A stretch of DNA of 64,000 nucleotides from assembly GCA_041168925.1 (NCBI GenBank), contig JBEEJY010000019.1:2384-66383 (forward strand), read 5' to 3'. Positions within the stretch are counted from its first letter, which is position 1. Each line of letters opens with the position of its first letter. Under the pieces are notes generated by a model. The model worked only from the letters and a program-made list of their open reading frames with translations. It made no database searches and was not told the DNA's origin. Positions 1 through 64,000 of this stretch are shown in pieces. A program made the position numbers and the translations under genes. The DNA comes from Candidatus Parcubacteria bacterium. Lineage in GTDB: Bacteria > Patescibacteriota > Minisyncoccia > Phycocordibacterales > UBA2100.

Positions 1-6
1 GCTTCG

Positions 7-35
7 GCAGCCGCGGGCCGCTTTTTATATTGTGT
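7..35 (+). terminator. Possible rho-independent terminator at the window edge
   Basis: Hairpin GCGGC-agccgcgg-GCCGC followed by TTTTTAT. The upstream gene lies outside the window. Confidence 0.3.
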
Positions 36-40
36 TGCCT

Positions 41-69
41 TGACATATGTTAATAGAGTGATATAATGC
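41..69 (+). promoter_or_regulatory. Sigma70-like promoter
   Basis: TTGACA, 16-nt spacer, TATAAT. It precedes a roughly 170-nt leader that contains an 8-bp stem (GAGTGAGG...CCTCACTC) before the ORF at 244. Confidence 0.45.
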
Positions 70-243
70 CAAACTCTTGACTGTTCAGCCATACCGCTCA
101 CATGGTGAGCCGTGTTGCTGGGCCGTTAAGCCCAACGTTCTTTGACGATTCGCTGCAAATTGAGTGAGGACTGCACGCCTTCGACTCGGTCGTGGTTGTA
201 CAGCCCTCACTCAAGACGCCGGTCATGAGGGCCCGGCACAACC

Positions 244-597
244 GTGAGAATAGTCATGAAAAAGACACTCATCGTCGCTACCGCCCTCGTCTTGATCGCC
301 TCCACTGCTTCTTCCGCTACGGAGTTCACCTTCAAGATCGTCGGTGGCGCCCCCGAAGGCTCGTCATTCCACAACTATCAGCCGTACGGCGATCCTACCC
401 GGACCTGCCCAGGCGGTAATGTCCGCTTGGAGCCCGCAAAGCCGAACGCCGGCGGCAAGAAGATGACCAAGGAGGCGATCGCCCGCGGCGACAAACGCTG
501 GCACGTGGTCTGCGTGCGCGGCCCCGTCCCGCAGCAGGGTGATCAGCCACCCGCGCCGCAGCAGCGTCGCACGCAGCGCCAGATCCGCCAGAATTGA
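244..597 (+). CDS. Small secreted protein, unknown function
   Basis: N-terminal signal peptide MKKTLIVATALVLIASTASSA, Pro/Gln-rich C-terminus. No recognisable family. Confidence 0.5.
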   Translation: MRIVMKKTLIVATALVLIASTASSATEFTFKIVGGAPEGSSFHNYQPYGDPTRTCPGGNVRLEPAKPNAGGKKMTKEAIARGDKRWHVVCVRGPVPQQGDQPPAPQQRRTQRQIRQN

Positions 598-686
598 TCG
601 GCAGATCTATGGAACGGGCTCGACAGCGTTTGCTGTCGATGCCCGTTCCGCCACTTTTCCAAGAATCCAAGAATCAACGGCACACC

Positions 687-714
687 TTGACAATTGGATT
701 ATCACTGATATAAT
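687..714 (+). promoter_or_regulatory. Consensus sigma70-like promoter for the repeat protein gene
   Basis: TTGACA(687-692), 16 nt, TATAAT(709-714), located 59 nt upstream of the ATG at 773. Confidence 0.5.
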
Positions 715-772
715 CTCGAGGTTTTCAAAATTATAAAAGATTATTAGGACGGATAATAAAATGTAAACGATT

Positions 773-2227
773 ATGACAAATGCATCTGTAAAGAATACGT
801 TCGCTGTTCTGTCAGTGTTCGCCACGTTGGCGATTTCTATGGGCGCATTTGCCAGCATCGCCAATGCCCAGGAGGACATGGGATATATTGACTCCTACGG
901 TGACAACTTGGGTTACGTTGATAGCTATGGAGACAATCTCGGCTATGTCGATAGCTACGGCGACAACCTTGGTTACATGGATACGTACGGCGACAACCTT
1001 GGTTACATGGACAGCTATGGCAGTAATCTCGGCTATCTCGATTCGTACGGTGATAATCTGGGCTACCTCGACACCTACGGCAATAATCTCGGCTACATGG
1101 ATACTTACGGAAACGACATCTCTGGCACCGACGTGTACGGCACGGATGTGACGTACGAAGAGGGGATCGGATACTCGTACCACGAATATACCGACACCTA
1201 CGGCTACGACACGTATTCCTCTGGCGGTTATGGCGGCTACGGCGGTGGTTTTGGAGGCGGATTCGGCGGAGGCGGTTACGGAGGCGGACGCACCTTCTCG
1301 GCTCCTGGCTTTCCTAGCTTCTCGTACCCGAGCTATCCTTCCTACCCGAGCTATCCGCCCTCTCGTCCGCAGCCCCCGGTTTATCCTCCGGTCATAACGA
1401 CTCCGGTCTCAAACGTTAGCAACAACACCTGCACCGGCGGAAGCTGCAACAACTACAACAACAATAACTACAATTACAACGACAACAGCATCAACGGCAG
1501 CTTCAACACCAACACGAACACCAATACGAATGTGGCGCCGGTCGTGCCTGTCGCGATCGCTCCGGTGACCTATCCTATCAGCTACACGATTCCGCAAACC
1601 CCGGTCATCTACCCGGCTCCGGTCCAAAACCTCTACTGCGTCATCACGGCGGGCCCGACTTCGATCAAGAACGGCCAGCCTGCAGTACTCGCGTGGAGCG
1701 CGCCGGGCGCCACGAGCGCATGGCTCTCCGATGGCATCGGTATCGTCTCTGCGAACGGTTCTCTCACGGTACGCCCGAGCCGCTCGACGACGTACATCCT
1801 CACGGTGACCGGTCCTGGCGGCACGCGCACCTGCTCGACCGTCGTCAATGTCTCAGGCATGCCGTACGTCTCGCTCTCGCAGATTCCGTACACCGGCTTC
1901 GACTTCGGTCCGTTCGGCAACATGATCTACTGGCTCTCGCTCGCGCTTTTCGCGATCGCCGGCGCCTATCTCTTGGTCTATTACCGAGGCGGCATGCTCT
2001 CGCTCGCGAGCGTCGCGCTCGCTCGCACTACCCGATCGGTCGCGGAAGCGCCGGTACGAATAGTGGAAGCGGCAGCGAGGAAAATCGAGGAAGTAGTCAT
2101 CGCTCCGGTAGCCGCATCTCTCGAGAACCTTCCGGCGTTCGAAAAACGCGCCGTAACCAATGACTCGCTGACCTTCAGCGCATCGAAAAACGGCGAAGCG
2201 CCCCGCATCACCATCAATCGCAACTAA
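773..2227 (+). CDS. Repeat-rich type-I membrane/surface protein
   Basis: Signal peptide, then 8 copies of (D/M)(S/T)YG(D/N)NLGY(V/M/L), then a Gly/Tyr-rich block, an SYPSYPSYP run and an Asn-rich tract. It also carries a roughly 75-aa Cys-bracketed beta-domain, a C-terminal TM helix and a cytoplasmic tail. Confidence 0.75.
   Translation: MTNASVKNTFAVLSVFATLAISMGAFASIANAQEDMGYIDSYGDNLGYVDSYGDNLGYVDSYGDNLGYMDTYGDNLGYMDSYGSNLGYLDSYGDNLGYLDTYGNNLGYMDTYGNDISGTDVYGTDVTYEEGIGYSYHEYTDTYGYDTYSSGGYGGYGGGFGGGFGGGGYGGGRTFSAPGFPSFSYPSYPSYPSYPPSRPQPPVYPPVITTPVSNVSNNTCTGGSCNNYNNNNYNYNDNSINGSFNTNTNTNTNVAPVVPVAIAPVTYPISYTIPQTPVIYPAPVQNLYCVITAGPTSIKNGQPAVLAWSAPGATSAWLSDGIGIVSANGSLTVRPSRSTTYILTVTGPGGTRTCSTVVNVSGMPYVSLSQIPYTGFDFGPFGNMIYWLSLALFAIAGAYLLVYYRGGMLSLASVALARTTRSVAEAPVRIVEAAARKIEEVVIAPVAASLENLPAFEKRAVTNDSLTFSASKNGEAPRITINRN
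877..1120 (+). repeat. 30-nt tandem coding repeat, about 8 copies
   Basis: The unit gaYagctaYggMgacaaYctYggYtaYRtg repeats in frame inside the 773..2227 CDS. Confidence 0.8.
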
Positions 2228-2286
2228 AGTGCGCGTTTACGATTAACGAAGTCGAAGTGCCGCCGTCCTCAAGACAGACAAAGTGA

Positions 2287-2320
2287 ACAAGACCTCCCCA
2301 TTCGGGGAGGTCTTGTTATC
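2287..2320 (+). terminator. Hairpin terminator after the repeat-protein gene
   Basis: ACAAGACCTCCCC-attc-GGGGAGGTCTTGT followed by a T-containing tract. The U-tract is weak. Confidence 0.45.
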
Positions 2321-2384
2321 AGATTCATATCTTACCTATGGAAGGTGGTCAGTGTAGATAATCCGGACTGTCTGGAGATAACCC

Positions 2385-2419
2385 TACACTTATATGCTCG
2401 GTCGTATAAGATAAGTGTA
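2385..2419. repeat. Palindromic element, copy 1
   Basis: TACACTTAT-N17-ATAAGTGTA, directly abutting the start codon of the regulator gene. Confidence 0.7.
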
Positions 2420-2984
2420 TATGGGCAAATTAGAGGAAACTACGAGACGACGCGCAAAACGGAATCAAATACAGAAAGTAGTTTTAGAGACAATAAAAAT
2501 AGCAGGCATTTTGAGTATTGGCATCGTCGCTCCCAATGTTCTGGGGGCCATGCATAAGCTGGGTCTGATACGGCACGGACGACATGGAGAACTCGTTCGC
2601 AGATCGATCGATCGTATGTATAGTCTTGGCTATTTGAAGCACGTCCGAGGAGGTCTTCAGCTCACTGAGAAAGGCGAGAAGTACCTGCGGACGCTTCAAT
2701 CTAGAATTTTCACTCGAATAAAACCACTCCGATGGGATCATAAATGGCGCATATTAATTTTCGACATTCCCGAACACAACAGGAAGCTCAGGGACCATAT
2801 TCGTCGAACACTGTCGGGGAACGGTTTCATGCAAGTTCAAAAGAGCGTGTGGATATATCCATACGACTGCGAAGACTGGGTCAATCTTTGGAAAGCAGAA
2901 CTCAAAATCGGCAAACAACTTCTTTATCTTATTGTTGATTCTTTGGAAGGGGACTCATCCCTCAAAAGAACCTTTGGCCTGTAG
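2415..2984 (+). CDS. Winged-helix transcriptional regulator, PaaX-like
   Basis: N-terminal wHTH-like region. The C-terminal motif WDHKWRILIFDIPE...LRDHIRRTL..GF..VQKSVWIYP resembles the PaaX C-domain (WDGRWHLV...GF..LQ.GVW). The ORF begins on GTG; an ATG about 6 nt later (MGKLEE) is the likely start. Local GC is about 42% against about 60% elsewhere. Confidence 0.5.
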   Translation: MYMGKLEETTRRRAKRNQIQKVVLETIKIAGILSIGIVAPNVLGAMHKLGLIRHGRHGELVRRSIDRMYSLGYLKHVRGGLQLTEKGEKYLRTLQSRIFTRIKPLRWDHKWRILIFDIPEHNRKLRDHIRRTLSGNGFMQVQKSVWIYPYDCEDWVNLWKAELKIGKQLLYLIVDSLEGDSSLKRTFGL

Positions 2985-2994
2985 TATTTTGTAA

Positions 2995-3029
2995 TACACT
3001 TATGTGCTCGATCGGATAGGATAAGTGTA
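2995..3029. repeat. Palindromic element, copy 2
   Basis: ATACACTTAT-N17-ATAAGTGTAT, 10 nt after the regulator stop codon. It is a direct repeat of copy 1, with 10-bp arms. Confidence 0.7.
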
Positions 3030-3131
3030 TGAGAAGGAATGAGGATAAAAAGGAGGCGAAGAAAGAAGTCGGGGGGGGATGGAAGAAAATGCGGGTAACG
3101 AGTAAGAAGTGCCGTAAGAAGTGAATGTGAA

Positions 3132-4472
3132 TTACAAGCTGCGGGCAGCAATGTCGCGCTTTAACTTCTCGATGAATTTGCCAATCTCTTCCGTCTTCTT
3201 TTGTCCGGTGCGGTTCTCTATCGTCACCGTTTTATCCGCGACCTCCTGATCGCCGACGACGATAAAGTAGGGGATTTTTCCCATTTTCGCATTGCGAATC
3301 CGTTTCCCGAGGCTGTCGCCCTCGAGGAGTTCTACGCGCACTCCGGCTTCTTTGAGTTCTGTCACCGTACTGCGCGCGTACTCCGCGTGCTTGTCGGAAA
3401 CGGGCAACACGGCGACCTGCACGGGCGAGAGCCAGAGCGGGAAAGCGCCTGCGTAGTGTTCGATAAGAAAGGCGATGCTGCGCTCGAAAGTGCCGATAGA
3501 CGAGCGGTGGACGACGAACGCACGATGTTTCTTGCCGTCCTCGCCGATATAGGCGAGGTCGAACCGGTCGGGCATGCAGAAGTCGTACTGCACGGTGAAG
3601 GCGGTATCTTCTTTGCCGTTCACGTTTTTCATCTGTATGTCTATTTTCGGACCGTAGAACGCAGCCTCGTCTTTCGCCTCGAAAAAGTCGCTTCCGCGCT
3701 TCTTCAGCACGCCGCGCAAAAGCTCTTCGCCTTTTTCCCACGCGGTATCGTTTTTATAGTATTTTTCCGCGTTGGAGCGATCTCCGAGCGAAAGCCGGTA
3801 GCGATATTCTTTGCCGTGTTGCAGGCCGAATACTCCCGCGACGTATTCTATGAGATCGAGCGCCTTGTCGGCTTCTTCAGCCGCTTGTCCCTCCGAAGCG
3901 CAAATAATGTGCGCATCCGCGAGGCACATGGATCGCACGCGCTGCAAGCCCATGAGCTCGCCCGATTGCTCGTAGCGATAGAGCTTCGCGAGTTCCGCTA
4001 TTCGCATCGGCAGCTCGCGATAGCTGTGCGGTTTGTCGAGATAGAGCTCGAAGTGGTGCGGGCAGGTCATCGGTCGGAGCATGAATTCTTCGTCGTCGAT
4101 GACGATGGGCGCGTACATCGAATCCTTGTAGTGCGGGTAGTGACCGCTTTTGCGATACAAGTCGAGCTTCGCGATATCGGGCGTATAGACATGCAAGTAA
4201 CCCCGTTTGATTTCTTCATCCACTATGAAGCGTTCAAGCTCGCGGCGTATGACTGACCCGCGCGGAGTCCAGAGGGGGAGTCCTTTGCCTACGGCGTCGG
4301 AGAAGGTGAAGAGATCAAGTTCGCGACCCAACTTCTTGTGGTCGCGTTCATTGGCATCGGCCGCCGGCTCGTTCTTCATCGACCTAATATAGCAAGGAAT
4401 TGCGCTACGTAAAATCGAAGCGGCGGCCGAGAACTTGTCTCGGTCGCCGCGTTTATCCGCTGTAGCGAACAC
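3132..4472 (-). CDS. thrS: Threonyl-tRNA synthetase, catalytic and anticodon-binding core only
   Basis: RDHKKLGRELDLF, class II motifs (YRYEQSGEL...RVRS...ADAHII), C-terminal anticodon-binding domain. The N-terminal TGS and editing domains are absent. The start may instead be the downstream Met (MKNEP...). Confidence 0.9.
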   Translation of the reverse strand: MFATADKRGDRDKFSAAASILRSAIPCYIRSMKNEPAADANERDHKKLGRELDLFTFSDAVGKGLPLWTPRGSVIRRELERFIVDEEIKRGYLHVYTPDIAKLDLYRKSGHYPHYKDSMYAPIVIDDEEFMLRPMTCPHHFELYLDKPHSYRELPMRIAELAKLYRYEQSGELMGLQRVRSMCLADAHIICASEGQAAEEADKALDLIEYVAGVFGLQHGKEYRYRLSLGDRSNAEKYYKNDTAWEKGEELLRGVLKKRGSDFFEAKDEAAFYGPKIDIQMKNVNGKEDTAFTVQYDFCMPDRFDLAYIGEDGKKHRAFVVHRSSIGTFERSIAFLIEHYAGAFPLWLSPVQVAVLPVSDKHAEYARSTVTELKEAGVRVELLEGDSLGKRIRNAKMGKIPYFIVVGDQEVADKTVTIENRTGQKKTEEIGKFIEKLKRDIAARSL

Positions 4473-4892
4473 TTACCCGACGATATCGATGGCGTCGCAG
4501 AACCGCAGGACATTGCGTTTGAGTTGATCCCGCGGAATCTGTTGCTGATGCGCCATCATGAGCAAACTGATCTCCCCGGCAACCCCGGCGACCCAGAGCT
4601 CCAACTCGCTCGGATCCACGGTTTCTTCCATGGCCTTGGCGATCTTATCCCAATATTCGAGATCAAATTGTCTCTGCTTGTCACCGATCACTCCGGTCAC
4701 CATATGGTTGAAATAATCGGCTAGTGCCCGGAGATTGTTCCTGGGCTTGTCCGGGTTCCTGCGGATTTCTGTAGCAGCTCGTGCCGCCAGCTCGCGAAGT
4801 CTCTTCATGTCTCGATCTCCAACGAATGGATCAAACGAGGCGGAGCAGTCAGCCTCTGTAAAGTTTTTACAGTAAAATATCTCTGTTGTCAA
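4473..4892 (-). CDS. Hypothetical protein, co-oriented between dnaE and thrS
   Basis: 139-aa ORF whose stop abuts the thrS start. No recognisable motif. Confidence 0.45.
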   Translation of the reverse strand: MTTEIFYCKNFTEADCSASFDPFVGDRDMKRLRELAARAATEIRRNPDKPRNNLRALADYFNHMVTGVIGDKQRQFDLEYWDKIAKAMEETVDPSELELWVAGVAGEISLLMMAHQQQIPRDQLKRNVLRFCDAIDIVG

Positions 4893-4894
4893 AT

Positions 4895-7800
4895 TTACAA
4901 CGCCTTTGCGCGTTCCACTACGAAACTAGGTTCGCCGTTGCGCTCCGAGATCCTGCCTTTGATCGCGATGCATGCGCCAGGCGCCATGAGTTGTTCATAC
5001 TCTTTAAAAGTGCGCGGGAACGCGATCGCTTCGATGCCGTCGCTGAAATCCACGATCTTGAGAAAACCCATTCGTTCGCCGTTCTTGGTTGTATTGACGC
5101 GTGCCTGCTCGATAAAGCCCGCGATGACCGTCTCGACGCCGCGCATGTTTTCCTTGGCGTGCTTGATCGTCTTTTTCGCGTCGGTGAATTTCGCGCGATG
5201 CTTGTCGAGCGGATGTCCGGAGACGTAGAGGCCGAGCAGCTCTTTCTCCCACGAAAGCAGCACATCGAGCGGCACGGGCTCCGCACGTTTTAGCGTGAGC
5301 TGCACACGCTCGTGCGAACCGAGCGCCGCCTCAGAAAAGAGCGACCCTTGATCTTGCGGCGCACTCAGCTGTTCCCGGTGATACTCAAGAAGAGTCTCAA
5401 GGTTCGCCATGAGCTCTCCGCGGGTAATCTGCATATCATCGAATGCGCCGCACTGGATGAGCGATTCGAGAGATTTCTTGTTGAGATTTTTGTCGGGAAT
5501 GCGCGAGAGAAAATCCGCGATGTTGGAAAACGGGCCGCCTTTTTCCCGTGCCGCGATGATGGAATCCGCGACTCCGGTGCCGAAATTTTTTATCGAATAC
5601 AATCCGAAGCGGATATTCTTTTCGTCGATGACGGTGAAATTGCCCTGACTTTCTTGCACGGAGGGAGGCCATATGGTGATGCCCATCCGCTTGCACTCCC
5701 GCACCACCTCGGCGACTTTCTCCACGTCGCCCGCATCGGCGGTGAGGAGCGCGGCCATGTAATCGACGGCGAAGTTTGCTTTCATATATGCGGTCTTGTA
5801 CGCCAGATTGCCGTAGCTTGCGGCATGCGCTTTGTTGAATCCGTAGGCGGCGAACGTCTCGATCTGTTCCCACAGTGTTTGCACCGCGTCTTTTTTCATG
5901 CCGTTTTTGATGCATCCTTGCGCAAACTTCTCTTTTTGCGCCTTCATCTCGGCTGGAATCTTTTTGCCCATCGCTTTACGGAATTTATCGGCCTCACCCC
6001 ACGAGTAACCGGCGAGCTCCACCGCGATCATCATGACGTCGTCTTGGTAGATGAGGACGCCGTAGGTCGGCTTCAGGATTTTTTCCATGCGCGGATCGAG
6101 GTAGCGCACTCGCGAAGGATTGCGCTTGCGTTCGATGTACTCGGGGATGAAGGCCATCGGTCCGGGTCGATAGAGCGCGACCATCGCGTTTAGATCATGA
6201 ATGACGGTCGGCATCAGCTCTTTGAGGTACGAGGTCATGCCGCCACCCGCCATTTGAAAGACTCCGAGCGTTTCGCCGCGTGCGAGCATCCCGTAGGTCT
6301 TCTTGTCGTCGAGGGGTATTTTTTCGAGATCGATCGTTTTGCCGAGACGCTTTCCAACGCGCTCGACCGAATCCGCGAGGACGGAGAGATTGGTGAGACC
6401 GAGGATATCGAATTTCAAAAGGCCGACGCCGCCGTATTCGTCGGCGATCGAATACATATCGTACTGCGTGATGATGTGATTCCCCTTCGGGTCGATCTGG
6501 ATGGGAGAGAAATCGCTGACTTTGGTCGGCGCGATAACGACACCCGCGGCGTGCACGCCGACATGGCGCGCGTTGCCTTCGATCTTGCGCGCGAGGTCGA
6601 GGACCTCGCGCGCATCCGCGTCCCTCTTGTACACGTCGGCGAGTTCGGGGGCGTCTTTGAGCGCGTTTTCAAGCGTCACCGGAAATCCTTGCTTGCCAAA
6701 GGGGATTAATTTCGCGATCGTATCGCCGAGGCCGTATGGATGCCCAAGCGCTCTGGCGACATCGCGCACAGCGGCGCGCGCCATCATGGTGCCGAAGGTG
6801 CCGATCTGCGCCACTTTGTCGACGCCGTATTTTTCTCTCACGTAGTCGATGAGCTCGTCGCGACGGTTGTCTGCGATGTCCATGTCGATGTCGGGCGCGG
6901 TCGGCCGTTCGGGGTTGAGGAACCGCTCGAAAGGCATTTGGAACGCGATCGGATCAACGGTCGTGATGCCGCAAAGGTACGAAATGAGCGATCCCGCGGC
7001 GGAGCCGCGGGTATTGGTGTAGATCCCGGCCTCTCTCGCATGGCGCAGCAAGTCGGCGACGATAAGAAAGTACGAGGCGTAGCCCTTTTTTGAAATGATC
7101 TCGAGCTCGTAGTCCATGCGCGCGCACAGTTCAGGGGTCTCTCGCATCCCGCGCTCCTTGATGCCGCGTTCGGCGAGAGACCGGAGTTCGCCGTCGTGCG
7201 TCGCGTTCGCAGCGATCGGGAAATAGGGAAGGATCGCCTTTCCGAGGGTCAGTTCGAGGTTGCACGATTGCGCCACCCTCTCGGTGTTTTCCAGGGCCTG
7301 CGGCAGCTGCTCGAAGAGTTCTCGCGCGCGAGCTCGCGAAATGAAAGAAAAATCGTGCGCGCCTTCCTCGAAACCGCGGTTGAGGGTCGAGCCGGTGCGG
7401 ATCTTGTTGACGAGCTCGCGCGCGAGCGCGTCGTCTTGCTTCAGATAATAGGCATCGTGGGCGGCGACGAGCGGGATCCGGAGGCGGTCGGCCACAGATG
7501 CGATCTCGCGCGCTCGCGTTGCGTGCCCATCGATCTCCGGGTGCATGGTGATCTCCGTGAAAAGATCGCTTTGAAAAAGATGCGCGTACCAATCCATCAC
7601 CTCTTCGGCTTTTTGCGCGTTGCCGTCGCGAAGCGCTCGCGCATGTTCGCCGCCAAACGACGGAAGGATGGCGATCAGCCCCTCCCGATGCTCTTCGACG
7701 AGTTCGCGGTCAACGCGCGGACGGTAATAAAAGCCCTCAAGGTGCGAGCGGGAGACGAGCTGCAGCAGATTGCGGTACCCTGCTTCGTTTTTCGCGAGCA

Positions 7801-8077
7801 AAACGAGCCGCGACGAACGGTCATCCACCCGATGCTCTTTGTCGTGTCGCGTGCGCGCCGCGACGAAAAAATCCACCCCGATGATAGGCTTCACCGCGTT
7901 GTCTTTGCACTCTTTATAGAATTCTATGGCACCGTAGAGGTTGCCGCTGTCTGTGAGAGCCAGGGATTTTTGTCCGTCCGTAGCAGCCGCGGCAACAAGA
8001 TCCGGAATTTTCGGCAATGCTTCGAGCAGCGAGTAGTGCGAGTGTGTATGCAAATGGACAAAATCACGCGCACTCAT
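4895..8077 (-). CDS. dnaE: DNA polymerase III alpha subunit
   Basis: N-terminal PHP domain (HLHTHSHYSLLEA) and polymerase core. 1060 aa. Confidence 0.95.
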   Translation of the reverse strand: MSARDFVHLHTHSHYSLLEALPKIPDLVAAAATDGQKSLALTDSGNLYGAIEFYKECKDNAVKPIIGVDFFVAARTRHDKEHRVDDRSSRLVLLAKNEAGYRNLLQLVSRSHLEGFYYRPRVDRELVEEHREGLIAILPSFGGEHARALRDGNAQKAEEVMDWYAHLFQSDLFTEITMHPEIDGHATRAREIASVADRLRIPLVAAHDAYYLKQDDALARELVNKIRTGSTLNRGFEEGAHDFSFISRARARELFEQLPQALENTERVAQSCNLELTLGKAILPYFPIAANATHDGELRSLAERGIKERGMRETPELCARMDYELEIISKKGYASYFLIVADLLRHAREAGIYTNTRGSAAGSLISYLCGITTVDPIAFQMPFERFLNPERPTAPDIDMDIADNRRDELIDYVREKYGVDKVAQIGTFGTMMARAAVRDVARALGHPYGLGDTIAKLIPFGKQGFPVTLENALKDAPELADVYKRDADAREVLDLARKIEGNARHVGVHAAGVVIAPTKVSDFSPIQIDPKGNHIITQYDMYSIADEYGGVGLLKFDILGLTNLSVLADSVERVGKRLGKTIDLEKIPLDDKKTYGMLARGETLGVFQMAGGGMTSYLKELMPTVIHDLNAMVALYRPGPMAFIPEYIERKRNPSRVRYLDPRMEKILKPTYGVLIYQDDVMMIAVELAGYSWGEADKFRKAMGKKIPAEMKAQKEKFAQGCIKNGMKKDAVQTLWEQIETFAAYGFNKAHAASYGNLAYKTAYMKANFAVDYMAALLTADAGDVEKVAEVVRECKRMGITIWPPSVQESQGNFTVIDEKNIRFGLYSIKNFGTGVADSIIAAREKGGPFSNIADFLSRIPDKNLNKKSLESLIQCGAFDDMQITRGELMANLETLLEYHREQLSAPQDQGSLFSEAALGSHERVQLTLKRAEPVPLDVLLSWEKELLGLYVSGHPLDKHRAKFTDAKKTIKHAKENMRGVETVIAGFIEQARVNTTKNGERMGFLKIVDFSDGIEAIAFPRTFKEYEQLMAPGACIAIKGRISERNGEPSFVVERAKAL

Positions 8078-8173
8078 ATTTCGCAGTATAGCACTAGCGA
8101 GTTTTCCAAATGAAAAGGGCGTGCCGCAGCCGCCCTTTTGTCTTCTCGTCGTGCTCGTGGATTGCGCCGGCCG

Positions 8174-8470
8174 TCAGTCTTCGGGGTGGAGCTCCTCGGA
8201 TTCGGGGAGCGGAGGCCCGCCGTATTCGCGGTCGCCGGCGTCCTCGTGCTGCCAGTCGTCGTACTCGTGCGGGCAGTGGGTACCGAGGAAGTCGTGCTCG
8301 CCGAAGCTATGAAGAATTGGGATCAGCGCTTCGACGTGATCGGGCACCGGTCGGGCGGTCTCGGCCCAGTGCCTTTTCAACTCGGCGATGTCATCGGGAC
8401 TGGCGCTGCTCCCGGCTTCGATAACGCGCTCAATGATAGACGACGGATGGTCTACGACTGTTGCCGACAT
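8174..8470 (-). CDS. Small acidic hypothetical protein
   Basis: 99-aa ORF (MSATVVDHPSS...) with a GAGGGA ribosome-binding site (RBS) upstream, divergent from rnhB. Confidence 0.5.
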   Translation of the reverse strand: MSATVVDHPSSIIERVIEAGSSASPDDIAELKRHWAETARPVPDHVEALIPILHSFGEHDFLGTHCPHEYDDWQHEDAGDREYGGPPLPESEELHPED

Positions 8471-8588
8471 TGTTCCCTCGCGGGTTTGGTGGTTTCCGTT
8501 GCCGCCACAGGCACTATGTACAAGGTCCTTTGGCTGTCCGCAGCGTATCAAAAGACGGCGTCTTTTCAAACTGGTATCATTACTAGTG

Positions 8589-9191
8589 ATGCGCTGCGTC
8601 ATTGGCATCGACGAGGCGGGGCGGGGGCCGCTGGCAGGGCCGGTCGCGGTCGGAGCCGTGATGGTGCCGATAGATTTTGATTGGAGAGCGCTTCCCGGAG
8701 TTAAAGATTCGAAACAGCTGCGTTCGCAGGTGCGCGAGCGCATTTTTAGCGATATGCAAGCGCTCGAGAGACGGGGCAAACTCCGCTACGCCGTCAGGTT
8801 TTCGTCCTCGGCGATGATCGACCGCGTCGGCATAACGCGCGCCGTGAAGCGCGCGCTTTTATGCGCGCTCGAGGCGCTCGAGGCGGATCCCGCGGGTGTC
8901 TGCGTCTTGCTCGATGGAAGCCTCTATGCTCCATCTCACTATGTGGAACAGCGCACCATCATCCGCGGCGATGAGACGGAGCCCGTGATATCGCTCGCCT
9001 CGATTGCGGCCAAAGTCGTGCGCGATAGGCGAATGGAAAGATTCGCGGAAAGCTTGCCCGCGTGGGGTTTTGAGGAACACAAAGGGTACGGAACGCACGA
9101 GCACATCCGCGCGATTGCGCGAATGGGACTCTCGGAGATACATCGGGCGTCATTCTGCGCCGGGTTGCGAATCGGCTCAAAATCAGTATAG
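8589..9191 (+). CDS. rnhB: Ribonuclease HII
   Basis: IGIDEAGRGPLAGPV motif. Start placed at MRCVIGIDE. Confidence 0.9.
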   Translation: MRCVIGIDEAGRGPLAGPVAVGAVMVPIDFDWRALPGVKDSKQLRSQVRERIFSDMQALERRGKLRYAVRFSSSAMIDRVGITRAVKRALLCALEALEADPAGVCVLLDGSLYAPSHYVEQRTIIRGDETEPVISLASIAAKVVRDRRMERFAESLPAWGFEEHKGYGTHEHIRAIARMGLSEIHRASFCAGLRIGSKSV

Positions 9192-9201
9192 TAGGGCCAC
9201 C

Positions 9202-9474
9202 ATGGTAGTACGAATGCGTCGCAATCGCTCGCAGACCGCCAAGCGGCGCTCTCACCACGCACTCAGTGCCACGCGGCTCGCCGCGTGCGAGTGCGGCGCG
9301 CTTCGCGTCTCGCACCGCGCGTGCCCGAAGTGCGGAAAATACAACGGCAGAGTCATCGTCGACATCGTCGGAAAGGCGGCGCGCGAAGCGCGCCGCACGA
9401 AGCGTCGCGAAAAGGAGCTTCGCGCCAGCGGTCAATCCAGCGAGACCAAAGAAAAAGAAACTATCCATTCATAA
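9202..9474 (+). CDS. rpmF: 50S ribosomal protein L32
   Basis: MVVRMRRNRSQTAKRRSHHAL plus a CxxC...CxxC zinc ribbon (CECG..CPKCG), followed by a basic C-terminal extension. Confidence 0.8.
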   Translation: MVVRMRRNRSQTAKRRSHHALSATRLAACECGALRVSHRACPKCGKYNGRVIVDIVGKAAREARRTKRREKELRASGQSSETKEKETIHS

Positions 9475-9548
9475 CTCATCCACAGGCTGGTTCATACACA
9501 TTTGCGTCTCTCTCTGTATACTGAAGTCAACGTAGTTGTTCTTTCGCT

Positions 9549-10460
9549 ATGGCAAATCGTCACCTAGCCCGTTCCGTCGTTCTCCAAGTTCTCTTCGAGC
9601 GCGATTCCTCGGATGGCAAAATGACCTCTGATGAAGCGCTCTCGCGTCTCTCGGATTACTCGCAAGAATTCGGCGCGCGCGAATCCGATATGCCGTTCAT
9701 GAAAGATCTACTTAAGACGGCAATCGCGAAGCAAAAAGAGATCGACGATGTGATCACGCGCGCCGCTCCCGAGTGGCCGCTCGAAAAAATAGCCGCGATC
9801 GATCGCAATGTCTTGCGGCTCGGCCTGACTGAGCTTCTCTTCGCCGACCGCACGCAGGTGCCGGCCAAGGTCGCGATCAATGAGGCGATCGAGCTCGCGA
9901 AATCCTTCGGCTCCTCCTCGTCGGGCCGTTTCGTCAACGGTGTTTTGGGCGCAGTCTACATCGAGCTCGGCGAGCCGGGGAAAAACGAAGGCGGCGCGCG
10001 CAAAAAAGATCCTCAGAAGCCGGTAAAAATGCTGACGGAACACCTGGCCGGAGCGGTCGTCTATGCAAGACACGAAGGCGAGACGTACCTCGCGTTCGTG
10101 CACGACATTTTCGGCCACTGGACGATCTCAAAAGGGAAGATTGAGGATGGCGAAGACGTCAAGCAAGGCGCAGTACGCGAGATAAAAGAAGAGATGGGAA
10201 TCGACATCACGATCATCCAGGAACTCGGAGTCAATGAGTACCTGGCCAACGACAGCAAAGTCGAGGGCGGCAAGAAGAGAAAGCGCGTCACCTATTTTCT
10301 CGCGGAATCGCCTTTTAGCGAGCTCCACCTCGGCTCTTCGGGAGGGCTCGACGACGCGCAATGGTTCCCGCTTTCCGCGGTAGGAGATCTCAATTTTTAC
10401 GACGACACGCTCAAAATCATCGTCCCGGCGATCAATGCGCTGGCAAAGAAGCAAAAATGA
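9549..10460 (+). CDS. nusB: NusB-like antitermination domain fused to a NUDIX hydrolase domain
   Basis: The N-terminal half resembles NusB (ARSVVLQVLFERD...NGVLGAV). The C-terminal half carries a Nudix box (GHWTISKGKIEDGEDVKQGAVREIKEEMGI). Confidence 0.8.
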   Translation: MANRHLARSVVLQVLFERDSSDGKMTSDEALSRLSDYSQEFGARESDMPFMKDLLKTAIAKQKEIDDVITRAAPEWPLEKIAAIDRNVLRLGLTELLFADRTQVPAKVAINEAIELAKSFGSSSSGRFVNGVLGAVYIELGEPGKNEGGARKKDPQKPVKMLTEHLAGAVVYARHEGETYLAFVHDIFGHWTISKGKIEDGEDVKQGAVREIKEEMGIDITIIQELGVNEYLANDSKVEGGKKRKRVTYFLAESPFSELHLGSSGGLDDAQWFPLSAVGDLNFYDDTLKIIVPAINALAKKQK

Positions 10461-10470
10461 GATACCCCTC

Positions 10471-11160
10471 ATGCCTGATTTCAAAACATTCCAATCGAAA
10501 CTCGGCTATCGGTTCAAAGACGGACGTTTGCTGGAACAGGCGTTCACGCACCGCTCCTATCTCAACGAGAATCGGGCGAGCGGGAAGGAACATAACGAAC
10601 GCTTGGAATTTTTGGGCGACGCCGTACTCGAACTCGTCGTCACGGAATTTCTGTACGCAAAATATCCAGACAAACCGGAAGGCGATCTTACCGCCTATCG
10701 CGCCGCGCTCGTGAACACCGTCTCCATTTCTGCGGCCGCAACGGCGCTCGGGATGAACGACTACCTGCTTTTGTCGCGGGGCGAAGCAAGAGACACGGGC
10801 CGCGCGCGGCAGATCATCCTCGCCAATGCGTTCGAGGCCCTCATCGGCGCCCTCTATCTCGATTCCGGTTACGATGTCGCGAAAGGATTCATATCCGAAC
10901 AACTGTTCCACAAGACCGAAGAAGTGGTCGAAAAGCGCCTCTGGCAAGACGCCAAGAGCCGTCTTCAAGAAATCGCCCAAGAGCTGCTCAAAGTGACGCC
11001 GCGCTATGAGGTCGTGAGCCAAGCCGGGCCCGATCACGACCGCACTTTCATCGTCGCCGCCATTCTCGGGAGTACGAAAGTCGCGTCGGGCGAAGGCCGA
11101 TCCAAGCAGGAGGCGGAACAAGACGCTGCGGAGAAGGCCCTTGCGGCGAAGGGGTGGTAG
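10471..11160 (+). CDS. rnc: Ribonuclease III
   Basis: FTHRSYLNE, ERLEFLGDAV, C-terminal dsRBD. An alternative upstream start at 10435 overlaps the nusB stop. Confidence 0.9.
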   Translation: MPDFKTFQSKLGYRFKDGRLLEQAFTHRSYLNENRASGKEHNERLEFLGDAVLELVVTEFLYAKYPDKPEGDLTAYRAALVNTVSISAAATALGMNDYLLLSRGEARDTGRARQIILANAFEALIGALYLDSGYDVAKGFISEQLFHKTEEVVEKRLWQDAKSRLQEIAQELLKVTPRYEVVSQAGPDHDRTFIVAAILGSTKVASGEGRSKQEAEQDAAEKALAAKGW

Positions 11161-11313
11161 CGGCCATTGTCGCAGACGGATTGTTCCGTACGGGAGGAGC
11201 GTGAAATACGTGTTCCTTAGTGCGTTCTAATACGGCGTTATCGTTCACTCAGATTTCGACCTGCGACCCTCGGACGAGCCGGGGGCCGACGTTTTTTTGG
11301 TACAATGAGGTGA

Positions 11314-13539
11314 ATGTTTTTGGCGCTCAAATCCATCGAGCTTTCGGGATTCAAGTCTTTCGGCAAGAAGACCGAACTGCGTTTCAGCTCCCCCATCGCC
11401 GGCGTCGTGGGGCCTAACGGTTCCGGGAAAAGCAATGTCGCGGAGGCGTTTCGCTTCGTTCTCGGCGAGCAGTCGATGAAAAGCATGAGATCGAAGCGCG
11501 GGGAAGACCTCATCTGGGGCGGTTCGCCGGCGTTGCCGCGACAGAATCGTGCGGGAGTGAAGGTAGTTTTCGACAACGCTCCCGGCCGCTCGGGCAATCG
11601 TCTGCTCGACATCGATTTTCAGGAGGTGATCATCGAGCGGATCGTGTATCGCGACGGACAGAACGAATATCTCCTGAACGGCACGCAGGTACGTTTGAAA
11701 GACGTTATTCGGTTGCTTGCTGGTGCCAACATCGGCGGCTCTGGGTACCAGATTATCTCTCAAGGAGAGGCCGATCGTATTTTGAACGCTCGGCCGCGCG
11801 AGCGCCGCGAGATGGTAGAGGATGCGCTCGGGTTAAAGCTCTACCAACACAAAAAAGCAGAGAGCGAACGCAAACTCGAAGAAACCGCCCATAATATCGA
11901 AAAAACCAAATCATTACGGCGCGAAATCGCGCCGCACCTCAATTTTCTGCGCTCGCAGGTGGAAAAGATAGAAAAGGCGCGAGAACTGAAAGAAGAACTC
12001 GCGCAAAAGCTCAGTGAGTATCTCGCTCGCGAAAGCGCCTGGATCACGCAGGAAGACGCGCGTTTGCGCGAGGAGGCCAAAGCACAGGAAGTCGAGCTCA
12101 AAGAGCTCGGCGAGCGCGTCGCGAAGGTTAAGGATAAGGGCGCGCATGGAAGCGGCGACGCGCTCGCCTCGCTTCGGCAGACGATCCTTGAGCGAGAGGG
12201 CAAACTCGCCCAAGCGCGCAGAGAAAGCGAGCGCCTCGCTCGAGAGCTTGGGCGCGCCGAGGCGCGGGCCGATGCGAACACCGTCACGACCGAACAGCTC
12301 GTTGCTATTCCGCACGTGCGCACTTTTGCGCGCGAGATCTCCGACGAACTTTCTTCTGCGGAGCGGGAAGGCGACCTCGGAGTAATACGAAGCAAGCTCG
12401 CGCAATTGCGAGAGAAGATCCGCGTCTTCGTCGATGGGCTCTCGGGCAGCGCGCCGGAGACAAGCGAAGAGGCGAAACAGCAGGTGCGCTCGCTCGGCGA
12501 TTCGCTCGCGCGCGTGCAAAAAGAAGAATCGGCACTTGCCGCAGAGCTTGAGGAGTTGCGTAAAAAGATCTCTGAATCCCGGGAAGCGTCTCTCGTTGCC
12601 GAACGCGATCTCACAGTGCTTGAAGCGGGAGCGCGAGAAGCTCAGGGAAAACTCAATTCGATACAGGCGGCGCGAGGAAACAACGCGCAGTCGCGAAAGC
12701 GTTTCGAGGAAGAAGTGCGGGAGGGTATCGCGCTCATCGGCAGCGGCACTCGCGCGTGGGAGAAAATCGGCATGCCCGACGGGGCGCTTTCCGAACCGCG
12801 CGAAGCTCAGGAGAAGCGGAGGCGCGATATCGAACGGCTGAAAATAAAGATCGAAGAATCCGGCATAGGCAACGGGGATGCGGTTGTCAGGGAATTCACG
12901 CAGACGAAAGACCGGGAAGAGTTCCTTGCCAAAGAGCTTGCCGACCTCGAAGCTTCCCGCGAAAAGCTCGAGGACATTATCGCGGAGCTCGAAAAAACCA
13001 TCGACGCGCACTTCACGGAAGGTCTGAAACAGATCAACGCAGCCTTAAGCGGCTTTTTCTCCAAGCTTTTCGGGGGCGGCCACGCGAAGCTTTTTGTCGA
13101 AGAACCGCGGCGGTTGAGGCGCTCGAAAGGCGAAGATTTGGAAGACGACGAAGACGAAGATGTCCCCGAAGAGGACGAACTCTATGCGGGGCTCAGTATC
13201 GACGTCTCGCTTCCGCGCAAAAAGATCCGCGGGCTCGAGGTGCTCTCCGGCGGCGAGCGAGCGCTCACGTCGATCGCCCTTATCTTTTCAATGACTCAGG
13301 TGAACCCACCGCCGTTTCTCATTCTCGATGAGACCGACGCGGCGCTCGATGAGGCCAACAGCAAGCGCTATGCCGACATGATCTGCGAGCTGGGGCAGAA
13401 GAGCCAGCTCATCGTCATCACCCACAATCGCGCCACGATGAGTGCCGCAGGAGAGCTCTACGGCGTCACCATGGGGCAGGACGGCGTATCGAAGTTGTTG
13501 TCGGTGAAGTTGGAGGAAGCCGAGCGGGTCGCAAAGTAA
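11314..13539 (+). CDS. smc: SMC-family chromosome-segregation ATPase, compact 741-aa form
   Basis: N-terminal Walker A (GPNGSGKSN), long coiled coils, C-terminal signature LSGGERALTSIA and Walker B (LILDETD). Confidence 0.8.
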   Translation: MFLALKSIELSGFKSFGKKTELRFSSPIAGVVGPNGSGKSNVAEAFRFVLGEQSMKSMRSKRGEDLIWGGSPALPRQNRAGVKVVFDNAPGRSGNRLLDIDFQEVIIERIVYRDGQNEYLLNGTQVRLKDVIRLLAGANIGGSGYQIISQGEADRILNARPRERREMVEDALGLKLYQHKKAESERKLEETAHNIEKTKSLRREIAPHLNFLRSQVEKIEKARELKEELAQKLSEYLARESAWITQEDARLREEAKAQEVELKELGERVAKVKDKGAHGSGDALASLRQTILEREGKLAQARRESERLARELGRAEARADANTVTTEQLVAIPHVRTFAREISDELSSAEREGDLGVIRSKLAQLREKIRVFVDGLSGSAPETSEEAKQQVRSLGDSLARVQKEESALAAELEELRKKISESREASLVAERDLTVLEAGAREAQGKLNSIQAARGNNAQSRKRFEEEVREGIALIGSGTRAWEKIGMPDGALSEPREAQEKRRRDIERLKIKIEESGIGNGDAVVREFTQTKDREEFLAKELADLEASREKLEDIIAELEKTIDAHFTEGLKQINAALSGFFSKLFGGGHAKLFVEEPRRLRRSKGEDLEDDEDEDVPEEDELYAGLSIDVSLPRKKIRGLEVLSGGERALTSIALIFSMTQVNPPPFLILDETDAALDEANSKRYADMICELGQKSQLIVITHNRATMSAAGELYGVTMGQDGVSKLLSVKLEEAERVAK

Positions 13540-13568
13540 TATTATTGATGACCGTGCAAGCGGCATAA

Positions 13569-13673
13569 ATGGGTGCGAATGCGGTCATCGGAGTGCGTTA
13601 CGACGCGACCGATATGAGTACAGGTATCACGGAGGTGTTGGCCTACGGCGCCGCAGTCGTCGAGCGTGTTTAA
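13569..13673 (+). pseudogene. Remnant (C-terminal 34 codons) of a UPF0145/YbjQ-family gene
   Basis: [34 protein letters not shown] resembles the conserved YbjQ C-terminus (GA.AV.G...D). An in-frame stop lies immediately upstream. Confidence 0.4.
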
Positions 13674-13754
13674 TCCGCAGATGAAATCAAAAGTTGCTTG
13701 AGTGCGGGTCTCGCCGTAGAGTACTGCTGGCAACCGCAGAAAAAGGAGGTCGGG

Positions 13755-14576
13755 ATGACCAGTGCGGCAAAAGGGAAACGAAAAAAGGTCGTAATCGTCG
13801 CGTCGGATGGAAGCGGAAAGTCGGGTCTGCAGTTGAGCAGGTCGATCCTCGAACTTTTCGGGGTATCCGATGTCGTACTGCGCCCGCATCCGAAGGTGAC
13901 GAGAGTCGAGCGCATCCAACAAATCGTGCGGGAGGCTCATAGCTTGGGAGCGTCCGTCGTGTACACGTTTCGAAGCCGTTCACACCGGGACTTAATGAAC
14001 GACATGACGATGGAGCACGGAATCGCGGCCGTCGATTTATCGGGTCCGATCATCGACATGTTCTCGAAATGGCTGCATGCCGAACCGACGCATAAGCCGA
14101 GCCACGAGGAATCCGATCGGCGATTCCATGCCCGCGATTTTCTCGACAAGCACGAGGACGGTCAGAATCCCGAGGGGCTCCCGGACGCCGATGCAATCAT
14201 CGTCGGGCCAAGCCGCACGATGAAGACGCCGACGTGTCGGGAGCTCGCTAGCGTGCATTTCATGCTCGTCGCGAACGTGCCACTTACGACGACGGAACTG
14301 CCGCTCCAACTTTTCCTTGTCCCGAAACACAAGGTCTTTGTTTTCGTCATGTCTTCGGCCGAGAGACTGGCCCGGTATCGTACAAAACGCGGCCAGAATG
14401 GAAGACTGGGATCGCAATACCTCGACGTGAACTTGATCGCGCAGGAGTTGAACAGAGCGCGCAGGCTCGCCGAGAAAAACGGCTGGACGATCATCGACGT
14501 TGCCGGCCAGGCACCCGAGGAACTGGCAACCGAGATCATCGAGATACTCCAATCGCGCAACGGGTGTTCGGAATAG
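13755..14576 (+). CDS. Putative PPDK/PEP-synthetase regulatory kinase-pyrophosphorylase (DUF299)
   Basis: ADAIIVGPSRTMKTPTCRELAS P-loop-like motif typical of PDRP/PSRP. Start placed at MTSAAKGK. Confidence 0.75.
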   Translation: MTSAAKGKRKKVVIVASDGSGKSGLQLSRSILELFGVSDVVLRPHPKVTRVERIQQIVREAHSLGASVVYTFRSRSHRDLMNDMTMEHGIAAVDLSGPIIDMFSKWLHAEPTHKPSHEESDRRFHARDFLDKHEDGQNPEGLPDADAIIVGPSRTMKTPTCRELASVHFMLVANVPLTTTELPLQLFLVPKHKVFVFVMSSAERLARYRTKRGQNGRLGSQYLDVNLIAQELNRARRLAEKNGWTIIDVAGQAPEELATEIIEILQSRNGCSE

Positions 14577-14606
14577 CCCTGGATACGTCTCGAGCAGACA
14601 CGACGT

Positions 14607-14656
14607 GCCGGCGCCCCGCAGAGGGCGCCGGCATTGATTTTTGGGCTCTTTTTTAG
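14607..14656 (+). terminator. Rho-independent terminator
   Basis: 9-bp GC stem (GCCGGCGCC...GGCGCCGGC) followed by ATTGATTTTTGGGCTCTTTTTT. Confidence 0.6.
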
Positions 14657-14671
14657 TACAGTGTCGCAGTT

Positions 14672-15046
14672 ATGTTGAAGATTCGAATGCAGCGGACGGG
14701 GCGCACCAACAGCCCCTCGTTTCGCATTGTCGTCACCGAACACACCGCGTCTCCCAAGGCGGGGAAGTTCGTGGAGAAAGTCGGCACGTACAACCCAAAG
14801 ACGAAAGAGCGCAACCTCGATGGGGAGCGCGTAAAATACTGGATGTCGGTCGGCGCGAAGCCTTCGGCGACCGTGCACAATATGCTTGTTTCTCTCGGTG
14901 CCATTTCCGGCAAAAAGATCAATGTATTACCTGCCTACAAAGCTCCCGCCCCGGCAGATGCCGCGCAAAGCGAGCCCGCAGCTGCCCCGGCTGAAGCGCC
15001 GGCTCCTGATTCAGAACCCGTTGCGGCCGAAGCGAAGCAGGAGTAG
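14672..15046 (+). CDS. rpsP: 30S ribosomal protein S16
   Basis: MLKIRMQRTGRTNSPSFRIVV, with an Ala/Pro-rich C-terminal tail. Confidence 0.9.
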   Translation: MLKIRMQRTGRTNSPSFRIVVTEHTASPKAGKFVEKVGTYNPKTKERNLDGERVKYWMSVGAKPSATVHNMLVSLGAISGKKINVLPAYKAPAPADAAQSEPAAAPAEAPAPDSEPVAAEAKQE

Positions 15047-15088
15047 TGGTATACTGGCAAGTACTTACAATAATAATGGGCACTCCCT

Positions 15089-15436
15089 ATGGAACGCGAT
15101 CAGCAATTCCTTGAGTACGTGGTAAAAGCACTCGTTGATAATCCGGATGACGTCAAGATCAATCGGACGGTCGATGAAATGGGCGTTTTGCTCACGCTTT
15201 CGGTCAACAAGGACGACATGGGTAAAGTGATCGGCCGCTCCGGCGCCACGGCGAAGGCGATCCGCACGGTGCTTCGCGTCGTCGGTATGAAAAACGACGC
15301 CCGCGTCAACCTCAAGATCGAAGAGCCGGAAGGATCAGATCGTAGCGGGATTGGCATGGGCGATGAGTCTTCGAAACCTTATGAGCGTGATACGACCGTC
15401 GACGACGTCATCAAAGACCTGAAAGGCGGTAATTAA
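15089..15436 (+). CDS. KH-domain RNA-binding protein (YlqC-like)
   Basis: KH motif VIGRSGATAKAIRTV, located between rpsP and trmD. Confidence 0.8.
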   Translation: MERDQQFLEYVVKALVDNPDDVKINRTVDEMGVLLTLSVNKDDMGKVIGRSGATAKAIRTVLRVVGMKNDARVNLKIEEPEGSDRSGIGMGDESSKPYERDTTVDDVIKDLKGGN

Positions 15437-15441
15437 CGCCT

Positions 15442-16083
15442 ATGGTGCATTTTCATATCGTGACTCTGTTCCCGGAGTCTATCGAGCCCTATCTCAAGAG
15501 TTCCATCATCGGCCGCGCACTGAAGGCAAAGAAAATAAAGGTCTCCTTTTACGACCCCAAGAAATTCACACGCGACAAATACGGCCGCGTGGACCGCAGG
15601 CCGTATGGCGGCGGGCCGGGGATGGTCCTCGAGCCAGACGGCATGTTGCGGGCGGCGGAAAAAGCCCTGAAAGGGAAGAGGAACTCGGAAAAATTATTTT
15701 TTGCCACCGATGGCGTACGCTTCGACGAAGCGATGGCAAGAAAGCTCTCGAGGAAACGAGACGTTCTTTTGGTCGCCGGACATTACGAAGGGGTCGACGC
15801 GCGCGTGCAGAAGATACTGAAAGCGAAGAAAGTGTCGATTGGTCCATTCGTACTGACCGGCGGCGAGCTGCCTGCGGCGATTGTCATCGACGCGGTCGCT
15901 CGTTTCGTGCCTGGAGTTCTCGGCAAAGCCGAATCACTCGAAGCGGCACGAGTTTCGAGTCCGGAGGTGTACACGCGTCCGGACGTGCTCGTTTGGAAAG
16001 GGAAAACATACAAGGTCCCGGAAGTTCTCAAGAGCGGGCATCACGCCAAGATCGAGGAGTGGAAAATGAAGAGGCGCCGGTAG
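15442..16083 (+). CDS. trmD: tRNA (guanine37-N1)-methyltransferase
   Basis: MVHFHIVTLFPE... SPOUT-family TrmD signature. Confidence 0.9.
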   Translation: MVHFHIVTLFPESIEPYLKSSIIGRALKAKKIKVSFYDPKKFTRDKYGRVDRRPYGGGPGMVLEPDGMLRAAEKALKGKRNSEKLFFATDGVRFDEAMARKLSRKRDVLLVAGHYEGVDARVQKILKAKKVSIGPFVLTGGELPAAIVIDAVARFVPGVLGKAESLEAARVSSPEVYTRPDVLVWKGKTYKVPEVLKSGHHAKIEEWKMKRRR

Positions 16084-16120
16084 ACAACCGGTAAACGAGC
16101 GGACGGGGGAATCCCCACTC

Positions 16121-16150
16121 CCTTGACACTAAAAAACCTTCATATATAGT
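16121..16150 (+). promoter_or_regulatory. Candidate promoter for rpoBC
   Basis: TTGACA, 16-17 nt, TATAGT, about 125 nt upstream of rpoB. Confidence 0.4.
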
Positions 16151-16273
16151 GTCCGCACATTTGCACAAGGCTTGATTGAGTTGCGGATGCGTCTTTGGCA
16201 AAGGTTTTGATACGACAATTTAATAACGCTCACACCAGCAGCGAGAAGTGCTGCGCGGTTAGCTTGTTGCACA

Positions 16274-23127
<6,854 letters not shown>

Positions 23128-23192
23128 CTCTCTGCGATGACTTCAGTGAGCCGGCGTTCGCACTTTTCATACGAAAAGCGCATAATGGCCGC

Positions 23193-24926
23193 ATGGCGGA
23201 CACGGTACAGCAGATCAAGGACAAACTTTCCATCGTCGACGTCGTCTCGCAGTACGTGAAGCTCGAGCGCGCAGGCCAGGGCCTGCGCGCTCGATGCCCC
23301 TTTCACGCGGAAAAAACTCCTTCGTTCCACGTCTCACCGGAGCGCGGCACGTATCATTGCTTCGGATGCGGCGTCGGCGGCGACATATTCAGCTTCGTCG
23401 AGGCCATCGAAGGATTAGATTTCAAGGGCGCGCTTAAGGTGCTTGCGGAGAGGGCGGGCGTCGAGATCATATACAGTCGTGGCGGCAAGGAACAGAAAGA
23501 CGGACGCGATCGGCTCTTCGAACTCATGGAAGCCGCGACGATTTTCTACGTCTCGCGACTTACCGATGCGGCAAAAGGATATTTGAAAGAGCGGGGAATC
23601 TCCGAAGAAACGTTCAAGCAATTCCGGCTCGGTCTTGCGGGGGAGTCATGGAGTGAGGCGTCCGACTATTTGAAGCAGAGAAAATATTCGGACACAGAAT
23701 TGCTCGACGCGGGTATTTCGAAGAAAAACGAGCGGGGAAGTTTGACTGACAAGTTCAGGAACAGGATCATGTTCCCTATCGCCGACTCCGCCGGGCGCAT
23801 CGTCGGATTCTCCGGGCGTATCTTCGGTGAGAAAGCCTCGCCGGATGCGCCGAAGTACCTCAATTCTCCCGAAACTCCCCTCTTTCACAAATCAAAAATC
23901 CTCTACGGCTTCGACCGGGCCAAGCAGTCGATCAGGAAGCATCAATGCGCGGTCCTTGTGGAAGGGCAGATGGATCTCTTGGCTTCGCATCAGGCTGGAT
24001 GGAGCAATACTATCGCGGTATCAGGGACGGCTTTCACGCAGGATCATGCGACGCTTATCAAAAGAATGACGGATAACCTCGTGCTGGCTCTCGATGCCGA
24101 CGAGGCCGGCATCAAGGCGGCAGGAAGAGCCGCGAGAGCGGCGCTCCAAAGCGGGCTTAATGTGAAGGTCGCGAAGCTGCCCGCGGGCCTCGATCCGGCC
24201 GATCTCATTCAGAAAGAGGGGAAAGAGACGTGGAGTAAGGCGATCCGTGATTCGAAAGATATCATTACCTTCCTGCTCGACGTACTCGAAGAACATGCGA
24301 AAAACAAAGATGCGTTCCGCCGCGCGGTGGAAGCGATCGTGCTGCCGTTTCTCGCCGACGTCTCGTCTCCGATCGCACGAGAACATTACGAACAAGAGAT
24401 CAGCGAGCGTCTTATGGTATCGCGCGAGGCAATCGTCGAAGCACTCGCGAAAGTCCCTCGCGTGCCAAACTACAACGCCGCCCCTGAATCCAGGCCGAAC
24501 GACGCGTCATACCGGGAGAACAAAACGTCGCCGCGGTCTCACCACGCGTACGGAATTTTGCGCTGGCAGCAGAAGCTCGCGCAGCCTCAGCTTGATCTTA
24601 CCCGTCTTGAACGGGAGTTTGAAGAAGCCGTAGGTACGACGACATCGCACGTACTCCAACAATTGCCCGAAAAAGAAAAGGAAGCTCTCATATTTGCCGC
24701 TGAGCGGATGTACGCGAAGCCGGGAGCGCCGGAACGCGATCTCGAACGCGAGACGAAGACGCTGCTCGATGTCTTGCTGAAAGAGCGGCTCACCGCGGAT
24801 CTCAAAGAGGCGACCGAGGCCTTGAAAAACGCCGAGAATACCGGAGATGCGAAACAGGCGGCTGTGTATATCGATGTGTGTAAAGTGTTGACAACTCGGA
24901 TTGCGAAATTGCACGAAAAAGGATAG
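23193..24926 (+). CDS. dnaG: DNA primase
   Basis: CHC2 zinc finger (CPFHAEKTPSF...CFGCG) and toprim domain (VLVEGQMDLL). Confidence 0.9.
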   Translation: MADTVQQIKDKLSIVDVVSQYVKLERAGQGLRARCPFHAEKTPSFHVSPERGTYHCFGCGVGGDIFSFVEAIEGLDFKGALKVLAERAGVEIIYSRGGKEQKDGRDRLFELMEAATIFYVSRLTDAAKGYLKERGISEETFKQFRLGLAGESWSEASDYLKQRKYSDTELLDAGISKKNERGSLTDKFRNRIMFPIADSAGRIVGFSGRIFGEKASPDAPKYLNSPETPLFHKSKILYGFDRAKQSIRKHQCAVLVEGQMDLLASHQAGWSNTIAVSGTAFTQDHATLIKRMTDNLVLALDADEAGIKAAGRAARAALQSGLNVKVAKLPAGLDPADLIQKEGKETWSKAIRDSKDIITFLLDVLEEHAKNKDAFRRAVEAIVLPFLADVSSPIAREHYEQEISERLMVSREAIVEALAKVPRVPNYNAAPESRPNDASYRENKTSPRSHHAYGILRWQQKLAQPQLDLTRLEREFEEAVGTTTSHVLQQLPEKEKEALIFAAERMYAKPGAPERDLERETKTLLDVLLKERLTADLKEATEALKNAENTGDAKQAAVYIDVCKVLTTRIAKLHEKG

Positions 24927-25038
24927 AGTGACCCGCTCGTGTTGGCCGCCGGAGGCACCGCCTCAAAAAGGCCCTCAAAACGTAATATTTTAGGGTTTTA
25001 GGCAGTACAACACGATATACCGCGTTTATTTACGCCCG

Positions 25039-26352
25039 ATGAGGTGGGCGCAGCGCGCAAGTGATATGGCAAAGGAAAAACACAAGAAAACGACGCGAGG
25101 CAAAGCTTTCTCGGCAGGCAAACGCAAGAAAGCGTCAACCGGAAAGCGGTCGCGTTTGGCACGCAAAGCCGCTCGTCAGACGGCGCGCAAGCTGCGGCAG
25201 AAAGCGCGCAAGAAGGCAAGCCGCGCGTCGCAGTCGAACAAACAAAAACACTCCGGCGGCATCCGCGCGATGGGGCACAAACAACAAGACAAAGTTGAAG
25301 CGCTCATCACGCTCGGCCGAGAGCGCGGCTACGTGACCTACGACGAAATCTTGCGAGAATTTCCGACGATCGAGGACAACGTCGTTCTCCTTGAGGAGAT
25401 GTATGAACGCTTCGGCGCCGCCGGCATCGACGTCTTGGAAGGCGGCGGCATGCTCGAGGATTCCTCGGCAGACTCGGTGCTTGCTTCCAAAAAGCTGCAG
25501 AATCGCCGTTCGGATTCGAGTTATGATAGCGTTCAGATGTATCTGCGAGAAATCGGCCAGTACCAGCTTCTCACCGGCAACCAGGAAAAAGAACTCGCGA
25601 AGCGCATTTTGCAGGGCGACGAAGAGGCGCGAAGCATTCTCGCGCGCTCCAATTTGCGCCTCGTCGTGTCGATAGCGAAGAAATACGTGAATCGCTCCCC
25701 CGATCTGACCCTTCTTGATCTAATCCAGGAAGGAAATCTCGGGCTGTTCAAGGCTGTAGATAAGTTCGATCATACAAAGGGCTACAAATTCTCGACTTAC
25801 GCCACCTGGTGGATCCGCCAGGCGATTACCCGCGCGCTTGCCGACCAATCGCGCACGATCCGGATCCCCGTGCACATGGTGGAGACGATCGCGAAATACA
25901 AGCAAAAAGTGCGCGAACTCTCGCAACACCTCGGCCGCGATCCGCTTCCGGAGGAAATCGCCGCGGAAATGGGCATCGAACTCGACAAGATCTACACCAT
26001 CCAGAAGATCAATCAGGACACCGTTTCGCTCGAATCGCCGGTGGGGGAAGACGACGACGAGCGCTCCACTCTCGGCTCATTTATCGCCGACGACACCATC
26101 GCTTCGCCGGACCAGGATGCTTCACGCAGAATTCTGAATGAGCAGATGATCGAAATTCTCGATGAGCTTTCACCAAAGGAGCGCAAGATACTCGAAATGC
26201 GCAACGGACTCACGCCCGAGGGCATCTGCTTCACGCTCGAAGAAGTTGGCAGGGAATTTGGCGTTACCCGCGAACGAATCAGGCAGATTGAAGCGAAGGC
26301 TTTGGAGCGGATCCGCTTTCACGAGCGCGCGAAGCAGTTGAGGAGTTACTAG
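25039..26352 (+). CDS. rpoD: RNA polymerase sigma-70 factor
   Basis: Region 2 ([13 protein letters not shown]), region 4 HTH, Lys-rich N-terminal region. Confidence 0.9.
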
Positions 26353-26416
26353 TCCGCCAGACTCGCCTGCCGCAGGCAAGTTGAAGACAAAACTCTCGAG
26401 CGCTCCCGCCTTGGTT

Positions 26417-26456
26417 GAGCATCACATATTCAAAAATCTGTACGACCGTGGTGATT
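26417..26456. repeat. 40-bp palindromic intergenic element, copy 1
   Basis: ATATTCAAAAATC-tgtACGACCGTggt-GATTTTTGAATAT, lying between convergent genes. Confidence 0.7.
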
Positions 26457-26492
26457 TTTGAATATTGATTCTTGTGTAAGATCGACATCAAA

Positions 26493-26519
26493 CGGCCGGG
26501 CTGCAAAGAAGCCCGGCCG
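26493..26519. repeat. GC-rich REP-like hairpin, copy 1, probable terminator
   Basis: ATCAAACGGCCGGGC-loop-GCCCGGCCGGTC. The same arms recur at 27978..28010. Confidence 0.55.
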
Positions 26520-26544
26520 GTCGGCAGCCGATCATTACTTGATC

Positions 26545-26991
26545 TTACGCTGCGTTGCTGCGCGCGATGTCGCACTTCATGGAGTGCCGCACTTCGAGCG
26601 CGTCCTCGATATTGACGTGTTCGACGTTGATTCCGCGAGACGCGAAAATCGCAGCCGCAAATCGGATGTCGATGTTGAGCACCACCCACGGCTTGTAGGG
26701 ATGTATTGCAAGCGCGTCGGCCAGCTTCACGGCTCCCTCGCAGATCTCGTCCTCGCCCAACTTCACATGATTCGTGATATACACGAGATCGAGTTCCGGC
26801 CGCTTGCCGATGAACGTCACCGCGTAGTCGAACGATCTCACCGGATTGGCGACGTAGTTCCAGCCCATGTGCCGACCAAGCAGGCCATCCTTCACGGACC
26901 TCTGGAAGTGATCGTAGAAACTCGCAGCAACCCCGATCATCAGCACGTCGGCATACATCGGCACTACTCCGCGAATGGTTCTCACTTGCAT
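26545..26991 (-). CDS. Hypothetical protein, possible flavodoxin-like fold
   Basis: 148 aa beginning MQVRTIRG, with alternating hydrophobic strands (YADVLMIGV, DLVYITNH, PWVVLNIDI). The longer upstream extension in the ORF track lacks support. Confidence 0.45.
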   Translation of the reverse strand: MQVRTIRGVVPMYADVLMIGVAASFYDHFQRSVKDGLLGRHMGWNYVANPVRSFDYAVTFIGKRPELDLVYITNHVKLGEDEICEGAVKLADALAIHPYKPWVVLNIDIRFAAAIFASRGINVEHVNIEDALEVRHSMKCDIARSNAA

Positions 26992-27096
26992 CGTCTGCTC
27001 CTCACGGCGGTCAGCCCCGCCTTTGGCAACCGGTAGGACAATACAGCATTCCGAACCATCATTCAAATCAAGCGCCTCGCGTGTTACATTGTTTTT

Positions 27097-27426
27097 ATGC
27101 GGGAGGGTATACAGCCGGTACCGAATACGCCGGAGTACATCGAAGTAATAAAAACAGGGTTTAAAGACGCCGGTAACAAACTTCATTTTGAGTTCAAATT
27201 TGCACACCCCGTCTCTCCGGAGCGCATGAAAGAGATGTGGGGCGATAAAGAAAGCGCGATCCATAATATAATGCTTCACAGGTTGCAGGAGAAGGGATGG
27301 CTCACCGGAAACGGCATGAACGAAACCGTCCCCTTCAGCAATGCCGGGGAGCATAGCGACGACGGAAGAACGTGGACGTTTGAGTGCCAGCGTACCGATG
27401 TCGGGGACGAGGATGACGAGGATTGA
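27097..27426 (+). CDS. Hypothetical protein with an acidic C-terminus
   Basis: 109-aa ORF divergent from 26545..26991, ending in DVGDEDDED. Confidence 0.45.
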   Translation: MREGIQPVPNTPEYIEVIKTGFKDAGNKLHFEFKFAHPVSPERMKEMWGDKESAIHNIMLHRLQEKGWLTGNGMNETVPFSNAGEHSDDGRTWTFECQRTDVGDEDDED

Positions 27427-27461
27427 GACTTCTCTATTCTATCTTATTATCGGCGCTCTAG

Positions 27462-27490
27462 AAAACGGCCGCGCTTTGCGCGGCCGTTTT
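27462..27490. terminator. Bidirectional rho-independent terminator
   Basis: AAAACGGCCGCGC-tttg-GCGCGGCCGTTTT, a perfect hairpin with A and T tracts on both sides, between convergent genes. Confidence 0.7.
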
Positions 27491-27510
27491 GTGTCGAAGT
27501 CGAAAGGTGT

Positions 27511-27822
27511 TTATGAGGCGGCCACGTGAGCCCTCTGCGCTCGCTCGTGTTCGTACGCGGCCGCAGCGGCCTCGGCTTTTCTCTGCTCGCGGCGAAGCTC
27601 ACGGCGCGCCGCGTACTCGTCGATACTCCGCTGGACGGCATCCGGAATCATCGCAAGCAACGTGATAACGATGCCAAACACGGCGGATGAGATCAACACG
27701 ATCGCGAGCGGAGCGGTGAAACTCCACGAGAGCATATGCACCGCCACGAGCGCGCTGTTATCCATCGCGAAGACGACCGCGAATGCTCCGAGAAAGGCAC
27801 CCAAAAGCAAGATAAATACCAT
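27511..27822 (-). CDS. Small two-TM membrane protein with a charged coiled tail (LapA-like architecture)
   Basis: Two N-terminal TM helices, then RRELRREQRKAEAAAAAYEHE. Confidence 0.45.
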   Translation of the reverse strand: MVFILLLGAFLGAFAVVFAMDNSALVAVHMLSWSFTAPLAIVLISSAVFGIVITLLAMIPDAVQRSIDEYAARRELRREQRKAEAAAAAYEHERAQRAHVAAS

Positions 27823-27977
27823 ACGTTATGCAATTACCTGATAACCTCACATGTAAAAGACGCTTCACTGTAGCCCTTATTTCATGTTGTAATGATGAAA
27901 ATGTTATCATCAATACACACATGTCTTCCACAACCGAGCAGATTTGTGTATGTGACTTAGAGATCCTCCAAATCAAA

Positions 27978-28010
27978 CGGCCGGGCAATCCACTTCAGTG
28001 GGCCCGGCCG
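27978..28010 (-). terminator. GC-rich REP-like hairpin, copy 2, probable minus-strand terminator
   Basis: CGGCCGGGC-N15-GCCCGGCCG. On the minus strand it is followed by TTTGATTTGG. Confidence 0.5.
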
Positions 28011-28017
28011 GTCCTTG

Positions 28018-28191
28018 TCAGTAGCCGATTGGCTTGATCCAAGGAAGATCTCTCGAGAGCATCCCTTCGACATCAATGCCAAGGTAGCTGAGGATCGCTG
28101 TAATGATCACTACGAGAGCAAAGATCAGCGGCAGGATCTGTTGAACTCGTCCCATGAGCCCGGGAGGTCCCGGAAAGCCTGGGAGAAGCAT
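28018..28191 (-). CDS. Small hydrophobic peptide C (57 aa), absent from the ORF track
   Basis: Hand translation gives MLLPGFPGPPGLMGRVQQILPLIFALVVIITAILSYLGIDVEGMLSRDLPWIKPIGY. An AAGGAGG RBS lies 5-6 nt upstream of the ATG. Confidence 0.45.
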   Translation of the reverse strand: MLLPGFPGPPGLMGRVQQILPLIFALVVIITAILSYLGIDVEGMLSRDLPWIKPIGY

Positions 28192-28202
28192 GACGACCTC
28201 CT

Positions 28203-28388
28203 TTACCTAGTGACCAAGCTTGCGCAGGTCATCTCGCTTGATGAGACCTGCCCGGTGCCGAAGAAGATGACAGGGCCGACGCGGCCGCCGCTCATCGCAG
28301 CGCTCGCATAAAGGCCGTAGCCATATCGCACTGCTATGAACGCTACAAGCGCCAGCAGTGCGGAGAGGGCGACTTTTGCGTAGTCCAT
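28203..28388 (-). CDS. Small hydrophobic peptide B (61 aa)
   Basis: MDYAKVALSALLALVAFIAVRYGYGLYASAAMSGG... with an AAGGAG RBS upstream. Confidence 0.45.
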   Translation of the reverse strand: MDYAKVALSALLALVAFIAVRYGYGLYASAAMSGGRVGPVIFFGTGQVSSSEMTCASLVTR

Positions 28389-28401
28389 GGAAGTCTCCTT
28401 T

Positions 28402-28572
28402 TTAGGACATTATCCAGCCCGCCACGAGCGATATGATGCCGCCGTAGAGGCAGACGCATATCAAAAGGGCGAGCAGCGGGGCAGAGGCGATATATCCCCC
28501 TCCATAGGGGATACCGAGGACGCCAAGGGTTAGCCCAAGGACGCCCAGCAGGGTGAGCAGAAGCCATGTGGG
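28402..28572 (-). CDS. Small hydrophobic peptide A (57 aa), paralog of B
   Basis: MPTWLLLTLLGVLGLTLGVLGIPYGGGYIASAPLL... with a GGAG RBS. It shares the Y-G-x-Y-(I/A)-A-S-A core with peptide B. A longer form up to 28644 is possible. Confidence 0.4.
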   Translation of the reverse strand, partial: PTWLLLTLLGVLGLTLGVLGIPYGGGYIASAPLLALLICVCLYGGIISLVAGWIMS

Positions 28573-28646
28573 CATGGGGAGAGCTCCGTTGCGGTTGTTC
28601 ACTATTGTAGCCACGGCAAATCTACCCCTTATGCCGGGATTGTCCA

Positions 28647-28880
28647 TCAGCGTGATCCGACCGAGAATGTCTTGGAAGGCGAGCGATGGCCTTTGACGAT
28701 ACGTACGTGTTTGCCAGGCACCTTGCACGCGAGCGCGAGGAGCTCGATAACGCGGGAATTGGCCGCATTGCGCTCCGGCTTCTCGCGCACGGCTATCTCG
28801 AAGCGGTCGTCGGCCACTTTTCGCACGCTCTCTCTGCGGACACCCGTTCTGACTTTCACTTTCACGAGCATATCCGCCAT
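28647..28880 (-). CDS. DUF167/YggU-family small protein
   Basis: MADMLVKVKVRTGVRRESV...GKHVRIVKGHRSPSKTF matches the UPF0235 pattern (VKVKPGA...V.LVSG..SR.K). Confidence 0.6.
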   Translation of the reverse strand: MADMLVKVKVRTGVRRESVRKVADDRFEIAVREKPERNAANSRVIELLALACKVPGKHVRIVKGHRSPSKTFSVGSR

Positions 28881-28908
28881 CTTCTCATTTTTTCGACTTT
28901 GTAGTAGG

Positions 28909-29979
28909 ATGTCGCGCAATATGGCCGGAAAAAAGGGAAATTTGGCGCAGTTCATTCTCGAGCGCAACAAGAAGCAAAGCGCCGAATTTGCCTCGCCTGG
29001 CGCGCAGTTGGCTCGTCGCCTGTATCGTGCCCAGCACCCGAGCGAGATCATCGCGCTCAAGTGCATGGATGGCCGGCTCAACCTCGCGATCATGACCTCG
29101 ACGCCTCCCGGCATCATCAAGCCCTATCGCAATATCGGCGGCAAGTTCGACCTCGGCTGGCCCTATTTCGGCAGGCTCATTCTCGACGACATCGAGTATT
29201 CGGTCTCGAAAGGCAGACCGACCATCGTACTCTCCACGTATCATTTCTCGAAAGGGGATGAGCATCGCGGCTGTGCGGGGCATGGGTACGATACCGAAGC
29301 TGCCCGCAAGGGCGCGATCAGGCTCGCGCAACAATTCATCTCCGCTTTCGGTGGCAACCATGTTGCCGTTTTTTCGATGGTCGTCGGTATCGAGACCGAT
29401 CAAGGCGGGCTCGTTTTTCATGGCGAAGGGAAAGACACGTTCGATGTCGCCCGCCATACGGACGCTTCGGAAGACGGAATTCACAGCCACCTTCGCCACA
29501 TGTTCCCGAAACTTCCCGAGCACATCATAGACGACCTTACTCCGCTCGTCGCGGGTAATCAGAAGTATGTCGAAGCTGTCCGTGCGCAAAGGCGTCCCAT
29601 AGTCGAAATGGAGCATAAAGAACAGATCATCGCGGTCGGCCGCGGTTTCGACTGGCTCCATTTGCCGAATCGCGCGCTCATGATCGGGCCGTACGATCCG
29701 CAGTGGGAAGCGGCAGTCGCGGTGGCGGGCAACATCGTGCTCGGCAACATGAAATCCAAGCGAATTCCGGAAAGGGAAGGCGTACTCCTCCTCATCTCCG
29801 CGCCCTTCCGCTCGGTCGGCGCCGATCAGGGAGTTGCGGCGGAAAAAGTACAATTTCTCGAGCGGGAGGCGCTGCGCGTCTTGGAGGAGCGCGTGCCGAA
29901 TATCGTGAAAAAATTGAAAGTCCTCGCAGGCACCGTCGACCTCAACACCCGCCAATTTCACGTCTTACGACGGTCATAA
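28909..29979 (+). CDS. Hypothetical 356-aa protein with beta-carbonic-anhydrase-like metal-site motifs
   Basis: C52-M-D54-G-R56 and H119-R-G-C122 fit the beta-CA CxDxR and HxxC motifs with plausible spacing. About 150 aa of extra C-terminal sequence is unassigned. Confidence 0.55.
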   Translation: MSRNMAGKKGNLAQFILERNKKQSAEFASPGAQLARRLYRAQHPSEIIALKCMDGRLNLAIMTSTPPGIIKPYRNIGGKFDLGWPYFGRLILDDIEYSVSKGRPTIVLSTYHFSKGDEHRGCAGHGYDTEAARKGAIRLAQQFISAFGGNHVAVFSMVVGIETDQGGLVFHGEGKDTFDVARHTDASEDGIHSHLRHMFPKLPEHIIDDLTPLVAGNQKYVEAVRAQRRPIVEMEHKEQIIAVGRGFDWLHLPNRALMIGPYDPQWEAAVAVAGNIVLGNMKSKRIPEREGVLLLISAPFRSVGADQGVAAEKVQFLEREALRVLEERVPNIVKKLKVLAGTVDLNTRQFHVLRRS

Positions 29980-30037
29980 AAAAGAGCGAGCGCGAACCAG
30001 GCGGTTCGCGCTCGAATGTCCGACTGACAGAGCAGGT

Positions 30038-30787
30038 TCAGGCCACCCTGACCTCGCCGGTGATCCCCATGAACGCGTTGATCCGCTTTTCCGTCACCGA
30101 CAGGGCCTCTCGGCACATCTCGGTTTCGGCGAAGCTTGCCCTGATGAAGTGGACGGGCTTCTGCTTCGGGATCCGGTTGAAGTACGCGTCGATCGCATTC
30201 TCTTCGAATTTGACGAACTGGACGCGCCGGATGAACGGAACCGATGCGAGAATGGGTTTCTCGTTCGCCATACGGGACGCGACGTCTTCCGGATTCGCGC
30301 GCGTGATGATGTACTCGGGCGGGCTGAAATGCTTGAAGAACGTCTCCACCAATCCGCCGTGCACCTCGTAGACCTGGTCGATGACGGGCAGGTCGAGCCT
30401 GAATTCGTGCGTCACCGCCGAATGAAGCAGCAGATTGAGTCCGAATCCGTGGAAGACAGCGACGACCTTCACGCCCTTGTTGAGCAGAGGCGCGATGCGC
30501 TCGTTGATGATCTTGCGCATCACGCCGACCATGCCCGCCCAGTCGGTCAAAAGACGCGCGAGCGGATCGGTGTCCCATTCTTCTTGCCACAGCAGCGGAC
30601 AGGAAAGCGCCGGGAGTTCGCGCAAGAGGTCGATGGCGATCACTTCGACGCCGGTCGAGCACGGGTACATGCCCGGAAGATTGTGCATAAGGAACTCGAA
30701 CACATTGTGTCGATACGTGTACCGCTGGCCGCTCACGGCGAGCCCGAGGAACCTCTCGTGGAGTGTGTGTCCGTCAAGTCGCGTCAT
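30038..30787 (-). CDS. Hypothetical protein
   Basis: 249 aa from MTRLDG, with an AAAGGGG RBS upstream. Contains VVAVFHGFG but no clear hydrolase triad. Confidence 0.45.
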   Translation of the reverse strand: MTRLDGHTLHERFLGLAVSGQRYTYRHNVFEFLMHNLPGMYPCSTGVEVIAIDLLRELPALSCPLLWQEEWDTDPLARLLTDWAGMVGVMRKIINERIAPLLNKGVKVVAVFHGFGLNLLLHSAVTHEFRLDLPVIDQVYEVHGGLVETFFKHFSPPEYIITRANPEDVASRMANEKPILASVPFIRRVQFVKFEENAIDAYFNRIPKQKPVHFIRASFAETEMCREALSVTEKRINAFMGITGEVRVA

Positions 30788-31148
30788 TCGAGACCCCTTT
30801 CTATTAGAGTGGCGCGATCGGAGCATCCTATTCCGAAGCTAAAAAAAGTCAAAAAATCATGACGGGCAATGAAAAGCCCGGCTGTGCTCCCGCCGGGCTC
30901 GTTCCATACTATCGAACATTTGATTGGGCGCGGTTCTGCCAGGTCAATCCTGAAGAACCTTGCCGGATCCCGTAACGACCACATGCTGGTCGCCGATCTT
31001 GTGCTCGCCGGCCCCAAGTGCTCGTATATCCCGTACTTCCGGCGAATCCTGGTCGCCAACGTCGACACGCTTGCGAGGCGTTTCTGCCTTGCGGTCGCTC
31101 ATCGTCATCTCCCTCATGTGGACGAAGTCCCGATGATATACTCGCCCC

Positions 31149-31973
31149 GTGAGAGAGTCAAAGGGACATATCCCCATCGCGCACTGGAGCCACTCCTCGC
31201 TCATGGCGTACCTGCGCAATCCGCTCGCATGGTACAAGCGCTACGTCGAGAAAATCTACGACACGCCTCACACGCCGTCTTCCATTATCGGGCGCGCGGG
31301 GCACGTGGCCCTGCAGCATTTTTACGGCGGCATCACGAAAGACGGAGCAATCGAGCTCGGCCTCGAGTATCTGCGCGATGTCCCGGATTTTGAAGTCAAA
31401 TTCGGGAAGGCCGCGAGCCGCGCGGCGAAAAGGAAGAAGCGCGTCTCGATGGAGCATGAATATCTGCAAGCAATCTCGTTCTATTTAGAGCGCCCGCCCG
31501 TGCATTCGGTAGTAGGCGTCGAAGTTGCGTCTATAGCAGATGTGCCAGGCTTGCCGCTTCCAATAAAGGCGATATCGGATCTCGTCGTCGAATCGAAAGG
31601 GAATCGCGGCGAGCTCGATATCGTCGATCACAAATTTGTCGATTCTTTCAGCGCGAGCAAAGCGCAAAAGACGCTTTTCGTTCTCCAGGCCATATTCAAC
31701 TACTACACGATACTCGAGATGTACCAGAAGCCGGTTCGGCGGTTCATCGTCTATGAATGCCGCAAGCGCAAGAATTTCGACGGCTCGCCGCAGCTCCGGA
31801 AATACGTCATCGAATATGCGAAGCACAAAGAGGACTTCGTCCTGTTCCGCCGACTGATGAAAGACGCGACCGAGCAGATCGTGCGCACGCGGGTATTCCT
31901 TCCGAACCCGTCGGATATGTTCGAAGGTGAAAACAGTTTCGATATCTACCGCCTCGGCCTTATCGACTCCTGA
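31149..31973 (+). CDS. PD-(D/E)XK family nuclease (Cas4/RecB-like fold, no Fe-S cysteines)
   Basis: ISDLVVESKGNRGELDIVDHKF (D...ExK-like core, IVDHK about IVDYK) and a downstream QAIFNYY (QxxxY) motif. GTG start. Confidence 0.7.
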   Translation: MRESKGHIPIAHWSHSSLMAYLRNPLAWYKRYVEKIYDTPHTPSSIIGRAGHVALQHFYGGITKDGAIELGLEYLRDVPDFEVKFGKAASRAAKRKKRVSMEHEYLQAISFYLERPPVHSVVGVEVASIADVPGLPLPIKAISDLVVESKGNRGELDIVDHKFVDSFSASKAQKTLFVLQAIFNYYTILEMYQKPVRRFIVYECRKRKNFDGSPQLRKYVIEYAKHKEDFVLFRRLMKDATEQIVRTRVFLPNPSDMFEGENSFDIYRLGLIDS

Positions 31974-32445
31974 CCTTGAGTTTGGTCTGACGCTTCTTGT
32001 TGATTTTCGGCAGGCGGATCATAAGAATGCCGTGCTTTTCGGATGCTTCGGCGAGGTCGACGTCGATTTCTTCGGGGAGAAGGATGGTGCGCGAGAAAGA
32101 CCCCCAGTAGAGCTCGCGCTGGAAGTAGTCTTCGTCTCCCACTTCACGCTCATCTTCGCGGCTGCCGCTGATCGTGAGCATCTCGCGTGTGAGGGCGATG
32201 TCGATTGATTGAGGCTGCACGCCGGCGACGAGCGCTTTGACGACTATCGCGTCGGCAGTCTGGTAGATATCGACTGCGAGCTCGCCCTGCGCCTCCTCGC
32301 CCTGCCAATCTTCGCCGCGCAGATTGATGTGCGCATGTCGCTCATTGCCTTCGCCTTCGAAAACCGCGGGCACGCCGGAATCATCGAAATCATCCGCAGT
32401 TCCCGTAAGGCGGGCGAAAAATCCCGGTTTCTTGGTCATTGCCAT
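31960..32445 (-). CDS. Small heat-shock protein (Hsp20/alpha-crystallin)
   Basis: Alpha-crystallin domain pattern (AVDIYQTADAIVVKALVAGV...FSRTILLPEEID...GILMIRLPK). Confidence 0.85.
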   Translation of the reverse strand: MAMTKKPGFFARLTGTADDFDDSGVPAVFEGEGNERHAHINLRGEDWQGEEAQGELAVDIYQTADAIVVKALVAGVQPQSIDIALTREMLTISGSREDEREVGDEDYFQRELYWGSFSRTILLPEEIDVDLAEASEKHGILMIRLPKINKKRQTKLKVRSR

Positions 32446-33143
32446 AGTTTGCGTTTGACGGTCGGGTGGATGCGCTTTATGTACTCAAGCGCCGCCAAGA
32501 GCACGATAAGCCCGAGCCAGACTAATCCGAAGGTGCGCATGAGGTGCTGCTCGGGTGTATTCAGTATAAGGAAGTTGAAAAGTGAGTGCAAAGCCGCAGC
32601 GAGGATAACTCCCGCGGTGAGGAAGTAGCGTTTTGCGATGCGAGATTTGTAGAAAGAGAGCGCGAGCGCGACGCCGATCACGGAAGAAGAAAGCACGTGC
32701 AGAAGCGTCGCGCCGACGAAGCGCAGATTGCCCGTGAGGAGGGTTTGCATGAGCGTATCGCCCGCGAGCGGAGAAAGGAGGAAGAGAGTATTTTCGGCCG
32801 CCGCGAAGCCGAGTGCCACGGTCACCATGTAGATAACCGGATCGATCGGCTCATCGTCTTCGCGCCGGTGCAGCACCGTGACCCGCGCCATAAAGTACTT
32901 GATGCATTCCTCGAGCACCGACCAGGCGCTGAAGACGAGCGTTTGGGTCGCGAGGTAGGGCTGCACAAGCTTCTCGAGCGGGATGACGACAGCGACCGCG
33001 ACCATGCCGCCCAAGAAAGCGAGCGCGATGAGCCGACGCGGCTCCGGATGCGCGCTGTCTTCGCGCCGCCAAAACCACAACCACGCGAGCGGAGGAAGCA
33101 GTCCTCCGGCTATCGCTGCGGTGACAGGTTCCCATCCGGGCAT
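32436..33143 (-). CDS. prsW: PrsW-family intramembrane metalloprotease
   Basis: LEECIKY (EExxK), GFAAAENTLF (FxxxAAxE) and HxxxS motifs within a polytopic membrane protein. Confidence 0.75.
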   Translation of the reverse strand: MPGWEPVTAAIAGGLLPPLAWLWFWRREDSAHPEPRRLIALAFLGGMVAVAVVIPLEKLVQPYLATQTLVFSAWSVLEECIKYFMARVTVLHRREDDEPIDPVIYMVTVALGFAAAENTLFLLSPLAGDTLMQTLLTGNLRFVGATLLHVLSSSVIGVALALSFYKSRIAKRYFLTAGVILAAALHSLFNFLILNTPEQHLMRTFGLVWLGLIVLLAALEYIKRIHPTVKRKLWQ

Positions 33144-33150
33144 TGCTTTA

Positions 33151-35301
33151 TTATACCGCTGGCCAGCGAGCGACCATGATCTGGTCGCTTTCTTTTTTGG
33201 GGAGCTGCTGCCAAACGGCTTCGGTGACGAAGGGCATGAAAGGGTGGAGGAGTTTGAGGCAGATGAGAAGGATCTCGTACAAGGCGGCGGCGCGCGACGA
33301 GCGCGCCGCCGCGTCATCACCTTTCAGTATCGCCTTCGACTCTTCCAGTACCTCCGCAGCGAATCGATCCCACACGAAATGGTAGACCGTATCGGCCGCG
33401 TGATCGAGCCGGAAATTGTCGATGTTGTCGGAAACCTCCTTCGCCACGGCCATTGCTTCTTCAACGAGCTCGTTGTCCCGTTGTGCAAGTTTAACTTCTC
33501 CCACTTCGGGGTGTTCCAGTACGAAACGGGCGATGTTCCATACTTTGTTTGCGAAGTGTTTGTATCCTCGCACGCGATCTTCCGAAAGCTTGATGTCGTT
33601 GCCCGGCGCTGCACCGACGATGAGCGAGAGGCGCGCGGCATCAGCGCTGTATTTTTCGATCATCGTGAGCGGATCGATGATGTTGCCGAGACTCTTGCTC
33701 ATCTTGCGCCCCTGTGCGTCGCGCACCAGGCCGTGAAGATAGACATTTTTGAACGGAACGTCGCCGAGCAGAAATCCGCTCATGAGTATCATGCGCGCAA
33801 CCCAGAAAAATAGAATGTCGTAGCCGGTCTCGAGCACCGAGGTCGGGTGGTAGGATTCCAAGTCCTTTGTTTTGTCGGGCCAGCCGAGCGTCGAGAAGGT
33901 CCACAATCCGGAGGAAAACCACGTATCGAGCGTGTCTGGGTCTTGCTCCCATCCCGCGCCGGGGTCTTCAACGCACGCTTTCGTTTCGTCGCCTTTATAC
34001 CAAACGGGGATGCGATGTCCGAACCATATCTGCCGCGAGATGCACCAGTCGCGCAGGTTGTCTATCCAGTGGTAGTAGATCTTTTCGAATCGCTCCGGCA
34101 TTATCTTGATCCGCCCGCTCTCGACGACGCTTCGCATCCACTCTTTGAGCGTGCGCATCTTCCCGTCCGGGAACCGTACAGATTTGTTGACTGCCACAAA
34201 CCACTGCCGCTTCACCTGCGGCTCGATGATGCCGCCGCCGCGGCTGTTGGTCGCCACGTTGTGCATGTAGTTCTCATCCACCTTCACGACAAGCCCTTTT
34301 TTCTGAAGCTCTTCAACAATTGCCGCGCGCGCTTTCTTGATGTGCCAGCCTCGGAACTCGCCGGCGATATCAAGAAGGATGCCTCGGTCGTCGATGACCG
34401 GCGTAATCTCAAGGCCGTACTTTTGCGCGAGCTCGAAATCATGAGCGTCGTGAGCGGGCGTTATCGTCATGGCACCCGAACCGAAGCTCATATCGACGCC
34501 TTCGTCCTTGATGATAGTCGCGGTGATGGGGCCGTTTATCCATTCGAGTCGGATCTGCTGTCCGTGCTCGTACCGCGCATACCTCTCGTCAGCCGGATGC
34601 ATGATCACCCACTTGTCGCCGAATTTCGTTTCCGGACGTACGGTGCCGATCGTGAACGGGCCGTACTGCAAGTAGTAAAACGGATCTTTTTGCTCGACGT
34701 ATTCGATCTCATCGTCCGAAACGGTCGTTTGCAGCTTCGGGTCCCAATTCACGATCCGGTCGCCGCGGTAGATAAGGCCCGCGTCGTACATGCGCACAAA
34801 CGCCTCCATCACCGCGCCATAGCGTTTCTCGTCCATGGTGTAGGCATAGCGGCTCCAGTCGAGACTGCTGCCCATCTTCTTAGTCTGATTGATTATCGTC
34901 GCCTTGCTTTCCTCGGTAAACTCACTGATGCGGCGCAGAAGCTCGTCGCGACCGAGGTCGTGCCTCGTCTTCTTCTCCTTCTTGTAAATATCGGTCTCGA
35001 CCTTCGCCTGCGTCGCGATAGCCGCCGAGTCGGCACCGGGAAGCCAGAGCGTCTTATACCCGCGCATGCGGTGGTAGCGGATCAAAATATCCTCGATCGC
35101 GAGCATCGCCGCGTGTCCCATGTGAAGGGTGCCGGTTACATTCGGCGGAGGCAACACTATCGAATACGCACCCTTGTCGGCGTGAGGAAGGTTGTCGGGA
35201 TTCGTGTAGCCACTGCGCTCCCAAAGCTCTAGCATCTTGGGCTCTTGCGCCGCGGGATCGTAGGGTTTGAGGAAGATTTCAGGCGCTTTTGAGGGCTCCA
35301 T
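33151..35301 (-). CDS. valS: Valyl-tRNA synthetase
   Basis: HMGHA (HIGH) and KMSKS motifs, editing domain present. 716 aa. Confidence 0.95.
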   Translation of the reverse strand: MEPSKAPEIFLKPYDPAAQEPKMLELWERSGYTNPDNLPHADKGAYSIVLPPPNVTGTLHMGHAAMLAIEDILIRYHRMRGYKTLWLPGADSAAIATQAKVETDIYKKEKKTRHDLGRDELLRRISEFTEESKATIINQTKKMGSSLDWSRYAYTMDEKRYGAVMEAFVRMYDAGLIYRGDRIVNWDPKLQTTVSDDEIEYVEQKDPFYYLQYGPFTIGTVRPETKFGDKWVIMHPADERYARYEHGQQIRLEWINGPITATIIKDEGVDMSFGSGAMTITPAHDAHDFELAQKYGLEITPVIDDRGILLDIAGEFRGWHIKKARAAIVEELQKKGLVVKVDENYMHNVATNSRGGGIIEPQVKRQWFVAVNKSVRFPDGKMRTLKEWMRSVVESGRIKIMPERFEKIYYHWIDNLRDWCISRQIWFGHRIPVWYKGDETKACVEDPGAGWEQDPDTLDTWFSSGLWTFSTLGWPDKTKDLESYHPTSVLETGYDILFFWVARMILMSGFLLGDVPFKNVYLHGLVRDAQGRKMSKSLGNIIDPLTMIEKYSADAARLSLIVGAAPGNDIKLSEDRVRGYKHFANKVWNIARFVLEHPEVGEVKLAQRDNELVEEAMAVAKEVSDNIDNFRLDHAADTVYHFVWDRFAAEVLEESKAILKGDDAAARSSRAAALYEILLICLKLLHPFMPFVTEAVWQQLPKKESDQIMVARWPAV

Positions 35302-35310
35302 TGCGCTACT

Positions 35311-36342
35311 TTAGCACAGTTTCATTGCCCCGTTGGCGGCGAGCTTTTCGAGCTCCGCGAACTCATATGTTCGTGCGTGGAAGTAGCCCGCGAGCGCTAT
35401 CATGAGCCCGTTGTCGGTCGAGAATTGGGGCGGGCAAACGAGAAGCTTGCAACCGACAGCCTCGAGTCTTTCTCTCAATGCGGCACGGATGTACTTGTTG
35501 GCCGAGACGCCGCCGCCCACGACGACTGCATTCGCGCCGCGCTCTTCCACCGCTCGCAGCGTCTTGCCGACGAGAACGTCGGCGGCGGCGTCCTCAAACT
35601 CCCGAGCGAGCGCACGCTTGTCATCGTCAGTTAATTGTCTGTTCTCGGTCAGTCGTAAAACGGCCGTCTTCAATCCCGAGAAAGAGAAATCGTAGCTGTT
35701 TTCATTGAGCATCGGGCGCGGAAGTTTGATATCGGAAGGAAAGTTCATTTCTCGTGCCTCTGCCGCCAAGCGGCTGATGTGTGGCCCCCCGGGGTAGGGG
35801 AGTCCCAGCATGCGCGCGACCTTGTCGAAGGCTTCTCCCACGGCGTCGTCACGCGTGCGCCCGAGATATTCGTACGCGCCGAATTTCCGCATCAGAATGA
35901 GCTCGGTGTGTCCGCCGGAAATAAGCAGCGCGAGCGCGGGAAATTCGAAGGTGGCGAGTCGGTCTCCACTCATCATTCCCATGAGAATATGTCCTTCCAT
36001 GTGATTCGCGCCGACGACGGGTACATGCCACTGTACTGCGAGTTCATGCGCGAAGGTAATACCCTGCCACAAGCATGGTTCAATGCCCGGCCCCGCGGTC
36101 ACCGCAATAACATCCGGCTTGTCTGACGATATGTTTCGCACTTTTCCGAGCAGCAGCGGGAGATTCTTGATGTGCTCATTTTTCGCGAGGTTTGGATAAA
36201 TACCGCCGTATTCGGCGTGTCGCTGTGAAGCCACTTCATTTGCCAGCACCGAAAAACGAAAATCGCTGCCGAGTTCGCCGTCGGCTTGTATCAGAGCGAT
36301 GCCGGTATCATCAGCTGACGTCTCTATACCTAGGACTTTCAT
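35311..36342 (-). CDS. tsaD: tRNA N6-adenosine threonylcarbamoyltransferase
   Basis: MKVLGIETSADDTGIALI and the NHMEGH metal-binding motif. Confidence 0.9.
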   Translation of the reverse strand: MKVLGIETSADDTGIALIQADGELGSDFRFSVLANEVASQRHAEYGGIYPNLAKNEHIKNLPLLLGKVRNISSDKPDVIAVTAGPGIEPCLWQGITFAHELAVQWHVPVVGANHMEGHILMGMMSGDRLATFEFPALALLISGGHTELILMRKFGAYEYLGRTRDDAVGEAFDKVARMLGLPYPGGPHISRLAAEAREMNFPSDIKLPRPMLNENSYDFSFSGLKTAVLRLTENRQLTDDDKRALAREFEDAAADVLVGKTLRAVEERGANAVVVGGGVSANKYIRAALRERLEAVGCKLLVCPPQFSTDNGLMIALAGYFHARTYEFAELEKLAANGAMKLC

Positions 36343-36366
36343 TCGACGTGTTATAGCATAAAGGCG

Positions 36367-37194
36367 ATGGAATTCCGATACTTTTCGCGCAACGGCGAGT
36401 TGCGCCCCATCGCCGAGGCGGATATCTCACTCGCGAATATCGAGTATCAGTACGGCTTCGGCGTCTATGAGACCCTGCGTATATCGAAAGGCGTCCCGTA
36501 TTTCGCTCGTGAACACATCGAGCGCCTTCTGGAATCGGCGCGAGTCATCGGGCTGCAGCATTCTTTGTCGGCTGCGACGATAGCACAAAGTATCGCGGAA
36601 CTTATTAAAAAGAACGAAGTAGACATTTGCAACGCCAAGATACTGCTCATTGGGGGGAAGACTGCCGCCGATGCAACGATCAGTATCCTTTGCCTCAATC
36701 CGCTCTTTCCCGACAAGAAACTCTATCGAGACGGCGTGCATACCATAACGGTGCAGCACGAGCGCGGTTTCCCGCATGCGAAGACCTTGAGCATGCTCGG
36801 CAGCTACCTTGCGTTCCAAAAAGCCCGCTCGCTTGGCGCCTACGACGCTCTGCTTGTCGATCGGGCCGGGAATATCGTCGAGGGGACGCGCACCAACTTT
36901 TTTTGCATCCACGACAAAACGATCTTTTCCCCGCCGGAAGAAAAGATATTACTCGGCGTTACGAGAAAGGCGGTACTCAAGGTTGCCGCGGAACGCGGAT
37001 ACAAGCTCTGGGAAGGCGATATACCGCTCGCACATATCGCCGACTATGACGGCGCGTTCCTTACGAGCACGTCGTCGAATATCCTCCCTATCAAATCCAT
37101 CGATACGTTTACGTTCCCGGCCATTCCGAGCACACTCGGAGAGCTGATGCCAGCGTTCGACAAGTACCTTGACGATTGCGGGGGAAAAATGTGA
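36367..37194 (+). CDS. Class IV (D-amino-acid / branched-chain / ADC-lyase type) PLP-dependent aminotransferase
   Basis: N-terminal pattern GFGVYETLRISKGVPYFAREHIERL typical of fold-type IV enzymes. Confidence 0.75.
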   Translation: MEFRYFSRNGELRPIAEADISLANIEYQYGFGVYETLRISKGVPYFAREHIERLLESARVIGLQHSLSAATIAQSIAELIKKNEVDICNAKILLIGGKTAADATISILCLNPLFPDKKLYRDGVHTITVQHERGFPHAKTLSMLGSYLAFQKARSLGAYDALLVDRAGNIVEGTRTNFFCIHDKTIFSPPEEKILLGVTRKAVLKVAAERGYKLWEGDIPLAHIADYDGAFLTSTSSNILPIKSIDTFTFPAIPSTLGELMPAFDKYLDDCGGKM

Positions 37195-37198
37195 TTAG

Positions 37199-37270
37199 TG
37201 CGCGGTGAGGGGATTGAACCCCCGGCCTACCCTACGTCAAAGGGTCGCTCTACCACTGAGCTAACCGCGC
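37199..37270 (-). tRNA. tRNA-Val (GAC)
   Basis: Hand-folded cloverleaf: 7-bp acceptor stem, anticodon loop TTGACGT, T-loop TTCAATC. CCA is not encoded. Confidence 0.8.
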
Positions 37271-37317
37271 TTCAATATAATATAGCAGAGCGAAAGTATT
37301 TTCGGTAGGATTCGGCG

Positions 37318-37953
37318 ATGGAGCATCTATTGCTGCGTCCGGATAACATAAAGGAAGTTGCCGCCCGCGCGGCGGCTGTCTGCCGCGCGGGAGGCGTCGT
37401 CTTGTACCCGACCGACACGCTCTATGGCCTCGGGGCCGACGCCCTCTCCGACGAAGCCGTCGCGAAGATATACGAAATAAAAGCACGGGACACGTCAAAA
37501 CCCATTCATGCTATCGTCGGATCTTTGGAAATGGCTGCGCGCTATGCTGAGATACCGGAAGTGGTTGAACGCATCGCAGCGCACGCGCCGTGGGGCAAGG
37601 TGGCTTTCATCTGCAAGAAGGCACCTGGGTTGGAAAGCGGCATTTGTCGCGGCATCGACACCTTTGGCTTTCGCGTTCCCGAGAGCGATCTGTGTGCTGC
37701 GATATCGCGCGCGTTTGGAAAACCGTACACGGCAACGAGTGCGAATACAAGCGGCGCGTCGCAGGCGCGCCGCGTCGAGGAGATAGTGACGCAGCTTAAA
37801 GCGCGATCAGCCGGTATTGATCTCGTTATCGACGCGGGCGAATTGCCCGCGAGCGCTCCCTCGACAATCGTTGATGTCACTCACGAAACGCCGGTGATCG
37901 TGCGCGAAGGCGCCGTTCCAGCAAGCAAAATCGAGCCATTTTTGCGGGATTGA
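37318..37953 (+). CDS. tsaC: L-threonylcarbamoyladenylate synthase (YrdC/Sua5 family)
   Basis: PTDTLYGLGADA and TSANTSG motifs. Confidence 0.85.
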   Translation: MEHLLLRPDNIKEVAARAAAVCRAGGVVLYPTDTLYGLGADALSDEAVAKIYEIKARDTSKPIHAIVGSLEMAARYAEIPEVVERIAAHAPWGKVAFICKKAPGLESGICRGIDTFGFRVPESDLCAAISRAFGKPYTATSANTSGASQARRVEEIVTQLKARSAGIDLVIDAGELPASAPSTIVDVTHETPVIVREGAVPASKIEPFLRD

Positions 37954-37999
37954 CGCCGCGGCACGCTGCCGTACACTGCCGGTATATTCATAATTCATT

Positions 38000-38539
38000 T
38001 TGAGCGTGCGTATGGACATGAATGATACAGGTAATCGGATTACGGCAGCGATCGTGGTAGTGATTCTCATTATCGGCGCGTGGTACCTCGGCTACTCGCG
38101 AGGCGGCACTTCGTCAAGCGAACCCACGCCAACATCGAGCACGGGCACTTCGACGCCGAGTTCGAGCGCGGGAGATACGGGCGGCTTGATGAGCACGGAA
38201 AATCCGTCCGCCTCGCCTTCCACTGTGACGGCGGGAGAAAGCGTCAATGTCTCGGATCAGGCGGCAGGTTCAGCCGTGAGGGTCGCGATGGTCACGCTCT
38301 CTCAGCGAGGCTGGCTCGCGGCGCGCGACAGCAGCGGCAAGATCTTGGGCGCGGCTCGCTTTGAGCCGGGTTCCAACACCGGCGTGAGTATCCCGCTCCT
38401 TCGGCCGACTGTCTCCGGAGAGAAATATCAGGTGCTCGTCTATATCGACGACGGCGATAATTCGTTCGATCTCCACAAGGACACGCTCGTCATGAATGCG
38501 GACGGCTCCGTCGCCGGTACGACCTTCAGCGCGCAGTAA
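38000..38539 (+). CDS. Membrane-anchored Ser/Thr-rich secreted protein
   Basis: N-terminal TM helix, a Ser/Thr/Pro-rich linker, then a C-terminal beta-rich domain. Confidence 0.55.
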   Translation: MSVRMDMNDTGNRITAAIVVVILIIGAWYLGYSRGGTSSSEPTPTSSTGTSTPSSSAGDTGGLMSTENPSASPSTVTAGESVNVSDQAAGSAVRVAMVTLSQRGWLAARDSSGKILGAARFEPGSNTGVSIPLLRPTVSGEKYQVLVYIDDGDNSFDLHKDTLVMNADGSVAGTTFSAQ

Positions 38540-39089
38540 TCTTCCGCCCTCGTTTCTCTTTGAGAACAAATCGCCACGGCTTGTCGGTCCATGTGCCGCG
38601 GCCGGGTATGCCGATGCGAGGCGTGCGAACTATCGCACGCCTCGTTACGCGTTCGCCCCGGTCTTCCACCCAAAGGCCGGCTTTCCGTCCGAGCTTCATT
38701 CCGCTCAAACTCTTGTCGATACCGAGATGCTTCGTAACTTTGGCAGGACCGTCGAGTTTTACATCGGTATGCACTGATTCAAGCCCGCGGATGAGCACTG
38801 CGGCCGGGAAGTCCTTGCGCTCACAGACGAGATTGAGCATCCAGTGCATGCCGTACGTGAAGTAGACGTAGATGGTGCCCGGCGGGCCGAACATCGGAGT
38901 GTTGCGGGGCGTTTGCTTGCGGTGCGCGTGCGATCCTTTATCTTGAAAACCGAAGTATGCTTCTGTCTCCGCGATCTTGAATCCAAACGCTTGCTTGCCT
39001 ATCTGGCGGACCAGGTATTTGCCGAGTAAGTCCCGCGCGACCGTGAGTGTCGGCCGGTCGAAAAAAGCGGGACCGAGCTTTTTGCGCAT
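38526..39089 (-). CDS. mpg: DNA-3-methyladenine glycosylase (Mpg/AAG family)
   Basis: VARDLLGK...ETEAY...D..SHA...PGT.YVYFTYGMH pattern. Confidence 0.85.
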   Translation of the reverse strand: MRKKLGPAFFDRPTLTVARDLLGKYLVRQIGKQAFGFKIAETEAYFGFQDKGSHAHRKQTPRNTPMFGPPGTIYVYFTYGMHWMLNLVCERKDFPAAVLIRGLESVHTDVKLDGPAKVTKHLGIDKSLSGMKLGRKAGLWVEDRGERVTRRAIVRTPRIGIPGRGTWTDKPWRFVLKEKRGRKITAR

Positions 39090-39127
39090 AGATGCGCATC
39101 ATACACCGAAGCGATGCTTGCATAAGT

Positions 39128-40172
39128 TCAGATACATTTGGCACTCGGGTAGAACCTGAGGAATGAGGCAATTTAATATCTGGAAGGGAGTGCGCGGGGC
39201 GCGGCGTTTGTACAACGATACGGTACGGTGGCACCATATGGCCACTGAACGGGCGAAAAAGCGATTAACAATCATAGCGTTTTGGGAGAAGCATGGAGGG
39301 GAGGCGACGGTCGATGCCTTCGGAGTATCAAGACGGACGCTGTTCCGTTGGAAGGCGAAGCTCCGGAAGGGCAACGGCCACGTCGACGGCCTGAACGAGA
39401 GAAGTACCGCACCGCTGCGGCGCAGGAAACGGGTCTATCCTCCGGGTTTCCTCGAGAGCGTCATCACGCTGCGAAAGGACCATCATCGCATCGGCAAGAA
39501 GAAGATCGCCTCCCTTCTCAACGTCTCAGAGTCATATGCCGGACGCTGCCTCTTCGATCTCAAGGAACGCGCTCTTCTGCCTGCGGGAACAACACTCTCG
39601 TTGTACGCGAGGAGTGGACACTTGCACGAGAGAAAACCCATGTATCGCAAGAAGATACGGCGATCGCACAAGCGAGGTATCGAAGTCGATACGGTCATCC
39701 GATTCGTGGACGGCATCAAGCGCTACATCTACACCGCCATCGACGTGGAGAAGAAGTTCGCCCTCGCCGGAGCGTACACCAACCACTCGTCGGCCTCTGC
39801 GGCTGATTTTCTCGGGAAACTCCGTACGGTCGCTCCCTTCGACATCCAAGAGATCCAGTCCGACAATGGAAGCGAGTTCGCGCTCCGATTCGAGGAGGCC
39901 TGTACAGCGCTCGGTATCACGCACTTCCACACGTATCCGCGTTCTCCCAAGATGAACGCTCACGTCGAACGCTTCAACCGGACGCTCTCGGAAGACTTCA
40001 TCCAGCACCACCGCGGAGCTCTTCGTGACGATCTGAAGCGCTTCAACGAACTCCTGATCGACTGGCTTCTGTGGTACAACACCGAACGACCTCACCAGTC
40101 TCTTGGAATGCTCTCTCCACTGCGCTATATTGTCAGGGACTTAACAGCACACCAGTGCCAAATGTACTGGAC
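39128..40172 (+). mobile_element. IS481-like insertion sequence (about 1.05 kb)
   Basis: Imperfect terminal inverted repeats of about 20 bp: cagaTACATTTGGCACTcgg at the left end and its complement (AGTGCCAAATGTActgg) at the right end. One transposase ORF inside. Confidence 0.7.
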
Positions 40173-40188
40173 TAGTACAATGCTTTGA
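39238..40188 (+). CDS. DDE transposase, HTH plus rve integrase core (IS481/IS3-like)
   Basis: DDE triad contexts (TAIDVEKK, SDNGSEF, HVERFNRTL) and YNTERPHQSLG. Start placed at MATERAKKRL. The stop lies about 16 nt beyond the right inverted repeat. Confidence 0.85.
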   Translation: MATERAKKRLTIIAFWEKHGGEATVDAFGVSRRTLFRWKAKLRKGNGHVDGLNERSTAPLRRRKRVYPPGFLESVITLRKDHHRIGKKKIASLLNVSESYAGRCLFDLKERALLPAGTTLSLYARSGHLHERKPMYRKKIRRSHKRGIEVDTVIRFVDGIKRYIYTAIDVEKKFALAGAYTNHSSASAADFLGKLRTVAPFDIQEIQSDNGSEFALRFEEACTALGITHFHTYPRSPKMNAHVERFNRTLSEDFIQHHRGALRDDLKRFNELLIDWLLWYNTERPHQSLGMLSPLRYIVRDLTAHQCQMYWTSTML

Positions 40189-40315
40189 CGTCACGCATAA
40201 TTAAGTCTAGAGTATTTGCGCTCGCCTCCGGTTTCCTGCGCGTCGTTATGACGCTCGGGAGCTCTGGAGGAGAGAGTAGCTCTTTCAGTGTTGAAGCGGA
40301 CTACTCGGGAAGGGA

Positions 40316-40570
40316 GTGACCATGCCTGGTGTCGACCGATGTCTCACGGGCAGTATCAACGGCATCTCGCAAAACGGCGACTATGCCTTCGTCAACGACG
40401 CGGCGGCGATCAACGGCTACCGGGGTGACCCACCGCAATCGGTCTTCGTGCACATCCGTCAGCTTGAAGGAGATCGTTTTCATGAGGGTATGAAGATCGA
40501 CTTCAATGTCCGTCCCGGCAGGAACGGTAAGCCGGAGGCCTACGATGTGATCAAGTGCAGTAGGCACTGA
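40316..40570 (+). CDS. Cold-shock-domain-like small protein with an atypical N-terminus
   Basis: VFVHIRQL...EGMKIDFNV..GRNGKPEAYDV matches CspA strands beta3-beta5. The canonical KWFN/KGFGFI motifs are replaced. Confidence 0.55.
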   Translation: MTMPGVDRCLTGSINGISQNGDYAFVNDAAAINGYRGDPPQSVFVHIRQLEGDRFHEGMKIDFNVRPGRNGKPEAYDVIKCSRH

Positions 40571-40666
40571 ACATTCATGCATTCATAGGCGGTAAGTCTT
40601 TGCAGCCCGCCCCCGGTCTCGAGGGCGGGCACGATTTATATATTCGCGCGTCAAAAAACTGTATGA

Positions 40667-40738
40667 TGACCCTATCGGGAATCGAACCCGAGTTAACAGC
40701 TTGAAAAGCTGCTGTCCTAACCACTAGACGATAGGGCC
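40667..40738 (-). tRNA. tRNA-Glu (TTC)
   Basis: Hand fold: anticodon loop TTTTCAA, T-loop TTCGATT, one G-U pair in the acceptor stem. No CCA encoded. Confidence 0.75.
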
Positions 40739-40870
40739 CCGTTTATCCTCCATAGCTTTAGCGACGGAGGGCTTCGCCGATGGCTTCGCAGGGAAAGGCT
40801 GCGAAGCGGCGAATGGTGAGCAGTTTAGCGCATTTTTCTGCGCCCATAAAGTGTGGTATTTTGTCCGCTT

Positions 40871-40955
40871 GGAGAGGTGCGTGAGTGGTTGAAACGAGCG
40901 GTTTCGAAAACCGCCATACCGAAAGGTATCGGGAGTTCGAATCTCCCCCTCTCCG
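40871..40955 (+). tRNA. tRNA-Ser (CGA), type II
   Basis: Anticodon loop TTCGAAA, long variable arm (ATACC-gaaa-GGTAT), 3-bp D stem. No CCA encoded. Confidence 0.8.
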
Positions 40956-40980
40956 AAATGGTGTACACTAGAGCACTGTC

Positions 40981-43095
40981 ATGCTGGGGTCAGATATTTT
41001 CAGGAAATTCGCCGGCGGATCCAGCATCTTTTCCCTCACGATCTTTTTGAGCGCGTTTTTGCTCTTCGTCATCCAGCCCGTCGCGGGCAAGCACATATTG
41101 CCGTACTTCGGGGGAAGTTCTTCTGTATGGGCGACGTCGCTCCTCTTTTTCACCGGCATGCTTTTCGTCGGCTACGCGTATGTCTACGTTTTGACGACGC
41201 TTGACGGGCGCACGCAGGTGCGGGTACATGCGAGCCTCGTTTTGCTCGCCGCGATCGCGACGCTCGTCGCAATCCGTTCGTGGCACTCGATGTACCCGTC
41301 GCTTGAGGGTCTGGCGAGCGTTTCGCAGCCGTCGCTTGGCGTCCTGCTCGCGCTCTTCTTCGGCATAGGCGCGCCATACTTCGTGCTCTCGACGACCGGC
41401 CCTCTGTTGCAGTTTTGGTATGGACTCACTTTCGATAGGGAACCGTATCAACTCTACGCGCTCTCCAACGCCGGCTCGCTCATCGCGCTTTTGGCGTATC
41501 CCTTTTTGATTGAGCCGCGTCTTTCGCTGCACGAGACGGAAAATGCCTGGGTGCTGCTTTTTGCGTGCTATGCGCTCGCGAGCGTCGCGATTTGTTGGGG
41601 AGCGAAGCGCGCGGGCCGCGTAGCGGCCCGCGCTTCCATTCACTCGCAAGACGAGACGAACACGGGCACGCGCGCGCTCTACGTCGCGCTCGCGGCACTG
41701 CCTTCTTTCCTCATGGTCGCGACGACGACCGAGATCACGCAGACGATCGCGCCCGTGCCTTTGCTGTGGGTCGTGCCACTCGCGTTCTACCTCATCACCT
41801 ACATCCTTGCTTTTCGCGGCTACGGCAGCTCGATCTTTACGCCGCTCATCCTGCTCGGCGCCTGCGCCTTCGCCTACGTGAGCACTGCAACCGACGTTTA
41901 CCACGTCTCGACTCAGATCAGCTCGTACCTCTTCTTGCTATTCGTGGCCGGTCTTTTCGCGCATGCCACACTCTATAGCCTCCGCCCGAAAACGCGCGAG
42001 CTGCCGCTTTTCTATCTCCTCCTTTCCTTCGGCGGCATGCTCGGCGCGCTTTGCGCCGGTATGCTGGCGCCGCTGCTTTTCGATTCGTTCTGGGAATTTC
42101 CCTTCGGGCTCGCGCTCGCCGCCGCAGCAGGCGCGCTTGCGCTCTCGGAGCAATTTTTCCCGCGCATACTCGACGCCGGCAGGATCAGGCTCGCGAAAAT
42201 CATCATGCTCTTCGGGATCGCCGTACTCTTTACGCGTCTCATGGCCGCGCCGTATGAGTATGAGGTGCCCTTCGTCGCGTCGCGCGATTTTTACGGCGCG
42301 GTGCAGGTGAGATTCCACAACGCCATGACTTCGCTCATGCACGGCACGACGCTTCATGGCATCCAATCGACCGACCGCTCGCTGCGTTTCCTGCCGAGTT
42401 CGTACTACACGCCGGGGAGCGGGGTAGGGCGCGCGATCATCTATGAGCAAGATTTGCGGCGAGGGCAAAAAATCAAAGTCGGCGTCCTCGGGCTCGGTAC
42501 GGGCTCGATCGCGGCGCATTGCCGGAATGGACAAGGGGGACGTACGGGCGATGAATTCGTATTTTATGAAATCGATCCGCGGATCGAGCGAATCGCCCGT
42601 ACGTATTTCTCCTACCTTGCGCACTGCAAGGGCTCCGAAGTCCGGCTCGGCGACGGGCGGCTCTTGATGCAGAAAGAATTGTCGGAAGGCGCGCCCGGCA
42701 ATTACGATCTCGTCGTGATGGATGCTTTCGCCGACGACACCGTGCCCGCGCATTTGCTCACCATGCAGGCGGTGAAGCTCTATGCCGCGCATGCGCGCAC
42801 TCCAGAGAGCATCATCGCGATCCACACCTCAAACCGCTACCTCGACCTCCCCCCGGTCATTTTCAAGGAGGCGGCCGCGCTCGGCCTCAACGCGATGATG
42901 ATCTGGGATAACGGCGAATCGAATCCGGGCGGCAGTCCTTCGCAATGGGTACTTCTCGTGAAAGACCCGACCGTGTTCGGAGCCAACGTTTTCGCGCATG
43001 CGAGCAGCTTCGTTGCGGACGTTGATCAGGCGCCGCTATGGACCGACGACTACCAGAGCCTCTTTTCGGTCGTGGATCTCGCGATGCCCTGGTAG
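40981..43095 (+). CDS. Polytopic membrane domain fused to a spermidine-synthase-like (class I SAM-dependent) domain
   Basis: About 10 TM helices over the first 400 aa. The C-terminal domain carries VGVLGLGTGSIA, YEIDP and DLVVMDAF motifs. Confidence 0.7.
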   Translation: MLGSDIFRKFAGGSSIFSLTIFLSAFLLFVIQPVAGKHILPYFGGSSSVWATSLLFFTGMLFVGYAYVYVLTTLDGRTQVRVHASLVLLAAIATLVAIRSWHSMYPSLEGLASVSQPSLGVLLALFFGIGAPYFVLSTTGPLLQFWYGLTFDREPYQLYALSNAGSLIALLAYPFLIEPRLSLHETENAWVLLFACYALASVAICWGAKRAGRVAARASIHSQDETNTGTRALYVALAALPSFLMVATTTEITQTIAPVPLLWVVPLAFYLITYILAFRGYGSSIFTPLILLGACAFAYVSTATDVYHVSTQISSYLFLLFVAGLFAHATLYSLRPKTRELPLFYLLLSFGGMLGALCAGMLAPLLFDSFWEFPFGLALAAAAGALALSEQFFPRILDAGRIRLAKIIMLFGIAVLFTRLMAAPYEYEVPFVASRDFYGAVQVRFHNAMTSLMHGTTLHGIQSTDRSLRFLPSSYYTPGSGVGRAIIYEQDLRRGQKIKVGVLGLGTGSIAAHCRNGQGGRTGDEFVFYEIDPRIERIARTYFSYLAHCKGSEVRLGDGRLLMQKELSEGAPGNYDLVVMDAFADDTVPAHLLTMQAVKLYAAHARTPESIIAIHTSNRYLDLPPVIFKEAAALGLNAMMIWDNGESNPGGSPSQWVLLVKDPTVFGANVFAHASSFVADVDQAPLWTDDYQSLFSVVDLAMPW

Positions 43096-43107
43096 CCCGA
43101 GACCGGC

Positions 43108-43545
43108 TTACTCATCCGGCGTGCGCTCGCTTCGTATGATCGTGACCGGAACGGGAGGGATCATCGGCAATCCGTCTTTCAGCGGTCCCACGACGATAGA
43201 CGCGGGGCCCGTGTATCCAGTGAGATCGGCGTCGATCGAAAATGTGTAGTAGCCATTTGCCTGATACTGCGCTCCGCGCGGCGCGATTCCTTCCCATATC
43301 GTCACATCGCCTTCGATCGGGATAGTGCCGTCGGTCACACGAACGTAGACGCCGCCCTCTTGATTGTCGAATGCCTGGCTTTCCGCAATACCCGTGATCT
43401 CGAATGTCGTGCTTGCCGTCGTTTGCCCCGCAAAGGGGTAGGAGATATGGATTTGCGGCGCGCGCGGCGCGCGCAGGATCTCAAACACGGCGATGCAAAG
43501 CAAGAGACCGGCGAGAATTGCGAGGACAAGGAGATTCTTTTTCAT
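43108..43545 (-). CDS. Secreted/TM-anchored hypothetical protein immediately downstream of the giant gene
   Basis: 145 aa with signal/TM MKKNLLVLAILAGLLLCIAV and a beta-rich body. It starts 5 nt after the giant-gene stop, so it is likely co-transcribed. Confidence 0.6.
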   Translation of the reverse strand: MKKNLLVLAILAGLLLCIAVFEILRAPRAPQIHISYPFAGQTTASTTFEITGIAESQAFDNQEGGVYVRVTDGTIPIEGDVTIWEGIAPRGAQYQANGYYTFSIDADLTGYTGPASIVVGPLKDGLPMIPPVPVTIIRSERTPDE

Positions 43546-43549
43546 ACGG

Positions 43550-46500
43550 CTATTGTATACCGACGGTCGTCGATGCGGCTTTCGACGGCCCGTCGATCGT
43601 CGTGCAGGCGAGGATGAACGTCGTCGGACTCGCGAGTGCAGGCGTCGTAATCGCGCCGTTCAGATTCGTCTTTCCGGCGTTATCCGCAGTAAACCGCGGG
43701 AAGGCCGGGCTCGATATCACGCAGGAGTCCATGCCGGTCGTGATCCAGCCGAGCTGTGATTTCTCTCCGCGCTTCACGGTCTTTGGATTGGCGATCAAGA
43801 TGATTCGCGGAGGTTTACCCGTTTTTGGCGTCGAGGTTGCGCGCCCATCCGGAGCAGGAGCCGACGTTGCCGAAGGGGACACCGACACGCCGACGCTGCA
43901 GCTTGTAGGGGAGGACGAACCGGCGGCGCCGTAGACCGTGAGCGTGTAGGTCGTTGTCACTGCCGGGTTTTGCGTCATTGAGCCGGAGAGCGGCACTGAA
44001 CCGAAGCCGGACATAATGGCGCTCACGGCATTCACGCTCGACCAGGTGAGTGTCGTCGCTGCATTCGGCGAGACGGTCGTAGGCGAGGCCGATATCGTGC
44101 ACGAAACGATGTCATACCTATTCGGCGTTCCGGTATTCGAAGCCGGGAATGCTTGTTGCGGCGGTCGCGGTGGAGGCGGTTGACCGCCTTGCGAGCCCAT
44201 ACCATCGGCACCGGCACTATTTCCTTGCATGCCGTTCTGTCCGGAAGGGGAAGCGCCAGGACCGCCCGGATAACCCGGACCTCCGGGGGTGCTCGGGCTC
44301 GGTTCTGTCGGGCGGTTATCCTCGAAAAGATACTCATCTGGCTTTTGCGGATTCGGCGCGCCTTTCGGCAGCGTATCGTTGGTCGCCGGCAGCGGAGCTT
44401 TCGTATCGGGATTTATGATCGGTTTCCCTTCGGGATCGACAAGAAGGTCCACTTTATTGTCCGGACCGATGGACCCTTCGGGGAGCGGAAGCGTACCGAC
44501 GGCGTTGCCATCCTCGTCGGTAATATCGTGCATAACGAGAGGATTGATCGTACCTCCTCCGATCATTTGAGGCTGATAGGAAGCCCTGTCGCCCATTCCG
44601 CCTTTTGCGAGCTGCGCCGGATCGAGCCCGCCGGCGTGCGAGGGAAACATGCCGGTTTCCCAGCTTCCGGCCTTGCCGTAATTGGTGGGTCCGAGATCGT
44701 AATGCATCCAGTCGCGCGTCACGCCGCTTCCGAAATAGCCGCCCCAGTTGCCGCGGCTCTTGAATTCCGGGAACAACTGATCCTGGTAATGCTTCACGTT
44801 TTGCATGAAGATGCGATACGGCTCGTACGACGAAGGAGTCTTAAGCCAGGAGAGCGGTTTTCCTTGCGCGTCGTGCAGCTGTACATCGCACGCGAGCGCG
44901 TACGTGCCGCCCTGGTAGGTCCCGCGCTGTTCGTGATACGAACCCGACCCGTTGCGGTCTCCCGCGCATCCGTTCACCCGCGCGTGCCAGCCGGGCGGCA
45001 AATCCTTGGTCGCTTCTTCCATCGCCTTGCGCACAATGGGATGCATCGTCGTCGTGACTCCGGAGCCGGGACCGCCCCAGCCATAGAGGCGCGGTTCGGC
45101 GGATCTCGGCGGGGTCGCTGTCTTTGCCGCCTCGCCGTCTTTGCGCTTGGCGGTAAATGTCTTCCACTGAGCATCGCAGGGCATCGTGCCGTTGGCGCAG
45201 CCGCGCGAGAGGGCGGCTTGCTTCCGGAATGCCTGCTCGCAAGCGGATTTGTCGCCGAGCGTGCACTCGAAAGCCGTACCTGTCTGCGGATCCACCATGT
45301 ACGGGCCATTCGGCGCGGGCACTTCGGGAGTGCCTTCGACCGGAGCACCGCTGCCTTTCGGCGTCGCATAGTCGCGGACGTTGCAATATTCGCACCCCGA
45401 GGAGAATGTTGCGCCCATGTTGGAATAATTCTGGTTGCCGTTGATCTGGTTCGCGATATTTTGCAGATCCGAAAGTCCGCCGCCAAACCCGACGTACCAC
45501 ACGGGCATGTTGGGTTTACCTATTTTGTTGAGATAGTCTTTCATGCCTGCGGGATTCGGACAGCCGCCTCGCTCACAAATGATCGCAACTGCCGCCGGAT
45601 GCTGCGCAAGCGGCATGAGCCCGTTTAGGCCGGGATTTTTGACGGCGACGCCAAGACCGTTTTGTTGCGCAAGGTCCATGGCCTCCTTATTTGCTTCGAG
45701 GGAATAGCCGTCCTGGTTGTCCATCTCGACATAGGGGATGTTCTGGTTCTTGTAGTGGGTAAATTGACCTTGAAGGTTCTGCTTGAACCCGGGACCGCGC
45801 GGATCCGGCCGATCTTCTTTGTATTGATTTCCGGTACCGGTTCGCGGAAGATAGGGTCCATACTTTCCCGCTGTCTGTCCTTGCGTGAACATATTGACGT
45901 ATCCTATGCAGGCATCGGCATTGCCACACTGGCTCTTCGAGCCGAAGAATTGCGTTTCAACGACCCGGCCGCGCGTATCGCCGCCTCCGCCTCCTCCGAT
46001 AAGGTAACTGAGCGGCTTGCCGGCGAGCGCGCCAGCGCCCGCCCCCGCCGCGCGCGGCATCGGCACGGCCTTGAGACCGGGTACTCGCGCTTTAGCAAGT
46101 TTTTCCTTCAATTCTGGCGGCGGTGGATCGCCTTTGCAACCTCCTTTGGGACACCGAGAGCTCTGCATACTCGCGACCAATGAGGGGAAGATATCGTTTC
46201 CGTTTGTCAGTAATTTGTTATACTCGGCGGCTTTCTCTCGCGTCAGCGGTCCTAGGAGTCGCCACGAGACCTGTTGGCCCGTAGGATAAACAGTATTGCC
46301 GGAAGGAGTATAGCCAGCGCTCTCAGCAAGCGGCGCGTTGATGTCGATGCCTTTCCCCGTCCACGGCGACGGGCCAATATCTACCTGACGCACCACGCGA
46401 CGCTGCCCGTTCGGCAGACGTACCAGAAAATACTGCCCAAGCGTCGCCCAATTATAGAGCGCGATGCCCGGTTCAGTTTGCGGTGCGCCAGGAAGTGCAT

Positions 46501-49500
46501 TTTTTCCGTTATCGCCCGCGTCTCGCCACACGTATCGACATCCAGCGTACGGTCCCCAGCCACACTGACCGAATAAAGAACTTCTGGCGGAGTTGGTGAA
46601 AGATGCGGTATTTATGCCAAGCGGTTGCTGTTCTAGCGGCGCCGCTTGTGCGCTGCCAGCGAACTCTTTTTTGAACGCATCCCACACCTTCGCGAAGATA
46701 TCGGCAAGTTTTTGCAGCGTCGTGCGCTGCTCGTCGTTTTTCTGCGCGTTCGCCTGACTCAACCCTTCGGCGCCCGGTACTCGCGGCGCTTGCGTGTTGA
46801 GCGGCTGCCCTTGCAGCTGTGTGGGAAGCGACGGAGTGTTCGCATCAGGTGGCGTCGCGGCGGTCGTTTTGGAGGGAGGAGTCGCCGTCGGCTTTTCAGG
46901 CTGCGTCAGATCGGAGACGCCGGTGCCCTTACCTTTCGCCGCTTCTCCGCGCGCTTGCGCTTCACCTTCGATCGTCGAAGGTGCTCGCGTCGGCTTGAGA
47001 TCGGGCGAGGTTATGGTACCGCCAGAGGTGCCCTGCCGGTTTTTCGAGTCTGTCGGAGTCACACTTTGCGCTTGCGCGATCTTGTCGCCTTGCCGCGCGG
47101 TCTCCGAGGAGCCGGGGGAGTTCGTGGTAGGACATGTAGGAAGCGAGAGATGCGCTTGTCGCTCCTGCGCCGATGCGCTCGCGGGCAGGCAGATCGTCGA
47201 AGGCACGGCAGATTCGGCATCGGGCACCGTCGGTACGCTGCCTTTGATGATATTGGGCGTATATGCGAGCAGTGGTTGCGGAGCAAATGCTGCCGCGATT
47301 CCCTGCGCTTGAGGTGAAGTTGGCGACCATGAGAAAGACGGAAACGGCACGCCGGAAGCGGGAGATGAGGGATAAGACTGCCCGCCTCCTCCCTGACCTG
47401 ATTGTCCCGTCGCTCCGGCGTCGCCGCCTTCGCCTCCTCGAGCCTTCGGCGCTTCGCCGGATGAGAGCTTGGCAGGGCTTGGTGTCGGTTGTTTTTCGGG
47501 TGTGGTGCCTTTTGCGGGCTTTTCTTTCTCCGGAGTCGGCTCCGCCGCGTTCTTTTCCTTCGTCGGCGCCGGGGCTGATTGCGGCGGTTCGGACGGCTTC
47601 GCCTCCGCGATCTTCGTCTTGTCTTGCGGCTGCTCCGCAGGACGAGGCGGGACCTCGGCTAGCTTCGGTTGCTCTTGGGGCTGCTCTTTTGGCTGCTCCT
47701 GCGGGACAACCTGCGGCTCGGGAAGCTCCTTTGGCTTCACTTCCACTTCCGGCAGCGTCTCGGCATATTTTGGCGTTTCCTCCGGTTTGAATTCCGGGAC
47801 AGGCAGTTCGGTCTCGGGAATCACCTCGACCGGGATCACTTCTAGAGGCGTGCTCGGGCTGTAACGAACGCCCTGCGTGATGGAAAGGGCGCGCTCGCGA
47901 TTCCACGCGGCGCGTAGCTCTTCGAGCGTTAGCGCACCCATGCCTTGGCGATCGTAATCCTCTTGCAGGGCGCTCCCGAGTTCGCGCGCTATGCTGACGC
48001 CTGAATCGGGGTTCTGGCCGCGGTAGAAGGGCGAATCGAGACTTTCCAACCACTTCGTATACGAGTCTCCGGCGGCTCCTTCACCGGTGCCGAGGTACCA
48101 GTAGCCGTACCCTTTTGCTTCGAGATAGGCCGATCCTTTCCCCGTAAGGCCGTAATCCTCACCGCGGAATATCGAGCACGACGATACGCCGCAGAACGTC
48201 GCGGGCAGATCGCTTCCCGAAAATTCGCCGGCCTTTCTTTTCACCTCTTCTCTGCGCGCGTTCCAGTCTTCGTCTGACATGCCCTCGGGGCGCGCGATAA
48301 CGGTGGGAGGCGGCGTCGAGGGGCCGCCGGGCTCCGGTTTCCAGGGCGACGGCTCTCCGGGAGTAAGACCCTTCATCTCTGCCGTCAAGGCTTCGCCGGA
48401 TTTCTGCGCCGGAAGCGGTTCTCCGTACGCGGCGAGTTGCATATCGATGTCGTTGAAAAGGCTCTGGCGGATCCCAGACGGGCAGCCCGTATCAGGGCAC
48501 ACCGCGCCCGTACCGGCATCGGCGTAAACATTGAGCTCATGCTGTATGTCCGTCGAGTTGGCCGGAGCGTCGGGAAGAGCGGGTTCAGTACCGTTGAAAA
48601 ACCCTCCGACGCTCGGATTGGACCACAGGTCGCTGCCAAATTCGGCGATCGCGAGGGGCGCGGAGAAACCGGTGAAGACCGAATAGAGCGGCGCGTAGCC
48701 CTGGTCGTAGAATTTCTCGATGTCGCCGACCACGAGCTTATTGGTGTCTTGCAAAAGCTGCCAGTATTCCTGATACCACGGAATGCCTTGCGTCGCAGGT
48801 ACGTTACTTTCAAATCCGGTACTGCCCGAGGATCCGGGAGTCTTGGTGTAGGTGTAGTATTCATCGACGCCGCCCGGGCCCATCGGCGGATAGGTAAGCG
48901 CATATTGATCCTTGAGCTCCGGAATGTACTCGACGATCGCCGCTCCGGTCGTTTCGGGATACGGCGCGGGATTTGCGTACCCTGATATTTGGGCATACAC
49001 GGTCGCCTGATCGAAGTCTCCCCGATTTGCCGCGAGCTGCGCGCTCGCTTGCGCGAACGCGTCTTTGTTGTCGGGCGTTGCGTAAGAATAGGCGATGATG
49101 CCGCCCAAATAATCCTCGGAACCGGCGACGGCTTGCTGGATCGAGCCGATCGTATTCGGCGGATTTTCGAGCGTCACGGGCGCGCCTCCGTACGAGGTAA
49201 ATTCGACTTTGCCGCCGGAGGCCATGAGGCCGCGGATGAGCGCGAGATCCCCCTCACAATCAGGGCCCTTGATACAGCTACCGCCGTCCCATTTGACTTT
49301 GCCCGGCAACTTGGAAGCCTGTTTCGATTCGCAGTCTTTATGCTCCTTGCTTCCGGTCTTGCCGGCGCTATCGCACGGGTCTTTCTCTTTTTTGACGTCG
49401 GGCTTCCCGCTCTTGGCTTCTGAGACTTTCTCGGTCGAAGTTTTCGTCGAGTCTTTGTCTTTCACCGCGTCTTTCGGAGACTCATTGCTCGCATCGGAGG

Positions 49501-49690
49501 AGTATGCGGCCTCGAATCCGGCCTCATCGACCGACGCGATAAGCGCGCGCGAATCGGGATACAACGTCGCGCTTCCGAGCGAGATCCCGCTTGCGACGAG
49601 AAGGGAAAAAGCGACCGTGAGGAAGCCTTTGAAAATATAACCAACAAACCCCTCGTCTTCAGGGTGCATATACGCATTGAATGATAGCAA
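43550..49690 (-). CDS. Giant (2046 aa) secreted multidomain protein with peptidoglycan-hydrolase-like and Ig-like modules
   Basis: N-terminal signal/TM, then a Pro/Glu/Lys-rich linker (PEPQVVPQEQPKEQPQEQPK) and a Gly/Ser/Thr-rich spacer. An RlpA/3D-like double-psi beta-barrel block (LPNGQRRVVRQVDIGPSPWTGKGIDINAPLAESAGY) follows. A VanY/M15-like block (SGSYHEQ..GGTYALACDV....DWMHYDL) is also present. The C-terminus carries 2-3 Cys-bracketed Ig-like domains (L.W...TTY.LTV). Confidence 0.85.
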   Translation of the reverse strand: MLSFNAYMHPEDEGFVGYIFKGFLTVAFSLLVASGISLGSATLYPDSRALIASVDEAGFEAAYSSDASNESPKDAVKDKDSTKTSTEKVSEAKSGKPDVKKEKDPCDSAGKTGSKEHKDCESKQASKLPGKVKWDGGSCIKGPDCEGDLALIRGLMASGGKVEFTSYGGAPVTLENPPNTIGSIQQAVAGSEDYLGGIIAYSYATPDNKDAFAQASAQLAANRGDFDQATVYAQISGYANPAPYPETTGAAIVEYIPELKDQYALTYPPMGPGGVDEYYTYTKTPGSSGSTGFESNVPATQGIPWYQEYWQLLQDTNKLVVGDIEKFYDQGYAPLYSVFTGFSAPLAIAEFGSDLWSNPSVGGFFNGTEPALPDAPANSTDIQHELNVYADAGTGAVCPDTGCPSGIRQSLFNDIDMQLAAYGEPLPAQKSGEALTAEMKGLTPGEPSPWKPEPGGPSTPPPTVIARPEGMSDEDWNARREEVKRKAGEFSGSDLPATFCGVSSCSIFRGEDYGLTGKGSAYLEAKGYGYWYLGTGEGAAGDSYTKWLESLDSPFYRGQNPDSGVSIARELGSALQEDYDRQGMGALTLEELRAAWNRERALSITQGVRYSPSTPLEVIPVEVIPETELPVPEFKPEETPKYAETLPEVEVKPKELPEPQVVPQEQPKEQPQEQPKLAEVPPRPAEQPQDKTKIAEAKPSEPPQSAPAPTKEKNAAEPTPEKEKPAKGTTPEKQPTPSPAKLSSGEAPKARGGEGGDAGATGQSGQGGGGQSYPSSPASGVPFPSFSWSPTSPQAQGIAAAFAPQPLLAYTPNIIKGSVPTVPDAESAVPSTICLPASASAQERQAHLSLPTCPTTNSPGSSETARQGDKIAQAQSVTPTDSKNRQGTSGGTITSPDLKPTRAPSTIEGEAQARGEAAKGKGTGVSDLTQPEKPTATPPSKTTAATPPDANTPSLPTQLQGQPLNTQAPRVPGAEGLSQANAQKNDEQRTTLQKLADIFAKVWDAFKKEFAGSAQAAPLEQQPLGINTASFTNSARSSLFGQCGWGPYAGCRYVWRDAGDNGKNALPGAPQTEPGIALYNWATLGQYFLVRLPNGQRRVVRQVDIGPSPWTGKGIDINAPLAESAGYTPSGNTVYPTGQQVSWRLLGPLTREKAAEYNKLLTNGNDIFPSLVASMQSSRCPKGGCKGDPPPPELKEKLAKARVPGLKAVPMPRAAGAGAGALAGKPLSYLIGGGGGGDTRGRVVETQFFGSKSQCGNADACIGYVNMFTQGQTAGKYGPYLPRTGTGNQYKEDRPDPRGPGFKQNLQGQFTHYKNQNIPYVEMDNQDGYSLEANKEAMDLAQQNGLGVAVKNPGLNGLMPLAQHPAAVAIICERGGCPNPAGMKDYLNKIGKPNMPVWYVGFGGGLSDLQNIANQINGNQNYSNMGATFSSGCEYCNVRDYATPKGSGAPVEGTPEVPAPNGPYMVDPQTGTAFECTLGDKSACEQAFRKQAALSRGCANGTMPCDAQWKTFTAKRKDGEAAKTATPPRSAEPRLYGWGGPGSGVTTTMHPIVRKAMEEATKDLPPGWHARVNGCAGDRNGSGSYHEQRGTYQGGTYALACDVQLHDAQGKPLSWLKTPSSYEPYRIFMQNVKHYQDQLFPEFKSRGNWGGYFGSGVTRDWMHYDLGPTNYGKAGSWETGMFPSHAGGLDPAQLAKGGMGDRASYQPQMIGGGTINPLVMHDITDEDGNAVGTLPLPEGSIGPDNKVDLLVDPEGKPIINPDTKAPLPATNDTLPKGAPNPQKPDEYLFEDNRPTEPSPSTPGGPGYPGGPGASPSGQNGMQGNSAGADGMGSQGGQPPPPRPPQQAFPASNTGTPNRYDIVSCTISASPTTVSPNAATTLTWSSVNAVSAIMSGFGSVPLSGSMTQNPAVTTTYTLTVYGAAGSSSPTSCSVGVSVSPSATSAPAPDGRATSTPKTGKPPRIILIANPKTVKRGEKSQLGWITTGMDSCVISSPAFPRFTADNAGKTNLNGAITTPALASPTTFILACTTIDGPSKAASTTVGIQ

Positions 49691-49751
49691 TGAAATTCCA
49701 GAAAACGTTCATCTTCCGGGTTCGTCTGTGAATTTGCAGTATTTTGCCGGA

Positions 49752-49779
49752 TTGACAAGCGAGTCGGACTGGATAGAAT
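49752..49779 (+). promoter_or_regulatory. Sigma70-like promoter with an extended -10 (GGATAGAAT)
   Basis: TTGACA(49752-57), 16 nt, TAGAAT(49774-79). The same GGATAGAAT box sits 10 nt upstream of the pth ATG at 59894..59902. Confidence 0.45.
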
Positions 49780-49788
49780 GAGTTCGTT

Positions 49789-49854
49789 ATGCATCGCGCA
49801 GTCATGATGATGGCAATGATGACCTCCCGACGCGGAGAGCTCCTGCCTGCATAA
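49789..49854 (+). other. 21-codon Met-rich leaderless ORF (MHRAVMMMAMMTSRRGELLPA), candidate leader peptide or small RNA
   Basis: The ATG lies 9 nt after the -10 box. Six of its 21 codons are Met. A terminator follows 22 nt after the stop. Confidence 0.3.
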
Positions 49855-49875
49855 CTTCCACAAAGTATCCAGACA

Positions 49876-49907
49876 AAAGCCCTCCGCAAGGAGGGTTTTG
49901 TTCTTTT
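49876..49907 (+). terminator. Rho-independent terminator or attenuator
   Basis: GCCCTCC-gcaa-GGAGGG followed by TTTTGTTCTTTT. Confidence 0.55.
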
Positions 49908-49986
49908 ACGTACGACGTTGGAGCCATCAGGCCGGCCGGGAGATTTCCTTGTCAGCCGGTGTCTCCAACTTCATCGAGAGGCGATT

Positions 49987-50169
49987 ATGAACACACAAGC
50001 GACAAAGCACGAGATGAAAAACAGGCGTTCGAGTTCGAGCAAGGACAAGAACAAGAACGGCCACGTCGATCTCACGCACCCGACGCATGTGTGCGTCATC
50101 AACGGCGGAAGTCCGCTCGACAGCATCGTTCATCGCCTCGCTCGGAGCGTCGATGAGCGGAAAGCGTGA
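49987..50169 (+). CDS. Possible small ORF upstream of pyrF
   Basis: 60 aa from MNTQATKHEMKNRR with a GAGAGG RBS. No homology evidence. Confidence 0.25.
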   Translation: MNTQATKHEMKNRRSSSSKDKNKNGHVDLTHPTHVCVINGGSPLDSIVHRLARSVDERKA

Positions 50170-50231
50170 GCGCGGGAATCTCGAAGCATGACCGGCGGGC
50201 GCTGTGGCCCCGCCGGTTTTCTTTTGCTAGT

Positions 50232-51068
50232 ATGTCCGGAATGGCGCGCAATTTTTTCGAACTCGCGAGAGGGAAGTGGGCGCAGCACAAATTCCTCTGC
50301 GTCGGGCTCGACAGCGATCTCGAAAAGATCCCTGAACACCTTCGCTCAAGCGGCACGCGCGAGGGGATCGTCGCCTTCAACCGCGGCATTGTCGACGCCA
50401 CCAAAGACATCGTGTGCGCATATAAACCGAATCCCGCCTTTTACGAAGCGCACGGCGACGAAGGTTGGGACGCTTTGCGCGAGACGATTCAATACATCAA
50501 CGATGCAGCACCGGAAATTCCCGTGATTCTCGACGGCAAGCGCGCCGACATCGGCAACACCAACGACGCATATGCGGCTTCCGCCTTCGATCACTTGCAT
50601 GCCGACGCACTCACGACGCAGCCGTATCCGGGCTACGAGGCGCTCTCCGCCTTCTTCGAGCGCGAAGACAAAGGCATCTTCGTGTGGTGCCGTTCCTCCA
50701 ACGGCGGTTCCGGCGAGCTGCAGGATCTAACGGTGAACGGAGAGCCTCTTTACATCGTCGTCGCGCGCATGCTTTCAAGAAAATGGAATGGCAGAGGCAA
50801 CTGCGGCTGCATTGCCGGCGCCACGTATCCGGAGGAGCTTGCGAGAGTTCGCGAGGCGGTAGGAGATATGCCGATCCTCGTACCGGGTATCGGCGCGCAA
50901 GGGGGCGATGTCGAGAAAACCGCGCGCGCGGCGGCGGATATGAAAGGCGCGGGTATGATCATCAGCTCCTCGCGCGCCGTCATCTTCGCCTCCGGCGGAA
51001 AAGACTTCGCCGCCGCCGCGCGCGCGAAAGCGCAGGAACTTCATGGCGCGATTATGAAAGCGCTGTAG
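50232..51068 (+). CDS. pyrF: Orotidine-5'-phosphate decarboxylase (long, type-2 form)
   Basis: LDGKRADIGNT (the DxKxxDIxxT catalytic motif). Confidence 0.85.
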   Translation: MSGMARNFFELARGKWAQHKFLCVGLDSDLEKIPEHLRSSGTREGIVAFNRGIVDATKDIVCAYKPNPAFYEAHGDEGWDALRETIQYINDAAPEIPVILDGKRADIGNTNDAYAASAFDHLHADALTTQPYPGYEALSAFFEREDKGIFVWCRSSNGGSGELQDLTVNGEPLYIVVARMLSRKWNGRGNCGCIAGATYPEELARVREAVGDMPILVPGIGAQGGDVEKTARAAADMKGAGMIISSSRAVIFASGGKDFAAAARAKAQELHGAIMKAL

Positions 51069-51079
51069 AATGGCTCGGT

Positions 51080-51718
51080 ATGTCCCTCACCGAAGATGAA
51101 GTACTCGCGCTCCTCCAGAAAGTCGGCGCATTTCGAAGCGGCCACTTCGTTTTTACCCACGGCGCCCACAGCGATACCTATGTCTTGAAAGACGCGATGT
51201 ACGCCTATACGCGCGAGACCTCGCAGGTATGTCGCGAGATGGCAGAACGTTTTAAAAACGACCGTATCGAAGCCGTCATCGGTCCGGCGATCGGCGCGGC
51301 TATCCTGGCGCAGTGGACGGCCCATCATTTGAGCGAGATGGCCGGCCGCGATGTCTTTGCCGTCTATGCCGACAAAGACGGCCAGGGCGGATTCATTATC
51401 AAGCGCGGCTATGATCAGGTGATCAGGGACAAGAATACGCTTGTAGTCGAAGATCTGACGACGACCGGCGGCTCGATCAGAAAAGTAGTCGAAGCCGCGC
51501 GCGCTGTCGGAGCAAAAGTCGTCGGCGCGATCGCGCTCGTCAATCGCGGCGACGTCACCAAGGAGGCCGTGGGCAATCCGCCGCGATTCGAATCGCTTCT
51601 CACGGTGCATCTCGAATCTTGGGAGGGAAAAGAGTGCGAACTGTGCGCGCGCGGCATAGCCATCAATACGGACATCGGCCATGGGAAGGAATTTCTCGCG
51701 CGCGCGCGAAACCGCTAG
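51080..51718 (+). CDS. pyrE: Orotate phosphoribosyltransferase
   Basis: PRPP-binding motif LVVEDLTTTGGS. Confidence 0.9.
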   Translation: MSLTEDEVLALLQKVGAFRSGHFVFTHGAHSDTYVLKDAMYAYTRETSQVCREMAERFKNDRIEAVIGPAIGAAILAQWTAHHLSEMAGRDVFAVYADKDGQGGFIIKRGYDQVIRDKNTLVVEDLTTTGGSIRKVVEAARAVGAKVVGAIALVNRGDVTKEAVGNPPRFESLLTVHLESWEGKECELCARGIAINTDIGHGKEFLARARNR

Positions 51719-51765
51719 GCCGGCATGCTATAATGGCGCTCCATTAGTAATTAGCGAATTGTAAT

Positions 51766-52281
51766 ATGCGAAATATTTGGATTTGGGTAGTTATTGCGAT
51801 CATCGTGATCGGGGGCGGATATTGGTGGATGCAGCGTACTCAAGCTCCGGCGATGAGCGACGACGGTACGCCAGCGGCAGTCGATGCGGCGGAAGATGCC
51901 AACGCGAATATGCCTGAAAACACTCAAATGTCGACCTCTTCGGATGCAAACGCGATGCCGGGAGACGCAGCACAGACGAGTGCCGCGGTTTCCTACGACG
52001 GCAAGTCGTTCACGCCTTCGACCGTCACGATCAAGAAGGGCGGTACGGTGACATGGAATGGCCCGAGCGGCATGTGGGTCGCGTCCGGTCAGCATCCGGA
52101 ACATGCCGGGTATGATGAGACGACGCGGGCCGAACACTGCGCTTCTGGCTACAAGGGCCCGAAGCCATTCGATCAGTGCGCAAAGGGGGCCAGCTACTCA
52201 TTCACGTTCGACAAAGCCGGCACCTGGTCGTATCACGATCACGTCAATGCGTCCGCGTTCGGCAAGGTGATTGTTCAATAG
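51766..52281 (+). CDS. Membrane-anchored cupredoxin-like (blue-copper-fold) protein
   Basis: N-terminal TM helix. The C-terminal domain has SFTPSTVTIKKGGTVTW...H..C....YHDH, consistent with plastocyanin/EfeO-type copper ligands. Confidence 0.5.
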   Translation: MRNIWIWVVIAIIVIGGGYWWMQRTQAPAMSDDGTPAAVDAAEDANANMPENTQMSTSSDANAMPGDAAQTSAAVSYDGKSFTPSTVTIKKGGTVTWNGPSGMWVASGQHPEHAGYDETTRAEHCASGYKGPKPFDQCAKGASYSFTFDKAGTWSYHDHVNASAFGKVIVQ

Positions 52282-52306
52282 CTTCGAAATGCGGTAGAGT
52301 GTCCGC

Positions 52307-53275
52307 ATGAATAATGCGGATTTTCCCGAAGAACTTCTGCTCCGTTTGCGGCGGGCGGAAGTTCTTCGCTATGGCGAAAATCCCCACCAGAGCGCGGCGC
52401 TCTATTTCGATCCCGCGAATCCGCGCCCTGGCGTTGCAGTGGCGCGGATTGTGCAAGGTAAAGAACTCTCGTACAACAATCTGCTCGACGCCGACGCGGC
52501 GTTCGAGTGCGTGGCGGAATTCGACGAGCCGGCGGCGGTCATCGTCAAGCACACGAATCCCTGCGGCGTCGCCATTGCCGAGAGCGCGCACGAGGCGTAC
52601 CTCAAAGCGCTCGCATGCGATCCCGTTTCGGCTTTCGGAGGCATCGTCGCGCTCAACGCCACACTCACCGAAGCGCTCGCGACCGAGCTCGTGAAGCTCT
52701 TTCTAGAGGTCGTTATCGCGCCGGATGCGGAAGATGAGGCTCTCGCGATACTTTCAACGAAGCCGAACGCGCGGGTTTTGCTCACCGGCGGCATGCCCGA
52801 CCCGACCGCGCGGCGCACCGTCGTTCGCTCAATCGCGGGCGGCTTGCTCGTACAGAGCGCCGACGACTCGGTTATCGACGGCGAGCCGAAAGTGGTGACA
52901 AAGCGCGCTCCGACGGCCCGCGAGCTTGAAGAGCTCCTGTTCGCGTTCACCGTCGTGAAGCACGTGAAATCAAACGCGATCGTCTACGCGAAAAATGGCG
53001 CGACAATCGGCATCGGAGCGGGTCAGATGAGCCGCGTATACTCCTCGAAAATTGCCGTGCTCAAGGTCGCCGACGCGGGGCTCACGCTTAAAGGCTCCGT
53101 GATGGCATCCGACGCTTTCTTTCCTTTCCCCGACACCGTAGAGGAAGCCGCGCGCGCCGGCGCGACCGCCATCATAGAGCCAGGCGGCTCGAAGAACGAC
53201 CAAGCTTCGATCGACGCCGCCGACAAGACAGGCATCGCGATGGTCTTCACGGGCATCCGCCATTTCAGGCACTAG
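52307..53275 (+). CDS. purH: AICAR transformylase domain of PurH, stand-alone (no IMP cyclohydrolase/MGS domain)
   Basis: LRYGENPHQ near the N-terminus and SDAFFPF...GIRHFRH at the C-terminus. 322 aa, against about 520 aa for the bifunctional PurH. Confidence 0.85.
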
Positions 53276-54204
53276 GCTCTCTTGAGATTCATGTAGATAT
53301 CCTCAAGTGCCCGGACGGCGTCGCCGGCGGCTATGTTATTTTGATGGTACAAGATGTCGGTACAATCACCCGCCGCCCAGATCCTCGGGTGCGAGGTGCG
53401 CTGCGTCCTCGAGTCAATCTTGATCATGTTGAACTCGTTCATGTCGACGACGCCTTTCACCCACTCGGTATTCGGGATGAGGCCGATCTCAACGAAAACA
53501 CCCTCCACGTCGGCGCGATGTTCCTCGCCCGTCTTGTTGTCTTTCCATCGCACGCCGGTCACGAATTGATTTCCCTCGATTGCGACGGGCTCCGCGTTTG
53601 TGTACGCGTGCATCTTGGGGTTTGCGAGCGCCGCATCGACGCTGATCTTGTCGGCTCTGAATGCGTCGGTTTTATGAAGCAGGGCCACGCTCTTGCAGTA
53701 GGCGAGTAACTGAAGCGCCGTCTCGAATCCTGCGTTGCCGCCGCCAACGACGAGTACATCCTTGTCGGCAAAGAGAGGCCCGTCGCATGATGCGCAGTAG
53801 GTAAGGCCTTTTTGATCGTACTTTGCGGCACCGGGGATATCGAGTCTTCGGCGATTTGCGCCCGTTGTCACGAGCGCCGCCCCGGCTTCGTACGTCTTAC
53901 CATCTTTGGTCGTGACGCGCACGAGCGCATCGGTGGCTTCGAGTTTGGTCGCGAGCGCGGGAGAGACCACCGTGAGCCATTCTCCGGCGTAACTCTCGAC
54001 GTGTTTTTTGAGGCTCGCCGCAAGTTCGGCTCCTGAAATGGAGGGCGTGCCTATCCAATTTTGCACGTCCGTCGAGACGGTGCTCTGGCCGCCCCATTCG
54101 TTGGTGATGAAAAGCGTCTTGAGGCGCTTGCGCGCGGCATATACCGCTGCGGCGGCCCCTGCGGGGCCGCCGCCAACAATGATAATCTCGTACGAATCCG
54201 CCAT
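53272..54204 (-). CDS. trxB: Thioredoxin reductase
   Basis: FAD site IIVGGGPAG, redox CASCDG, NADPH site VVGGGNAG. Confidence 0.9.
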
Positions 54205-54240
54205 AGGTCGGACCATTATACCGCGCGCGCGATAGTCGGA

Positions 54241-55416
54241 TTACTTTCTGCGCAAAAAAGATGGCAGCCCGCCCCACGAATCGTCGTCTTCCGCAGGAAC
54301 TGCTTTCGCGAGCTCCACGGGTTTCGCCGGTTCTTTCGCTTTTTCCGGTTCGTTGCGCTTCATCTCCTCGCGAGTGCGCGGGTTGACCGGCGGTACGTCA
54401 GCATCCTTCTTGGCGGCAAGGCGTTGGGCACCCGCAAAAAGCGTCGCGCGCTGGACGGTCTCCGGGAAGCCCGTCGCGATGACCGTAACGCGCACCTGGC
54501 CTTTCTTGAGCGCCGGATCGGTGACGGCGCCGAAGATAACCTTCGCATCGGGATCGATCGCTTCGGTGATGACGTTGGCCGCATCCTGCACCTCGAGCAT
54601 TCCGAGATCCTCGCCGCCGGCGACGGAGAAGAGGACCCCCTTCGCGCCGTGGATGGAGACTTCGAGAAGCGGGGAGTTGATCGCGGCGCGGGCGGCAATC
54701 TCGGCGCGATGCTCGCCCATCGCGGTGCCGATGCCCATGAGCGCGCTTCCCGCGTTGTGCATGATCGTCTTCACGTCGGCGAAGTCGACGTTGATGATGC
54801 CTGTTTGCGTGATGAGGTCGGAAATTCCCTCGACTGCTTGTTTCAAGATGTCGTCGCACATCGCAAACGCGTTCTTGATGCCCGTGTCGCGCGAGACGAT
54901 CGTGAGCAACTTGTCGTTGGGGATGATGATGAGCGCGTCGACCGCCTTTCGAAGCTCCGCGAGTCCTTGCTCCGCGAGGCGCATGCGCTGCTGGCCTTCA
55001 AAACCGAACGGTCTCGTGACGACGCCCACCGTAAGCGCGCCGAGTTCTCGCGCGACTTTCGCGACGATCGGCGCGGCGCCGGTGCCGGTGCCTCCACCCA
55101 TACCGCAGGTGATGAAGACCATGTCGGATCCTTTCACCGCTTCTTGGATCTCCTCACGTGTTTCCTCGGCCGCCTGCTTGCCGAGTTCGGCGTTCATGCC
55201 CGCGCCAAGACCGCGCGTGAGATTTTTGCCGACGTGGATTTTTCGCTTCGCTTTGTTTTTATGCAAATCTTGTCCATCGGTATTGATGGCGATAAAATCG
55301 ACTCCCTGCACGTGGCTCGCGATCATGTGATTGACCGCGTTGCCTCCCGAACCTCCGACTCCTATCACTCGTATCCTCGCGAACGACTCGACATCGGGCT
55401 TGATCGCTTTGACCAT
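54241..55416 (-). CDS. ftsZ: Cell division GTPase FtsZ
   Basis: [10 protein letters not shown] and the GGGTGTG tubulin signature. C-terminal linker and peptide present. Confidence 0.95.
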
Positions 55417-55513
55417 AGTTGGCACATAGTACCATTTCGCGCCAAAGCGCAAACTTGACGTTTTGCAGGAGCCGTGTTTAATTCAGCGACCGCAACAACT
55501 GGAGGAAATTCCA

Positions 55514-55810
55514 ATGGCTTGGCGGATCTTGCTCGTTGGCAGGGACACGTTTCTGCTTCGGAATACGCTGCAAAGCGGCGGCTTCGTGAGCGGGTCGGGG
55601 TTCGAAATGATCGAGGCGGGCGGCATCGATGCCGCTCTGCGCGAATTGAAAAACGATGATTCGATCGTCGCGGTCGTGGTCAGCGAAGCAGCGCAGCGCA
55701 CGAAAATCCGGGCAGACGGTCACGATCGGGCGCAACAGGTTGCCGCGTTCGTGAATAACGCGCACCTGCTTCGTCAAATGCGAAACTTGCGGCCGCACGT
55801 CGCCGCTTGA
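55514..55810 (+). CDS. Degenerate receiver-like (pseudo-REC) small ORF on the strand opposite ftsA/ftsZ
   Basis: GGAGG RBS 9 nt upstream. RILLVGRD...IVAVVVSE resembles the REC beta1/beta3 strands but lacks the conserved Asp residues. About 98 aa. Confidence 0.35.
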   Translation: MAWRILLVGRDTFLLRNTLQSGGFVSGSGFEMIEAGGIDAALRELKNDDSIVAVVVSEAAQRTKIRADGHDRAQQVAAFVNNAHLLRQMRNLRPHVAA

Positions 55811-55882
55811 CCGCCGTCCTAGGGGTGGAGGACCGACCTTTGCCCCGATGCGAGGCGGTCTTCTATTTTATGCATATGAAGC

Positions 55883-55922
55883 ATGTTCAAAATGTCTCAC
55901 GGTCGTGAATGTTTTTGAACAT
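55883..55922. repeat. 40-bp palindromic intergenic element, copy 2 (the most perfect copy)
   Basis: ATGTTCAAAA-tgtcTCACGGTCGTGAatg-TTTTTGAACAT, with perfect 10-11-bp outer arms plus an inner inverted repeat. Confidence 0.75.
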
Positions 55923-55969
55923 TCCGATAGTAGTCAGTTGGTGGCATACGACCGGTTGAGAAGGCAATG

Positions 55970-57142
55970 TTAGGGCAGCAAACTGCGCAAACTTTGTTTG
56001 ATCGAGTCCCATGCGTCGCTAAGTACTCCGCCAAAGGATGCCGTGCTGCTCGCGGTGTCTTCGGCATATGCCCAGCGGCAAAGCCCGTAGGCGACCGCCC
56101 ATGTCGCATCGACCGACGATGACCGCGGCAAGTGTCCGATCTGTGCGATTTGCGACGGGAGCCGCAGTATCGCGCGCGCAATCTCGGCAGAAGTCGCAAG
56201 CCCCGATCCGCCGCCCGTGATCACGATACCGGCAGGGAGGAGGCGGTGACGCCCGATCGATTTCAAATGCGCGTTGACGAGCGTGTACATTTCTTTGAGC
56301 TGAGTCGCGACGATCGTATACATCTTGCGCTCGGGAATATCGGAGCCCGTGATTCCGCCGCGTTTCAGCGATTCGGCCTCGGTGAGCGGCACTTGAAATG
56401 TGAGCGCGATGGATTCCGTAACCGCATTCGAACCGGTCGGAAAAATCTTGAGGGAAATCGGTATGTCTTCTTCGAATACGACGATCGAGAGCGTCTCGGC
56501 ACCGATGTTGGCGAGCACGACTCCCGCCGTCTTTTGGGCCTTGGTGAGAGTTACGAGCGAAGCCGCAAGCGGGGAGGCCATCACGCCTTCCACTTCCACG
56601 CCCGCCGCCTCGACGGCGTCGATACTGTCGTCCTGATGCTGCGAGAGCATCGTGATGAGGAGCGAATCGACGGCGAGTTTCGCGCCCTGCAATCCGAGCG
56701 GTCTGCCGTAGGCTTTATTGCCGTCCACTCGATACTCGAGCGGAATCGCATGGATGACGCTGCGGTTCGTGAGGCGCGCCGAAGCGCGCTTCTCGGCCTC
56801 CTTGAGCGCGCGTTCGATATCGCGCTCGCCGACTATCCCGCCCGATTGGGTAAGCGATACTTCTCCGGTCGAGCGTATCTCGTCAAGCCCGACGCCACCG
56901 AGCCCCACGCGCGCGCGGCGCACTTTTACCTTGGCGGCCGATTCGGCCCGCTGAAGCGCCTCGCGGATGCTTTTTGCCGCTTCTTTTGTATCAATAATAT
57001 AGCCGTGGCGGAGGCCTCGGGAGGCCGCGCTCCCGCTTCCGATCATCGTAAGCGGCATTTCAGGATTCTCTGCCGGCGCGGCGATCACTACTTTGACGTG
57101 GTAGGTGCCGATGTCGATCCCTGTGTAGATTCGTTGTGCCAT
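55970..57142 (-). CDS. ftsA: Cell division protein FtsA
   Basis: Actin-fold N-terminus MAQRIYTGIDIGTYHVKVVIA and SHS2 domain. Confidence 0.9.
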   Translation of the reverse strand: MAQRIYTGIDIGTYHVKVVIAAPAENPEMPLTMIGSGSAASRGLRHGYIIDTKEAAKSIREALQRAESAAKVKVRRARVGLGGVGLDEIRSTGEVSLTQSGGIVGERDIERALKEAEKRASARLTNRSVIHAIPLEYRVDGNKAYGRPLGLQGAKLAVDSLLITMLSQHQDDSIDAVEAAGVEVEGVMASPLAASLVTLTKAQKTAGVVLANIGAETLSIVVFEEDIPISLKIFPTGSNAVTESIALTFQVPLTEAESLKRGGITGSDIPERKMYTIVATQLKEMYTLVNAHLKSIGRHRLLPAGIVITGGGSGLATSAEIARAILRLPSQIAQIGHLPRSSSVDATWAVAYGLCRWAYAEDTASSTASFGGVLSDAWDSIKQSLRSLLP

Positions 57143-57516
57143 TCAAAACCGAATCGTCGGAGTATCCGGCGTTCGTTGCTGTCCATTATACGCCCATGCG
57201 CGAGACCCTTCAGATGAAGGCATCCGTGGACAAAAAGGTGAGCGAGACGATCGGAAAACGACATTCCGTAGAGCTTCGCTTCGCGTTTCGCCCTCGGGGC
57301 ATTGAGGAAAATTTCACCCTCTGTTTTGGTGAGAGGAAAGGAAAGCACATTCGGCGCGTAGCGTTTCTTTCTATATGTCTCGTTCATTTCTTGAGCCAGT
57401 GCGTCTCCGCAGATGACAAGCGAGAGCTCATAGCGCGAAGGAAGCGCCGCTCGGGCAAGCTTTTCAAAGGGGATAGGCGGCATCGGGCCGAGCGAGGTCT
57501 TTCGTATCTCAAGCAT
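57088..57516 (-). CDS. ybeY: rRNA maturation endoribonuclease YbeY
   Basis: HLFVHGCLHLKGLAHG (H..H....H zinc motif). The 3' end overlaps the ftsA start. Confidence 0.8.
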   Translation of the reverse strand: MLEIRKTSLGPMPPIPFEKLARAALPSRYELSLVICGDALAQEMNETYRKKRYAPNVLSFPLTKTEGEIFLNAPRAKREAKLYGMSFSDRLAHLFVHGCLHLKGLAHGRIMDSNERRILRRFGFEWHNESTQGSTSAPTTSK

Positions 57517-57519
57517 TCT

Positions 57520-57840
57520 CTAGCGGGCGATCGGAGTCGTCTCGCCGAGTTTCGATTGCGAGGCACCCTCGGTCTGCGAAGTCTTTGCAAACGGGCGAGC
57601 GTTCATGCGGGTCTCCGGAATGATCTTGCCTTCTTTGACGAGCTTGCGGTATTCGGCGCGGCGCTTGAGTCGCTTGAGCGCGCGTTTTTTCTTGACGGTC
57701 TTTGAGGCGCTGCGAGAGTAATAGCGCGAACCGCGCACCGTTTTCACGAGTCCCGTGCCCTGCACGCGACGGGAGAATTTGCGGATGGTGGAAAGCGTGC
57801 TTTCGTTGCCGCTCTTCGAGACTTCGGCATTAATAGACAT
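57520..57840 (-). CDS. rpsU: 30S ribosomal protein S21 with a C-terminal extension
   Basis: TIRKFSRRVQGTGLVKTVRGSRYYSRSASKTVKKKRALKRLKR matches the S21 pattern (ALRRFKR...R.FYEKP..RK). Confidence 0.7.
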   Translation of the reverse strand: MSINAEVSKSGNESTLSTIRKFSRRVQGTGLVKTVRGSRYYSRSASKTVKKKRALKRLKRRAEYRKLVKEGKIIPETRMNARPFAKTSQTEGASQSKLGETTPIAR

Positions 57841-57896
57841 GTCGCGAGAGCATACCACAAAACACTGCAAAGGCAAAATGATGTATGAAAGAGATT

Positions 57897-59114
57897 CTAC
57901 GCACGTGCTTCACTTCGCCACGCACCGACGCGGCGGCGCTTGAGGTAACCCGGCAATTCGGGAAGGGGAATCGCGTCTTGCGAGTTGGTCGCGACTTCGC
58001 GCACGAGGACCGTACCTTCCATCGCTTCTTTATGGCCCATGATGAGGATGTATGGCGTTGCGAGGCGGCGCGCCGTCATCATTTGCTCGCCGATACGCTC
58101 GTGCCAGATACCCTGGTGCACGGGAATCTCTGATCGCCGGAGCATCTCGAGGACGGAGAGAACGCGCCGCCTCGCTTCGGTGCCGAGATGCGCGAAATAA
58201 ATTGCGGGCTGGACGTGCGAATCGGCTTTCCGCATCTCTCGCTTCACTCTTGTCTTGCCGCGCAGCTCGCAGGTAATAGAGAGAAGCGCGCCGTAGGCGG
58301 GGGCGCGCGTGAAGCGCGAGGCGAGCGGGTCGTAACGGCCGCCAAAGGCGAGCGGCACGCGCACGCCGGTCTCGGCATCGACACTCGATATTTCAAAAAG
58401 CGAATGTGACCAGCAATCGCGGCTTCCCAAAATCTGCGGATTTAGCTCGTAAGGCAGCCCGAAGATCTCGAGGTACTCGAGCAGTTCCCAGAACCTCCGG
58501 CGCTCGTCTTCGGTGAGATACTCCATTGCCTGCGGCGCGCGAGGCGTCGCCGGGTGGCCGCGCTCGATCAATTGCACGAGCGTTCCGAGCGGATCGCTCA
58601 CGACGCGCGGACGAAGCGTGGGCGAAATCGATTCGATGTGTTTGCGCAAATAAGTTCCGACATCGCGTACGTAACGACCGGAAGAATCGGAAGAGCCGAT
58701 ATTGTTGATGGAAAGCAGCCTCCGGTCGATTCCGCTTTCTTCCGCGATCGCGCTGCCGACGACGATAAGCAGTGCTTCGGCGATGGCACTCGATGGTCCG
58801 ACGATATGAAGTTCAAGCGAAAGCGAGGGCATGCCCGCGGAACCGGGAACCATACGCCACGCCAAGACCGCTCCCTCGCCCGGAATGCAATTGAGGCACT
58901 TGCGCGCAGCCGAAAGAAGCGTGCGCTCATCGCGCCGCGCGAATGAAATCTCCGACTCGACTTTTGAAAGCGGCATGATCGGTCGCTTCTGCACGTGCGA
59001 AGGAATGCGCGGTATGTTTTCAAGCGGTGCGAAGCCGTAATATTCGGCGACGCGGATCGCGCTGCCCAGAAATGCGGCAGTGTTCGAGAATCGCGTGTCC
59101 TTCAAACGAATCAT
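57897..59114 (-). CDS. hisS: Histidyl-tRNA synthetase
   Basis: Class II motifs including GGRYD, and a C-terminal anticodon-binding domain. Confidence 0.9.
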   Translation of the reverse strand: MIRLKDTRFSNTAAFLGSAIRVAEYYGFAPLENIPRIPSHVQKRPIMPLSKVESEISFARRDERTLLSAARKCLNCIPGEGAVLAWRMVPGSAGMPSLSLELHIVGPSSAIAEALLIVVGSAIAEESGIDRRLLSINNIGSSDSSGRYVRDVGTYLRKHIESISPTLRPRVVSDPLGTLVQLIERGHPATPRAPQAMEYLTEDERRRFWELLEYLEIFGLPYELNPQILGSRDCWSHSLFEISSVDAETGVRVPLAFGGRYDPLASRFTRAPAYGALLSITCELRGKTRVKREMRKADSHVQPAIYFAHLGTEARRRVLSVLEMLRRSEIPVHQGIWHERIGEQMMTARRLATPYILIMGHKEAMEGTVLVREVATNSQDAIPLPELPGYLKRRRVGAWRSEARA

Positions 59115-59704
59115 TGAGTGTATCTTGCCTCGTTCGGGAAGAGGCCGATCTTGCCGAACGGGTACAGGCGCGCGAACACGCGTCCGACGATGTCATTGCG
59201 TGGCAGCGTCCCCCAGATGCGCGAGTCTGATGAAACGCGGCGGTTGTCTCCGAGCACGAAATATTCATCTTTCCCGAGAGTTACGCGCAGCTCGTTGACA
59301 CCGCCGAGGTTTTTCGGATCGAGATACGGCTCGGAAAGTTTCAGCCCATCGGGATATTGCGTATTGATGACAGTCACGTTCTGCCCGGAAAGGACGATCG
59401 TGTCGCCCGGGAGTCCGATCACCCGCTTAATGAGCGCCCGACTCGTCTCTTGCGGAAGATCGAGTACTATCACGTCACCTCTCACGGGCTCAAAGAAGCG
59501 GTAGGTGACGCGATCGATGATGAGATAATGGTAATTGTCGAAATTCGGCTCCATCGATGCGCCGATGACGACGTACGGAGATGCGACGAAGAAGCGAACG
59601 AAAAGCGCGAGCCCGAGTGCGACGACCGTATAACTGATGAGAGATCTCTGCGCGCTTGGTTGAGTACCCGATGATGAATTTTTTTCAATCTCGGGCAGAG
59701 ACAT
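59111..59704 (-). CDS. lepB: Signal peptidase I
   Basis: GASMEP (Ser box), KRVIGLPGD (Lys box), GDNRRVSSDSR. Confidence 0.9.
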   Translation of the reverse strand: MSLPEIEKNSSSGTQPSAQRSLISYTVVALGLALFVRFFVASPYVVIGASMEPNFDNYHYLIIDRVTYRFFEPVRGDVIVLDLPQETSRALIKRVIGLPGDTIVLSGQNVTVINTQYPDGLKLSEPYLDPKNLGGVNELRVTLGKDEYFVLGDNRRVSSDSRIWGTLPRNDIVGRVFARLYPFGKIGLFPNEARYTQ

Positions 59705-59912
59705 GCGCGATATTGTACTGTGCGGAGAGGATTGACACCAAGTGAAGGGAGTGTTGCATGTCTTTTCGGCGCAATGCGGGTCGCAGAGTACGAGATTTTT
59801 TTGCTAAAAAATCTCTCGGCGCTCGCTCCGTCGAGCTCACGAGCCTCCGCAACCCGCACTGCGCCTCAAAACATGGTGGGAGGAGGGAAAATAGGATAGA
59901 ATACGCGGCTAT

Positions 59913-60503
59913 ATGACGTGGGTTATCGTCGGTTTGGGCAATCCTGGCGAGGAATATCAGAACACGAGGCATAATAGCGGGCGCATGGCGCTCGATTTTT
60001 TCCGCAAATCCGCGGATTTCGCCGACTGGAAGGAGGATACGAAGGCAAAAGCACGCGTCTCGAGCGGGATCATAGGAAAAACGGCGACAGTGCTCGTTAT
60101 GCCCGATACCTTTATGAACAAATCGGGCGAAGCGGTCACCAAATTCGTCAAAAATCAGAAGGCGGCGGAGCGAATGATCCTCGTGTACGACGATCTCGAT
60201 CTGCCGCTCGGAACGATCAAGCTCTCATTTAATAGAGGGAGCGGCGGACACAGGGGAGTCGAGTCGGTCATGAAGTCGGTTCGCACCAAAAAATTCACGC
60301 GCGTGCGCATCGGCGTCTCGCATTCGAGTGCTGCGGGCAAACTCCGCAAGCCCTCCGGCGAAAAAGAAGTCGTCGATTTCATTCTCGCAAAATTCCGGCC
60401 TGCGGAAACGGAAGCGATCAGGAAAATTCTCAAAAGAGTCGCCGAAGCGCTTGAAAACATCGTCGCCGAGGGCCCGATGAAAGCTATGAACCAATTCAAC
60501 TAG
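59913..60503 (+). CDS. pth: Peptidyl-tRNA hydrolase
   Basis: VIVGLGNPG...TRHNSG N-terminal signature. The mRNA is probably leaderless, with the -10 box 10 nt upstream of the ATG. Confidence 0.9.
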   Translation: MTWVIVGLGNPGEEYQNTRHNSGRMALDFFRKSADFADWKEDTKAKARVSSGIIGKTATVLVMPDTFMNKSGEAVTKFVKNQKAAERMILVYDDLDLPLGTIKLSFNRGSGGHRGVESVMKSVRTKKFTRVRIGVSHSSAAGKLRKPSGEKEVVDFILAKFRPAETEAIRKILKRVAEALENIVAEGPMKAMNQFN

Positions 60504-61618
60504 TTGACAGGTTTGAGCGTCATCCTCCGATCCTTGGGCTCGAAGAAGGTGATCGTGAATGGATAGACCTTGCCCAGTTCGAGTCTGGAGCGTAGTTCGG
60601 CTTCATTCGCGAATTCGGAAATGTGCACGAGGCCCGCGACGCCTTCTTCGATCGAAGCGAGCGCGCCGTGCTTGTTGTACTTGATGACGACCGCGTCCAC
60701 TCTTTGATCTTTGTGATATTTGCCGGACGCCGCTTTCCACGGATCCTCCATGAGCGCTTTGATGGAGAGAGAGATCTTGTCGTCTTTGATCTCGATCACT
60801 TTCACTTTGATGACGTCGCCTGATTTGTATCGCGTCTTCGGATTCTCCACGAGCGCCCAGTCCATTTCGGAAATATGCACGAGACCTTCCAGTCCTTCTT
60901 CGAGCTTCACGAACACGCCGAATTCGGTGGCACCGGTCACCAGGCCCTCGAGTACGTCTCCGACATGGTACTTTTCGACGAGAGAGGCGCGTTCAGAAAC
61001 ACCGGCGCCTTTTTCGCTAAAAATGAGCTTCTGCTCTTTCGGACTCGCGGTTATGATCATCACCTCCAGTTTCGTGCCGATCATGCGCTTGAGCTCCGCG
61101 AAAATCTTTTCCTTGTCGCCGTCCGGCACTCTCGGGTAGTGCGCGGGCGAGAGCTGCGAGGCGGGAAGGAATCCCTGGATGCCGTTCCAGTTGATGATGA
61201 GGCCGCCTTTGTTGGCATCGGCGACGGGCAATTCGAAGAGTGTTTTCTTCTGCATCGCGGTCTCGGCTTCGTTCCAAATGACCGCCTGGCGCGCTTCGCG
61301 AAGCGAGAGCTCGATGTAGCCTTCCGGATTGTCGGTGCCGACAATCTTCGCGGTAACGGTGTCGCCGATGTTGACGTTTTTCAGGGCTTCGCGCGCCGAT
61401 AGGTACTCGCGGCCGTAAATGATACCGGTGCCGTACGGATGCAAATCGACAAAAACGCGCGCGCGGCCGAGCGCCACGACCGGCCCTTCGACGACATCGT
61501 CGAGCGCCGGCGGAGAACCCGCGCTCTGCAAAAGCTCGGCCATCGGGCCGCTCTTTTCTTGCACGCCGACCACTTCTTTCTCGTCTCCCAACGCAACTAC
61601 GGATTCTTTATCCGACAT
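60500..61618 (-). CDS. rpsA: 30S ribosomal protein S1 (four S1 domains)
   Basis: Four repeats of the S1 OB-fold pattern (G..V.G.V......G.FV.L.....GLVHISE). Confidence 0.75.
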   Translation of the reverse strand: MSDKESVVALGDEKEVVGVQEKSGPMAELLQSAGSPPALDDVVEGPVVALGRARVFVDLHPYGTGIIYGREYLSAREALKNVNIGDTVTAKIVGTDNPEGYIELSLREARQAVIWNEAETAMQKKTLFELPVADANKGGLIINWNGIQGFLPASQLSPAHYPRVPDGDKEKIFAELKRMIGTKLEVMIITASPKEQKLIFSEKGAGVSERASLVEKYHVGDVLEGLVTGATEFGVFVKLEEGLEGLVHISEMDWALVENPKTRYKSGDVIKVKVIEIKDDKISLSIKALMEDPWKAASGKYHKDQRVDAVVIKYNKHGALASIEEGVAGLVHISEFANEAELRSRLELGKVYPFTITFFEPKDRRMTLKPVN

Positions 61619-61901
61619 GAAATGTTCGCTTCGGGACCCCGCTTCTTGCGCTACCGTGTCTTTCGGAAGCGAGGCACTACCCCTTGCGCACTATTAAATT
61701 GTATCCGGAGTATATAGATAAGCGTCGTTAAAGTCAAAGTCCAGGCCGCGAGAGAGCGGTCCGGACCGGTCGCATCCGTCGGCGACGCGACCTGCGGGGA
61801 GGCTCGGGCCGCGGTGGCGGATATTTTGAATGCCGCGCATCTCAAAAAGAATGCCCGGCGGGTATTGCCGCCGGGGATCGATTCGCAGCGCTATGTGCGC
61901 G

Positions 61902-62339
61902 CTATTCTTCACTGCCGTTATTCGCGGGCGCCTTATCCGGCGTCTTGTCGATCTCGACGATCTCGCCGACGCGGACGCCCATCTCCTCCAGCTTTCTCGC
62001 GATGCTCTTCATCGAAGCGCTGGTCAGCTCGCGCGAGAGATTGATCCGGAGTCCGGGCTCGCCTGGCTCGTTATTCGGATTGACCACCACGTTGAGGATC
62101 CTTTTGCTCGGCTCCTCCCACGTGATCGACGTGACGTTGTCCTGCGAGTTGACCGAGATGAATGCCTTGCCATCTCTCAACACGAGATCGAGATCGAGGC
62201 CGTTTGGCATCTTTGCCTTCAGCGCTTCAACCGCGGCCCGGGCTTGCTTCAGGAAATCCGGCTCTGCGATTGCGGGGATCGTAGCGACCGTGAGCGCGGA
62301 CGCGATCGCGGCAGTCCCAAGTCTTGCAGACCATTTCAT
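61902..62339 (-). CDS. Secreted hypothetical protein
   Basis: Signal peptide MKWSARLGTAAIASALTVATIPAIA and a charged mature region. Confidence 0.5.
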   Translation of the reverse strand: MKWSARLGTAAIASALTVATIPAIAEPDFLKQARAAVEALKAKMPNGLDLDLVLRDGKAFISVNSQDNVTSITWEEPSKRILNVVVNPNNEPGEPGLRINLSRELTSASMKSIARKLEEMGVRVGEIVEIDKTPDKAPANNGSEE

Positions 62340-62471
62340 ACAGTCCTCCAGGTTGCGGCCCTGTCGTGTTTTGCATGAGCGCAAAGAACACGCGGCCGCT
62401 TCAATCGTAGCGCGCTTCCGCGAGCGGTCAACGACTTTAGCCGATGCTCGATTGGCGCTATACTACCTCAT

Positions 62472-63119
62472 ATGATTCTGACATTTCACGAAGGAGCGTG
62501 CGTACGCGCTCAAGCCGGCGACACGACGCTCGTGCTCGGTCCGGTTTCGAAGAACTCGAAGGAATACAAACCGACTAATTTCGGCGCGGACGTCGCGTTC
62601 ATCAGCCTGAACCATCCCGACATGAACGGCGCCGAAGAAGCGGGCAGGGGAGACAAGCAGCCGTTCGTCATTTCCGGGCCTGGGGAATACGAAGTGAAAG
62701 ACGTGAGCGCCGCTGGTTTCCCTTCGAACTCGAAGTGGGGCCTGCCCGCGGATCCTGCAAGCGGCCGGGGAGGCGATCAGCGCATCAATACGATCTACTC
62801 CGTACATTTCGACGGCATGTCACTTATGTATCTCGGCGCGCTCGGGGATCTTGATTTGCCGCCTCACGTGCTCGAGATGGACGCACCCGACATTCTTATC
62901 ACGCCTGTTGGCGGAAGAGGCGCGCTTGCGCCGGCGGAGGCGCAAAAACTCGCGGTGAAGCTCGAGGCGAAGCTCATCATCCCGATTCTTTTCGACGAAA
63001 AATCGCTCAAGCAATTCCTGAAAGAAGCCGGAGAAGACGTACGGCCGATAGAGAAACTCACTGTCAAGCCGAGAGATCTCGCGGGGAAGGAGAATGAAGT
63101 CGTCGTTTTAAGCGCCTAG
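62472..63119 (+). CDS. Hypothetical protein, possibly a metallo-beta-lactamase-fold hydrolase (degenerate motif)
   Basis: The N-terminal beta-strand pattern resembles UPF0173-type MBL proteins, but no complete HxHxDH motif is present. Confidence 0.4.
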   Translation: MILTFHEGACVRAQAGDTTLVLGPVSKNSKEYKPTNFGADVAFISLNHPDMNGAEEAGRGDKQPFVISGPGEYEVKDVSAAGFPSNSKWGLPADPASGRGGDQRINTIYSVHFDGMSLMYLGALGDLDLPPHVLEMDAPDILITPVGGRGALAPAEAQKLAVKLEAKLIIPILFDEKSLKQFLKEAGEDVRPIEKLTVKPRDLAGKENEVVVLSA

Positions 63120-63138
63120 CGAGCGTTCCGCATCGTGT

Positions 63139-63507
63139 ATGGCAGTCAGCGACAAGATCAACAACCTCAAGCAAGGCCCGAAAGAGGACAAAGTAGCCGT
63201 GGCAAGCGGCATCGCGGTATCGGTCGTCGTCGTGCTCCTTGTGGCGTGGGCGATTTTCTTTTTCCGCAATATTCAGCGCGGCTCGCAGCAGCTCGATCTT
63301 GGCGGCGGCGCGCAGGATCAGTTTAATTTCTCAAACGTTCGCGACGCGCAGCTGCGATTGCGGCAAGAATACGGCACCGGCGCGAAAAACGACGAGCTCT
63401 TGGAAGTGCGCGATGCCGCAGCTTCCGGTCAGACGGGCACGCAATTGCGGAATTCATCGCAGCAGATCCAAGGCAGGACTCCGGATCAGTTCGGCACATC
63501 GCAGTGA
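63139..63507 (+). CDS. Small single-TM membrane protein
   Basis: A TM helix (IAVSVVVVLLVAWAIFFF) followed by a polar Gln/Gly-rich tail. Confidence 0.45.
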   Translation: MAVSDKINNLKQGPKEDKVAVASGIAVSVVVVLLVAWAIFFFRNIQRGSQQLDLGGGAQDQFNFSNVRDAQLRLRQEYGTGAKNDELLEVRDAAASGQTGTQLRNSSQQIQGRTPDQFGTSQ

Positions 63508-63541
63508 CTCACAGGCGTGGATGATGAAAATATCGCGCGAT

Positions 63542-63581
63542 TTGTTCAAAAACACTCACGGTCGTGAATTTTTTTGGATAT
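63542..63581. repeat. 40-bp palindromic intergenic element, copy 3
   Basis: TTGTTCAAAAAcacTCACGGTCGTGAatTTTTTTGGATAT, about 175 nt upstream of the gyrA start. Confidence 0.65.
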
Positions 63582-63756
63582 TTTTATGATATGCGCAATG
63601 GTGCACGATTTATGCGAATGATATGGGAGACGCGGACGTCAAAGAAGGCAGCCGTTTGAGCCGGGCGATCCTATATTTCGCGGCTTGCAAAACGGCTTAA
63701 TTTTCCGCCGATTTTACTGGATTTTGACGTCAGTATTTGATATAATTTGAAATATT

Positions 63757-64000
63757 ATGGCACGCGGAAAAGGGGAGGAACATGAAGGGAATTTCGCCCC
63801 GGTCCCTGCGTCGAAGGGCATCGTGACGAGGAGTATTTCGGCCGAGATGCGCGAGAGCTATCTCGATTATGCGATGTCGGTCATTACCGCCCGCGCGCTT
63901 CCCGACGTGCGTGATGGGCTAAAACCGGTGCATCGCCGCATTCTCTACGCGATGCAGGAGCTCGGATTGACCGCGAGCGCGAAGACGCGCAAGAGCGCGA
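63757..64000 (+). CDS. gyrA: DNA gyrase subunit A, 5' partial
   Basis: [38 protein letters not shown] matches the GyrA N-terminus. The gene runs off the window end. Confidence 0.85.

Follow-up and report, generated by a model that had tools for sequence, protein, structure and literature searches.

The gene at positions 773..2227 (+) of the window, by which we mean the whole 64,000-nucleotide stretch analysed here, encodes a protein of 484 amino acids and raises the question of what kind of surface protein this is and how it is held at the cell envelope. The first-pass annotation had described a secreted, membrane-tethered protein built from repeats, and the signal peptide, repeats and transmembrane segment that we find support this description. 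We think it probable, with considerable room for doubt, that a Kaiserbacteria-like CPR bacterium expresses the product strongly, secretes it through Sec as a type-I surface protein and has it processed by a sortase through a lineage-specific LPXTG-type signal.

The protein is a member of an unannotated and undescribed family, the IPYTG family, which is almost confined to Kaiserbacteria/Paceibacterota. All 177 homologs are labelled 'hypothetical', and sequence searches of the 484-aa protein against Pfam, NCBIfam and PDB returned no match; at E<=1, NCBIfam gave a single spurious pentapeptide match and Pfam none. A full-text literature search for IPYTG or for a sortase in Kaiserbacteria found nothing relevant. 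The family is defined by its C-terminal module, VSL[ST]Q-IPYTG-FDxGP followed by a transmembrane helix and a tail that closes with APRIVI[TN]R[SN]. This module with its tail is the most conserved part of the family, and neither the Ig-like domain nor the repeats are family-defining. A search with the last 124 aa recovered 15 short fragments, all of the same family, which were used to build profile A1.

From its N-terminus, the 484-aa protein consists of a signal peptide, 10-aa repeat units, Gly/Tyr-, Pro/Tyr- and Asn-rich tracts, an Ig-like domain, a transmembrane segment and a tail. The start codon is backed by the N-terminal sequence MTNAS[VI]KN, which is conserved in orthologs. The N-terminal signal peptide is of the Sec type (aa 1-32; 773..868, +), with a hydrophobic core at aa 8-31 and A-N-A before Q33 by hydropathy; AF2 predicts a helix at aa 7-22, and A32 is at least 90% conserved in alignment A2. 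According to the AF2 model, the ordered parts are the Ig-like domain, the transmembrane helix and a C-terminal hairpin only. The ectodomain has a pI of 4.05 and contains 12% Tyr, and its family-wide mean K+R content is 1.3%, whereas the tail has a pI of 10.2, in agreement with the positive-inside rule.

Upstream of the gene lies a perfect sigma-70 consensus promoter, TTGACA-16-(TG)TATAAT at 687..714 (+), which matches at 12 of 12 positions, carries the extended -10 TG and is placed 59 nt upstream of the ATG. Only two perfect sigma-70 matches occur in the 64-kb window, both strands counted. Within 250 nt upstream of the orthologs, the promoter is perfect in 38 of 67 and matches at 11 or more of the 12 positions in 46 of 67, the background rate being 0.02 per 250 nt. 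Additionally, a terminator-like, GC-rich hairpin with a 14-bp stem (2286..2317) follows 59 nt past the stop codon. Judged from the sequence, the product is probably an abundant or strongly expressed surface protein.

The earlier claim of a transmembrane anchor followed by a cytoplasmic tail holds, with the segment at aa 384-404 by hydropathy (AF2 helix 379-403, pLDDT 85-88) and an 80-aa basic tail behind it. The best reading of this anchor, from motif and gene order, appears to be that it supplies the hydrophobic stretch of an LPXTG-type sorting signal linked genomically to a sortase. The block PYVSLSQ-IPYTG-FDFGPFGN and the following helix occupy 1862..1984 (+), with IPYTG at 1883..1897 (aa 371-375) and a putative scissile bond at T374/G375; a candidate sortase-substrate peptide is VSLSQIPYTGFDFGP. 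The arrangement is tripartite: the pentapeptide fits [ILV]PxTG, and after a spacer of 8 aa come a hydrophobic helix of 21 aa and an Arg. IPYTG is invariant in 120 of 121 homologs, and L368, Q370, I371, P372, Y373, T374 and G375 are all invariant positions in alignment A2. Among 113 related ORFs, xPYTG is present in every one and IPYTG in 109, the remaining four having L/V/M/TPYTG. A scan of 1.3 Mb from related loci and of the 64-kb window revealed no other ORF that combines an LPXTG-like motif with a transmembrane segment.

Sortase substrates carry an N-terminal Sec signal peptide, an LPXTG-like pentapeptide near the C-terminus and a hydrophobic segment after the motif, all of which are found here. 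In place of the short positively charged tail of such substrates, however, this protein has a basic cytoplasmic tail of 80 aa (1985..2224, +; pI 10.2) with a conserved end. Its terminal motif, T.DS(M/L)....S..G.APRI(V/T)I.R. at 2156..2224, is predicted to form a beta-hairpin (AF2 strands 464-469 and 478-483, pLDDT 72-75) and constitutes the extreme C-terminus in at least 102 of 121 homologs. Of the 112 xPYTG ORFs that are complete, about 23 are paralogues in related loci that do have the short, basic, classical tail.

A sortase gene lies upstream on the same strand, at a distance of 0.4-8.6 kb, in 51 of the 54 related loci with enough upstream DNA. Its product matches Pfam PF04203 (6.7e-21) and carries the motifs F[GA]HS, TLVTC and AR[YF], but it misses every curated class cut-off, the best being class E with 47.9 bits versus 160. 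Three short-tailed xPYTG paralogues end 4 or 18 nt before the sortase start or overlap it. The linkage is read from related loci, as both contigs of this genome (the JGI contig of 70,620 bp, in which the window is 2384..66383, and the Logan contig) reach only 3.3 kb beyond the gene on its upstream side, about 2.4-2.5 kb to the left of the window, and the 64-kb window itself contains no sortase-like TLxTC ORF. The sortase-target pair sits in the block gyrB...thrS-dnaE, and gyrB, thrS and dnaE flank it in nearly all loci; because this block is syntenic across the whole lineage, the linkage is inseparable from inherited gene order. Furthermore, the genes between sortase and target are variable and unrelated, and since these intervene and the target has its own promoter, the target does not share an operon with the sortase. 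A previous study found that more than half of CPR genomes carry a sortase family, and names no substrates for it (PMC6744442).

If the protein is sortase-processed, VSLSQ-IPYTG-FDFGP, followed by the transmembrane helix and then a basic residue, would be the sorting signal, and the membrane-bound sortase of the lineage, which carries a His/Cys/Arg triad, would most likely cut between T374 and G375 and then move the ectodomain of about 340 aa to the cell wall. The wall-proximal section of the displayed part would be the Ig-like domain, stapled by its Cys pair; the middle section would be a stalk of about 150 aa, disordered and rich in Pro, Tyr, Asn and Gly, with a small conserved CxxxxC/DNSINGSFN motif; and the distal tip would be a polyanionic, Tyr-rich repeat array free of Lys and Arg. 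Because its sequence evolves fast while its composition is held constant, the tip looks like a sticky acidic 'brush', which may contact a partner surface, cations or the cell's own wall. Unlike in classical substrates, cleavage would leave a 110-aa membrane remnant whose cytoplasmic end is the conserved APRIxIxR beta-hairpin. Given the conservation of this end, the remnant would probably be functional in itself, for instance in retention, in the pacing of processing, in signalling or as a degradation tag.

This picture resembles that of LPXTG wall-anchored proteins in Gram-positive bacteria, the substrates of sortases A and E such as protein A and the Clf/Sdr proteins of S. aureus, which likewise combine a signal peptide with [ILV]PxTG, a short acidic spacer, a helix and a basic residue. 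They also have a sortase gene in the neighbourhood, as the IPYTG family has in relatives, and their ectodomains contain acidic low-complexity repeats and Ig-like domains, as here. In contrast to them, the motif of the IPYTG family is fixed within a 17-residue invariant block, and its tail is 80-110 aa long with a conserved beta-hairpin motif rather than 5-10 basic residues. In addition, the repeats of the 484-aa protein lie at the distal N-terminus and do not span the wall, no Pfam or NCBIfam anchor model matches it, and the sortase falls into no curated class. Several observations count against sortase processing: the 80-aa tail with its conserved C-terminal motif in place of the few basic residues that close canonical signals, the absence of a match to the NCBIfam/TIGRFAM LPXTG-anchor model, a sortase that is seen in relatives while the contigs of this genome stop before reaching one, the position of the linkage within a lineage-wide syntenic block, the variable intervening genes and separate promoter that keep the target out of an operon with the sortase, and a sortase below all class cut-offs.

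The alternative that best survives, although we consider it unlikely, is that the product is an uncleaved type-I membrane protein. The invariant VSLSQIPYTGFDxGP block would in that case serve, next to the membrane, as a structural element or as a site for binding a partner, the conserved cytoplasmic C-terminus would link the surface protein to a cytoplasmic partner (receptor, anchor or scaffold), and the sortase would be nearby by inherited synteny only. The long tail with its strongly conserved extreme C-terminus and predicted beta-hairpin fits this alternative, as do the conservation reaching well past the pentapeptide, the synteny of the whole region in the lineage, and a gene with its own promoter and terminator-like hairpin. 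However, the pentapeptide matches the sortase consensus exactly, IPYTG recurs in paralogues whose short basic tails are of the classical kind and which adjoin the sortase gene, and 1.3 Mb of related DNA offers no alternative sortase substrate.

Dedicated enzymes encoded near their substrates are a feature of other sorting systems. PEP-CTERM/exosortase, PGF-CTERM/archaeosortase and GlyGly-CTERM/rhombosortase each pair a C-terminal signal, made up of a short lineage-specific motif, a transmembrane helix and basic residues, with such an enzyme. In contrast to these systems, the enzyme here has a true sortase fold (PF04203) and goes with an LPXTG-like motif and a long tail. That selection may act on what cleavage leaves behind has a precedent in C-peptide sensing in Streptococcus gordonii, where the membrane fragment left after cleavage has its own biological role through the SGO_1180 two-component system (PMC11326707). 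The streptococcal remnant is a short canonical signal, whereas the one proposed here would include the 80-aa cytoplasmic tail, whose terminus is conserved. In a bolder version of sortase processing, which we regard as rather improbable, the protein would be a two-in-one device: the sortase would deposit the main coat protein, acidic and Tyr-rich, on the wall and free the 110-aa remnant, whose APRIVITR hairpin would be read by a cytoplasmic partner, perhaps a coat-assembly sensor resembling that of streptococcal C-peptide sensing or an AAA+ protease using it as a degron. Coat production would thereby be coupled to the intracellular state of a symbiont with a reduced genome, and the hypervariable tip repeats would be what determines the contact of Kaiserbacteria with a host or partner.

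The first-pass annotation had placed its emphasis elsewhere, on a generic, transmembrane-anchored display protein whose main features were an Ig-like module and a slippage-prone repeat open to phase or length variation. The module itself is real. A single Cys-bracketed domain of about 75 aa, as claimed, lies at aa 288-362 (1634..1858, +); C289 and C354 are at least 90% conserved, the family HMM gives E=2e-31, and AF2 predicts a beta-sandwich of 7-8 strands with pLDDT ~96. Foldseek relates this fold to SoxY, the PKD domain of an archaeal S-layer protein, CD4 and the HPI S-layer (E 5e-4 to 1e-2), with TM-scores of ~0.5 relative to the targets, so that both methods point to the seven-to-eight-strand beta-sandwich of Ig-like domains. 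Neither the 484-aa protein nor the 2046-aa giant ORF (43550..49690, -) belongs to a curated Ig-like family in searches covering Pfam Big_x, PKD, CARDB and others; the multi-copy Ig homologs have no precomputed Pfam match, and P0034 and P0054 have no NCBIfam match. A local domain HMM detects 272 Ig-like copies in family members and paralogues, with 1-9 tandem copies in the paralogues.

The domain had also been said to recur two to three times at the C-terminus of the giant protein, and here one clear copy stands and the other is divergent, instead of two or three equal ones. The canonical copy (aa 1863-1938; 43877..44104, -) scores 1.5e-19 with the HMM and 99.3% in hhalign, is 41% identical to the domain of the 484-aa protein over 78 aa (BLASTP, E=4e-7) and is modelled with pLDDT 85-96. 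The second beta-sandwich (aa 1962-2046; 43553..43807, -; pLDDT 74-92) has a shifted Cys and an inserted loop, and shows 30% identity by BLASTP (E 6e-5), an HMM iE of 1.8 and an hhalign probability of 12.9% (E 2e-3); only iterative search, in which jackhmmer converges, and the AF2 beta-sandwich join it to the family. Because a homolog search with the giant ORF returned just the ORF itself (P0229, 100%) and one weak match, and hence no ortholog set to align, the AF2 alignment for its C-terminus was borrowed from multi-Ig family members, which biases the model towards an Ig fold. Foldseek on this C-terminus gave tandem-Ig matches, and searches of the 2046-aa ORF against Pfam, NCBIfam and PDB sequences gave nothing usable. 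Together, the 272 copies and the giant protein's clear copy support the idea of a shared extracellular module, which Foldseek places among generic Ig-like, PKD-like and S-layer domains. Fibrillar adhesins and stalk proteins, including Big, PKD and GhpA-type giants, likewise use a small 7-strand beta-sandwich as an extracellular spacer, and Foldseek ties the domain to those of PKD, S-layer, invasin and GhpA proteins. In contrast to such adhesins, the 484-aa protein has a single domain beside the membrane, a stalk that is mostly disordered and of low complexity, and no Pfam Ig-like membership.

The repeat array (aa 40-119; 890..1129, +) is acidic and aromatic, lacks Lys and Arg and is predicted to be disordered (AF2 pLDDT 31-38). 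Of the eight near-perfect 10-aa units originally reported, the unit length and 30-nt period are correct, but there are seven good units, D[ST]YG[DSN]NLGY[VML], and a degenerate eighth, DTYGNDISGT. TRF detects 7.2 copies of period 30 at 894..1110 with 72% matches, and the units share a mean identity of 71% in DNA versus 82% in protein, with 100 synonymous versus 37 non-synonymous codon differences among them. The only long exact direct repeat, the longest in the array, is 26 nt. The ORFs at 812..1183 (-) and 849..1151 (+) that cross the repeat are frame shadows of the periodic sequence and not genes. Beyond the array, degenerate Y/D/T units, the Gly/Tyr/Phe block (aa 150-172) and the Pro/Tyr-rich SYPSYPSYP stalk (aa 180-207) follow at 1130..1393 (+) and are predicted by AF2 to be disordered. 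These tracts had been noted before and are present, as is the Asn-rich tract (aa 213-253). The latter region (1409..1597, +; low pLDDT) holds a conserved TNTCxxxSC...DNSINGSFNT, and regular expressions together with A2 columns delimit the motifs NTCTGGSCN (CxxxxC), DNSINGSFNT and PVxYP(V/I)(Q/S)Y(V/T)(Y/I)PQ, with regex matches in 42-44 of 121 homologs.

Since the repeat units are only about 71% identical in DNA and have diverged synonymously, the array is a weak candidate for a slippage hotspot, and this part of the earlier interpretation fares poorly. The array does not seem to be an assembly artefact: the Logan assembly SRR35181043_1179, made independently, shows 100% identity to window positions 1..6802. 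The Ig-like domain common to the 484-aa protein and the giant ORF and the variation of 3-10 strict units per protein between species sharing a unit (10 orthologs) speak for a generic display protein with a slippage-prone repeat. However, the diverged units with their many synonymous changes and single 26-nt exact repeat, the identical independent assembly, and a family defined by its best-conserved IPYTG module and tail instead of the Ig-like domain make this reading very improbable.

Across the family, the N-terminal repeat unit differs, with periods of 7-28 aa between species, while the composition of the repeats is constant (D/E 18%, Y/F/W 25%, G 17%, K/R 0.05%). We therefore give hardly any credence to a regular beta-solenoid, in which each 10-aa unit would comprise two pentapeptides of a rigid, pentapeptide-repeat-like tip domain: a period of 10 is 2x5 and NCBIfam does return a weak pentapeptide-repeat match (E 0.87), but this reaches 9.7 bits against a cut-off of 125, and the array shows neither a significant profile match nor a right-handed quadrilateral beta-helix at its pLDDT of 31-38. 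Moreover, because ortholog periods span 7-28 aa with unrelated units, a single conserved fold for the repeats is incompatible with the family. IPxTG-type motifs are found in Gram-positive pilins, and a sortase-polymerised pilin, with a pilin-motif Lys joined to the Thr of IPYTG, would match the motif, the Ig-like domain and the sortase nearby in related loci, yet it is close to refuted by the single Lys of the mature ectodomain (K302, in a non-conserved column), the lack of a YPKN-like motif in the ectodomain, the family K+R mean of 1.3%, the one small Ig-like domain that is not of CnaA/CnaB type and a chain mostly predicted to be disordered. The 'Pam' pili of CPR bacteria, which use donor-strand exchange, are unrelated to this protein.

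Much of bacterial diversity falls within CPR/Patescibacteria, which seem to live attached to other cells and whose surface proteins are almost unstudied. With the IPYTG family, Kaiserbacteria would have a defined sorting motif, a probable major surface protein under a conserved strong promoter, and a tip region that evolves fast. The family is a concrete candidate for how uncultivated, ultra-small CPR bacteria build their surface. Its long conserved tail would extend the sortase-signal paradigm in an unusual way. Additionally, the Ig-like domain of about 75 aa and the C-terminal module, both absent from Pfam and NCBIfam, could become new families.

The 484-aa protein encoded at 773..2227 (+) is best read as an abundant protein of the cell surface, with a C-terminal block that forms a lineage-specific LPXTG-type sorting signal for a conserved sortase. 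The architecture described in the first-pass annotation (10-aa repeats, Gly/Tyr block, SYPSYPSYP run, Asn-rich tract, single domain, TM anchor and tail) was present. Seven good D[ST]YG[DSN]NLGY[VML] units and a degenerate eighth (aa 40-119) are followed by degenerate Y/D/T units (aa 120-149), a Gly/Tyr/Phe block (aa 150-172), a Pro/Tyr 'SYPSYPSYP' stretch (aa 180-207), an Asn-rich tract (aa 213-253), a domain bracketed by C289 and C354 (aa 288-362), the motif IPYTG (aa 371-375), a hydrophobic segment (aa 384-404) and an 80-aa C-terminal tail. The ectodomain has a pI of 4.05 and 12% Tyr, and the tail a pI of 10.2. In AF2 models, aa 27-280 fall below a pLDDT of 50, and a cytoplasmic C-terminal beta-hairpin in the tail reaches 72-75.

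No Pfam, NCBIfam or PDB entry covers this protein, and its 177 homologs among 5.8 billion proteins are all labelled 'hypothetical', the named ones belonging to Candidatus Kaiserbacteria, Paceibacterota or Patescibacteria. An exhaustive search of 1.84 billion cluster representatives with a profile of the family C-terminal module matched 869 proteins at E<=1e-3 (143 at E<=1e-30), and in the best 150 of the 869 the module sits at the C-terminal end or close to it. In GTDB species genomes, 77 loci yielded 98 relatives, with Kaiserbacteria or Paceibacterota as the source of nearly all. Family members share a signal peptide, tandem repeats, low-complexity Gly/Ser/Tyr and Pro/Tyr regions, conserved middle motifs (TNTCxxxSC...DNSINGSFNT and VQYVYPQ), one or more Ig-like domains, and an anchor block, PYVSL[ST]QIPYTGFDxGPxGNAxYW plus a TM helix, before a variable tail that closes at the extreme C-terminus with T.DSM....S..G.APRIVI.R. 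Of 121 sequences, 120 contain IPYTG and no fewer than 102 the terminal motif.

The genomic context links the family to a sortase. Four long contigs share the order gyrB (+), TM/CARDB protein (-), PF04203 sortase (+), 5-9 variable small genes (+), the counterpart of the 773..2227 gene (+), thrS (-) and dnaE (-). Since thrS (3132..4472, -) and dnaE (4895..8077, -) keep this order in the window, it represents the same locus; the sortase of the source genome lies beyond the ends of both available contigs, including the overlapping Logan contig SRR35181043_1179. Of the 81 related loci scanned with local HMMs, 54 extend far enough upstream to be informative, and in 51 of these a sortase gene precedes the IPYTG gene on the same strand, at a distance of 0.36-8.6 kb. 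However, synteny of the whole block extends to nearly all loci, which makes this linkage inseparable from inherited gene order. The F[GA]HS, TLVTC and AR[YF] motifs are retained in the sortases, whose scores stay below every curated class cut-off (class E, 47.9 bits where 160 are required). All 113 module-bearing ORFs contain xPYTG (IPYTG in 109); no further ORF combining an LPXTG-like motif with a TM segment was found in 1.3 Mb of related loci, and the window holds no other such ORF and no sortase-like ORF.

About 78-86 long-tail ORFs carry 86-150 aa after the motif, with PRIVI-type ends, and about 23 short-tail ORFs carry 36-62 aa in a basic-rich, classical sorting-signal layout. Among the latter, three run up to the sortase gene: they stop 4 or 18 nt short of its start codon or overlap it by 10 nt. 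Short-tailed genes often lie between the long-tailed gene and thrS (examples of the subfamily are L016 6445..7317, L032 10480..11358, L034 10430..11641, L043 11131..12240 and L009 1184..2404) and have their own conserved basic tails of at least two types, e.g. ...EVKTAMRNQLRAIRSI... and ...LVRKVAVKLDAVRGA... Together with the long-tailed gene they make the locus a small, expanding cluster of IPYTG proteins, with 1-4 members per locus.

If the sorting signal is functional, the sortase would cut at T374/G375 and the ectodomain would become wall-linked, displaying the Ig-like domain next to the wall, then a disordered stalk and, at the tip, an acidic Tyr-rich brush. The cut would leave a 110-aa remnant carrying the conserved cytoplasmic beta-hairpin, which has no counterpart among classical sortase substrates; C-peptide sensing in S. 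gordonii offers a precedent for functional sortase remnants (PMC11326707). The main rival explanation keeps the protein uncleaved, as a type-I membrane protein that binds a cytoplasmic partner through its tail, and the cleaved and uncleaved readings are not mutually exclusive. According to Méheust et al., over half of CPR genomes carry a sortase family, in a passage that names no substrates for it (PMC6744442). The literature searched contained neither IPYTG in a sorting sense nor Kaiserbacteria tied to a sortase.

The repeat array, first described as near-perfect at the 10-aa level, had been proposed as a likely hotspot of length variation, a reading that is poorly supported. TRF reports a 30-nt period with 72% matches at 894..1110; the units are 71% identical as DNA and 82% as protein, codon differences among them are 100 synonymous and 37 non-synonymous, and exact direct repeats reach at most 26 nt. 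The array is thus old, kept at the peptide level and a poor slippage substrate. Comparison across species did reveal differences in repeat number, with 3-10 strict copies of the window's unit type in 10 orthologs. Window 1..6802 aligns gap-free and at 100% identity to the independent Logan assembly of run SRR35181043, which argues against a collapsed or expanded repeat. Long ORFs across the array at 812..1183 (-) and 849..1151 (+) are not genes but by-products of the 30-nt period in other frames or on the opposite strand. Elsewhere, TRF detected a 22-nt tandem repeat at 22466..22507 (1.9 copies, GAAAGAGCGCGAAAACCGCGAA).

Tandem repeats are clear at the N-terminus of 127 of 179 family members, with periods of 7 to 28 aa (mode 10) and largely unrelated units, such as YSYGGYEPT, GEDYYMTASPY, DTGWYDTGDGYYQ and DFGNYDMAQY. 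Their composition is constant (D/E 18%, Y/F/W 25%, G 17%, K/R 0.05%). Constant composition, largely unrelated units, varying periods and low pLDDT together indicate selection on composition and repetitiveness rather than on fold. A beta-solenoid is poorly supported, given a pLDDT of 31-38 over the array and the spread of periods among orthologs, as is a pilin, given ectodomain K+R averaging 1.3% across the family.

The Ig-like domain is shared with a giant 2046-aa protein (43550..49690, -), for which two to three copies had been claimed. BLASTP aligned the target domain to the giant C-terminus with 41% identity over 78 aa (E 4e-7) and to a second segment with a gappy 30% (E 6e-5). An HMM of 75 positions, built from 272 domain copies in homologs, scored 2e-31 for the target's own copy, 1.5e-19 for giant aa 1863-1938 and iE 1.8 for the second segment, and matched no further window ORF; hhalign probabilities for the two giant copies were 99.3% and 12.9%. 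Seeded with the second segment and run on a small local database, jackhmmer converged to the family in its second round. Both segments were modelled as beta-sandwiches (AF2, pLDDT 85-96 and 74-92, with an alignment borrowed from family members), and Foldseek aligned the pair to tandem Ig-like domains, e.g. GhpA, Fc receptors, KIR and invasin. These results indicate one clear and one divergent copy. The predicted structure of the target module (aa 285-362) is likewise a beta-sandwich, with a pLDDT of about 96 (AF2, 60 homologs) and generic Ig-like Foldseek matches (SoxY at 5e-4, an archaeal S-layer PKD domain, CD4 and HPI S-layer), and the shared domain is Ig-like in its modelled fold. It matches no Pfam or NCBIfam family in either protein. 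By sequence, the giant appears essentially an orphan: Pfam, NCBIfam and PDB sequence searches returned no match, and its database matches are itself (P0229, 100%, 'MAG hypothetical protein RLZZ416_628, Candidatus Parcubacteria bacterium') and one hit with 3% coverage. Its two C-terminal Ig-like domains are its sole recognisable parts; it has an N-terminal hydrophobic segment and lacks the IPYTG anchor.

The target gene is preceded by a perfect promoter, TTGACA-16-(TG)TATAAT, at 687..714 (+), one of only two on both strands of the window, and followed by a hairpin with a 14-bp stem (2286..2317). Of 67 long-tail orthologs with upstream sequence, 38 show a 12/12 promoter match within 250 nt and 46 a match of at least 11/12, against a background of 0.02 per 250 nt; these 46 make up about a fifth of the 214 such sites on both strands of the 81 loci. 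The target gene is thus a unit of its own, probably with very strong transcription. The second perfect promoter (40..67, +, with TG extension) lies upstream of an ORF at 244..597 (+) encoding a 117-aa signal-peptide protein (113 aa as called on the Logan contig), with phmmer homologues at 5 of the 81 loci.

Several neighbours deserve mention. A PaaX_M/Cas2-like protein (2415..2984, +; PF20803, E 8.5e-21) is encoded between the target and thrS; the varying position of its homologues in related loci suggests a small regulator gene that is mobile or shuffled. The CARDB-like TM gene (e.g. L002 3723..4769, -; PF07705, E 6e-6) is divergent to the sortase in nearly every locus, and its product ends in a tail of extremely high Tyr/Asn/Gln content and may serve the same system as a second conserved component of the envelope. 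Directly after the sortase (L001 4135..4704, L002 5615..6085, L003 4763..5263) lies a gene for a small secreted protein with short His/Val/Pro/Gly-rich repeats, e.g. HPVDIAHAVDIAHAV and GYPVPVGRPITLGY, without an LPXTG-like motif or family match. ThrRS is short in the window and several relatives (about 405-446 aa, limited to the tRNA-synt_2b and HGTP_anticodon domains) and 581 aa with a faint tRNA_SAD match in others, which suggests that part of the lineage has lost the N-terminal editing region.

In summary, on the sortase reading this family joins the known surface proteins with sortase signals, and what sets it apart is a fixed motif, a conserved tail of unusual length and a repeat tip that is hypervariable in sequence yet constrained in composition.

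Follow-up and report, generated by a model that had tools for sequence, protein, structure and literature searches.

The window, by which the whole 64-kb stretch of DNA analysed here is meant, comes from the MAG of an ultra-small bacterium, a Candidatus Parcubacteria. Between the terminator hairpin of a 484-aa gene and the convergent thrS it carries a small gene for a protein that joins a winged helix (wHTH) to a Cas2-like domain, and this gene stands between two palindromes, U upstream and D downstream. The features of the locus, in coordinates of the window, are the following:

2286..2317, no strand assigned: terminator hairpin of the upstream 484-aa gene, with a perfect 14-bp stem and a 4-nt loop
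2318..3131, plus strand: extra segment of 814 nt, GC 44.0%, present in the window and in the related loci L205 and L207, missing from close relatives
2353..2361, minus strand: DnaA-box-like 9-mer TGTAGATAA, one mismatch to TGTGGATAA
2385..2419, plus strand: upstream palindrome U, proposed promoter-embedded operator (from the window and the family logos)
2385-2393 and 2411-2419: outer half-sites of U, TACACTTAT and ATAAGTGTA
2399-2404: central core of U, CGGTCG
2407-2412 or 2405-2410: -10-like hexamer of U, TAAGAT (at the canonical family position) or TATAAG
2421..2984, plus strand: mini-PaaX gene, encoding a 187-aa wHTH + Cas2-like (PaaX_M) protein
2995..3029, plus strand: downstream palindrome D, proposed auxiliary operator, with the same half-sites as U
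3009-3014 and 3017-3022: core of D, CGATCG, and a TAGGAT that also lies in D
3029..3124, plus strand: 31-aa Lys/Arg-rich ORF, a JGI gene call, the A of whose ATG is the last base of D
3030..3131, no strand assigned: tail rich in purines and poor in C (A42 G41 T13 C6), from D to the stop codon of thrS
3132..4379, minus strand: thrS, 415 aa as called, convergent, forming the right edge of the extra segment

A pattern scan of the 64-kb window with ACACTTAT-N13-21-ATAAGTGT found exactly two matches, 2386-2418 and 2996-3028, where 100 shuffles gave an expectation of zero. This bears out the first-pass annotation, which had described a long palindromic element whose two copies bracket the gene. A repeat search returned the pair as a 36-nt direct repeat (2385-2420 and 2995-3030, 89% identity), and U and D each have perfect 9-bp inverted arms, TACACTTAT and ATAAGTGTA, with 17 nt between them. 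The 17-nt spacer is not neutral, as a conserved central core and a -10-like hexamer lie inside it. The second copy had been placed 10 nt past the stop codon, and it does lie there: the TAG occupies 2982-2984 and D begins at 2995. No CRISPR-like tandem array was found in the window.

The extra segment starts with a lead-in of 67 nt and continues through U, the gene and D to the 102-nt purine-rich tail. Although the ORF at 3029-3124 is placed like a canonical leaderless gene, the syntenic orthologs L205 and L207 do not share it, so it is probably not a gene. On the thrS strand the tail forms a C-rich, G-poor 3' region, and the same strand asymmetry is seen family-wide. The annotated genes of the flanks are thrS, dnaE, RNase HII, L32, NusB/NUDIX, RNase III and SMC; for several genes in the flanks Pfam gave no match, and no paa genes were found among them.

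The encoded protein

The gene was at first read as 189 aa from a GTG at 2415. Alignment with the family, with the N-terminus MGKLE, corrects the start to the ATG at 2421 and the length to 187 aa. The predicted layout comprises a recognition helix at about residues 53-68, a wing at 72-81 and a Cas2-like domain at 104-177. A Pfam search of the protein matched PF20803 (PaaX_M) over residues 104-177 with 74.3 bits against a cut-off of 24 (8e-21). The search of the 187-aa protein gave no match to the PaaX N-terminal domain at E<=1 and no match to PaaX_C, the protein ending at residue 187, about 10 residues past PaaX_M. The PaaX equivalog model TIGR02277, whose positions 32-132 aligned to residues 54-153, scored 44.9 bits, below its cut-off of 264.55. 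Two Cas2 models stayed just under their curated cut-offs (PF09827, 23.0 vs 23.8 bits; TIGR01573, 23.3 vs 24.5). PADLOC returned weak matches to Cas2 models and nothing else, and PHROGs returned zero matches.

An AlphaFold model with a mean pLDDT of 72 predicts a winged helix, built of helices 3-28, 38-46 and 53-68 and a hairpin at 72-81, followed by a ferredoxin-like beta-alpha-beta-beta-alpha-beta domain. The top Foldseek matches in the PDB were E. coli PaaX (8a39), Rv0674 (3kfw) and a Jannaschia protein (3l09), followed by many Cas2 chains; the TM-scores of the 8a39 and 3kfw matches are low, at 0.31-0.39. In the Cas2-like domain, all 35 aligned sequences have D115, within FDIPE, and YPYDCE (146-151) is likewise invariant. 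D115 aligned with the 'YDI' Asp of Cas2 SSO1404 in a weak alignment (E = 0.7). The PaaX-like protein Rv0674, of solved structure, has no Asp at the position aligned to D115, and presumably the E. coli PaaX sequence also lacks the Cas2-type Asp. The invariance of D115 and YPYDCE hints at a possible role of this domain beyond dimerisation.

PaaX is the phenylacetyl-CoA-responsive repressor of the paa catabolon in E. coli and Pseudomonas (PDB 8a39, 3l09). The original label 'PaaX-like' stands as far as the fold and the operator geometry are concerned, and it does not extend to a true PaaX, given the missing PaaX_C, the TIGR02277 score and the lack of paa genes. The protein is better described as a "mini-PaaX", with a predicted winged helix joined to a Cas2-like PaaX_M domain. 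Its family comprises 386 clusters at 50% identity (E<=1e-30), whose members carry the inconsistent database names 'PaaX', 'Cas2' or 'hypothetical'. No description of this family or of its layout was found in the searchable literature (PaaX with Cas2, CPR; PF20803).

Twin palindromes across the family

The layout was followed through a sample of 80 homologous loci from 62 GTDB genomes, with protein identities to the query of 45-56%. Most of these 80 Paceibacteria loci have two palindromes, one of about 36 nt that ends at the start codon and a copy soon after the stop codon. Under a strict model, a 36-nt element with at least 8 of 9 outer pairs and a C-N4-G core, 50 copies of U and 59 of D were counted, and seven copies elsewhere in about 480 kb of flanks. 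A relaxed count of the 'best palindrome' was too noisy, 17% of control windows being positive, and a fixed-frame test was used instead. In this test the 12 nt at -35..-24 were repeated past the gene's own stop codon, at 10 or more of 12 positions, in 58% of loci, and in 4.3% when loci were cross-paired. D lies 0-70 nt past the stop codon in most loci, that is, in the 3' UTR. Its polarity relative to U is direct in 13 cases, inverted in 10 and tied in 8, the ties being symmetric copies.

A logo of the 49 nt 5' of the ATG was drawn from 79 loci, unfiltered, with numbering from the A of the ATG. It has TACA at -35..-32 (81/73/72/65%), C at -20 (77%), G at -15 (78%), a -10 box at -12..-7 (T-12 78%, A-11 89%, T-7 73%) and TGT at -3..-1 followed by the A of the ATG. 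In the family geometry the last base of the -10 hexamer lies 7 nt ahead of the start-codon A. This leaves no room for a Shine-Dalgarno sequence and implies a leaderless mRNA, so that the transcript of the mini-PaaX gene appears, from the promoter geometry, to be leaderless. At the -10 positions D is much weaker (T51, A42, T79), and D is the better palindrome of the two. In the window, U is 35 nt long and the ATG stands 2 nt further off than in the canonical family geometry; the -10 candidate, TAAGAT or TATAAG, is weak, and a simple sigma-70 scan made no call.

The outer half-sites vary between loci, with TACACTAAG, TGTACCAAA, TACGTTAAT and others represented. Across the protein alignment, the columns that share most mutual information with half-site positions are residues 52-64, the predicted recognition helix, and residues 74 and 78, in the wing. 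R61 goes with C5 in 40/45 loci and S/A61 with T5 in 16/19, and an aromatic residue (Y/F) at position 58 is found exclusively with G4 (10 of the 13 G4 loci, none of the 59 A4 loci). On a tree built without the wHTH residues, the pairing of residue 58 with G4 requires six or more independent changes. Covariation of residue and base in this form would be expected if the outer half-site is read by helix 3 as double-stranded DNA. The pairs Arg61 with C5 and aromatic 58 with G4 make up a candidate recognition code that is simple and directly testable. In the 12 genomes with two or more comparable half-sites, the half-sites of same-genome paralogs differ at 2 or more of 9 bases; because paralogs of one genome have different half-sites, each unit appears to be insulated from the others in that genome.

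A conserved neighbour or target gene was searched for and not found, no neighbour family being common to more than 6 of the 80 loci. The earlier remark that no target follows in cis thus holds for the whole family. In 42 of 78 loci (54%) the next gene downstream runs convergently, and for this reason D was rejected as a promoter of the downstream gene. To the right of D, no conserved motif was enriched across the family loci. A metagenome-wide scan with the window palindrome gave at least 120 stretches, and among the matches listed 1 of 120 adjoins a homolog; at that database size a pattern of 16 specified bases yields mostly chance matches, so the scan is uninformative on the regulon.

Gain, loss and base composition of the segment

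The first-pass annotation put the GC of the gene at about 42% against about 60% for its neighbours, which was roughly right. The measured values are 45.2% for the gene, 43.7% for 2385-3030 and 57.6% for the window. The neighbours have a GC3 of 0.71-0.72 and the gene one of 0.40-0.46, a gap found both in the window (0.46 vs 0.71) and in L205, and the GC of the gene lies below that of the flanks in 70 of 79 family loci. Recent horizontal transfer was rejected as the sole cause of the low GC, because the ortholog L205, whose thrS is just 80% identical, has the same GC3 gap.

The closest orthologs, at 64-68% identity, are syntenic, with a surface protein, the regulator, the convergent thrS and dnaE in this order. 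A comparison of presence and absence at the same locus revealed empty sites in close relatives. In these relatives (thrS 76-82% identical) the surface-protein homolog is separated from thrS by just 67-96 nt, a gap that holds one terminator hairpin shared with the convergent thrS. The terminator hairpin at 2286..2317 marks the left edge of the extra segment, as the alignments of the empty sites (L209, L210, L212) reach 2317. At this one locus examined, the carriers are the window, L205 and L207, and the empty sites are L209, L210 and L212. In a tree of thrS and dnaE the carrier L205 is nearest to the empty L212 (86.9% identity), and it is 75% identical to the window. The carriers are not monophyletic, a pattern that requires the segment either to have been gained repeatedly at one site or to have been lost cleanly more than once.

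The segment extends beyond the palindromes by 67 and 102 nt in the window and by 30 and 27 nt in L205. No solo palindrome or remnant was found at the empty sites, no integrase or transposase is present, and no target duplication is evident by eye at the junctions. The DNA of L205 and L207 is 100% identical up to the stop codon of the upstream gene, and past that stop the identity is 40-70% through hairpin, cassette and thrS; the L207 junction was confirmed by an independent contig, and both alleles occur in one sample. The earlier suggestion that the palindromes are the ends of a horizontally acquired or excisable module is upheld in part. The empty sites, the non-monophyletic carriers and the low GC3 agree with a module, and the edges outside the palindromes, the lack of a solo palindrome and the mixed polarity of D disagree with palindromic ends. 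Judged from these sequence comparisons, the 814-nt segment is an accessory unit of gain and loss, and the palindromes are not its ends.

Interpretation and comparison with known systems

As the layout recurs in about 80 relatives together with matching changes in protein and DNA, the locus is most likely a self-contained, self-repressing gene unit, with U as a promoter-embedded operator and D as an auxiliary operator. A probability of roughly 0.7 is assigned to this reading. The earlier proposal that the element is the regulator's own operator and serves autoregulation is thereby well supported at the level of sequence, by the layout in most of the 80 loci, the -10 box inside U and the covariation of helix and half-site. 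We infer binding and repression of the following kind. A dimer, held together through the Cas2-like dimerisation domain, would sit on the ~36-bp palindrome, and its two winged helices would read the outer half-sites (TACACTTAT), about 26-29 bp apart, with the central C-N4-G core between them. U would double as the promoter, its left arm lying at about -35 and the -10 hexamer within the right inner arm, and the first transcribed base would be the A of the ATG or one no more than 2 nt away, giving a leaderless mRNA. Since the -10 box and the start would lie inside operator U, a bound dimer would exclude RNA polymerase.

D would have no promoter role; its most likely function is to increase the repressor concentration nearby or to form a loop with U. 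It is plausible that D also acts as a downstream roadblock; it may block polymerases at the 3' end, where it abuts a convergent gene in 54% of loci. The inner arms of D are palindromic at 72%, vs 35% with shuffled partners. This symmetry exceeds the obvious need of a wHTH dimer, and the formation of hairpins or cruciforms, or templated repair, may matter here. Either the protein reads beyond the outer arms, or hairpin-templated repair maintains the symmetry. A regulator of nothing but itself would be biologically odd.

Several other readings were weighed. That the palindromes are recombination or transposition ends of a mobile cassette, cut by the Cas2-like domain through its Asp or by a host enzyme, seems improbable. 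The empty sites in close relatives, the scattered carriers (L205 at 86.9% to the empty L212), the GC3 gap between gene and neighbours, the several copies per genome in varied contexts, the alignment of D115 with the Cas2 'YDI' Asp and the sharp recombination breakpoint beside the cassette between L205 and L207 would all suit such a cassette. However, the segment ends well outside the palindromes in both the window and L205, the empty sites have no solo palindrome, the polarity of D is not fixed, and no integrase, transposase, target duplication visible by eye or motif right of D was found; the promoter features of U are moreover tied to the start codon, which recombination ends would not need. 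It is likewise improbable that the palindromes act as RNA hairpins, with D as a terminator or 3'-end stabiliser, U as a 5' structure and the Cas2-like domain perhaps binding RNA. Some Cas2 proteins are reported to be RNases, D lies in the 3' UTR, and in some relatives D folds into a perfect 18-20-bp stem of -29 to -31 kcal/mol (z = -8.7 to -10), but the copies in the window fold weakly (about -13 kcal/mol, z = -2.5 to -3.1), and their inner arms are unpaired, yet outer arms, core and spacing are conserved. D was rejected as an intrinsic terminator, having a 9-10-bp A+T-rich stem of -12.9 kcal/mol with a large loop and no T-run, and a negative terminator scan; across the family a T-run follows just 6 of 56 copies of D. 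Mismatches in the arms display no excess of G:U over A:C (17 GT vs 20 AC in the inner arms of D, 8 vs 6 in the outer arms), U would lie outside the mRNA if transcription starts at the ATG, and the half-sites change together with wHTH residues, as expected of a protein that recognises DNA in double-stranded form. The lack of a G:U bias, together with the lack of a fixed polarity of D, favours dimer-bound operators over RNA hairpins or recombination sites.

Two further readings keep the operators and add a second activity. In one, which is unlikely, the unit is a conflict or replication module in which self-regulation is secondary, the protein being, for example, a tightly repressed Cas2/VapD-like nuclease toxin or a DnaA-linked factor with site-specific DNA binding, and the palindromes its sites of action as well as operators. 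The invariant acidic and aromatic motifs of the Cas2-like domain, the many orthogonal paralogs, the gain and loss between relatives and the persistently atypical codon usage would fit this, as would the DnaA-box-like (TTATCCACA-like) 9-mers found 5' of U in 17 of 81 loci, at about 13x the background of 0.016 matches per 70 nt. This motif is nevertheless missing from about 80% of loci, no partner gene (antitoxin or effector) is conserved across the 80 loci, and PADLOC, PHROGs and the search for a CRISPR array in the window gave nothing beyond the weak Cas2 matches. A long shot is that the family represents free-standing wHTH-Cas2 modules, intermediate in evolution between Cas2 and PaaX-type regulators, whose Cas2-like domain is still active, catalytically or structurally, on the ~36-bp palindromes that it recognises, and that these units are semi-autonomous accessory elements moving, exchanged or competing in Paceibacteria. 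If true, the twin palindromes would be action sites and not operators alone, and the origin of repeat recognition in CRISPR adaptation would be tied to a Cas2 relative that recognises palindromic repeats in a sequence-specific way.

To our knowledge, almost no transcription factors of Parcubacteria and their relatives (CPR/Patescibacteria) have been studied experimentally. The self-repressing unit favoured here belongs to a large family that often has multiple copies per genome, and it offers a promoter model for Parcubacteria and relatives, with a leaderless ATG that a -10 box precedes by 7 nt. The insulated putative repressor-operator pairs form a natural set that could serve as orthogonal parts. 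The database names can be corrected, since neither the phenylacetate regulation nor the CRISPR role that they imply applies to this protein. What takes the family beyond a routine regulator is a pair of puzzles, namely the seemingly self-only regulation despite gain and loss, and the low GC3 kept over long divergence.

Among known systems, PaaX is the best fold match, and in PaaX, as in the structure predicted here, an N-terminal winged helix precedes a Cas2-like domain. At Px, its own promoter, E. coli PaaX acts as a repressor that binds TGATTC-N27-GAATCA and excludes RNA polymerase (PMC9493321). The widely spaced inverted half-sites of PaaX have their counterpart here in TACACTTAT-N17-ATAAGTGTA. 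Unlike PaaX, with about 300-316 aa, the protein of 187 aa lacks PaaX_C, which binds the inducer phenylacetyl-CoA, and keeps the Cas2-type 'FDI' Asp. The unit also differs from PaaX in that the promoter is embedded in the putative operator, the mRNA is apparently leaderless, a second putative operator lies past the stop codon, and its own gene is the sole target found, with no paa genes nearby. With Cas2 it shares the ferredoxin-like fold, the motifs xxFDIxx...RxxxxxxLxxxGFxRxQxSVW and fold matches to 5xvn, 8q2n and 5zyf. It differs from Cas2 in its fusion to a wHTH and in scores just below both Cas2 cut-offs, and the 35-36-nt palindromes flank the gene singly instead of being arrayed with spacers.

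In the lac (O1/O2/O3) and gal (OE/OI) systems, auxiliary operators act by looping or roadblock. The likeness to these systems is a functional analogy only, in that a primary operator overlaps the promoter and a further one follows a few hundred bp past the start. The proteins belong to unrelated families, and here the auxiliary site, the better palindrome of the two, comes only after the stop codon of the regulator gene itself. By analogy with lac and gal, the putative repressor may form a loop between U and D.

Base composition of the regulator gene and its flanks

The regulator gene (window 2421-2984, plus strand), which encodes a winged-helix and Cas2-like protein, has a GC3 of 0.46 compared with 0.71-0.72 for the downstream thrS and dnaE (3132-8077), and at four-fold degenerate sites the same comparison gives a GC of 0.50 versus 0.80. 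The same GC3 gap to the neighbouring genes was found for the ortholog (5481-6044) in L205, a relative that carries the cassette at the same place beside thrS. Since the L205 thrS is just 80% identical to that of the window, the low GC of the regulator has been kept over a long divergence.

Outside the upstream palindrome (U, at the start codon) and the downstream palindrome (D, after the stop codon), a strand asymmetry was observed. In the window, C accounts for only 6 of the 102 nt of the tail 3' of D (3030-3131). Family-wide, the 40 nt 3' of D contain 12% C and 25% G, while the 40 nt 5' of U contain 25% C and 13.6% G (50-56 loci for both flanks). The two flanks thus mirror each other, and transcripts entering the unit from either side would therefore be C-rich and G-poor.

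Neighbouring genes and the intergenic site beside thrS

Upstream of the cassette, a 484-aa protein (window 773-2227) carries about seven 10-residue repeats, YGDNLGY.D. (repeats at 879-1111). It also has tracts rich in Gly, Pro and Asn, and a hydrophobic segment lies at its C-terminal end. A Pfam search of this protein returned zero matches, and its identity to the homologs of relatives is just 48-57%. On the other side, thrS (3132-4379) is short, 415 aa as called, with equal length in more than 100 relatives; its domains on record are the class-II core and the anticodon-binding domain only.

Between L205 and a second syntenic carrier, L207, the DNA is 100% identical for more than 1.4 kb, ending at the stop codon of the upstream gene, past which identity falls to 40-70% across the terminator hairpin, cassette and thrS. 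This junction was corroborated by an independent contig, and both of its alleles were found in ENA sample ERZ27253378. In the relative L211, an unrelated 120-aa coiled-coil-like ORF replaces the cassette (5306-5668), suggesting that this thrS-proximal intergenic site may be a hotspot for small insertions. On either side of the hairpin plus the extra segment, a 19-nt stretch recurs in direct orientation; the two copies are degenerate (79% identity) and may represent an old target-region duplication.

L205 about 5300, L207 about 5830: identity breakpoint (further contigs L206, L208)
Window 2244-2262 and 3096-3114: degenerate direct repeat, TAACGAAGTCGAAGTGCCG and TAACGAGTAAGAAGTGCCG

Additional palindromes and a DnaA-box-like motif

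Of 81 loci, 17 have a DnaA-box-like 9-mer, defined by at most one mismatch to TTATCCACA, a short distance 5' of U and mostly on the plus strand. This is roughly a 13-fold excess over the background frequency.

Window 2353-2361: 9-mer, TGTAGATAA
L007, L030, L048, L053, L067 and others: 9-mer at -44 to -90 relative to the ATG

Several family loci carry further palindromes. D is present twice in L008 (890-925 and 982-1017), and third palindromes, often perfect, lie 70-1000 nt away from the gene in four others.

L006 3737-3772: third palindrome, half-site differs
L044 1004-1039: third palindrome
L020 2788-2823: third palindrome
L026 2896-2931: third palindrome
Window 27914-27950: palindrome-like element, TACACACAT-N19-ATTTGTGTA, arm pairs 8/9

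The element at 27914-27950 sits in an A+T-rich intergenic stretch with ATG-TGA after it; the family-type core is not present in it, and it may be a chance occurrence or a decayed orphan. In L051, a palindrome of the U type that includes a -10 box (148-183) is followed, within the next 30 nt, by ATA GGG AAA CTT GAG (IGKLE) and then by unrelated sequence, an arrangement that looks like the remnant of a decayed paralog.

What the first reader, a model, noticed from the sequence alone, without database searches (positions are those of the whole stretch)
43108..49690. Giant secreted protein combining RlpA/3D-like and M15-peptidase-like modules with Ig-like domains, plus a small secreted partner
This 2046-aa protein is the largest gene in the window. 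It has an N-terminal signal/TM, a low-complexity Pro/Glu/Lys linker and a Gly/Ser/Thr-rich spacer. One block resembles the double-psi beta-barrel of RlpA/MltA 3D domains (…VRLPNGQRRVVRQVDIGPSPWTGKGIDINAPLAESAGY). Another matches the Zn-site pattern of VanY/M15 D,D-carboxypeptidases (S-x-H-x-x-G…A-x-D … W-M-H-Y-D). Two to three C-terminal Cys-bracketed Ig-like domains are shared with the repeat protein at 773..2227. A 145-aa secreted protein begins 5 nt after its stop (43108..43545), placed as an immunity, chaperone or anchoring partner would be. A surface-tethered multi-enzyme of this type could remodel the cell's own wall, or that of a host or prey cell if the organism is an episymbiont. It is the most system-like accessory locus in the window.
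Basis: partly seen in the sequence, partly recalled or inferred. Interest (0 to 1): 0.7.

Follow-up and report, generated by a model that had tools for sequence, protein, structure and literature searches.

The report
Membrane-tethered three-enzyme cell-wall cutter
A 2,046-residue membrane-anchored surface protein of a tiny Parcubacteria (CPR) bacterium strings three probable cell-wall-cutting modules, otherwise found in phage tail and spike lysins, on long flexible linkers, which makes it a good candidate tool for opening a neighbouring cell's wall; the small gene behind it is an unconserved orphan.

Summary
ORF 43550..49690(-) encodes an intact 2,046-aa protein (2,039 aa from the ATG) with one N-terminal hydrophobic anchor, about 400 aa of Pro/Glu/Lys and Ala/Pro/Thr/Ser/Gly/Gln linker, and two C-terminal Cys-bracketed repeats. 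A 145-aa ORF starts 4 nt after its stop codon.

No Pfam, NCBIfam or PDB-sequence model recognises the protein. An exhaustive HMMER search found 737 representative relatives for residues 1020-1720, which resolve into three modules.

The modules recur in phage tape-measure proteins, a gp5/VgrG-like spike protein and tail-cluster proteins. The order DPBB–B–C–Ig is shared with other Parcubacteria giants.

The partner is an orphan and is absent beside six related giants. The 704-aa gene is convergent, not upstream.

Verdict: a new variant of a known kind, of moderate interest.

The parts
43550..49690 (-). Giant gene, 2,046 codons from TTG (2,039 from the ATG at 49669); stop codon TAG at 43550-43552
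49562..49651 (-). Residues 14-43: the only hydrophobic segment. It is an N-terminal signal-anchor or signal peptide.
   Evidence: Hydropathy scan
47855..49303 (-). Residues 130-612: N-terminal globular region of unknown fold. Residues ~488-592 weakly resemble the same region of Parcubacteria giants P0024 and P0042.
   Evidence: No Pfam, PHROG or PDB hit; no close relatives; weak similarity E 1e-5 to 2e-6
46631..47854 (-). Residues 613-1020: about 400 aa of low-complexity stalk (Pro/Glu/Lys, then Ala/Pro/Thr/Ser/Gly/Gln)
   Evidence: Composition; no DNA tandem repeats
46196..46609 (-). Module A, residues 1028-1165: RlpA/expansin-type double-psi beta-barrel. Invariant residues are W1055, D1057, D1104-x-G-P and I-D1116-I.
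45347..46027 (-). Module B, residues 1222-1448: probable (beta/alpha)-barrel glycosidase distantly related to GH114. Invariant residues are N1266, E1292, D1296, D1324-N-x-D1327, K1351-N, E1373 and E1434-Y.
   Evidence: Alignment A3; 15 of 26 members hit Pfam GH114 weakly, best E=1e-3; one faint TM1410-family hit; fused to CHAP, GH108 and PG_binding_1/3 in relatives. Fold not predicted.
44561..45058 (-). Module C, residues 1545-1710: divergent LAS/M15 (VanY/M15_4-like) zinc peptidase. Putative ligands are H1586, D1602 and H1663; the putative catalytic residue is D1660. D1665 is also invariant.
44117..44560 (-). Residues 1711-1858: Pro/Gly-rich linker
43856..44116 (-). Residues 1859-1945: first Cys-bracketed Ser/Thr-rich repeat (Ig-like by sequence pattern only), shared with ORF 773..2227
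   Evidence: blastp 41% identity, E=1e-7; alignment; PHROG 2155 'virion structural protein' E=8e-11
43553..43804 (-). Residues 1963-2046: second repeat of the same type, at the distal C-terminal tip
43108..43545 (-). 145-aa orphan ORF in the same operon (4-nt spacer). It has an N-terminal hydrophobic segment and a faint Big_7 (bacterial Ig) hint. Its function is unknown and it is not conserved with related giants.

Best explanation
The gene encodes a membrane-anchored extracellular giant protein of a Parcubacteria (CPR/Patescibacteria) cell.

Architecture: a single N-terminal anchor holds it in the membrane. A ~480-aa domain of unknown function and a ~400-aa disordered stalk follow. A train of three cell-wall-cleaving modules then hangs on short linkers:
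1. an RlpA/MltA-type double-psi beta-barrel, which would cleave or bind the glycan strand;
2. a GH114-like barrel glycosidase;
3. a divergent M15/LAS zinc peptidase, which would cut the stem peptide or cross-link.
Two Ig-like repeats sit at the distal tip and would bind the target surface.

Most likely mechanism: the tip domains bind a target surface, and the tethered enzymes cut glycan and peptide bonds of peptidoglycan, and possibly an associated wall polysaccharide, locally. I favour a neighbouring (host) cell's wall as the target, because the modules come from the repertoire that phage tails and spikes use to breach walls from outside.

Shown: the ORF, the anchor, the linkers, the DPBB fold, the LAS-type fold with conserved ligands, the domain co-occurrences, and the conserved module order in other CPR giants.

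Inferred: catalytic activity, substrates, and the host rather than self as target.

The 145-aa downstream ORF is co-transcribed, but it is a lineage-specific orphan and not a defining part of the device.
For: Real gene:
- The ORF is intact and identical in two assemblies.
- There is a single N-terminal hydrophobic segment, and the linker composition is as described.

Module A:
- AF2 pLDDT 92.7 and pTM 0.87.
- The D-x-G-P...G-x-I-D-I motif aligns to PA4485's 'NDRGP...GRIIDVS'.

Module C:
- AF2 pLDDT 82 and pTM 0.84.
- D1602, D1660, H1663 and D1665 are invariant, and H1586 is conserved in at least 90% of 22 family members.
- P0125 matches the module C HMM at 8e-19. It carries the canonical W-H-P-S-G-R-A-I-D...WGGHF...D-R-M-H-F motifs and a Pfam Peptidase_M15_4 hit at E=2e-4.

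Module B:
- 15 of 26 members give weak GH114 hits.
- Relatives are fused to CHAP, GH108, PG_binding_1 and PG_binding_3.

Context of the modules:
- A+C occurs in small TM proteins inside a phage tail/baseplate cluster.
- A occurs in a tape-measure protein, in a Gp5_OB+M15_4+DUF2345 spike-like protein, and alongside Amidase_2 or CHAP.
- C occurs in Rhizobium phage tape-measure proteins.
- A is found on 17 IMG/VR viral contigs and C on 10.

Conserved train:
- Parcubacteria giants P0024, P0037, P0042 and P0050 have Pfam DPBB_1 (E 5e-6 to 9e-4), then a module-B-like region (12-35 bits), then module C (235-257 bits). P0024, P0037 and P0042 then end in the same C-terminal repeats; none was found in P0050. 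P0024, P0037 and P0042 lie in core-chromosome contexts, with type IV pilus genes near two of them; P0050's locus was not examined.

Literature: predatory or episymbiotic CPR bacteria carry giant membrane proteins and secreted PG hydrolases thought to act on the host wall (PMC8080830).
Against: - No activity is shown.
- Neither the protein nor any module C family member passes any Pfam or NCBIfam model.
- Foldseek finds no significant PDB match for module C; the best is a Hedgehog domain at probability 0.33.
- The His-to-Asp ligand spacing is 12-15 residues rather than the canonical 6.
- hhalign against two bona fide M15_4 domains aligns only the C-terminal motif (probability 12%).
- Module B's fold was not predicted, and its GH114 hits are all below the Pfam threshold.
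- The top DPBB structural neighbours include non-enzymatic binders (expansins, kiwellin, a papain inhibitor), so module A could bind rather than cut.
- Nothing in the window links the gene to host attack. The neighbours are housekeeping genes, and Parcubacteria have their own peptidoglycan that such enzymes could remodel.
Confidence: 0.6

Rival explanations
1. Housekeeping autolysin. The giant remodels the Parcubacteria cell's own peptidoglycan, for daughter-cell separation, wall turnover, or making gaps for pili and other envelope machines. It does not act on another cell.
For: RlpA-type DPBB proteins and M15 peptidases are classical self-wall enzymes (established knowledge). The gene and its relatives lie in core chromosomal neighbourhoods: ftsA/ftsZ within ~6 kb here, and NusA, EF-P, RecA and ribosomal proteins elsewhere. 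Two related giants lie close to PilB/PilC-like genes, which fits local wall opening for pilus assembly.
Against: The closest relatives of modules A, B and C are in phage tail, tape-measure and spike proteins and multi-lysin fusions, i.e. outside-in wall breachers. A ~400-aa stalk plus distal binding repeats places the enzymes far from the cell's own membrane. Synteny with division genes is not conserved among the giants.
Confidence: 0.28
2. Toxin-immunity or enzyme-chaperone pair. The 145-aa protein is a dedicated immunity, chaperone or anchoring partner, and the pair is the functional unit.
For: There is a 4-nt spacing between the giant's stop and the partner's start, on the same strand. The partner has an N-terminal hydrophobic segment, so it would be exported or membrane-anchored. 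It has a faint Big_7 Ig-like hint (E=0.23).
Against: The partner is a singleton cluster. It has no relatives in 185,579 species genomes or in JGI metagenomes by pattern scan plus tblastn, although that method finds close relatives only. No similar ORF occurs in any of 39 related loci or 156 related proteins. Six related giants are each followed by a convergent gene, not a small co-directional one.
Confidence: 0.1
3. Non-catalytic adhesin. The DPBB acts like an expansin or loosenin (a glycan binder), module C is a Hedgehog-like non-peptidase, and the protein is only a long sticky fibre for attachment.
Against: The invariant Asp and His residues sit exactly at the positions used by MltA/RlpA-type and M15 enzymes across 22-26 diverse homologues. 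The modules co-occur with undoubted hydrolases: Amidase_2, CHAP, GH108 and M15_4.
Confidence: 0.1
4. Prophage or tailocin remnant. The gene is a degenerate phage tape-measure or hub protein left in the chromosome.
For: The modules are shared with tape-measure and hub proteins. The C-terminal repeats hit PHROG 2155, 'virion structural protein'. An IS integrase and three tRNA genes lie within 6 kb.
Against: There are no phage structural, packaging or lysis genes anywhere in the 64-kb window; the neighbours are DnaE, RpoBC, SMC, DnaG, RpoD, FtsAZ and tRNA synthetases. The protein has an N-terminal membrane anchor and no tape-measure PHROG or Pfam match. Related giants lie in conserved core-genome positions.
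Confidence: 0.03

Closest known systems
RlpA / MltA-type DPBB lytic transglycosylases and the PA4485 DPBB protein (Pfam DPBB_1, PF03330; '3D' domain)
   Different: It does not score against PF03330 (E>1). It carries a ~35-residue N-terminal SWFG...W-x-D extension specific to its family. Its relatives are mostly in phage or spike proteins rather than outer-membrane lipoproteins. It has no SPOR domain.
M15 zinc peptidases of the LAS superfamily: phage L-Ala-D-Glu peptidases (T5, RB49, Ply500, LysB4; M15C), VanY/Peptidase_M15_4, VanX, Streptomyces DD-peptidase
   Different: The His-Asp spacing is 12-15 residues instead of 6. There is a ~50-residue helical insertion and a conserved C-terminal A-G-x-W-x-x-G-L...G-M-G extension. 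It is undetected by all Pfam M15 models and by Foldseek. The zinc site and the bond cleaved are untested.
GH114 / TM1410-family (beta/alpha)-barrel glycosidases (endo-alpha-1,4-polygalactosaminidase; Pfam PF03537)
   Same: Module B members give repeated weak PF03537 hits over the stretch that contains the conserved hydrophobic-E-x-D-N-x-D-x-Y segment.
   Different: All hits are below the Pfam threshold. No solved structure matches by sequence. The domain partners (CHAP, GH108, PG-binding) point to the peptidoglycan layer rather than to secreted galactosamine polymers. The fold was not modelled.
Multidomain peptidoglycan hydrolases of envelope-spanning machines: PrgK and TraG(pIP501) VirB1-like proteins of monoderm T4SS, including Patescibacteria VirB1 homologues (PMC12102498); phage tape-measure or hub lysins
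   Same: Several different muralytic domains sit on one membrane-anchored or machine-anchored polypeptide and act locally on the wall.
   Different: The domain types differ (SLT, CHAP and LytM there). There are no T4SS, T4P or tail genes next to this gene. This protein is far longer, with a ~400-aa stalk and distal Ig-like repeats.
Giant surface proteins of predatory or episymbiotic bacteria: Vampirococcus membrane giants (PMC8080830); Omnitrophota 'Archaeovorins' (bioRxiv 10.1101/2023.11.21.568195)
   Same: It is a very large membrane-associated protein of an ultra-small, host-dependent lineage, with hydrolase domains proposed to act on prey or host walls.
   Different: Those proteins are described through known Pfam domains (WD40, TPR, PKD, GT, GH, SLT), and many are far larger. 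No homology with them was tested here. The DPBB–GH114-like–M15-like–Ig train was not described in the passages I read.

Membership tests
RlpA-like DPBB (Barwin-like endoglucanase superfamily) | Double-psi beta-barrel fold | tested here: met
RlpA-like DPBB (Barwin-like endoglucanase superfamily) | Match to the Pfam DPBB_1 (PF03330) or 3D-domain model at the gathering score | tested here: not met
   No hit for the whole protein or for the 204-aa segment, even at E<=10. The related CPR giants reach 20-28 bits against a 28.8-bit cut-off.
RlpA/MltA lytic transglycosylase (enzyme) | Catalytic Asp on the barrel (the MltA D308 / RlpA D157 equivalent, recalled from the literature) | tested here: inconclusive
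   D1104 (in D-x-G-P) and D1116 (in I-D-I) are invariant in 26 homologues. D1104 aligns with the Asp of PA4485 'NDRGP'. Equivalence to the MltA/RlpA catalytic Asp was not checked on structures.
RlpA/MltA lytic transglycosylase (enzyme) | Produces 1,6-anhydro-MurNAc products from glycan strands | not testable with these tools
   This needs biochemistry.
Peptidase family M15 / LAS superfamily | Hedgehog/DD-peptidase fold | tested here: inconclusive
Peptidase family M15 / LAS superfamily | Zn ligands His, Asp, His plus a catalytic Asp/Glu-x-x-His | tested here: met
   H1586 is conserved in at least 90% of members. D1602, D1660 and H1663 are invariant in 22 homologues. The same positions carry the canonical H-x-x-G-x-A-x-D...D-x-M-H in the bridging homologue P0125 and in Pfam-positive M15_4 domains. 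The spacing is atypical (H-x15-D here). 3D clustering could not be checked because the model coordinates are not exposed.
Peptidase family M15 / LAS superfamily | Match to a Pfam M15 model (M15_1 to M15_4, VanY) | tested here: not met
   0 of 22 module C members hit any M15 model at E<=5. Only the more canonical relative P0125 hits M15_4, at 22.1 bits against a 25-bit cut-off.
Glycoside hydrolase family 114 | Match to PF03537 at the gathering score (27 bits) | tested here: not met
   15 of 26 members hit, best E=1e-3. All scores seen individually are 12-16 bits, below the 27-bit cut-off. The giant's own module gives no hit.
Glycoside hydrolase family 114 | (beta/alpha)8-barrel fold with acidic catalytic residues at strand ends | not tested
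The eight hydrophobic strand-like blocks with invariant D1324, N1325, D1327, K1351, N1352, E1373 and E1434 are suggestive only.
Bacterial Ig-like domain (C-terminal repeats) | Ig-like beta-sandwich fold or a match to a Big/PKD-type model | not tested
   No Pfam hit. There is a PHROG 2155 hit at E=8e-11 and similarity to ORF 773..2227. No structure was predicted.
Effector-immunity (or enzyme-partner) gene pair | The partner gene is co-conserved next to homologues of the enzyme | tested here: not met
   The partner is an orphan. There is no co-directional small gene after six related giants.
Phage tail tape-measure / hub protein | Tape-measure or hub model match and a tail gene neighbourhood | tested here: not met
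   No tape-measure or hub PHROG or Pfam match for the regions scanned; residues 621-1019 and 1721-1857 were not scanned against PHROGs. The window holds core genes only.

The most novel reading that the evidence does not exclude
Parcubacteria giants that carry the collinear train DPBB – GH114-like barrel – divergent M15 peptidase – Ig repeats are a lineage-wide, membrane-tethered 'wall drill'. It was assembled from phage tail-lysin modules, and ultra-small episymbionts use it to open the host's cell wall at the contact site. All three catalytic modules would be enzyme families not yet described in Pfam or CAZy/MEROPS, and module B would be a new muralytic glycosidase family.
Probability: 0.3. 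Interest if true: 0.75.

Novelty: new variant of a known kind. Interest (0 to 1): 0.5.

Why it matters
How CPR/Patescibacteria episymbionts breach or remodel the wall of the cells they live on is largely unknown, and most of their large surface proteins are annotated 'hypothetical'.

This locus gives a concrete, testable candidate:
- three separable modules with named catalytic residues (D1104 and D1116; D1324 and E1373; H1586, D1602, D1660 and H1663);
- a module order shared with other Parcubacteria giants;
- clear evolutionary links to phage tail, tape-measure and spike lysins.

It also flags three sizeable domain families, 737 representative clusters in all, that current Pfam and NCBIfam models miss. 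These include small TM-anchored A–C proteins in phage tail clusters that may be a new lysin class.

If the modules are active, they would add new muralytic folds or variants to the endolysin toolbox.

Tried and rejected
1. Direct Pfam, NCBIfam and PDB-sequence searches of the whole protein and of six segments found nothing useful.

2. The word-indexed homologue search with the whole protein returned only the protein itself. The same search with a concatenated partner + N-terminal query returned nothing, not even the protein itself.

3. Profile-versus-PDB sequence searches for modules A, B and C gave only a non-significant PA4485 hit for A (E=0.69) and nothing for B or C.

4. The bridging homologue P0125 gave no PDB sequence hit.

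5. hhalign of module C against two bona fide M15_4 domains aligned only the C-terminal motif, at probability 12%.

6. Foldseek of module C against the PDB gave no significant hit. AFDB50 was not available.

7. Pattern scans for the partner in species genomes and metagenomes, and for the N-terminal region in metagenomes, found nothing.

8. tblastn of modules A and B against GenBank phages, and of B against plasmids, gave no match.

9. Model coordinates are not exposed, so the zinc-site geometry could not be measured.

10. Rejected ideas:
- Prophage remnant: there are no phage genes in the window.
- T4SS VirB1-like role: there are no T4SS genes nearby.
- Assembly artefact: the protein is identical in two assemblies and the gene has no tandem repeats.
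Full report
**1. What is there**

ORF 43550..49690 on the minus strand is a single open frame of 2,046 codons from a TTG. Public annotation starts it at the ATG at codon 8, giving 2,039 aa, named 'MAG: hypothetical protein RLZZ416_628, Candidatus Parcubacteria bacterium'. Parcubacteria belongs to the Patescibacteria/CPR group.

It is the longest ORF in the window. The identical protein is encoded on two independent assemblies, and the gene has no DNA-level tandem repeats. It is therefore a real gene and not an assembly artefact.

Hydropathy shows one hydrophobic segment, at residues 14-43. Composition shows three low-complexity stretches: a Pro/Glu/Lys linker (613-760), an Ala/Pro/Thr/Ser/Gly/Gln spacer (761-1020), and a Pro/Gly linker (1711-1858).

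The 145-aa ORF 43108..43545(-) begins 4 nt after the giant's TAG. The 704-aa gene at 40981..43095(+) gives a weak fused MFS/spermidine-synthase hit. It is convergent with the pair, not upstream of it.

The rest of the window is core chromosome: DnaE, RpoB/C, SMC, DnaG, RpoD, FtsA/Z and tRNA synthetases. An rve-type IS integrase and three tRNA genes lie just beyond the 704-aa gene.

**2. Direct profile searches fail**

Neither the whole protein nor six segments of it match any Pfam, NCBIfam or PDB sequence.

However, the word-indexed homologue search was swamped by low-complexity words. I therefore searched the globular part alone. A linker-free query found eight relatives. An exhaustive HMMER search of residues 1020-1720 against 1.84 billion representatives found 737 proteins at E<=1e-3, and 314 at E<=1e-10.

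Mapping the hits back resolves three independent modules:
- **A**: residues 1028-1165
- **B**: residues 1222-1448
- **C**: residues 1545-1710

**3. Module A is a double-psi beta-barrel**

The 26-sequence family alignment has invariant W1055, D1057, D1104-x-G-P and I-D1116-I. AlphaFold2 on that alignment gives pLDDT 92.7 and pTM 0.87.

Whether the domain cuts, as MltA and RlpA do, or only binds, as expansins do, is not shown.

**4. Module C is a divergent M15/LAS peptidase (good but not complete support)**

In 22 homologues D1602, D1660, H1663 and D1665 are invariant, and H1586 is conserved in at least 90%. The AF2 model is confident (pLDDT 82, pTM 0.84).

A bridging homologue strengthens the case. 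P0125 matches the module C HMM at 8e-19. Yet it carries the canonical short motif W-H-P-S-G-R-A-I-D...WGGHF...D-R-M-H-F and a near-threshold Pfam Peptidase_M15_4 hit. Bona fide M15_4 domains in P0076 and in a phage protein read S-x-H-x-x-G-x-x-x-D...WGG-x-F/W...D-x-M-H. Module C therefore looks like an M15_4-type domain with a 6-9-residue insertion between the His and Asp ligands, plus a helical insertion.

Evidence against:
- Foldseek finds nothing significant.
- No family member hits a Pfam M15 model.
- hhalign aligns only the C-terminal motif.
- I could not measure the site geometry.

I put about 0.8 on the LAS/M15 assignment.

**5.

It is the most abundant of the three modules: 117 of the 157 proteins fetched carry it. 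Invariant residues are N1266, E1292, D1296, D1324-N-x-D1327, K1351-N, E1373 and E1434-Y.

Fifteen of 26 members give weak hits to Pfam GH114 (best E=1e-3). One member gives a faint hit to the TM1410 family. Nothing matches by sequence in the PDB.

In multidomain relatives it is fused to CHAP, GH108 muramidase, PG_binding_1 and PG_binding_3. That places it in the peptidoglycan-hydrolase world.

**6. Where the modules live**

| Architecture | Example |
|---|---|
| A+C in small TM-anchored proteins | P0003, inside a phage tail/baseplate cluster (T4 gp2, tail tube, T4 baseplate, a 1,378-aa M15_4 protein) |
| A inside a tape-measure protein | P0009, PHROG E=3e-12 |
| A in a spike-like protein | P0076: Gp5_OB + M15_4 + DUF2345 + A |
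| A next to Amidase_2 or CHAP | P0008, P0126 |
| C in phage tape-measure proteins | Rhizobium phages L338C and P11VFA |
| B–A and C–A fusions | P0010, P0012, P0039; P0125 |

Modules A and C also occur on 17 and 10 IMG/VR viral contigs respectively. These are the parts that phage tails and spikes use to open walls from the outside.

**7. A conserved train in Parcubacteria giants**

Module C also occurs in other giants of 1,452-5,617 aa. One of them is in a Candidatus Kaiserbacteria MAG.

P0024, P0037, P0042 and P0050 are mutual orthologues, about 42-49% identical over long stretches of up to ~1,100 residues. Each has, in this order:
- an N-terminal anchor;
- a near-threshold Pfam DPBB_1;
- a diverged module B (12-35 bits with my local HMM);
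- module C (235-257 bits);
- the same C-terminal repeats, seen in P0024, P0037 and P0042 but not found in P0050.

The window's protein is a divergent member of this architecture. Its DPBB and B modules are closer to the phage/proteobacterial types. It is the only one of the 157 proteins fetched that scores at family level for A, B and C together.

The loci examined for these giants (P0024, P0037 and P0042; P0050's was not fetched) and for the more distant P0017 are core-chromosome neighbourhoods. P0024 and P0042 lie close to PilB/PilC-like genes.

**8. The partner**

The 145-aa protein has an N-terminal hydrophobic segment and only a faint Big_7 hint. It is a singleton cluster.

It has no detectable relative in species genomes or metagenomes, although that method finds close relatives only. 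It has none in the related proteins or in ORFs of the related loci.

None of six related giants is followed by a small co-directional gene; each is followed by a convergent gene. Co-transcription here is likely, but a conserved enzyme-partner system is not supported.

**9. Mechanism**

Best reading (confidence 0.6 overall): an N-terminally anchored, extended surface protein whose distal repeats bind a target surface. Its three tethered modules cut glycan strands (DPBB and the GH114-like barrel) and peptide stems or cross-links (M15-like) locally.

I favour a neighbouring or host wall as the target, for three reasons:
- the phage-tail provenance of the modules;
- the long stalk and tip-binding layout;
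- what is known of CPR lifestyles, including giant membrane proteins and secreted wall hydrolases in Vampirococcus (PMC8080830; see also bioRxiv 10.1101/2023.11.21.568195 for Omnitrophota giants).

A self-wall autolysin role is the main rival (0.28). A pure adhesin, a toxin-immunity pair and a prophage remnant are less likely.

**10. Novelty and score**

Multi-domain muralytic proteins and CPR giant surface proteins are known kinds. Four things are new here:
- three Pfam-invisible domain families;
- the third enzyme;
- the conserved DPBB–B–C–Ig train in Parcubacteria giants;
- the link to phage tail lysins.

I class it as a new variant of a known kind, with interest 0.5.

Noticed in passing
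window 773..2227 (+): A 484-aa secreted protein with tandem 'GY-x-DSYGDNL' peptide repeats and Gly/Tyr- and Asn-rich tracts. It has one Cys-bracketed repeat that is 41% identical to the giant's first C-terminal repeat. It ends in 'SQIPYTG' followed by a C-terminal hydrophobic segment, which may be a sortase-like sorting signal. It has no Pfam hit.
   Followed up: partly
window 39163..40188 (+), with tRNA genes at 37198-37270, 40667-40738 and 40870-40956: An rve-type IS integrase is flanked by tRNA-Val, tRNA-Glu and tRNA-Ser genes just beyond the 704-aa gene. This may be an insertion hot spot next to the giant locus, and might explain why the locus differs from the syntenic position of related giants.
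   Followed up: no
window 40981..43095 (+): A 704-aa polytopic membrane protein gives a weak match to NCBIfam 'fused MFS/spermidine synthase' (E=1e-9, just below cut-off). It is convergent with the giant/partner operon and is not found near any homologue of the giant.
   Followed up: partly
L009 8001-9398 (P0003); also P0002, P0004, P0011, P0058: Small proteins of ~365-490 aa carry an Ala/Cys/Ser/Thr-rich N-terminal TM segment, module A and module C. P0003 is encoded at the end of a phage tail/baseplate cluster, right after a 1,378-aa M15_4 protein. This is a candidate undescribed class of virion-associated or signal-anchor-release lysins with no Pfam coverage.
   Followed up: partly
P0100 (5,617 aa) and P0130 / L008 1920-9989 (~2,690 aa, Candidatus Kaiserbacteria): Much larger giants carry module C near their C-terminal third. 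Their other regions were not analysed.
   Followed up: no
window 28672..29976 (+): A 435-aa ORF has a weak hit to the carboxysome-shell carbonic anhydrase catalytic domain (CsoSCA_cat, E=2.4e-6). This is unexpected for a Parcubacteria genome.
   Followed up: no
window 9549..10457 (+): A NusB–NUDIX fusion protein (both domains significant).
   Followed up: no
GenBank KF614509.1 26868-27122; MT778840.1 64262-64516: The tape-measure proteins of Rhizobium phages vB_RleS_L338C and P11VFA contain a segment 35% identical to the C-terminal half of module C. This may be an unannotated lysin domain in cultured phages.
   Followed up: no

Follow-up and report, generated by a model that had tools for sequence, protein, structure and literature searches.

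Three intergenic palindromes in the DNA analysed here are probably recognition sites of a small protein of the L003/L045 type, termed mini-PaaX, that have been dispersed by copying in a REP-like manner. This DNA, called the window throughout, is a 64-kb stretch (positions 2384-66383) of a 70.6-kb contig from a 'Candidatus Parcubacteria' MAG; L numbers denote the loci compared with it. The window FtsZ is 80-90% identical to Kaiserbacteria proteins and the contig is Kaiserbacteria-like. Each of the 16 mini-PaaX genes inspected has a copy of the palindrome on either side. The solo class-A sites of the window would be dispersed copies of such a 'bracket palindrome', and a dimer may contact their outer arms through its two winged helices, in the style of the PaaX operator.

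The three palindromes in the window

A search of the window with the pattern TTCAAAA-N6-ACGRYCGT-N5-TTTTTGRA returned exactly three class-A sites (six strand hits), where 0.00 were expected from 100 shuffles. The matches lie at 26429-26462, 55886-55919, and 63545-63578, and extend to the elements listed in Table 1 when the outer bases are included. An nhmmer profile built from seven class-A copies recovered the same three sites, and no weaker or additional class-A copy in the 64-kb window. The initial annotation, which had counted three copies, was therefore borne out by both searches. Its coordinates hold for copies 2 and 3, while copy 1 had been placed 9 nt off, at 26417-26456. The core of copy 1 had also been described as flipped; this is true of the central dinucleotide (AC versus GT), but the remainder of the core, ACG..CGT, is itself palindromic.

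Table 1. Palindromes, the mini-PaaX gene and a related short sequence in the window
Feature	Position	Strand	Sequence and context
Class-B palindrome, upstream bracket	2385..2419		TACACTTAT atgct CGGTCG tataag ATAAGTGTA; ends 1 nt before ATG
Mini-PaaX gene, 187 aa	2421..2984	+	tblastn; Pfam PF20803 E=8e-21; fold search
Class-B palindrome, downstream bracket	2995..3029		TACACTTAT gtgct CGATCG gatagg ATAAGTGTA; 10 nt past stop
Class-A palindrome copy 1	26426..26465		ATATTCAAAA atctgt ACGACCGT ggtgat TTTTGAATAT; centre AC; solo
Class-A palindrome copy 2	55883..55922		ATGTTCAAAA tgtc TCACG GT CGTGA atgt TTTTGAACAT; solo
CCGGTCGTAT	55946..55955	-	between ftsA stop and copy 2
Class-A palindrome copy 3	63542..63581		TTGTTCAAAA acac TCACG GT CGTGA attt TTTTTGGATAT; solo

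The class-A arms are TGTTCAAAA / TATTCAAAA. Those of copy 1 are identical to the arms that bracket the mini-PaaX gene in L045, and those of copy 3 are imperfect, with three mismatches, the two arms being slightly different sub-types. The density is ~1 per 21 kb (three copies in 64 kb). Three independent origins are out of the question for a 40-bp site in which over 22 positions are fixed, and the three window sites are therefore regarded as copies.

Copy 1 is flanked by the stops of rpoD (25039-26352, + strand) and of a convergent 269-aa ORF (26545-27354, - strand), with a distinct canonical terminator hairpin beside it at 26493-26519. The 269-aa ORF was considered as kin of the nuclease whose gene adjoins the post-rpoD element of L024, and the two were found to be unrelated. 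Copy 2 is 47 nt past the ftsA stop, and the next conserved gene is the co-directional ftsZ, whose real start is at 55416. Two copies had been said to lie between convergent genes; copy 1 does so, but copy 2 only if the 98-aa ORF at 55514-55810 (+ strand), between it and ftsZ, is real, and that ORF is not conserved. Copy 3 is 34 nt past the stop of an ORF of 122 aa, which is conserved, and, as originally noted, 175 nt upstream of gyrA, the ATG of which is at 63757.

None of the three sites overlaps the promoter-like motifs of ftsZ or gyrA, copy 1 being placed between convergent genes. The conserved ftsZ motif (TCAAGTTTGC...TACTAT, 55458-55426) is ~450 nt from copy 2, and the extended -10 motif of gyrA (TGATATAAT, ~10 nt before the ATG) is ~150 nt from copy 3; this distance is a point against a regulatory pay-off at the solo sites. 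Only at cassettes, in the upstream brackets, does a copy overlap a promoter. A search of the whole window with Rfam gave only two tRNAs above the gathering threshold. Finally, the short sequence CCGGTCGTAT near copy 2 may, on weak grounds, be what decay has left of an earlier palindrome centre, the comparison being an 8-nt match to ...gagTACGGTCGTActt... at the orthologous spot of L040.

Mini-PaaX genes and their bracket palindromes

Most distinct palindrome loci adjoin a gene for a ~190-aa protein with a winged helix and a Pfam PaaX_M (Cas2-like) domain (E ~1e-18 to 1e-21). The 16 cassettes examined were those of the window, L002, L003, L004, L011, L013, L014, L020, L022, L032, L035, L036, L037, L044, L045, and L046. 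In eight of the 14 cassettes tabulated, the upstream copy ends from -2 to +1 nt of the ATG, and in the other six it ends 17-23 nt before the ATG. The downstream copy is mostly within ~10 nt of the stop, with a maximum of 56 nt. Occupation of the upstream bracket would lead the protein to repress its own gene, by analogy with PaaX at its Px promoter. It could also be that the bracket copies serve mobility rather than regulation.

The cassette in the window itself (2385-3029) belongs to another arm class, B, with the plan TACACTTAT-N17-ATAAGTGTA and the centre CGGTCG or CGATCG. Mini-PaaX genes with class-A brackets are known in L002, L003, and L045, and the class-A palindrome would belong to the L003/L045-type protein; in this genome only a class-B paralogue was seen. 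A gene for a class-A-type protein was absent from the window and from the first 15.4 kb of the 70.6-kb contig, including the 2.4 kb upstream, and the locus-tag prefix of this MAG was found zero times among the 120 matches listed of 2,129 homologues. The three class-A sites may thus be orphans without a cognate gene.

Two homologue searches were run; one, at E<=1e-5, recovered 707 clusters, and the other, at E<=1e-20, recovered 2,129. The family comprises more than 2,000 clusters at 90% identity, in which, among the matches listed, the names where given are of the Patescibacteria type only. It reaches the Saccharibacteria, where the element of L011 is a perfect AAAA-stem-TTTT palindrome, and one MAG carries two paralogues (Q7S34_01460 and Q7S34_02690). 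In public records the homologues are labelled 'Cas2', hypothetical or 'PaaX family'. Where the neighbours are annotated, neither a CRISPR array nor a cas gene was noticed. Viral contigs contained neither the protein nor the palindrome pattern, and a viral origin was rejected. The searchable full-text literature yielded no description of an association between this protein and a palindrome.

The protein is 187-200 aa long and consists of a winged helix followed by the Cas2-like PaaX_M domain, without the C-terminal domain of PaaX. An AlphaFold model had a mean pLDDT of 69.5, with residues 1-51 below 50. When this model was used in a fold search, the best match was Rv0674 (3kfw), followed by E. 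coli PaaX (8a39) and then by many Cas2 structures. A profile search of the PDB sequences agreed with this result, and a phmmer search of the PDB with the single protein gave no useful match. The protein matches Pfam PF20803 (E~1e-20), but scores only 34-45 bits against the NCBIfam PaaX equivalog TIGR02277, which has a cutoff of 264.55. An identification as PaaX proper was rejected on account of this score, the missing C-terminal domain and neighbours that are housekeeping rather than paa genes. The scores against the NCBIfam Cas2 model TIGR01573 (23-29 bits) straddle its cutoff of 24.5, which accounts for the public 'Cas2' annotation. Cas2 proper was also rejected, as the match is confined to beta1-alpha1-beta2, or ~39/96 model positions; the Cas2 fold matches gave target TM-scores of ~0.5-0.6. 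The Cas2-like half is nearly invariant across the lineages. Within it, one Asp, D115 in the paralogue of the window, is invariant together with a YPYDCE motif. It lines up with the YDI Asp of Cas2 SSO1404, the catalytic residue of that protein; the residue at this position is Glu in E. coli PaaX and Thr in Rv0674.

A hydrophobic stretch (Kyte-Doolittle maxima 1.84-2.17, 19-residue window) comes after a basic N terminus. Together with the low confidence of residues 1-51 in the model, this would suit a membrane-anchored protein that exposes its DNA-binding part outside the cell and selects DNA of its own lineage by the palindrome. CPR bacteria depend on DNA uptake, and the uptake sequences of Neisseria are inverted pairs that double as terminators; moreover, the arms make up lineage-specific 'dialects' and the sites are near core genes. 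However, in the alignment with the winged helix of Rv0674 the hydrophobic stretch coincides with helices H1-H2, so that it may not be a membrane helix. Were it an anchor with the C terminus outside, binding to the chromosome would be impossible. With a density of ~1 site per 20 kb, far under that of known uptake sequences, and no consistently linked competence genes, a role as a DNA-uptake signal is considered highly improbable.

The anatomy of the element was studied using 26 non-redundant 40-mers. Complementarity between the two halves was scored per position, and RNA covariation was not used because a palindromic DNA site mimics compensatory change. Counted outwards from the dyad, it amounts to 81-100% for positions 2-5, falls to 35-38% for positions 6-8 and is 77-100% for positions 11-19. 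Since positions 6-8 are non-complementary, the element would comprise two nested inverted repeats with uncontacted spacers. On sequence grounds, this points to a bipartite site in double-stranded DNA and not to a selected hairpin. The plan of the site is two outer arms of 9-10 bp, spaced 32-34 bp centre to centre, with a central palindrome of 8-10 bp between them. The centre is ACGGTCGT in most protein lineages and CTATAG in three, and its GT/AC middle is non-palindromic. The spacing of the half-sites is TGTTCA-N26-TGAACA in copy 2 and GTATCC-N28-GGATAC in relatives. For comparison, the operator of E. coli PaaX, which represses its own promoter, is TGATTC-N27-GAATCA (PMC9493321).

An alignment of the predicted recognition helices showed that the outer arms co-vary with the protein lineage and with this helix. 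The helix RFKNQSDNVLTRL is paired with the arms AT(A/G)T(T/C)CAAAA, RFNYQAKTALGRL with TATCCA(A/C)AA, FRYRSDKILTRL with AGGTAGCATTTTA, and HGELVRRSIDRM with TACACTTAT. Of the roles first put forward for the element, that of a protein-binding site is the one that gains support from the bracketing of a PaaX_M gene, the co-variation of the arms and the PaaX-operator geometry, and these features suggest that the protein binds the palindromes. A likeness to SOS or Cheo half-sites had been noted, but it is irrelevant: GTTC and GAAC are 26 bp apart, and a LexA/Cheo-type site was rejected on this spacing. Two further known sites were considered. DnaA boxes came into question through TATCCACA, which the L022 clade has as part of its upstream bracket and which also stands by L005 and L034; they were rejected, as this sequence is the arm of that class. 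The 16-bp parS/ParB site TGTTNCACGTGAAACA had 0 matches at <=3 mismatches, the centre here being CACG-GT-CGTG.

It could be argued that the element acts at the level of RNA, as a bidirectional terminator or as a hairpin (A-tract, stem, T-tract) that stabilizes 3' ends, and the initial annotation had listed such a role. Many copies are 0-10 nt past a stop codon, the CAAAA...TTTTG flanks look like a bidirectional terminator, copies 1 and 2 fold more stably than shuffles (z = -2.1 to -3.6), and a plain hairpin follows ftsA in some relatives. A terminator scan, however, hit none of the three sites (0/3), while it did detect the hairpin at 26493-26519, and the folds of copy 3 are on a par with shuffles (z = -0.9 and -1.5). 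Canonical GC-rich terminators are already present beside several copies, upstream brackets stand at the starts of genes, the spacer block at positions 6-8 is non-complementary in most copies, and conservation across genomes is in sequence, beyond pairing. An RNA-level role is thus quite improbable.

Turnover of the sites among relatives

Scans of 185,579 species genomes and of the JGI metagenomes found GT/AC-centre matches only in Paceibacterota, Kaiserbacteria, and Taylorbacteria MAGs and in groundwater contigs. Matches in Rhodoferax (a palindrome that precedes a TetR-family gene by 10 nt) and in Lachnospiraceae and Flavobacterium (AT centres) had no mini-PaaX gene near and were treated as unrelated. 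The dominant arm classes are (A/G)TGT(T/C)CAAAA, also present in the window, and GTATCCAAAATA. No copy was seen outside intergenic DNA, and one palindrome of L024 is in a divergent gene context. In loci whose flanks agree at 72-80%, the copy that follows one gene shows 100% identity, and a solo copy in the ftsW-murG spacer keeps 92.5-97.5% identity with a flank of ~70%. An identity of 92.5-100% against flanks of ~70-80% suggests that the element is under selection.

The sites in the window are replaced or missing in close relatives. At the post-ftsA spot, L040 and L043 have another arm class with the same centre (ACATACATAATAA...ACGGTCGT...), L042 has yet another class, and L041 and L044 have a plain hairpin; these places are orthologous, because the downstream flank aaaagaagaccgcctcg is common to them. 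The L002 genome, which carries a closely related TCCAAAA-arm cassette, has no element at this spot. L040-42 and L044 lack the element upstream of gyrA. The two other copies, which follow rpoD and ftsA, are lineage-specific, and may have arisen by copy-and-paste into 3' intergenic DNA. For conservation in relatives, the outcome is that the type of palindrome recurs in CPR genomes, whereas sites 1 and 2 do not persist.

Another reading is that a global regulator acts at the three sites and controls rpoD, ftsA/ftsZ, and gyrA, that is, growth and division. The site geometry is of the PaaX type, and many loci adjoin housekeeping or envelope genes (ftsW-murG, amidase, rplJ, rpoD). An element follows rpoD in both the window and L024, and one solo element of L024 abuts a canonical TTGACA-N17-TAAATT promoter. 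The synteny comparison of five Kaiserbacteria loci speaks against such a conserved regulon, given the losses and replacements at site 2 and the absence of site 3 described above. In addition, site 1 sits between convergent genes, the distance from element to downstream start varies from 11 to ~470 nt, and sigma-70 promoter scans had no match at the elements. A conserved regulon, the form that the 'global regulator' of the initial annotation would take, is therefore not supported, with sites 1 and 2 absent or replaced and the gyrA and ftsZ motifs ~150-450 nt away, and is judged unlikely.

The spacer between the 122-aa ORF (orf122) and gyrA, which holds the solo copy 3 in the window, contains a full mini-PaaX cassette in L002/L018, L003/L030, L045, and L046, with class-A arms in three of these four. 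In the L003-related clade, all four cassettes (4/4) are in this spacer, their proteins are 55-100% identical to that of L003, and a Lactamase_B_3 gene adjoins the 122-aa ORF. The pre-gyrA copy would then mark the cassette slot of the sister genomes. The simplest reading is that copy 3 is a remnant, left after the gene was lost by recombination between its brackets; alternatively, it is a landing site for a cassette.

The preferred reading, that of dispersed recognition sites, leaves room for several activities of the protein, and at the solo sites its putative effect would be that of a roadblock, of an insulator or nothing. One interpretation is that mini-PaaX, in the manner of the RAYT proteins, is the enzyme that copies or moves the palindromes, with a Cas2-like domain that cuts the centre and solo copies that are non-autonomous. 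This interpretation overlaps with the preferred one, the difference being the activity of the protein. RAYT genes are short (~500 bp), flanked by REP sequences and single-copy, each with a REP family of its own and with several such pairs per genome (PMC3337134). The ~565-bp mini-PaaX genes, their bracket copies and the class-specific arms match this pattern. Several classes also occur together: two arm classes are found in the window, two in L024, and in L021 five palindromes of different arm classes stand in tandem within 250 bp, between two convergent, separately terminated genes; two paralogues can be present in one MAG, as mentioned. A cassette is inserted between the S1 gene and pth in L044 and is absent from the syntenic DNA of the window and L040-42. 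The occupation of one post-ftsA spot by different classes, the 40-bp sites that point mutation could not produce three times, and the invariant Asp with YPYDCE are further points in its favour.

On the other side, the protein is not an HUH/Y1 transposase, and PaaX_M domains have no known nuclease or transposase activity. Target-site duplications are not visible, the density in the window is low, four classes, that of L036 among them, have only the two bracket copies within 15-20 kb, and the ftsW-murG solo copy, kept despite a flank identity of ~70%, suits a selected site. An enzymatic role of this kind is thus possible but doubtful. A specific version of it, in which the winged-helix/Cas2-like protein binds the arms, cuts at the asymmetric centre (ACG|GT|CGT), copies or recombines the palindromes and mobilizes the cassette between intergenic slots, is more tentative still. 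The REP- or MITE-like role suggested at the outset fits in part: the element is copied, dispersed, intergenic-only and lineage-specific, but the TIR with target-site duplication that characterizes a MITE was not found.

Significance and likeness to known systems

To our knowledge, recognizable regulators are very few in CPR bacteria, and hardly any cis-elements or mobile repeats have been described for them. A candidate protein-site pair that recurs across the Paceibacteria, with variable arms, a fixed centre and a match readable from sequence, is here accompanied by evidence for copying of the sites to other places in genomes. Should the protein be a repressor and no more, CPR bacteria would have a first described candidate for a regulator-operator system, and a widespread 'Cas2' mis-annotation would be corrected. 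If it also moves its sites, it would be an analogue of the REP/RAYT system with a Cas2-like enzyme and would bear on the origin of Cas2 and PaaX; cutting and mobility, if true, would be the first enzymatic mobility role for a Cas2-like domain beyond CRISPR adaptation and would define a new class of CPR mobile DNA. Under either reading, the post-ftsA element is not evidence for conserved control of cell division.

Mini-PaaX resembles PaaX of E. coli and Pseudomonas, a GntR-type winged-helix protein, in combining a winged helix with a PaaX_M/Cas2-like dimerization domain. The PaaX operator likewise has two 6-bp inverted half-sites ~27 bp apart and is located at the promoter of the regulator itself (PMC9493321). 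Unlike PaaX, the CPR protein is only ~190 aa long and has no C-terminal phenylacetyl-CoA-binding domain, and no paa genes are nearby. Its site also differs from the PaaX operator in having an extra conserved central palindrome, a second copy after the stop and dispersed solo copies.

The likeness to the REP/REPIN-RAYT system of Pseudomonas and E. coli lies in a short single-copy gene with its own flanking palindromes, in several families per genome and in copies that are extragenic only, often at 3' ends and in clusters (PMC3337134). The CPR protein, however, has no HUH/Y1 (IS200-like) transposase domain according to Pfam, NCBIfam and the fold search. The elements are single compound palindromes of 35-40 bp with no REP doublets, and their copy number appears low, REP elements being present in tens to hundreds per genome. 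They have no terminal GTAG/CGTC tag, which is given as a feature of REP (PMC3733652); the element ends are ATGTTC, ATATTC or GTATCC, and CGTC was found only in the centre of the GTATCC class. The three copies in the window also differ from MITEs, as no direct repeats flank them and the element is one 40-bp palindrome.

The C-terminal half of the protein aligns with beta1-alpha1-beta2 of Cas2, of the Cas2/VapD group of ferredoxin-fold nucleases, and keeps the Asp at the YDI position, but here a winged helix precedes the domain in a single fused protein, and the match is limited to the ~39/96 model positions noted above. Bidirectional intrinsic terminators share with the element a palindrome with an A-tract and a T-tract, placed past stop codons. 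The element is distinguished from them by AT-rich stems, an internal mismatch block and a sequence conserved across unrelated loci and genomes, and the GC-rich stem of >=5 bp directly followed by a T-run that marks an intrinsic terminator is not a property of the three elements.

Mini-PaaX cassettes and the encoded protein

The window carries a complete cassette for mini-PaaX, a small winged-helix protein with a Cas2-like (PaaX_M) domain, in which the gene is bracketed on each side by a TACACTTAT...ATAAGTGTA palindrome and the whole is surrounded by convergent genes. The protein encoded at 2421-2984 was found to have a basic N terminus followed by a hydrophobic stretch at residues ~20-48, and its homologues are alike in this respect. 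Kyte-Doolittle maxima for this stretch, calculated over a 19-residue window for the protein and its homologues, were 1.84-2.17, and the model pLDDT here was <50. The stretch may be a membrane anchor, or else helices H1-H2 of the winged-helix domain.

The genomic positions of the cassettes vary widely among genomes, as seen at the compared loci L035, L036 and L037. The L035 cassette (10001-10567) is located within a ribosomal-protein operon, in the gap between rplE (L5) and rpsH (S8), while that of L036 lies between the genes for L28 and an M50 peptidase and that of L037 between aspS and scpA. At locus L044, a serine recombinase gene (19015-20796; 593 aa, Resolvase domain) was observed ~15 kb from an inserted cassette.

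Coordinates of the features, by window or compared locus (L-number)
Feature	Location	Strand	Remarks
Complete mini-PaaX cassette	window 2385-3029		arm class other than that of the three solo copies; 187-aa winged-helix/Cas2-like gene inside
Two tRNA genes	window 37199-37270 and 40667-40738	minus	Rfam
Promoter-like motif TCAAGTTTGC-N17-TACTAT	window 55458-55414	minus	conserved; upstream of ftsZ
98-aa ORF	window 55514-55810	plus	opposite strand, ftsA-ftsZ gap
Extended -10 motif TGATATAAT	window about 63738-63757		~10 nt ahead of gyrA ATG
Five tandem compound palindromes	L021 770-1148		five different arm sequences; CGGTCG or CTATAG centres
Solo palindrome TGTTCGTTAAC...ACGACCGT...GTTAACGAACA	L024 765-804		yet another class
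Two adjacent palindromes and a third	L029 3000-3087 and 3809-3848		around two-gene unit
Rhodoferax palindrome TTCAAAAA...CGATCG...TTTTTGAA	L009 4724-4757		also L007, L010

Start regions of ftsZ and gyrA

The promoter-like motif of ftsZ is common to the window, L018 and L040-L043 and lies 9 nt ahead of the ATG at 55416, which suggests an mRNA that is leaderless or has a very short leader. The start that mechanical ORF calling places at 55452 is probably incorrect. Close variants of the gyrA motif are present in L030, L018, L040, L044, L045 and L046, and here, too, a near-leaderless transcript is suggested.

The ORF in the ftsA-ftsZ gap is preceded by a GGAGG Shine-Dalgarno sequence; it had no Pfam match, relatives have no homologue of it at their syntenic loci, and the small genes called at its place in L040 and L043 are unrelated to it. 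Rfam matches in the whole window were limited to the two tRNA genes.

Palindrome orientation, solo copies and clusters

L015 (3159-3198) and L019 (1220-1259) represent the same locus, with flanks 92-99.7% identical, and share a perfect 40-bp palindrome whose centre is GT in one and AC in the other, inverted relative to the flanks. In addition, the two centres have the same orientation in four bracket pairs and opposite orientations in five; the central dinucleotide evidently flips often.

The Rhodoferax palindrome precedes a TetR-family gene by 10 nt, with an acyl-CoA dehydrogenase gene next, and is probably a TetR operator with no relation to the CPR family.

The L024 solo palindrome ends 12 nt ahead of a canonical TTGACA-N17-TAAATT promoter, beyond which come AAGGAG and an ATG. 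In L029, a two-gene unit, DUF5674 plus a 95-aa ORF, takes the place of the mini-PaaX gene between the palindromes; another DUF5674 gene was noted in L037, ~1.6 kb upstream of mini-PaaX. The five palindromes of L021 are packed in 250 bp between a pair of convergent genes, each of these genes having its own terminator, a layout that resembles a BIME-like cluster.
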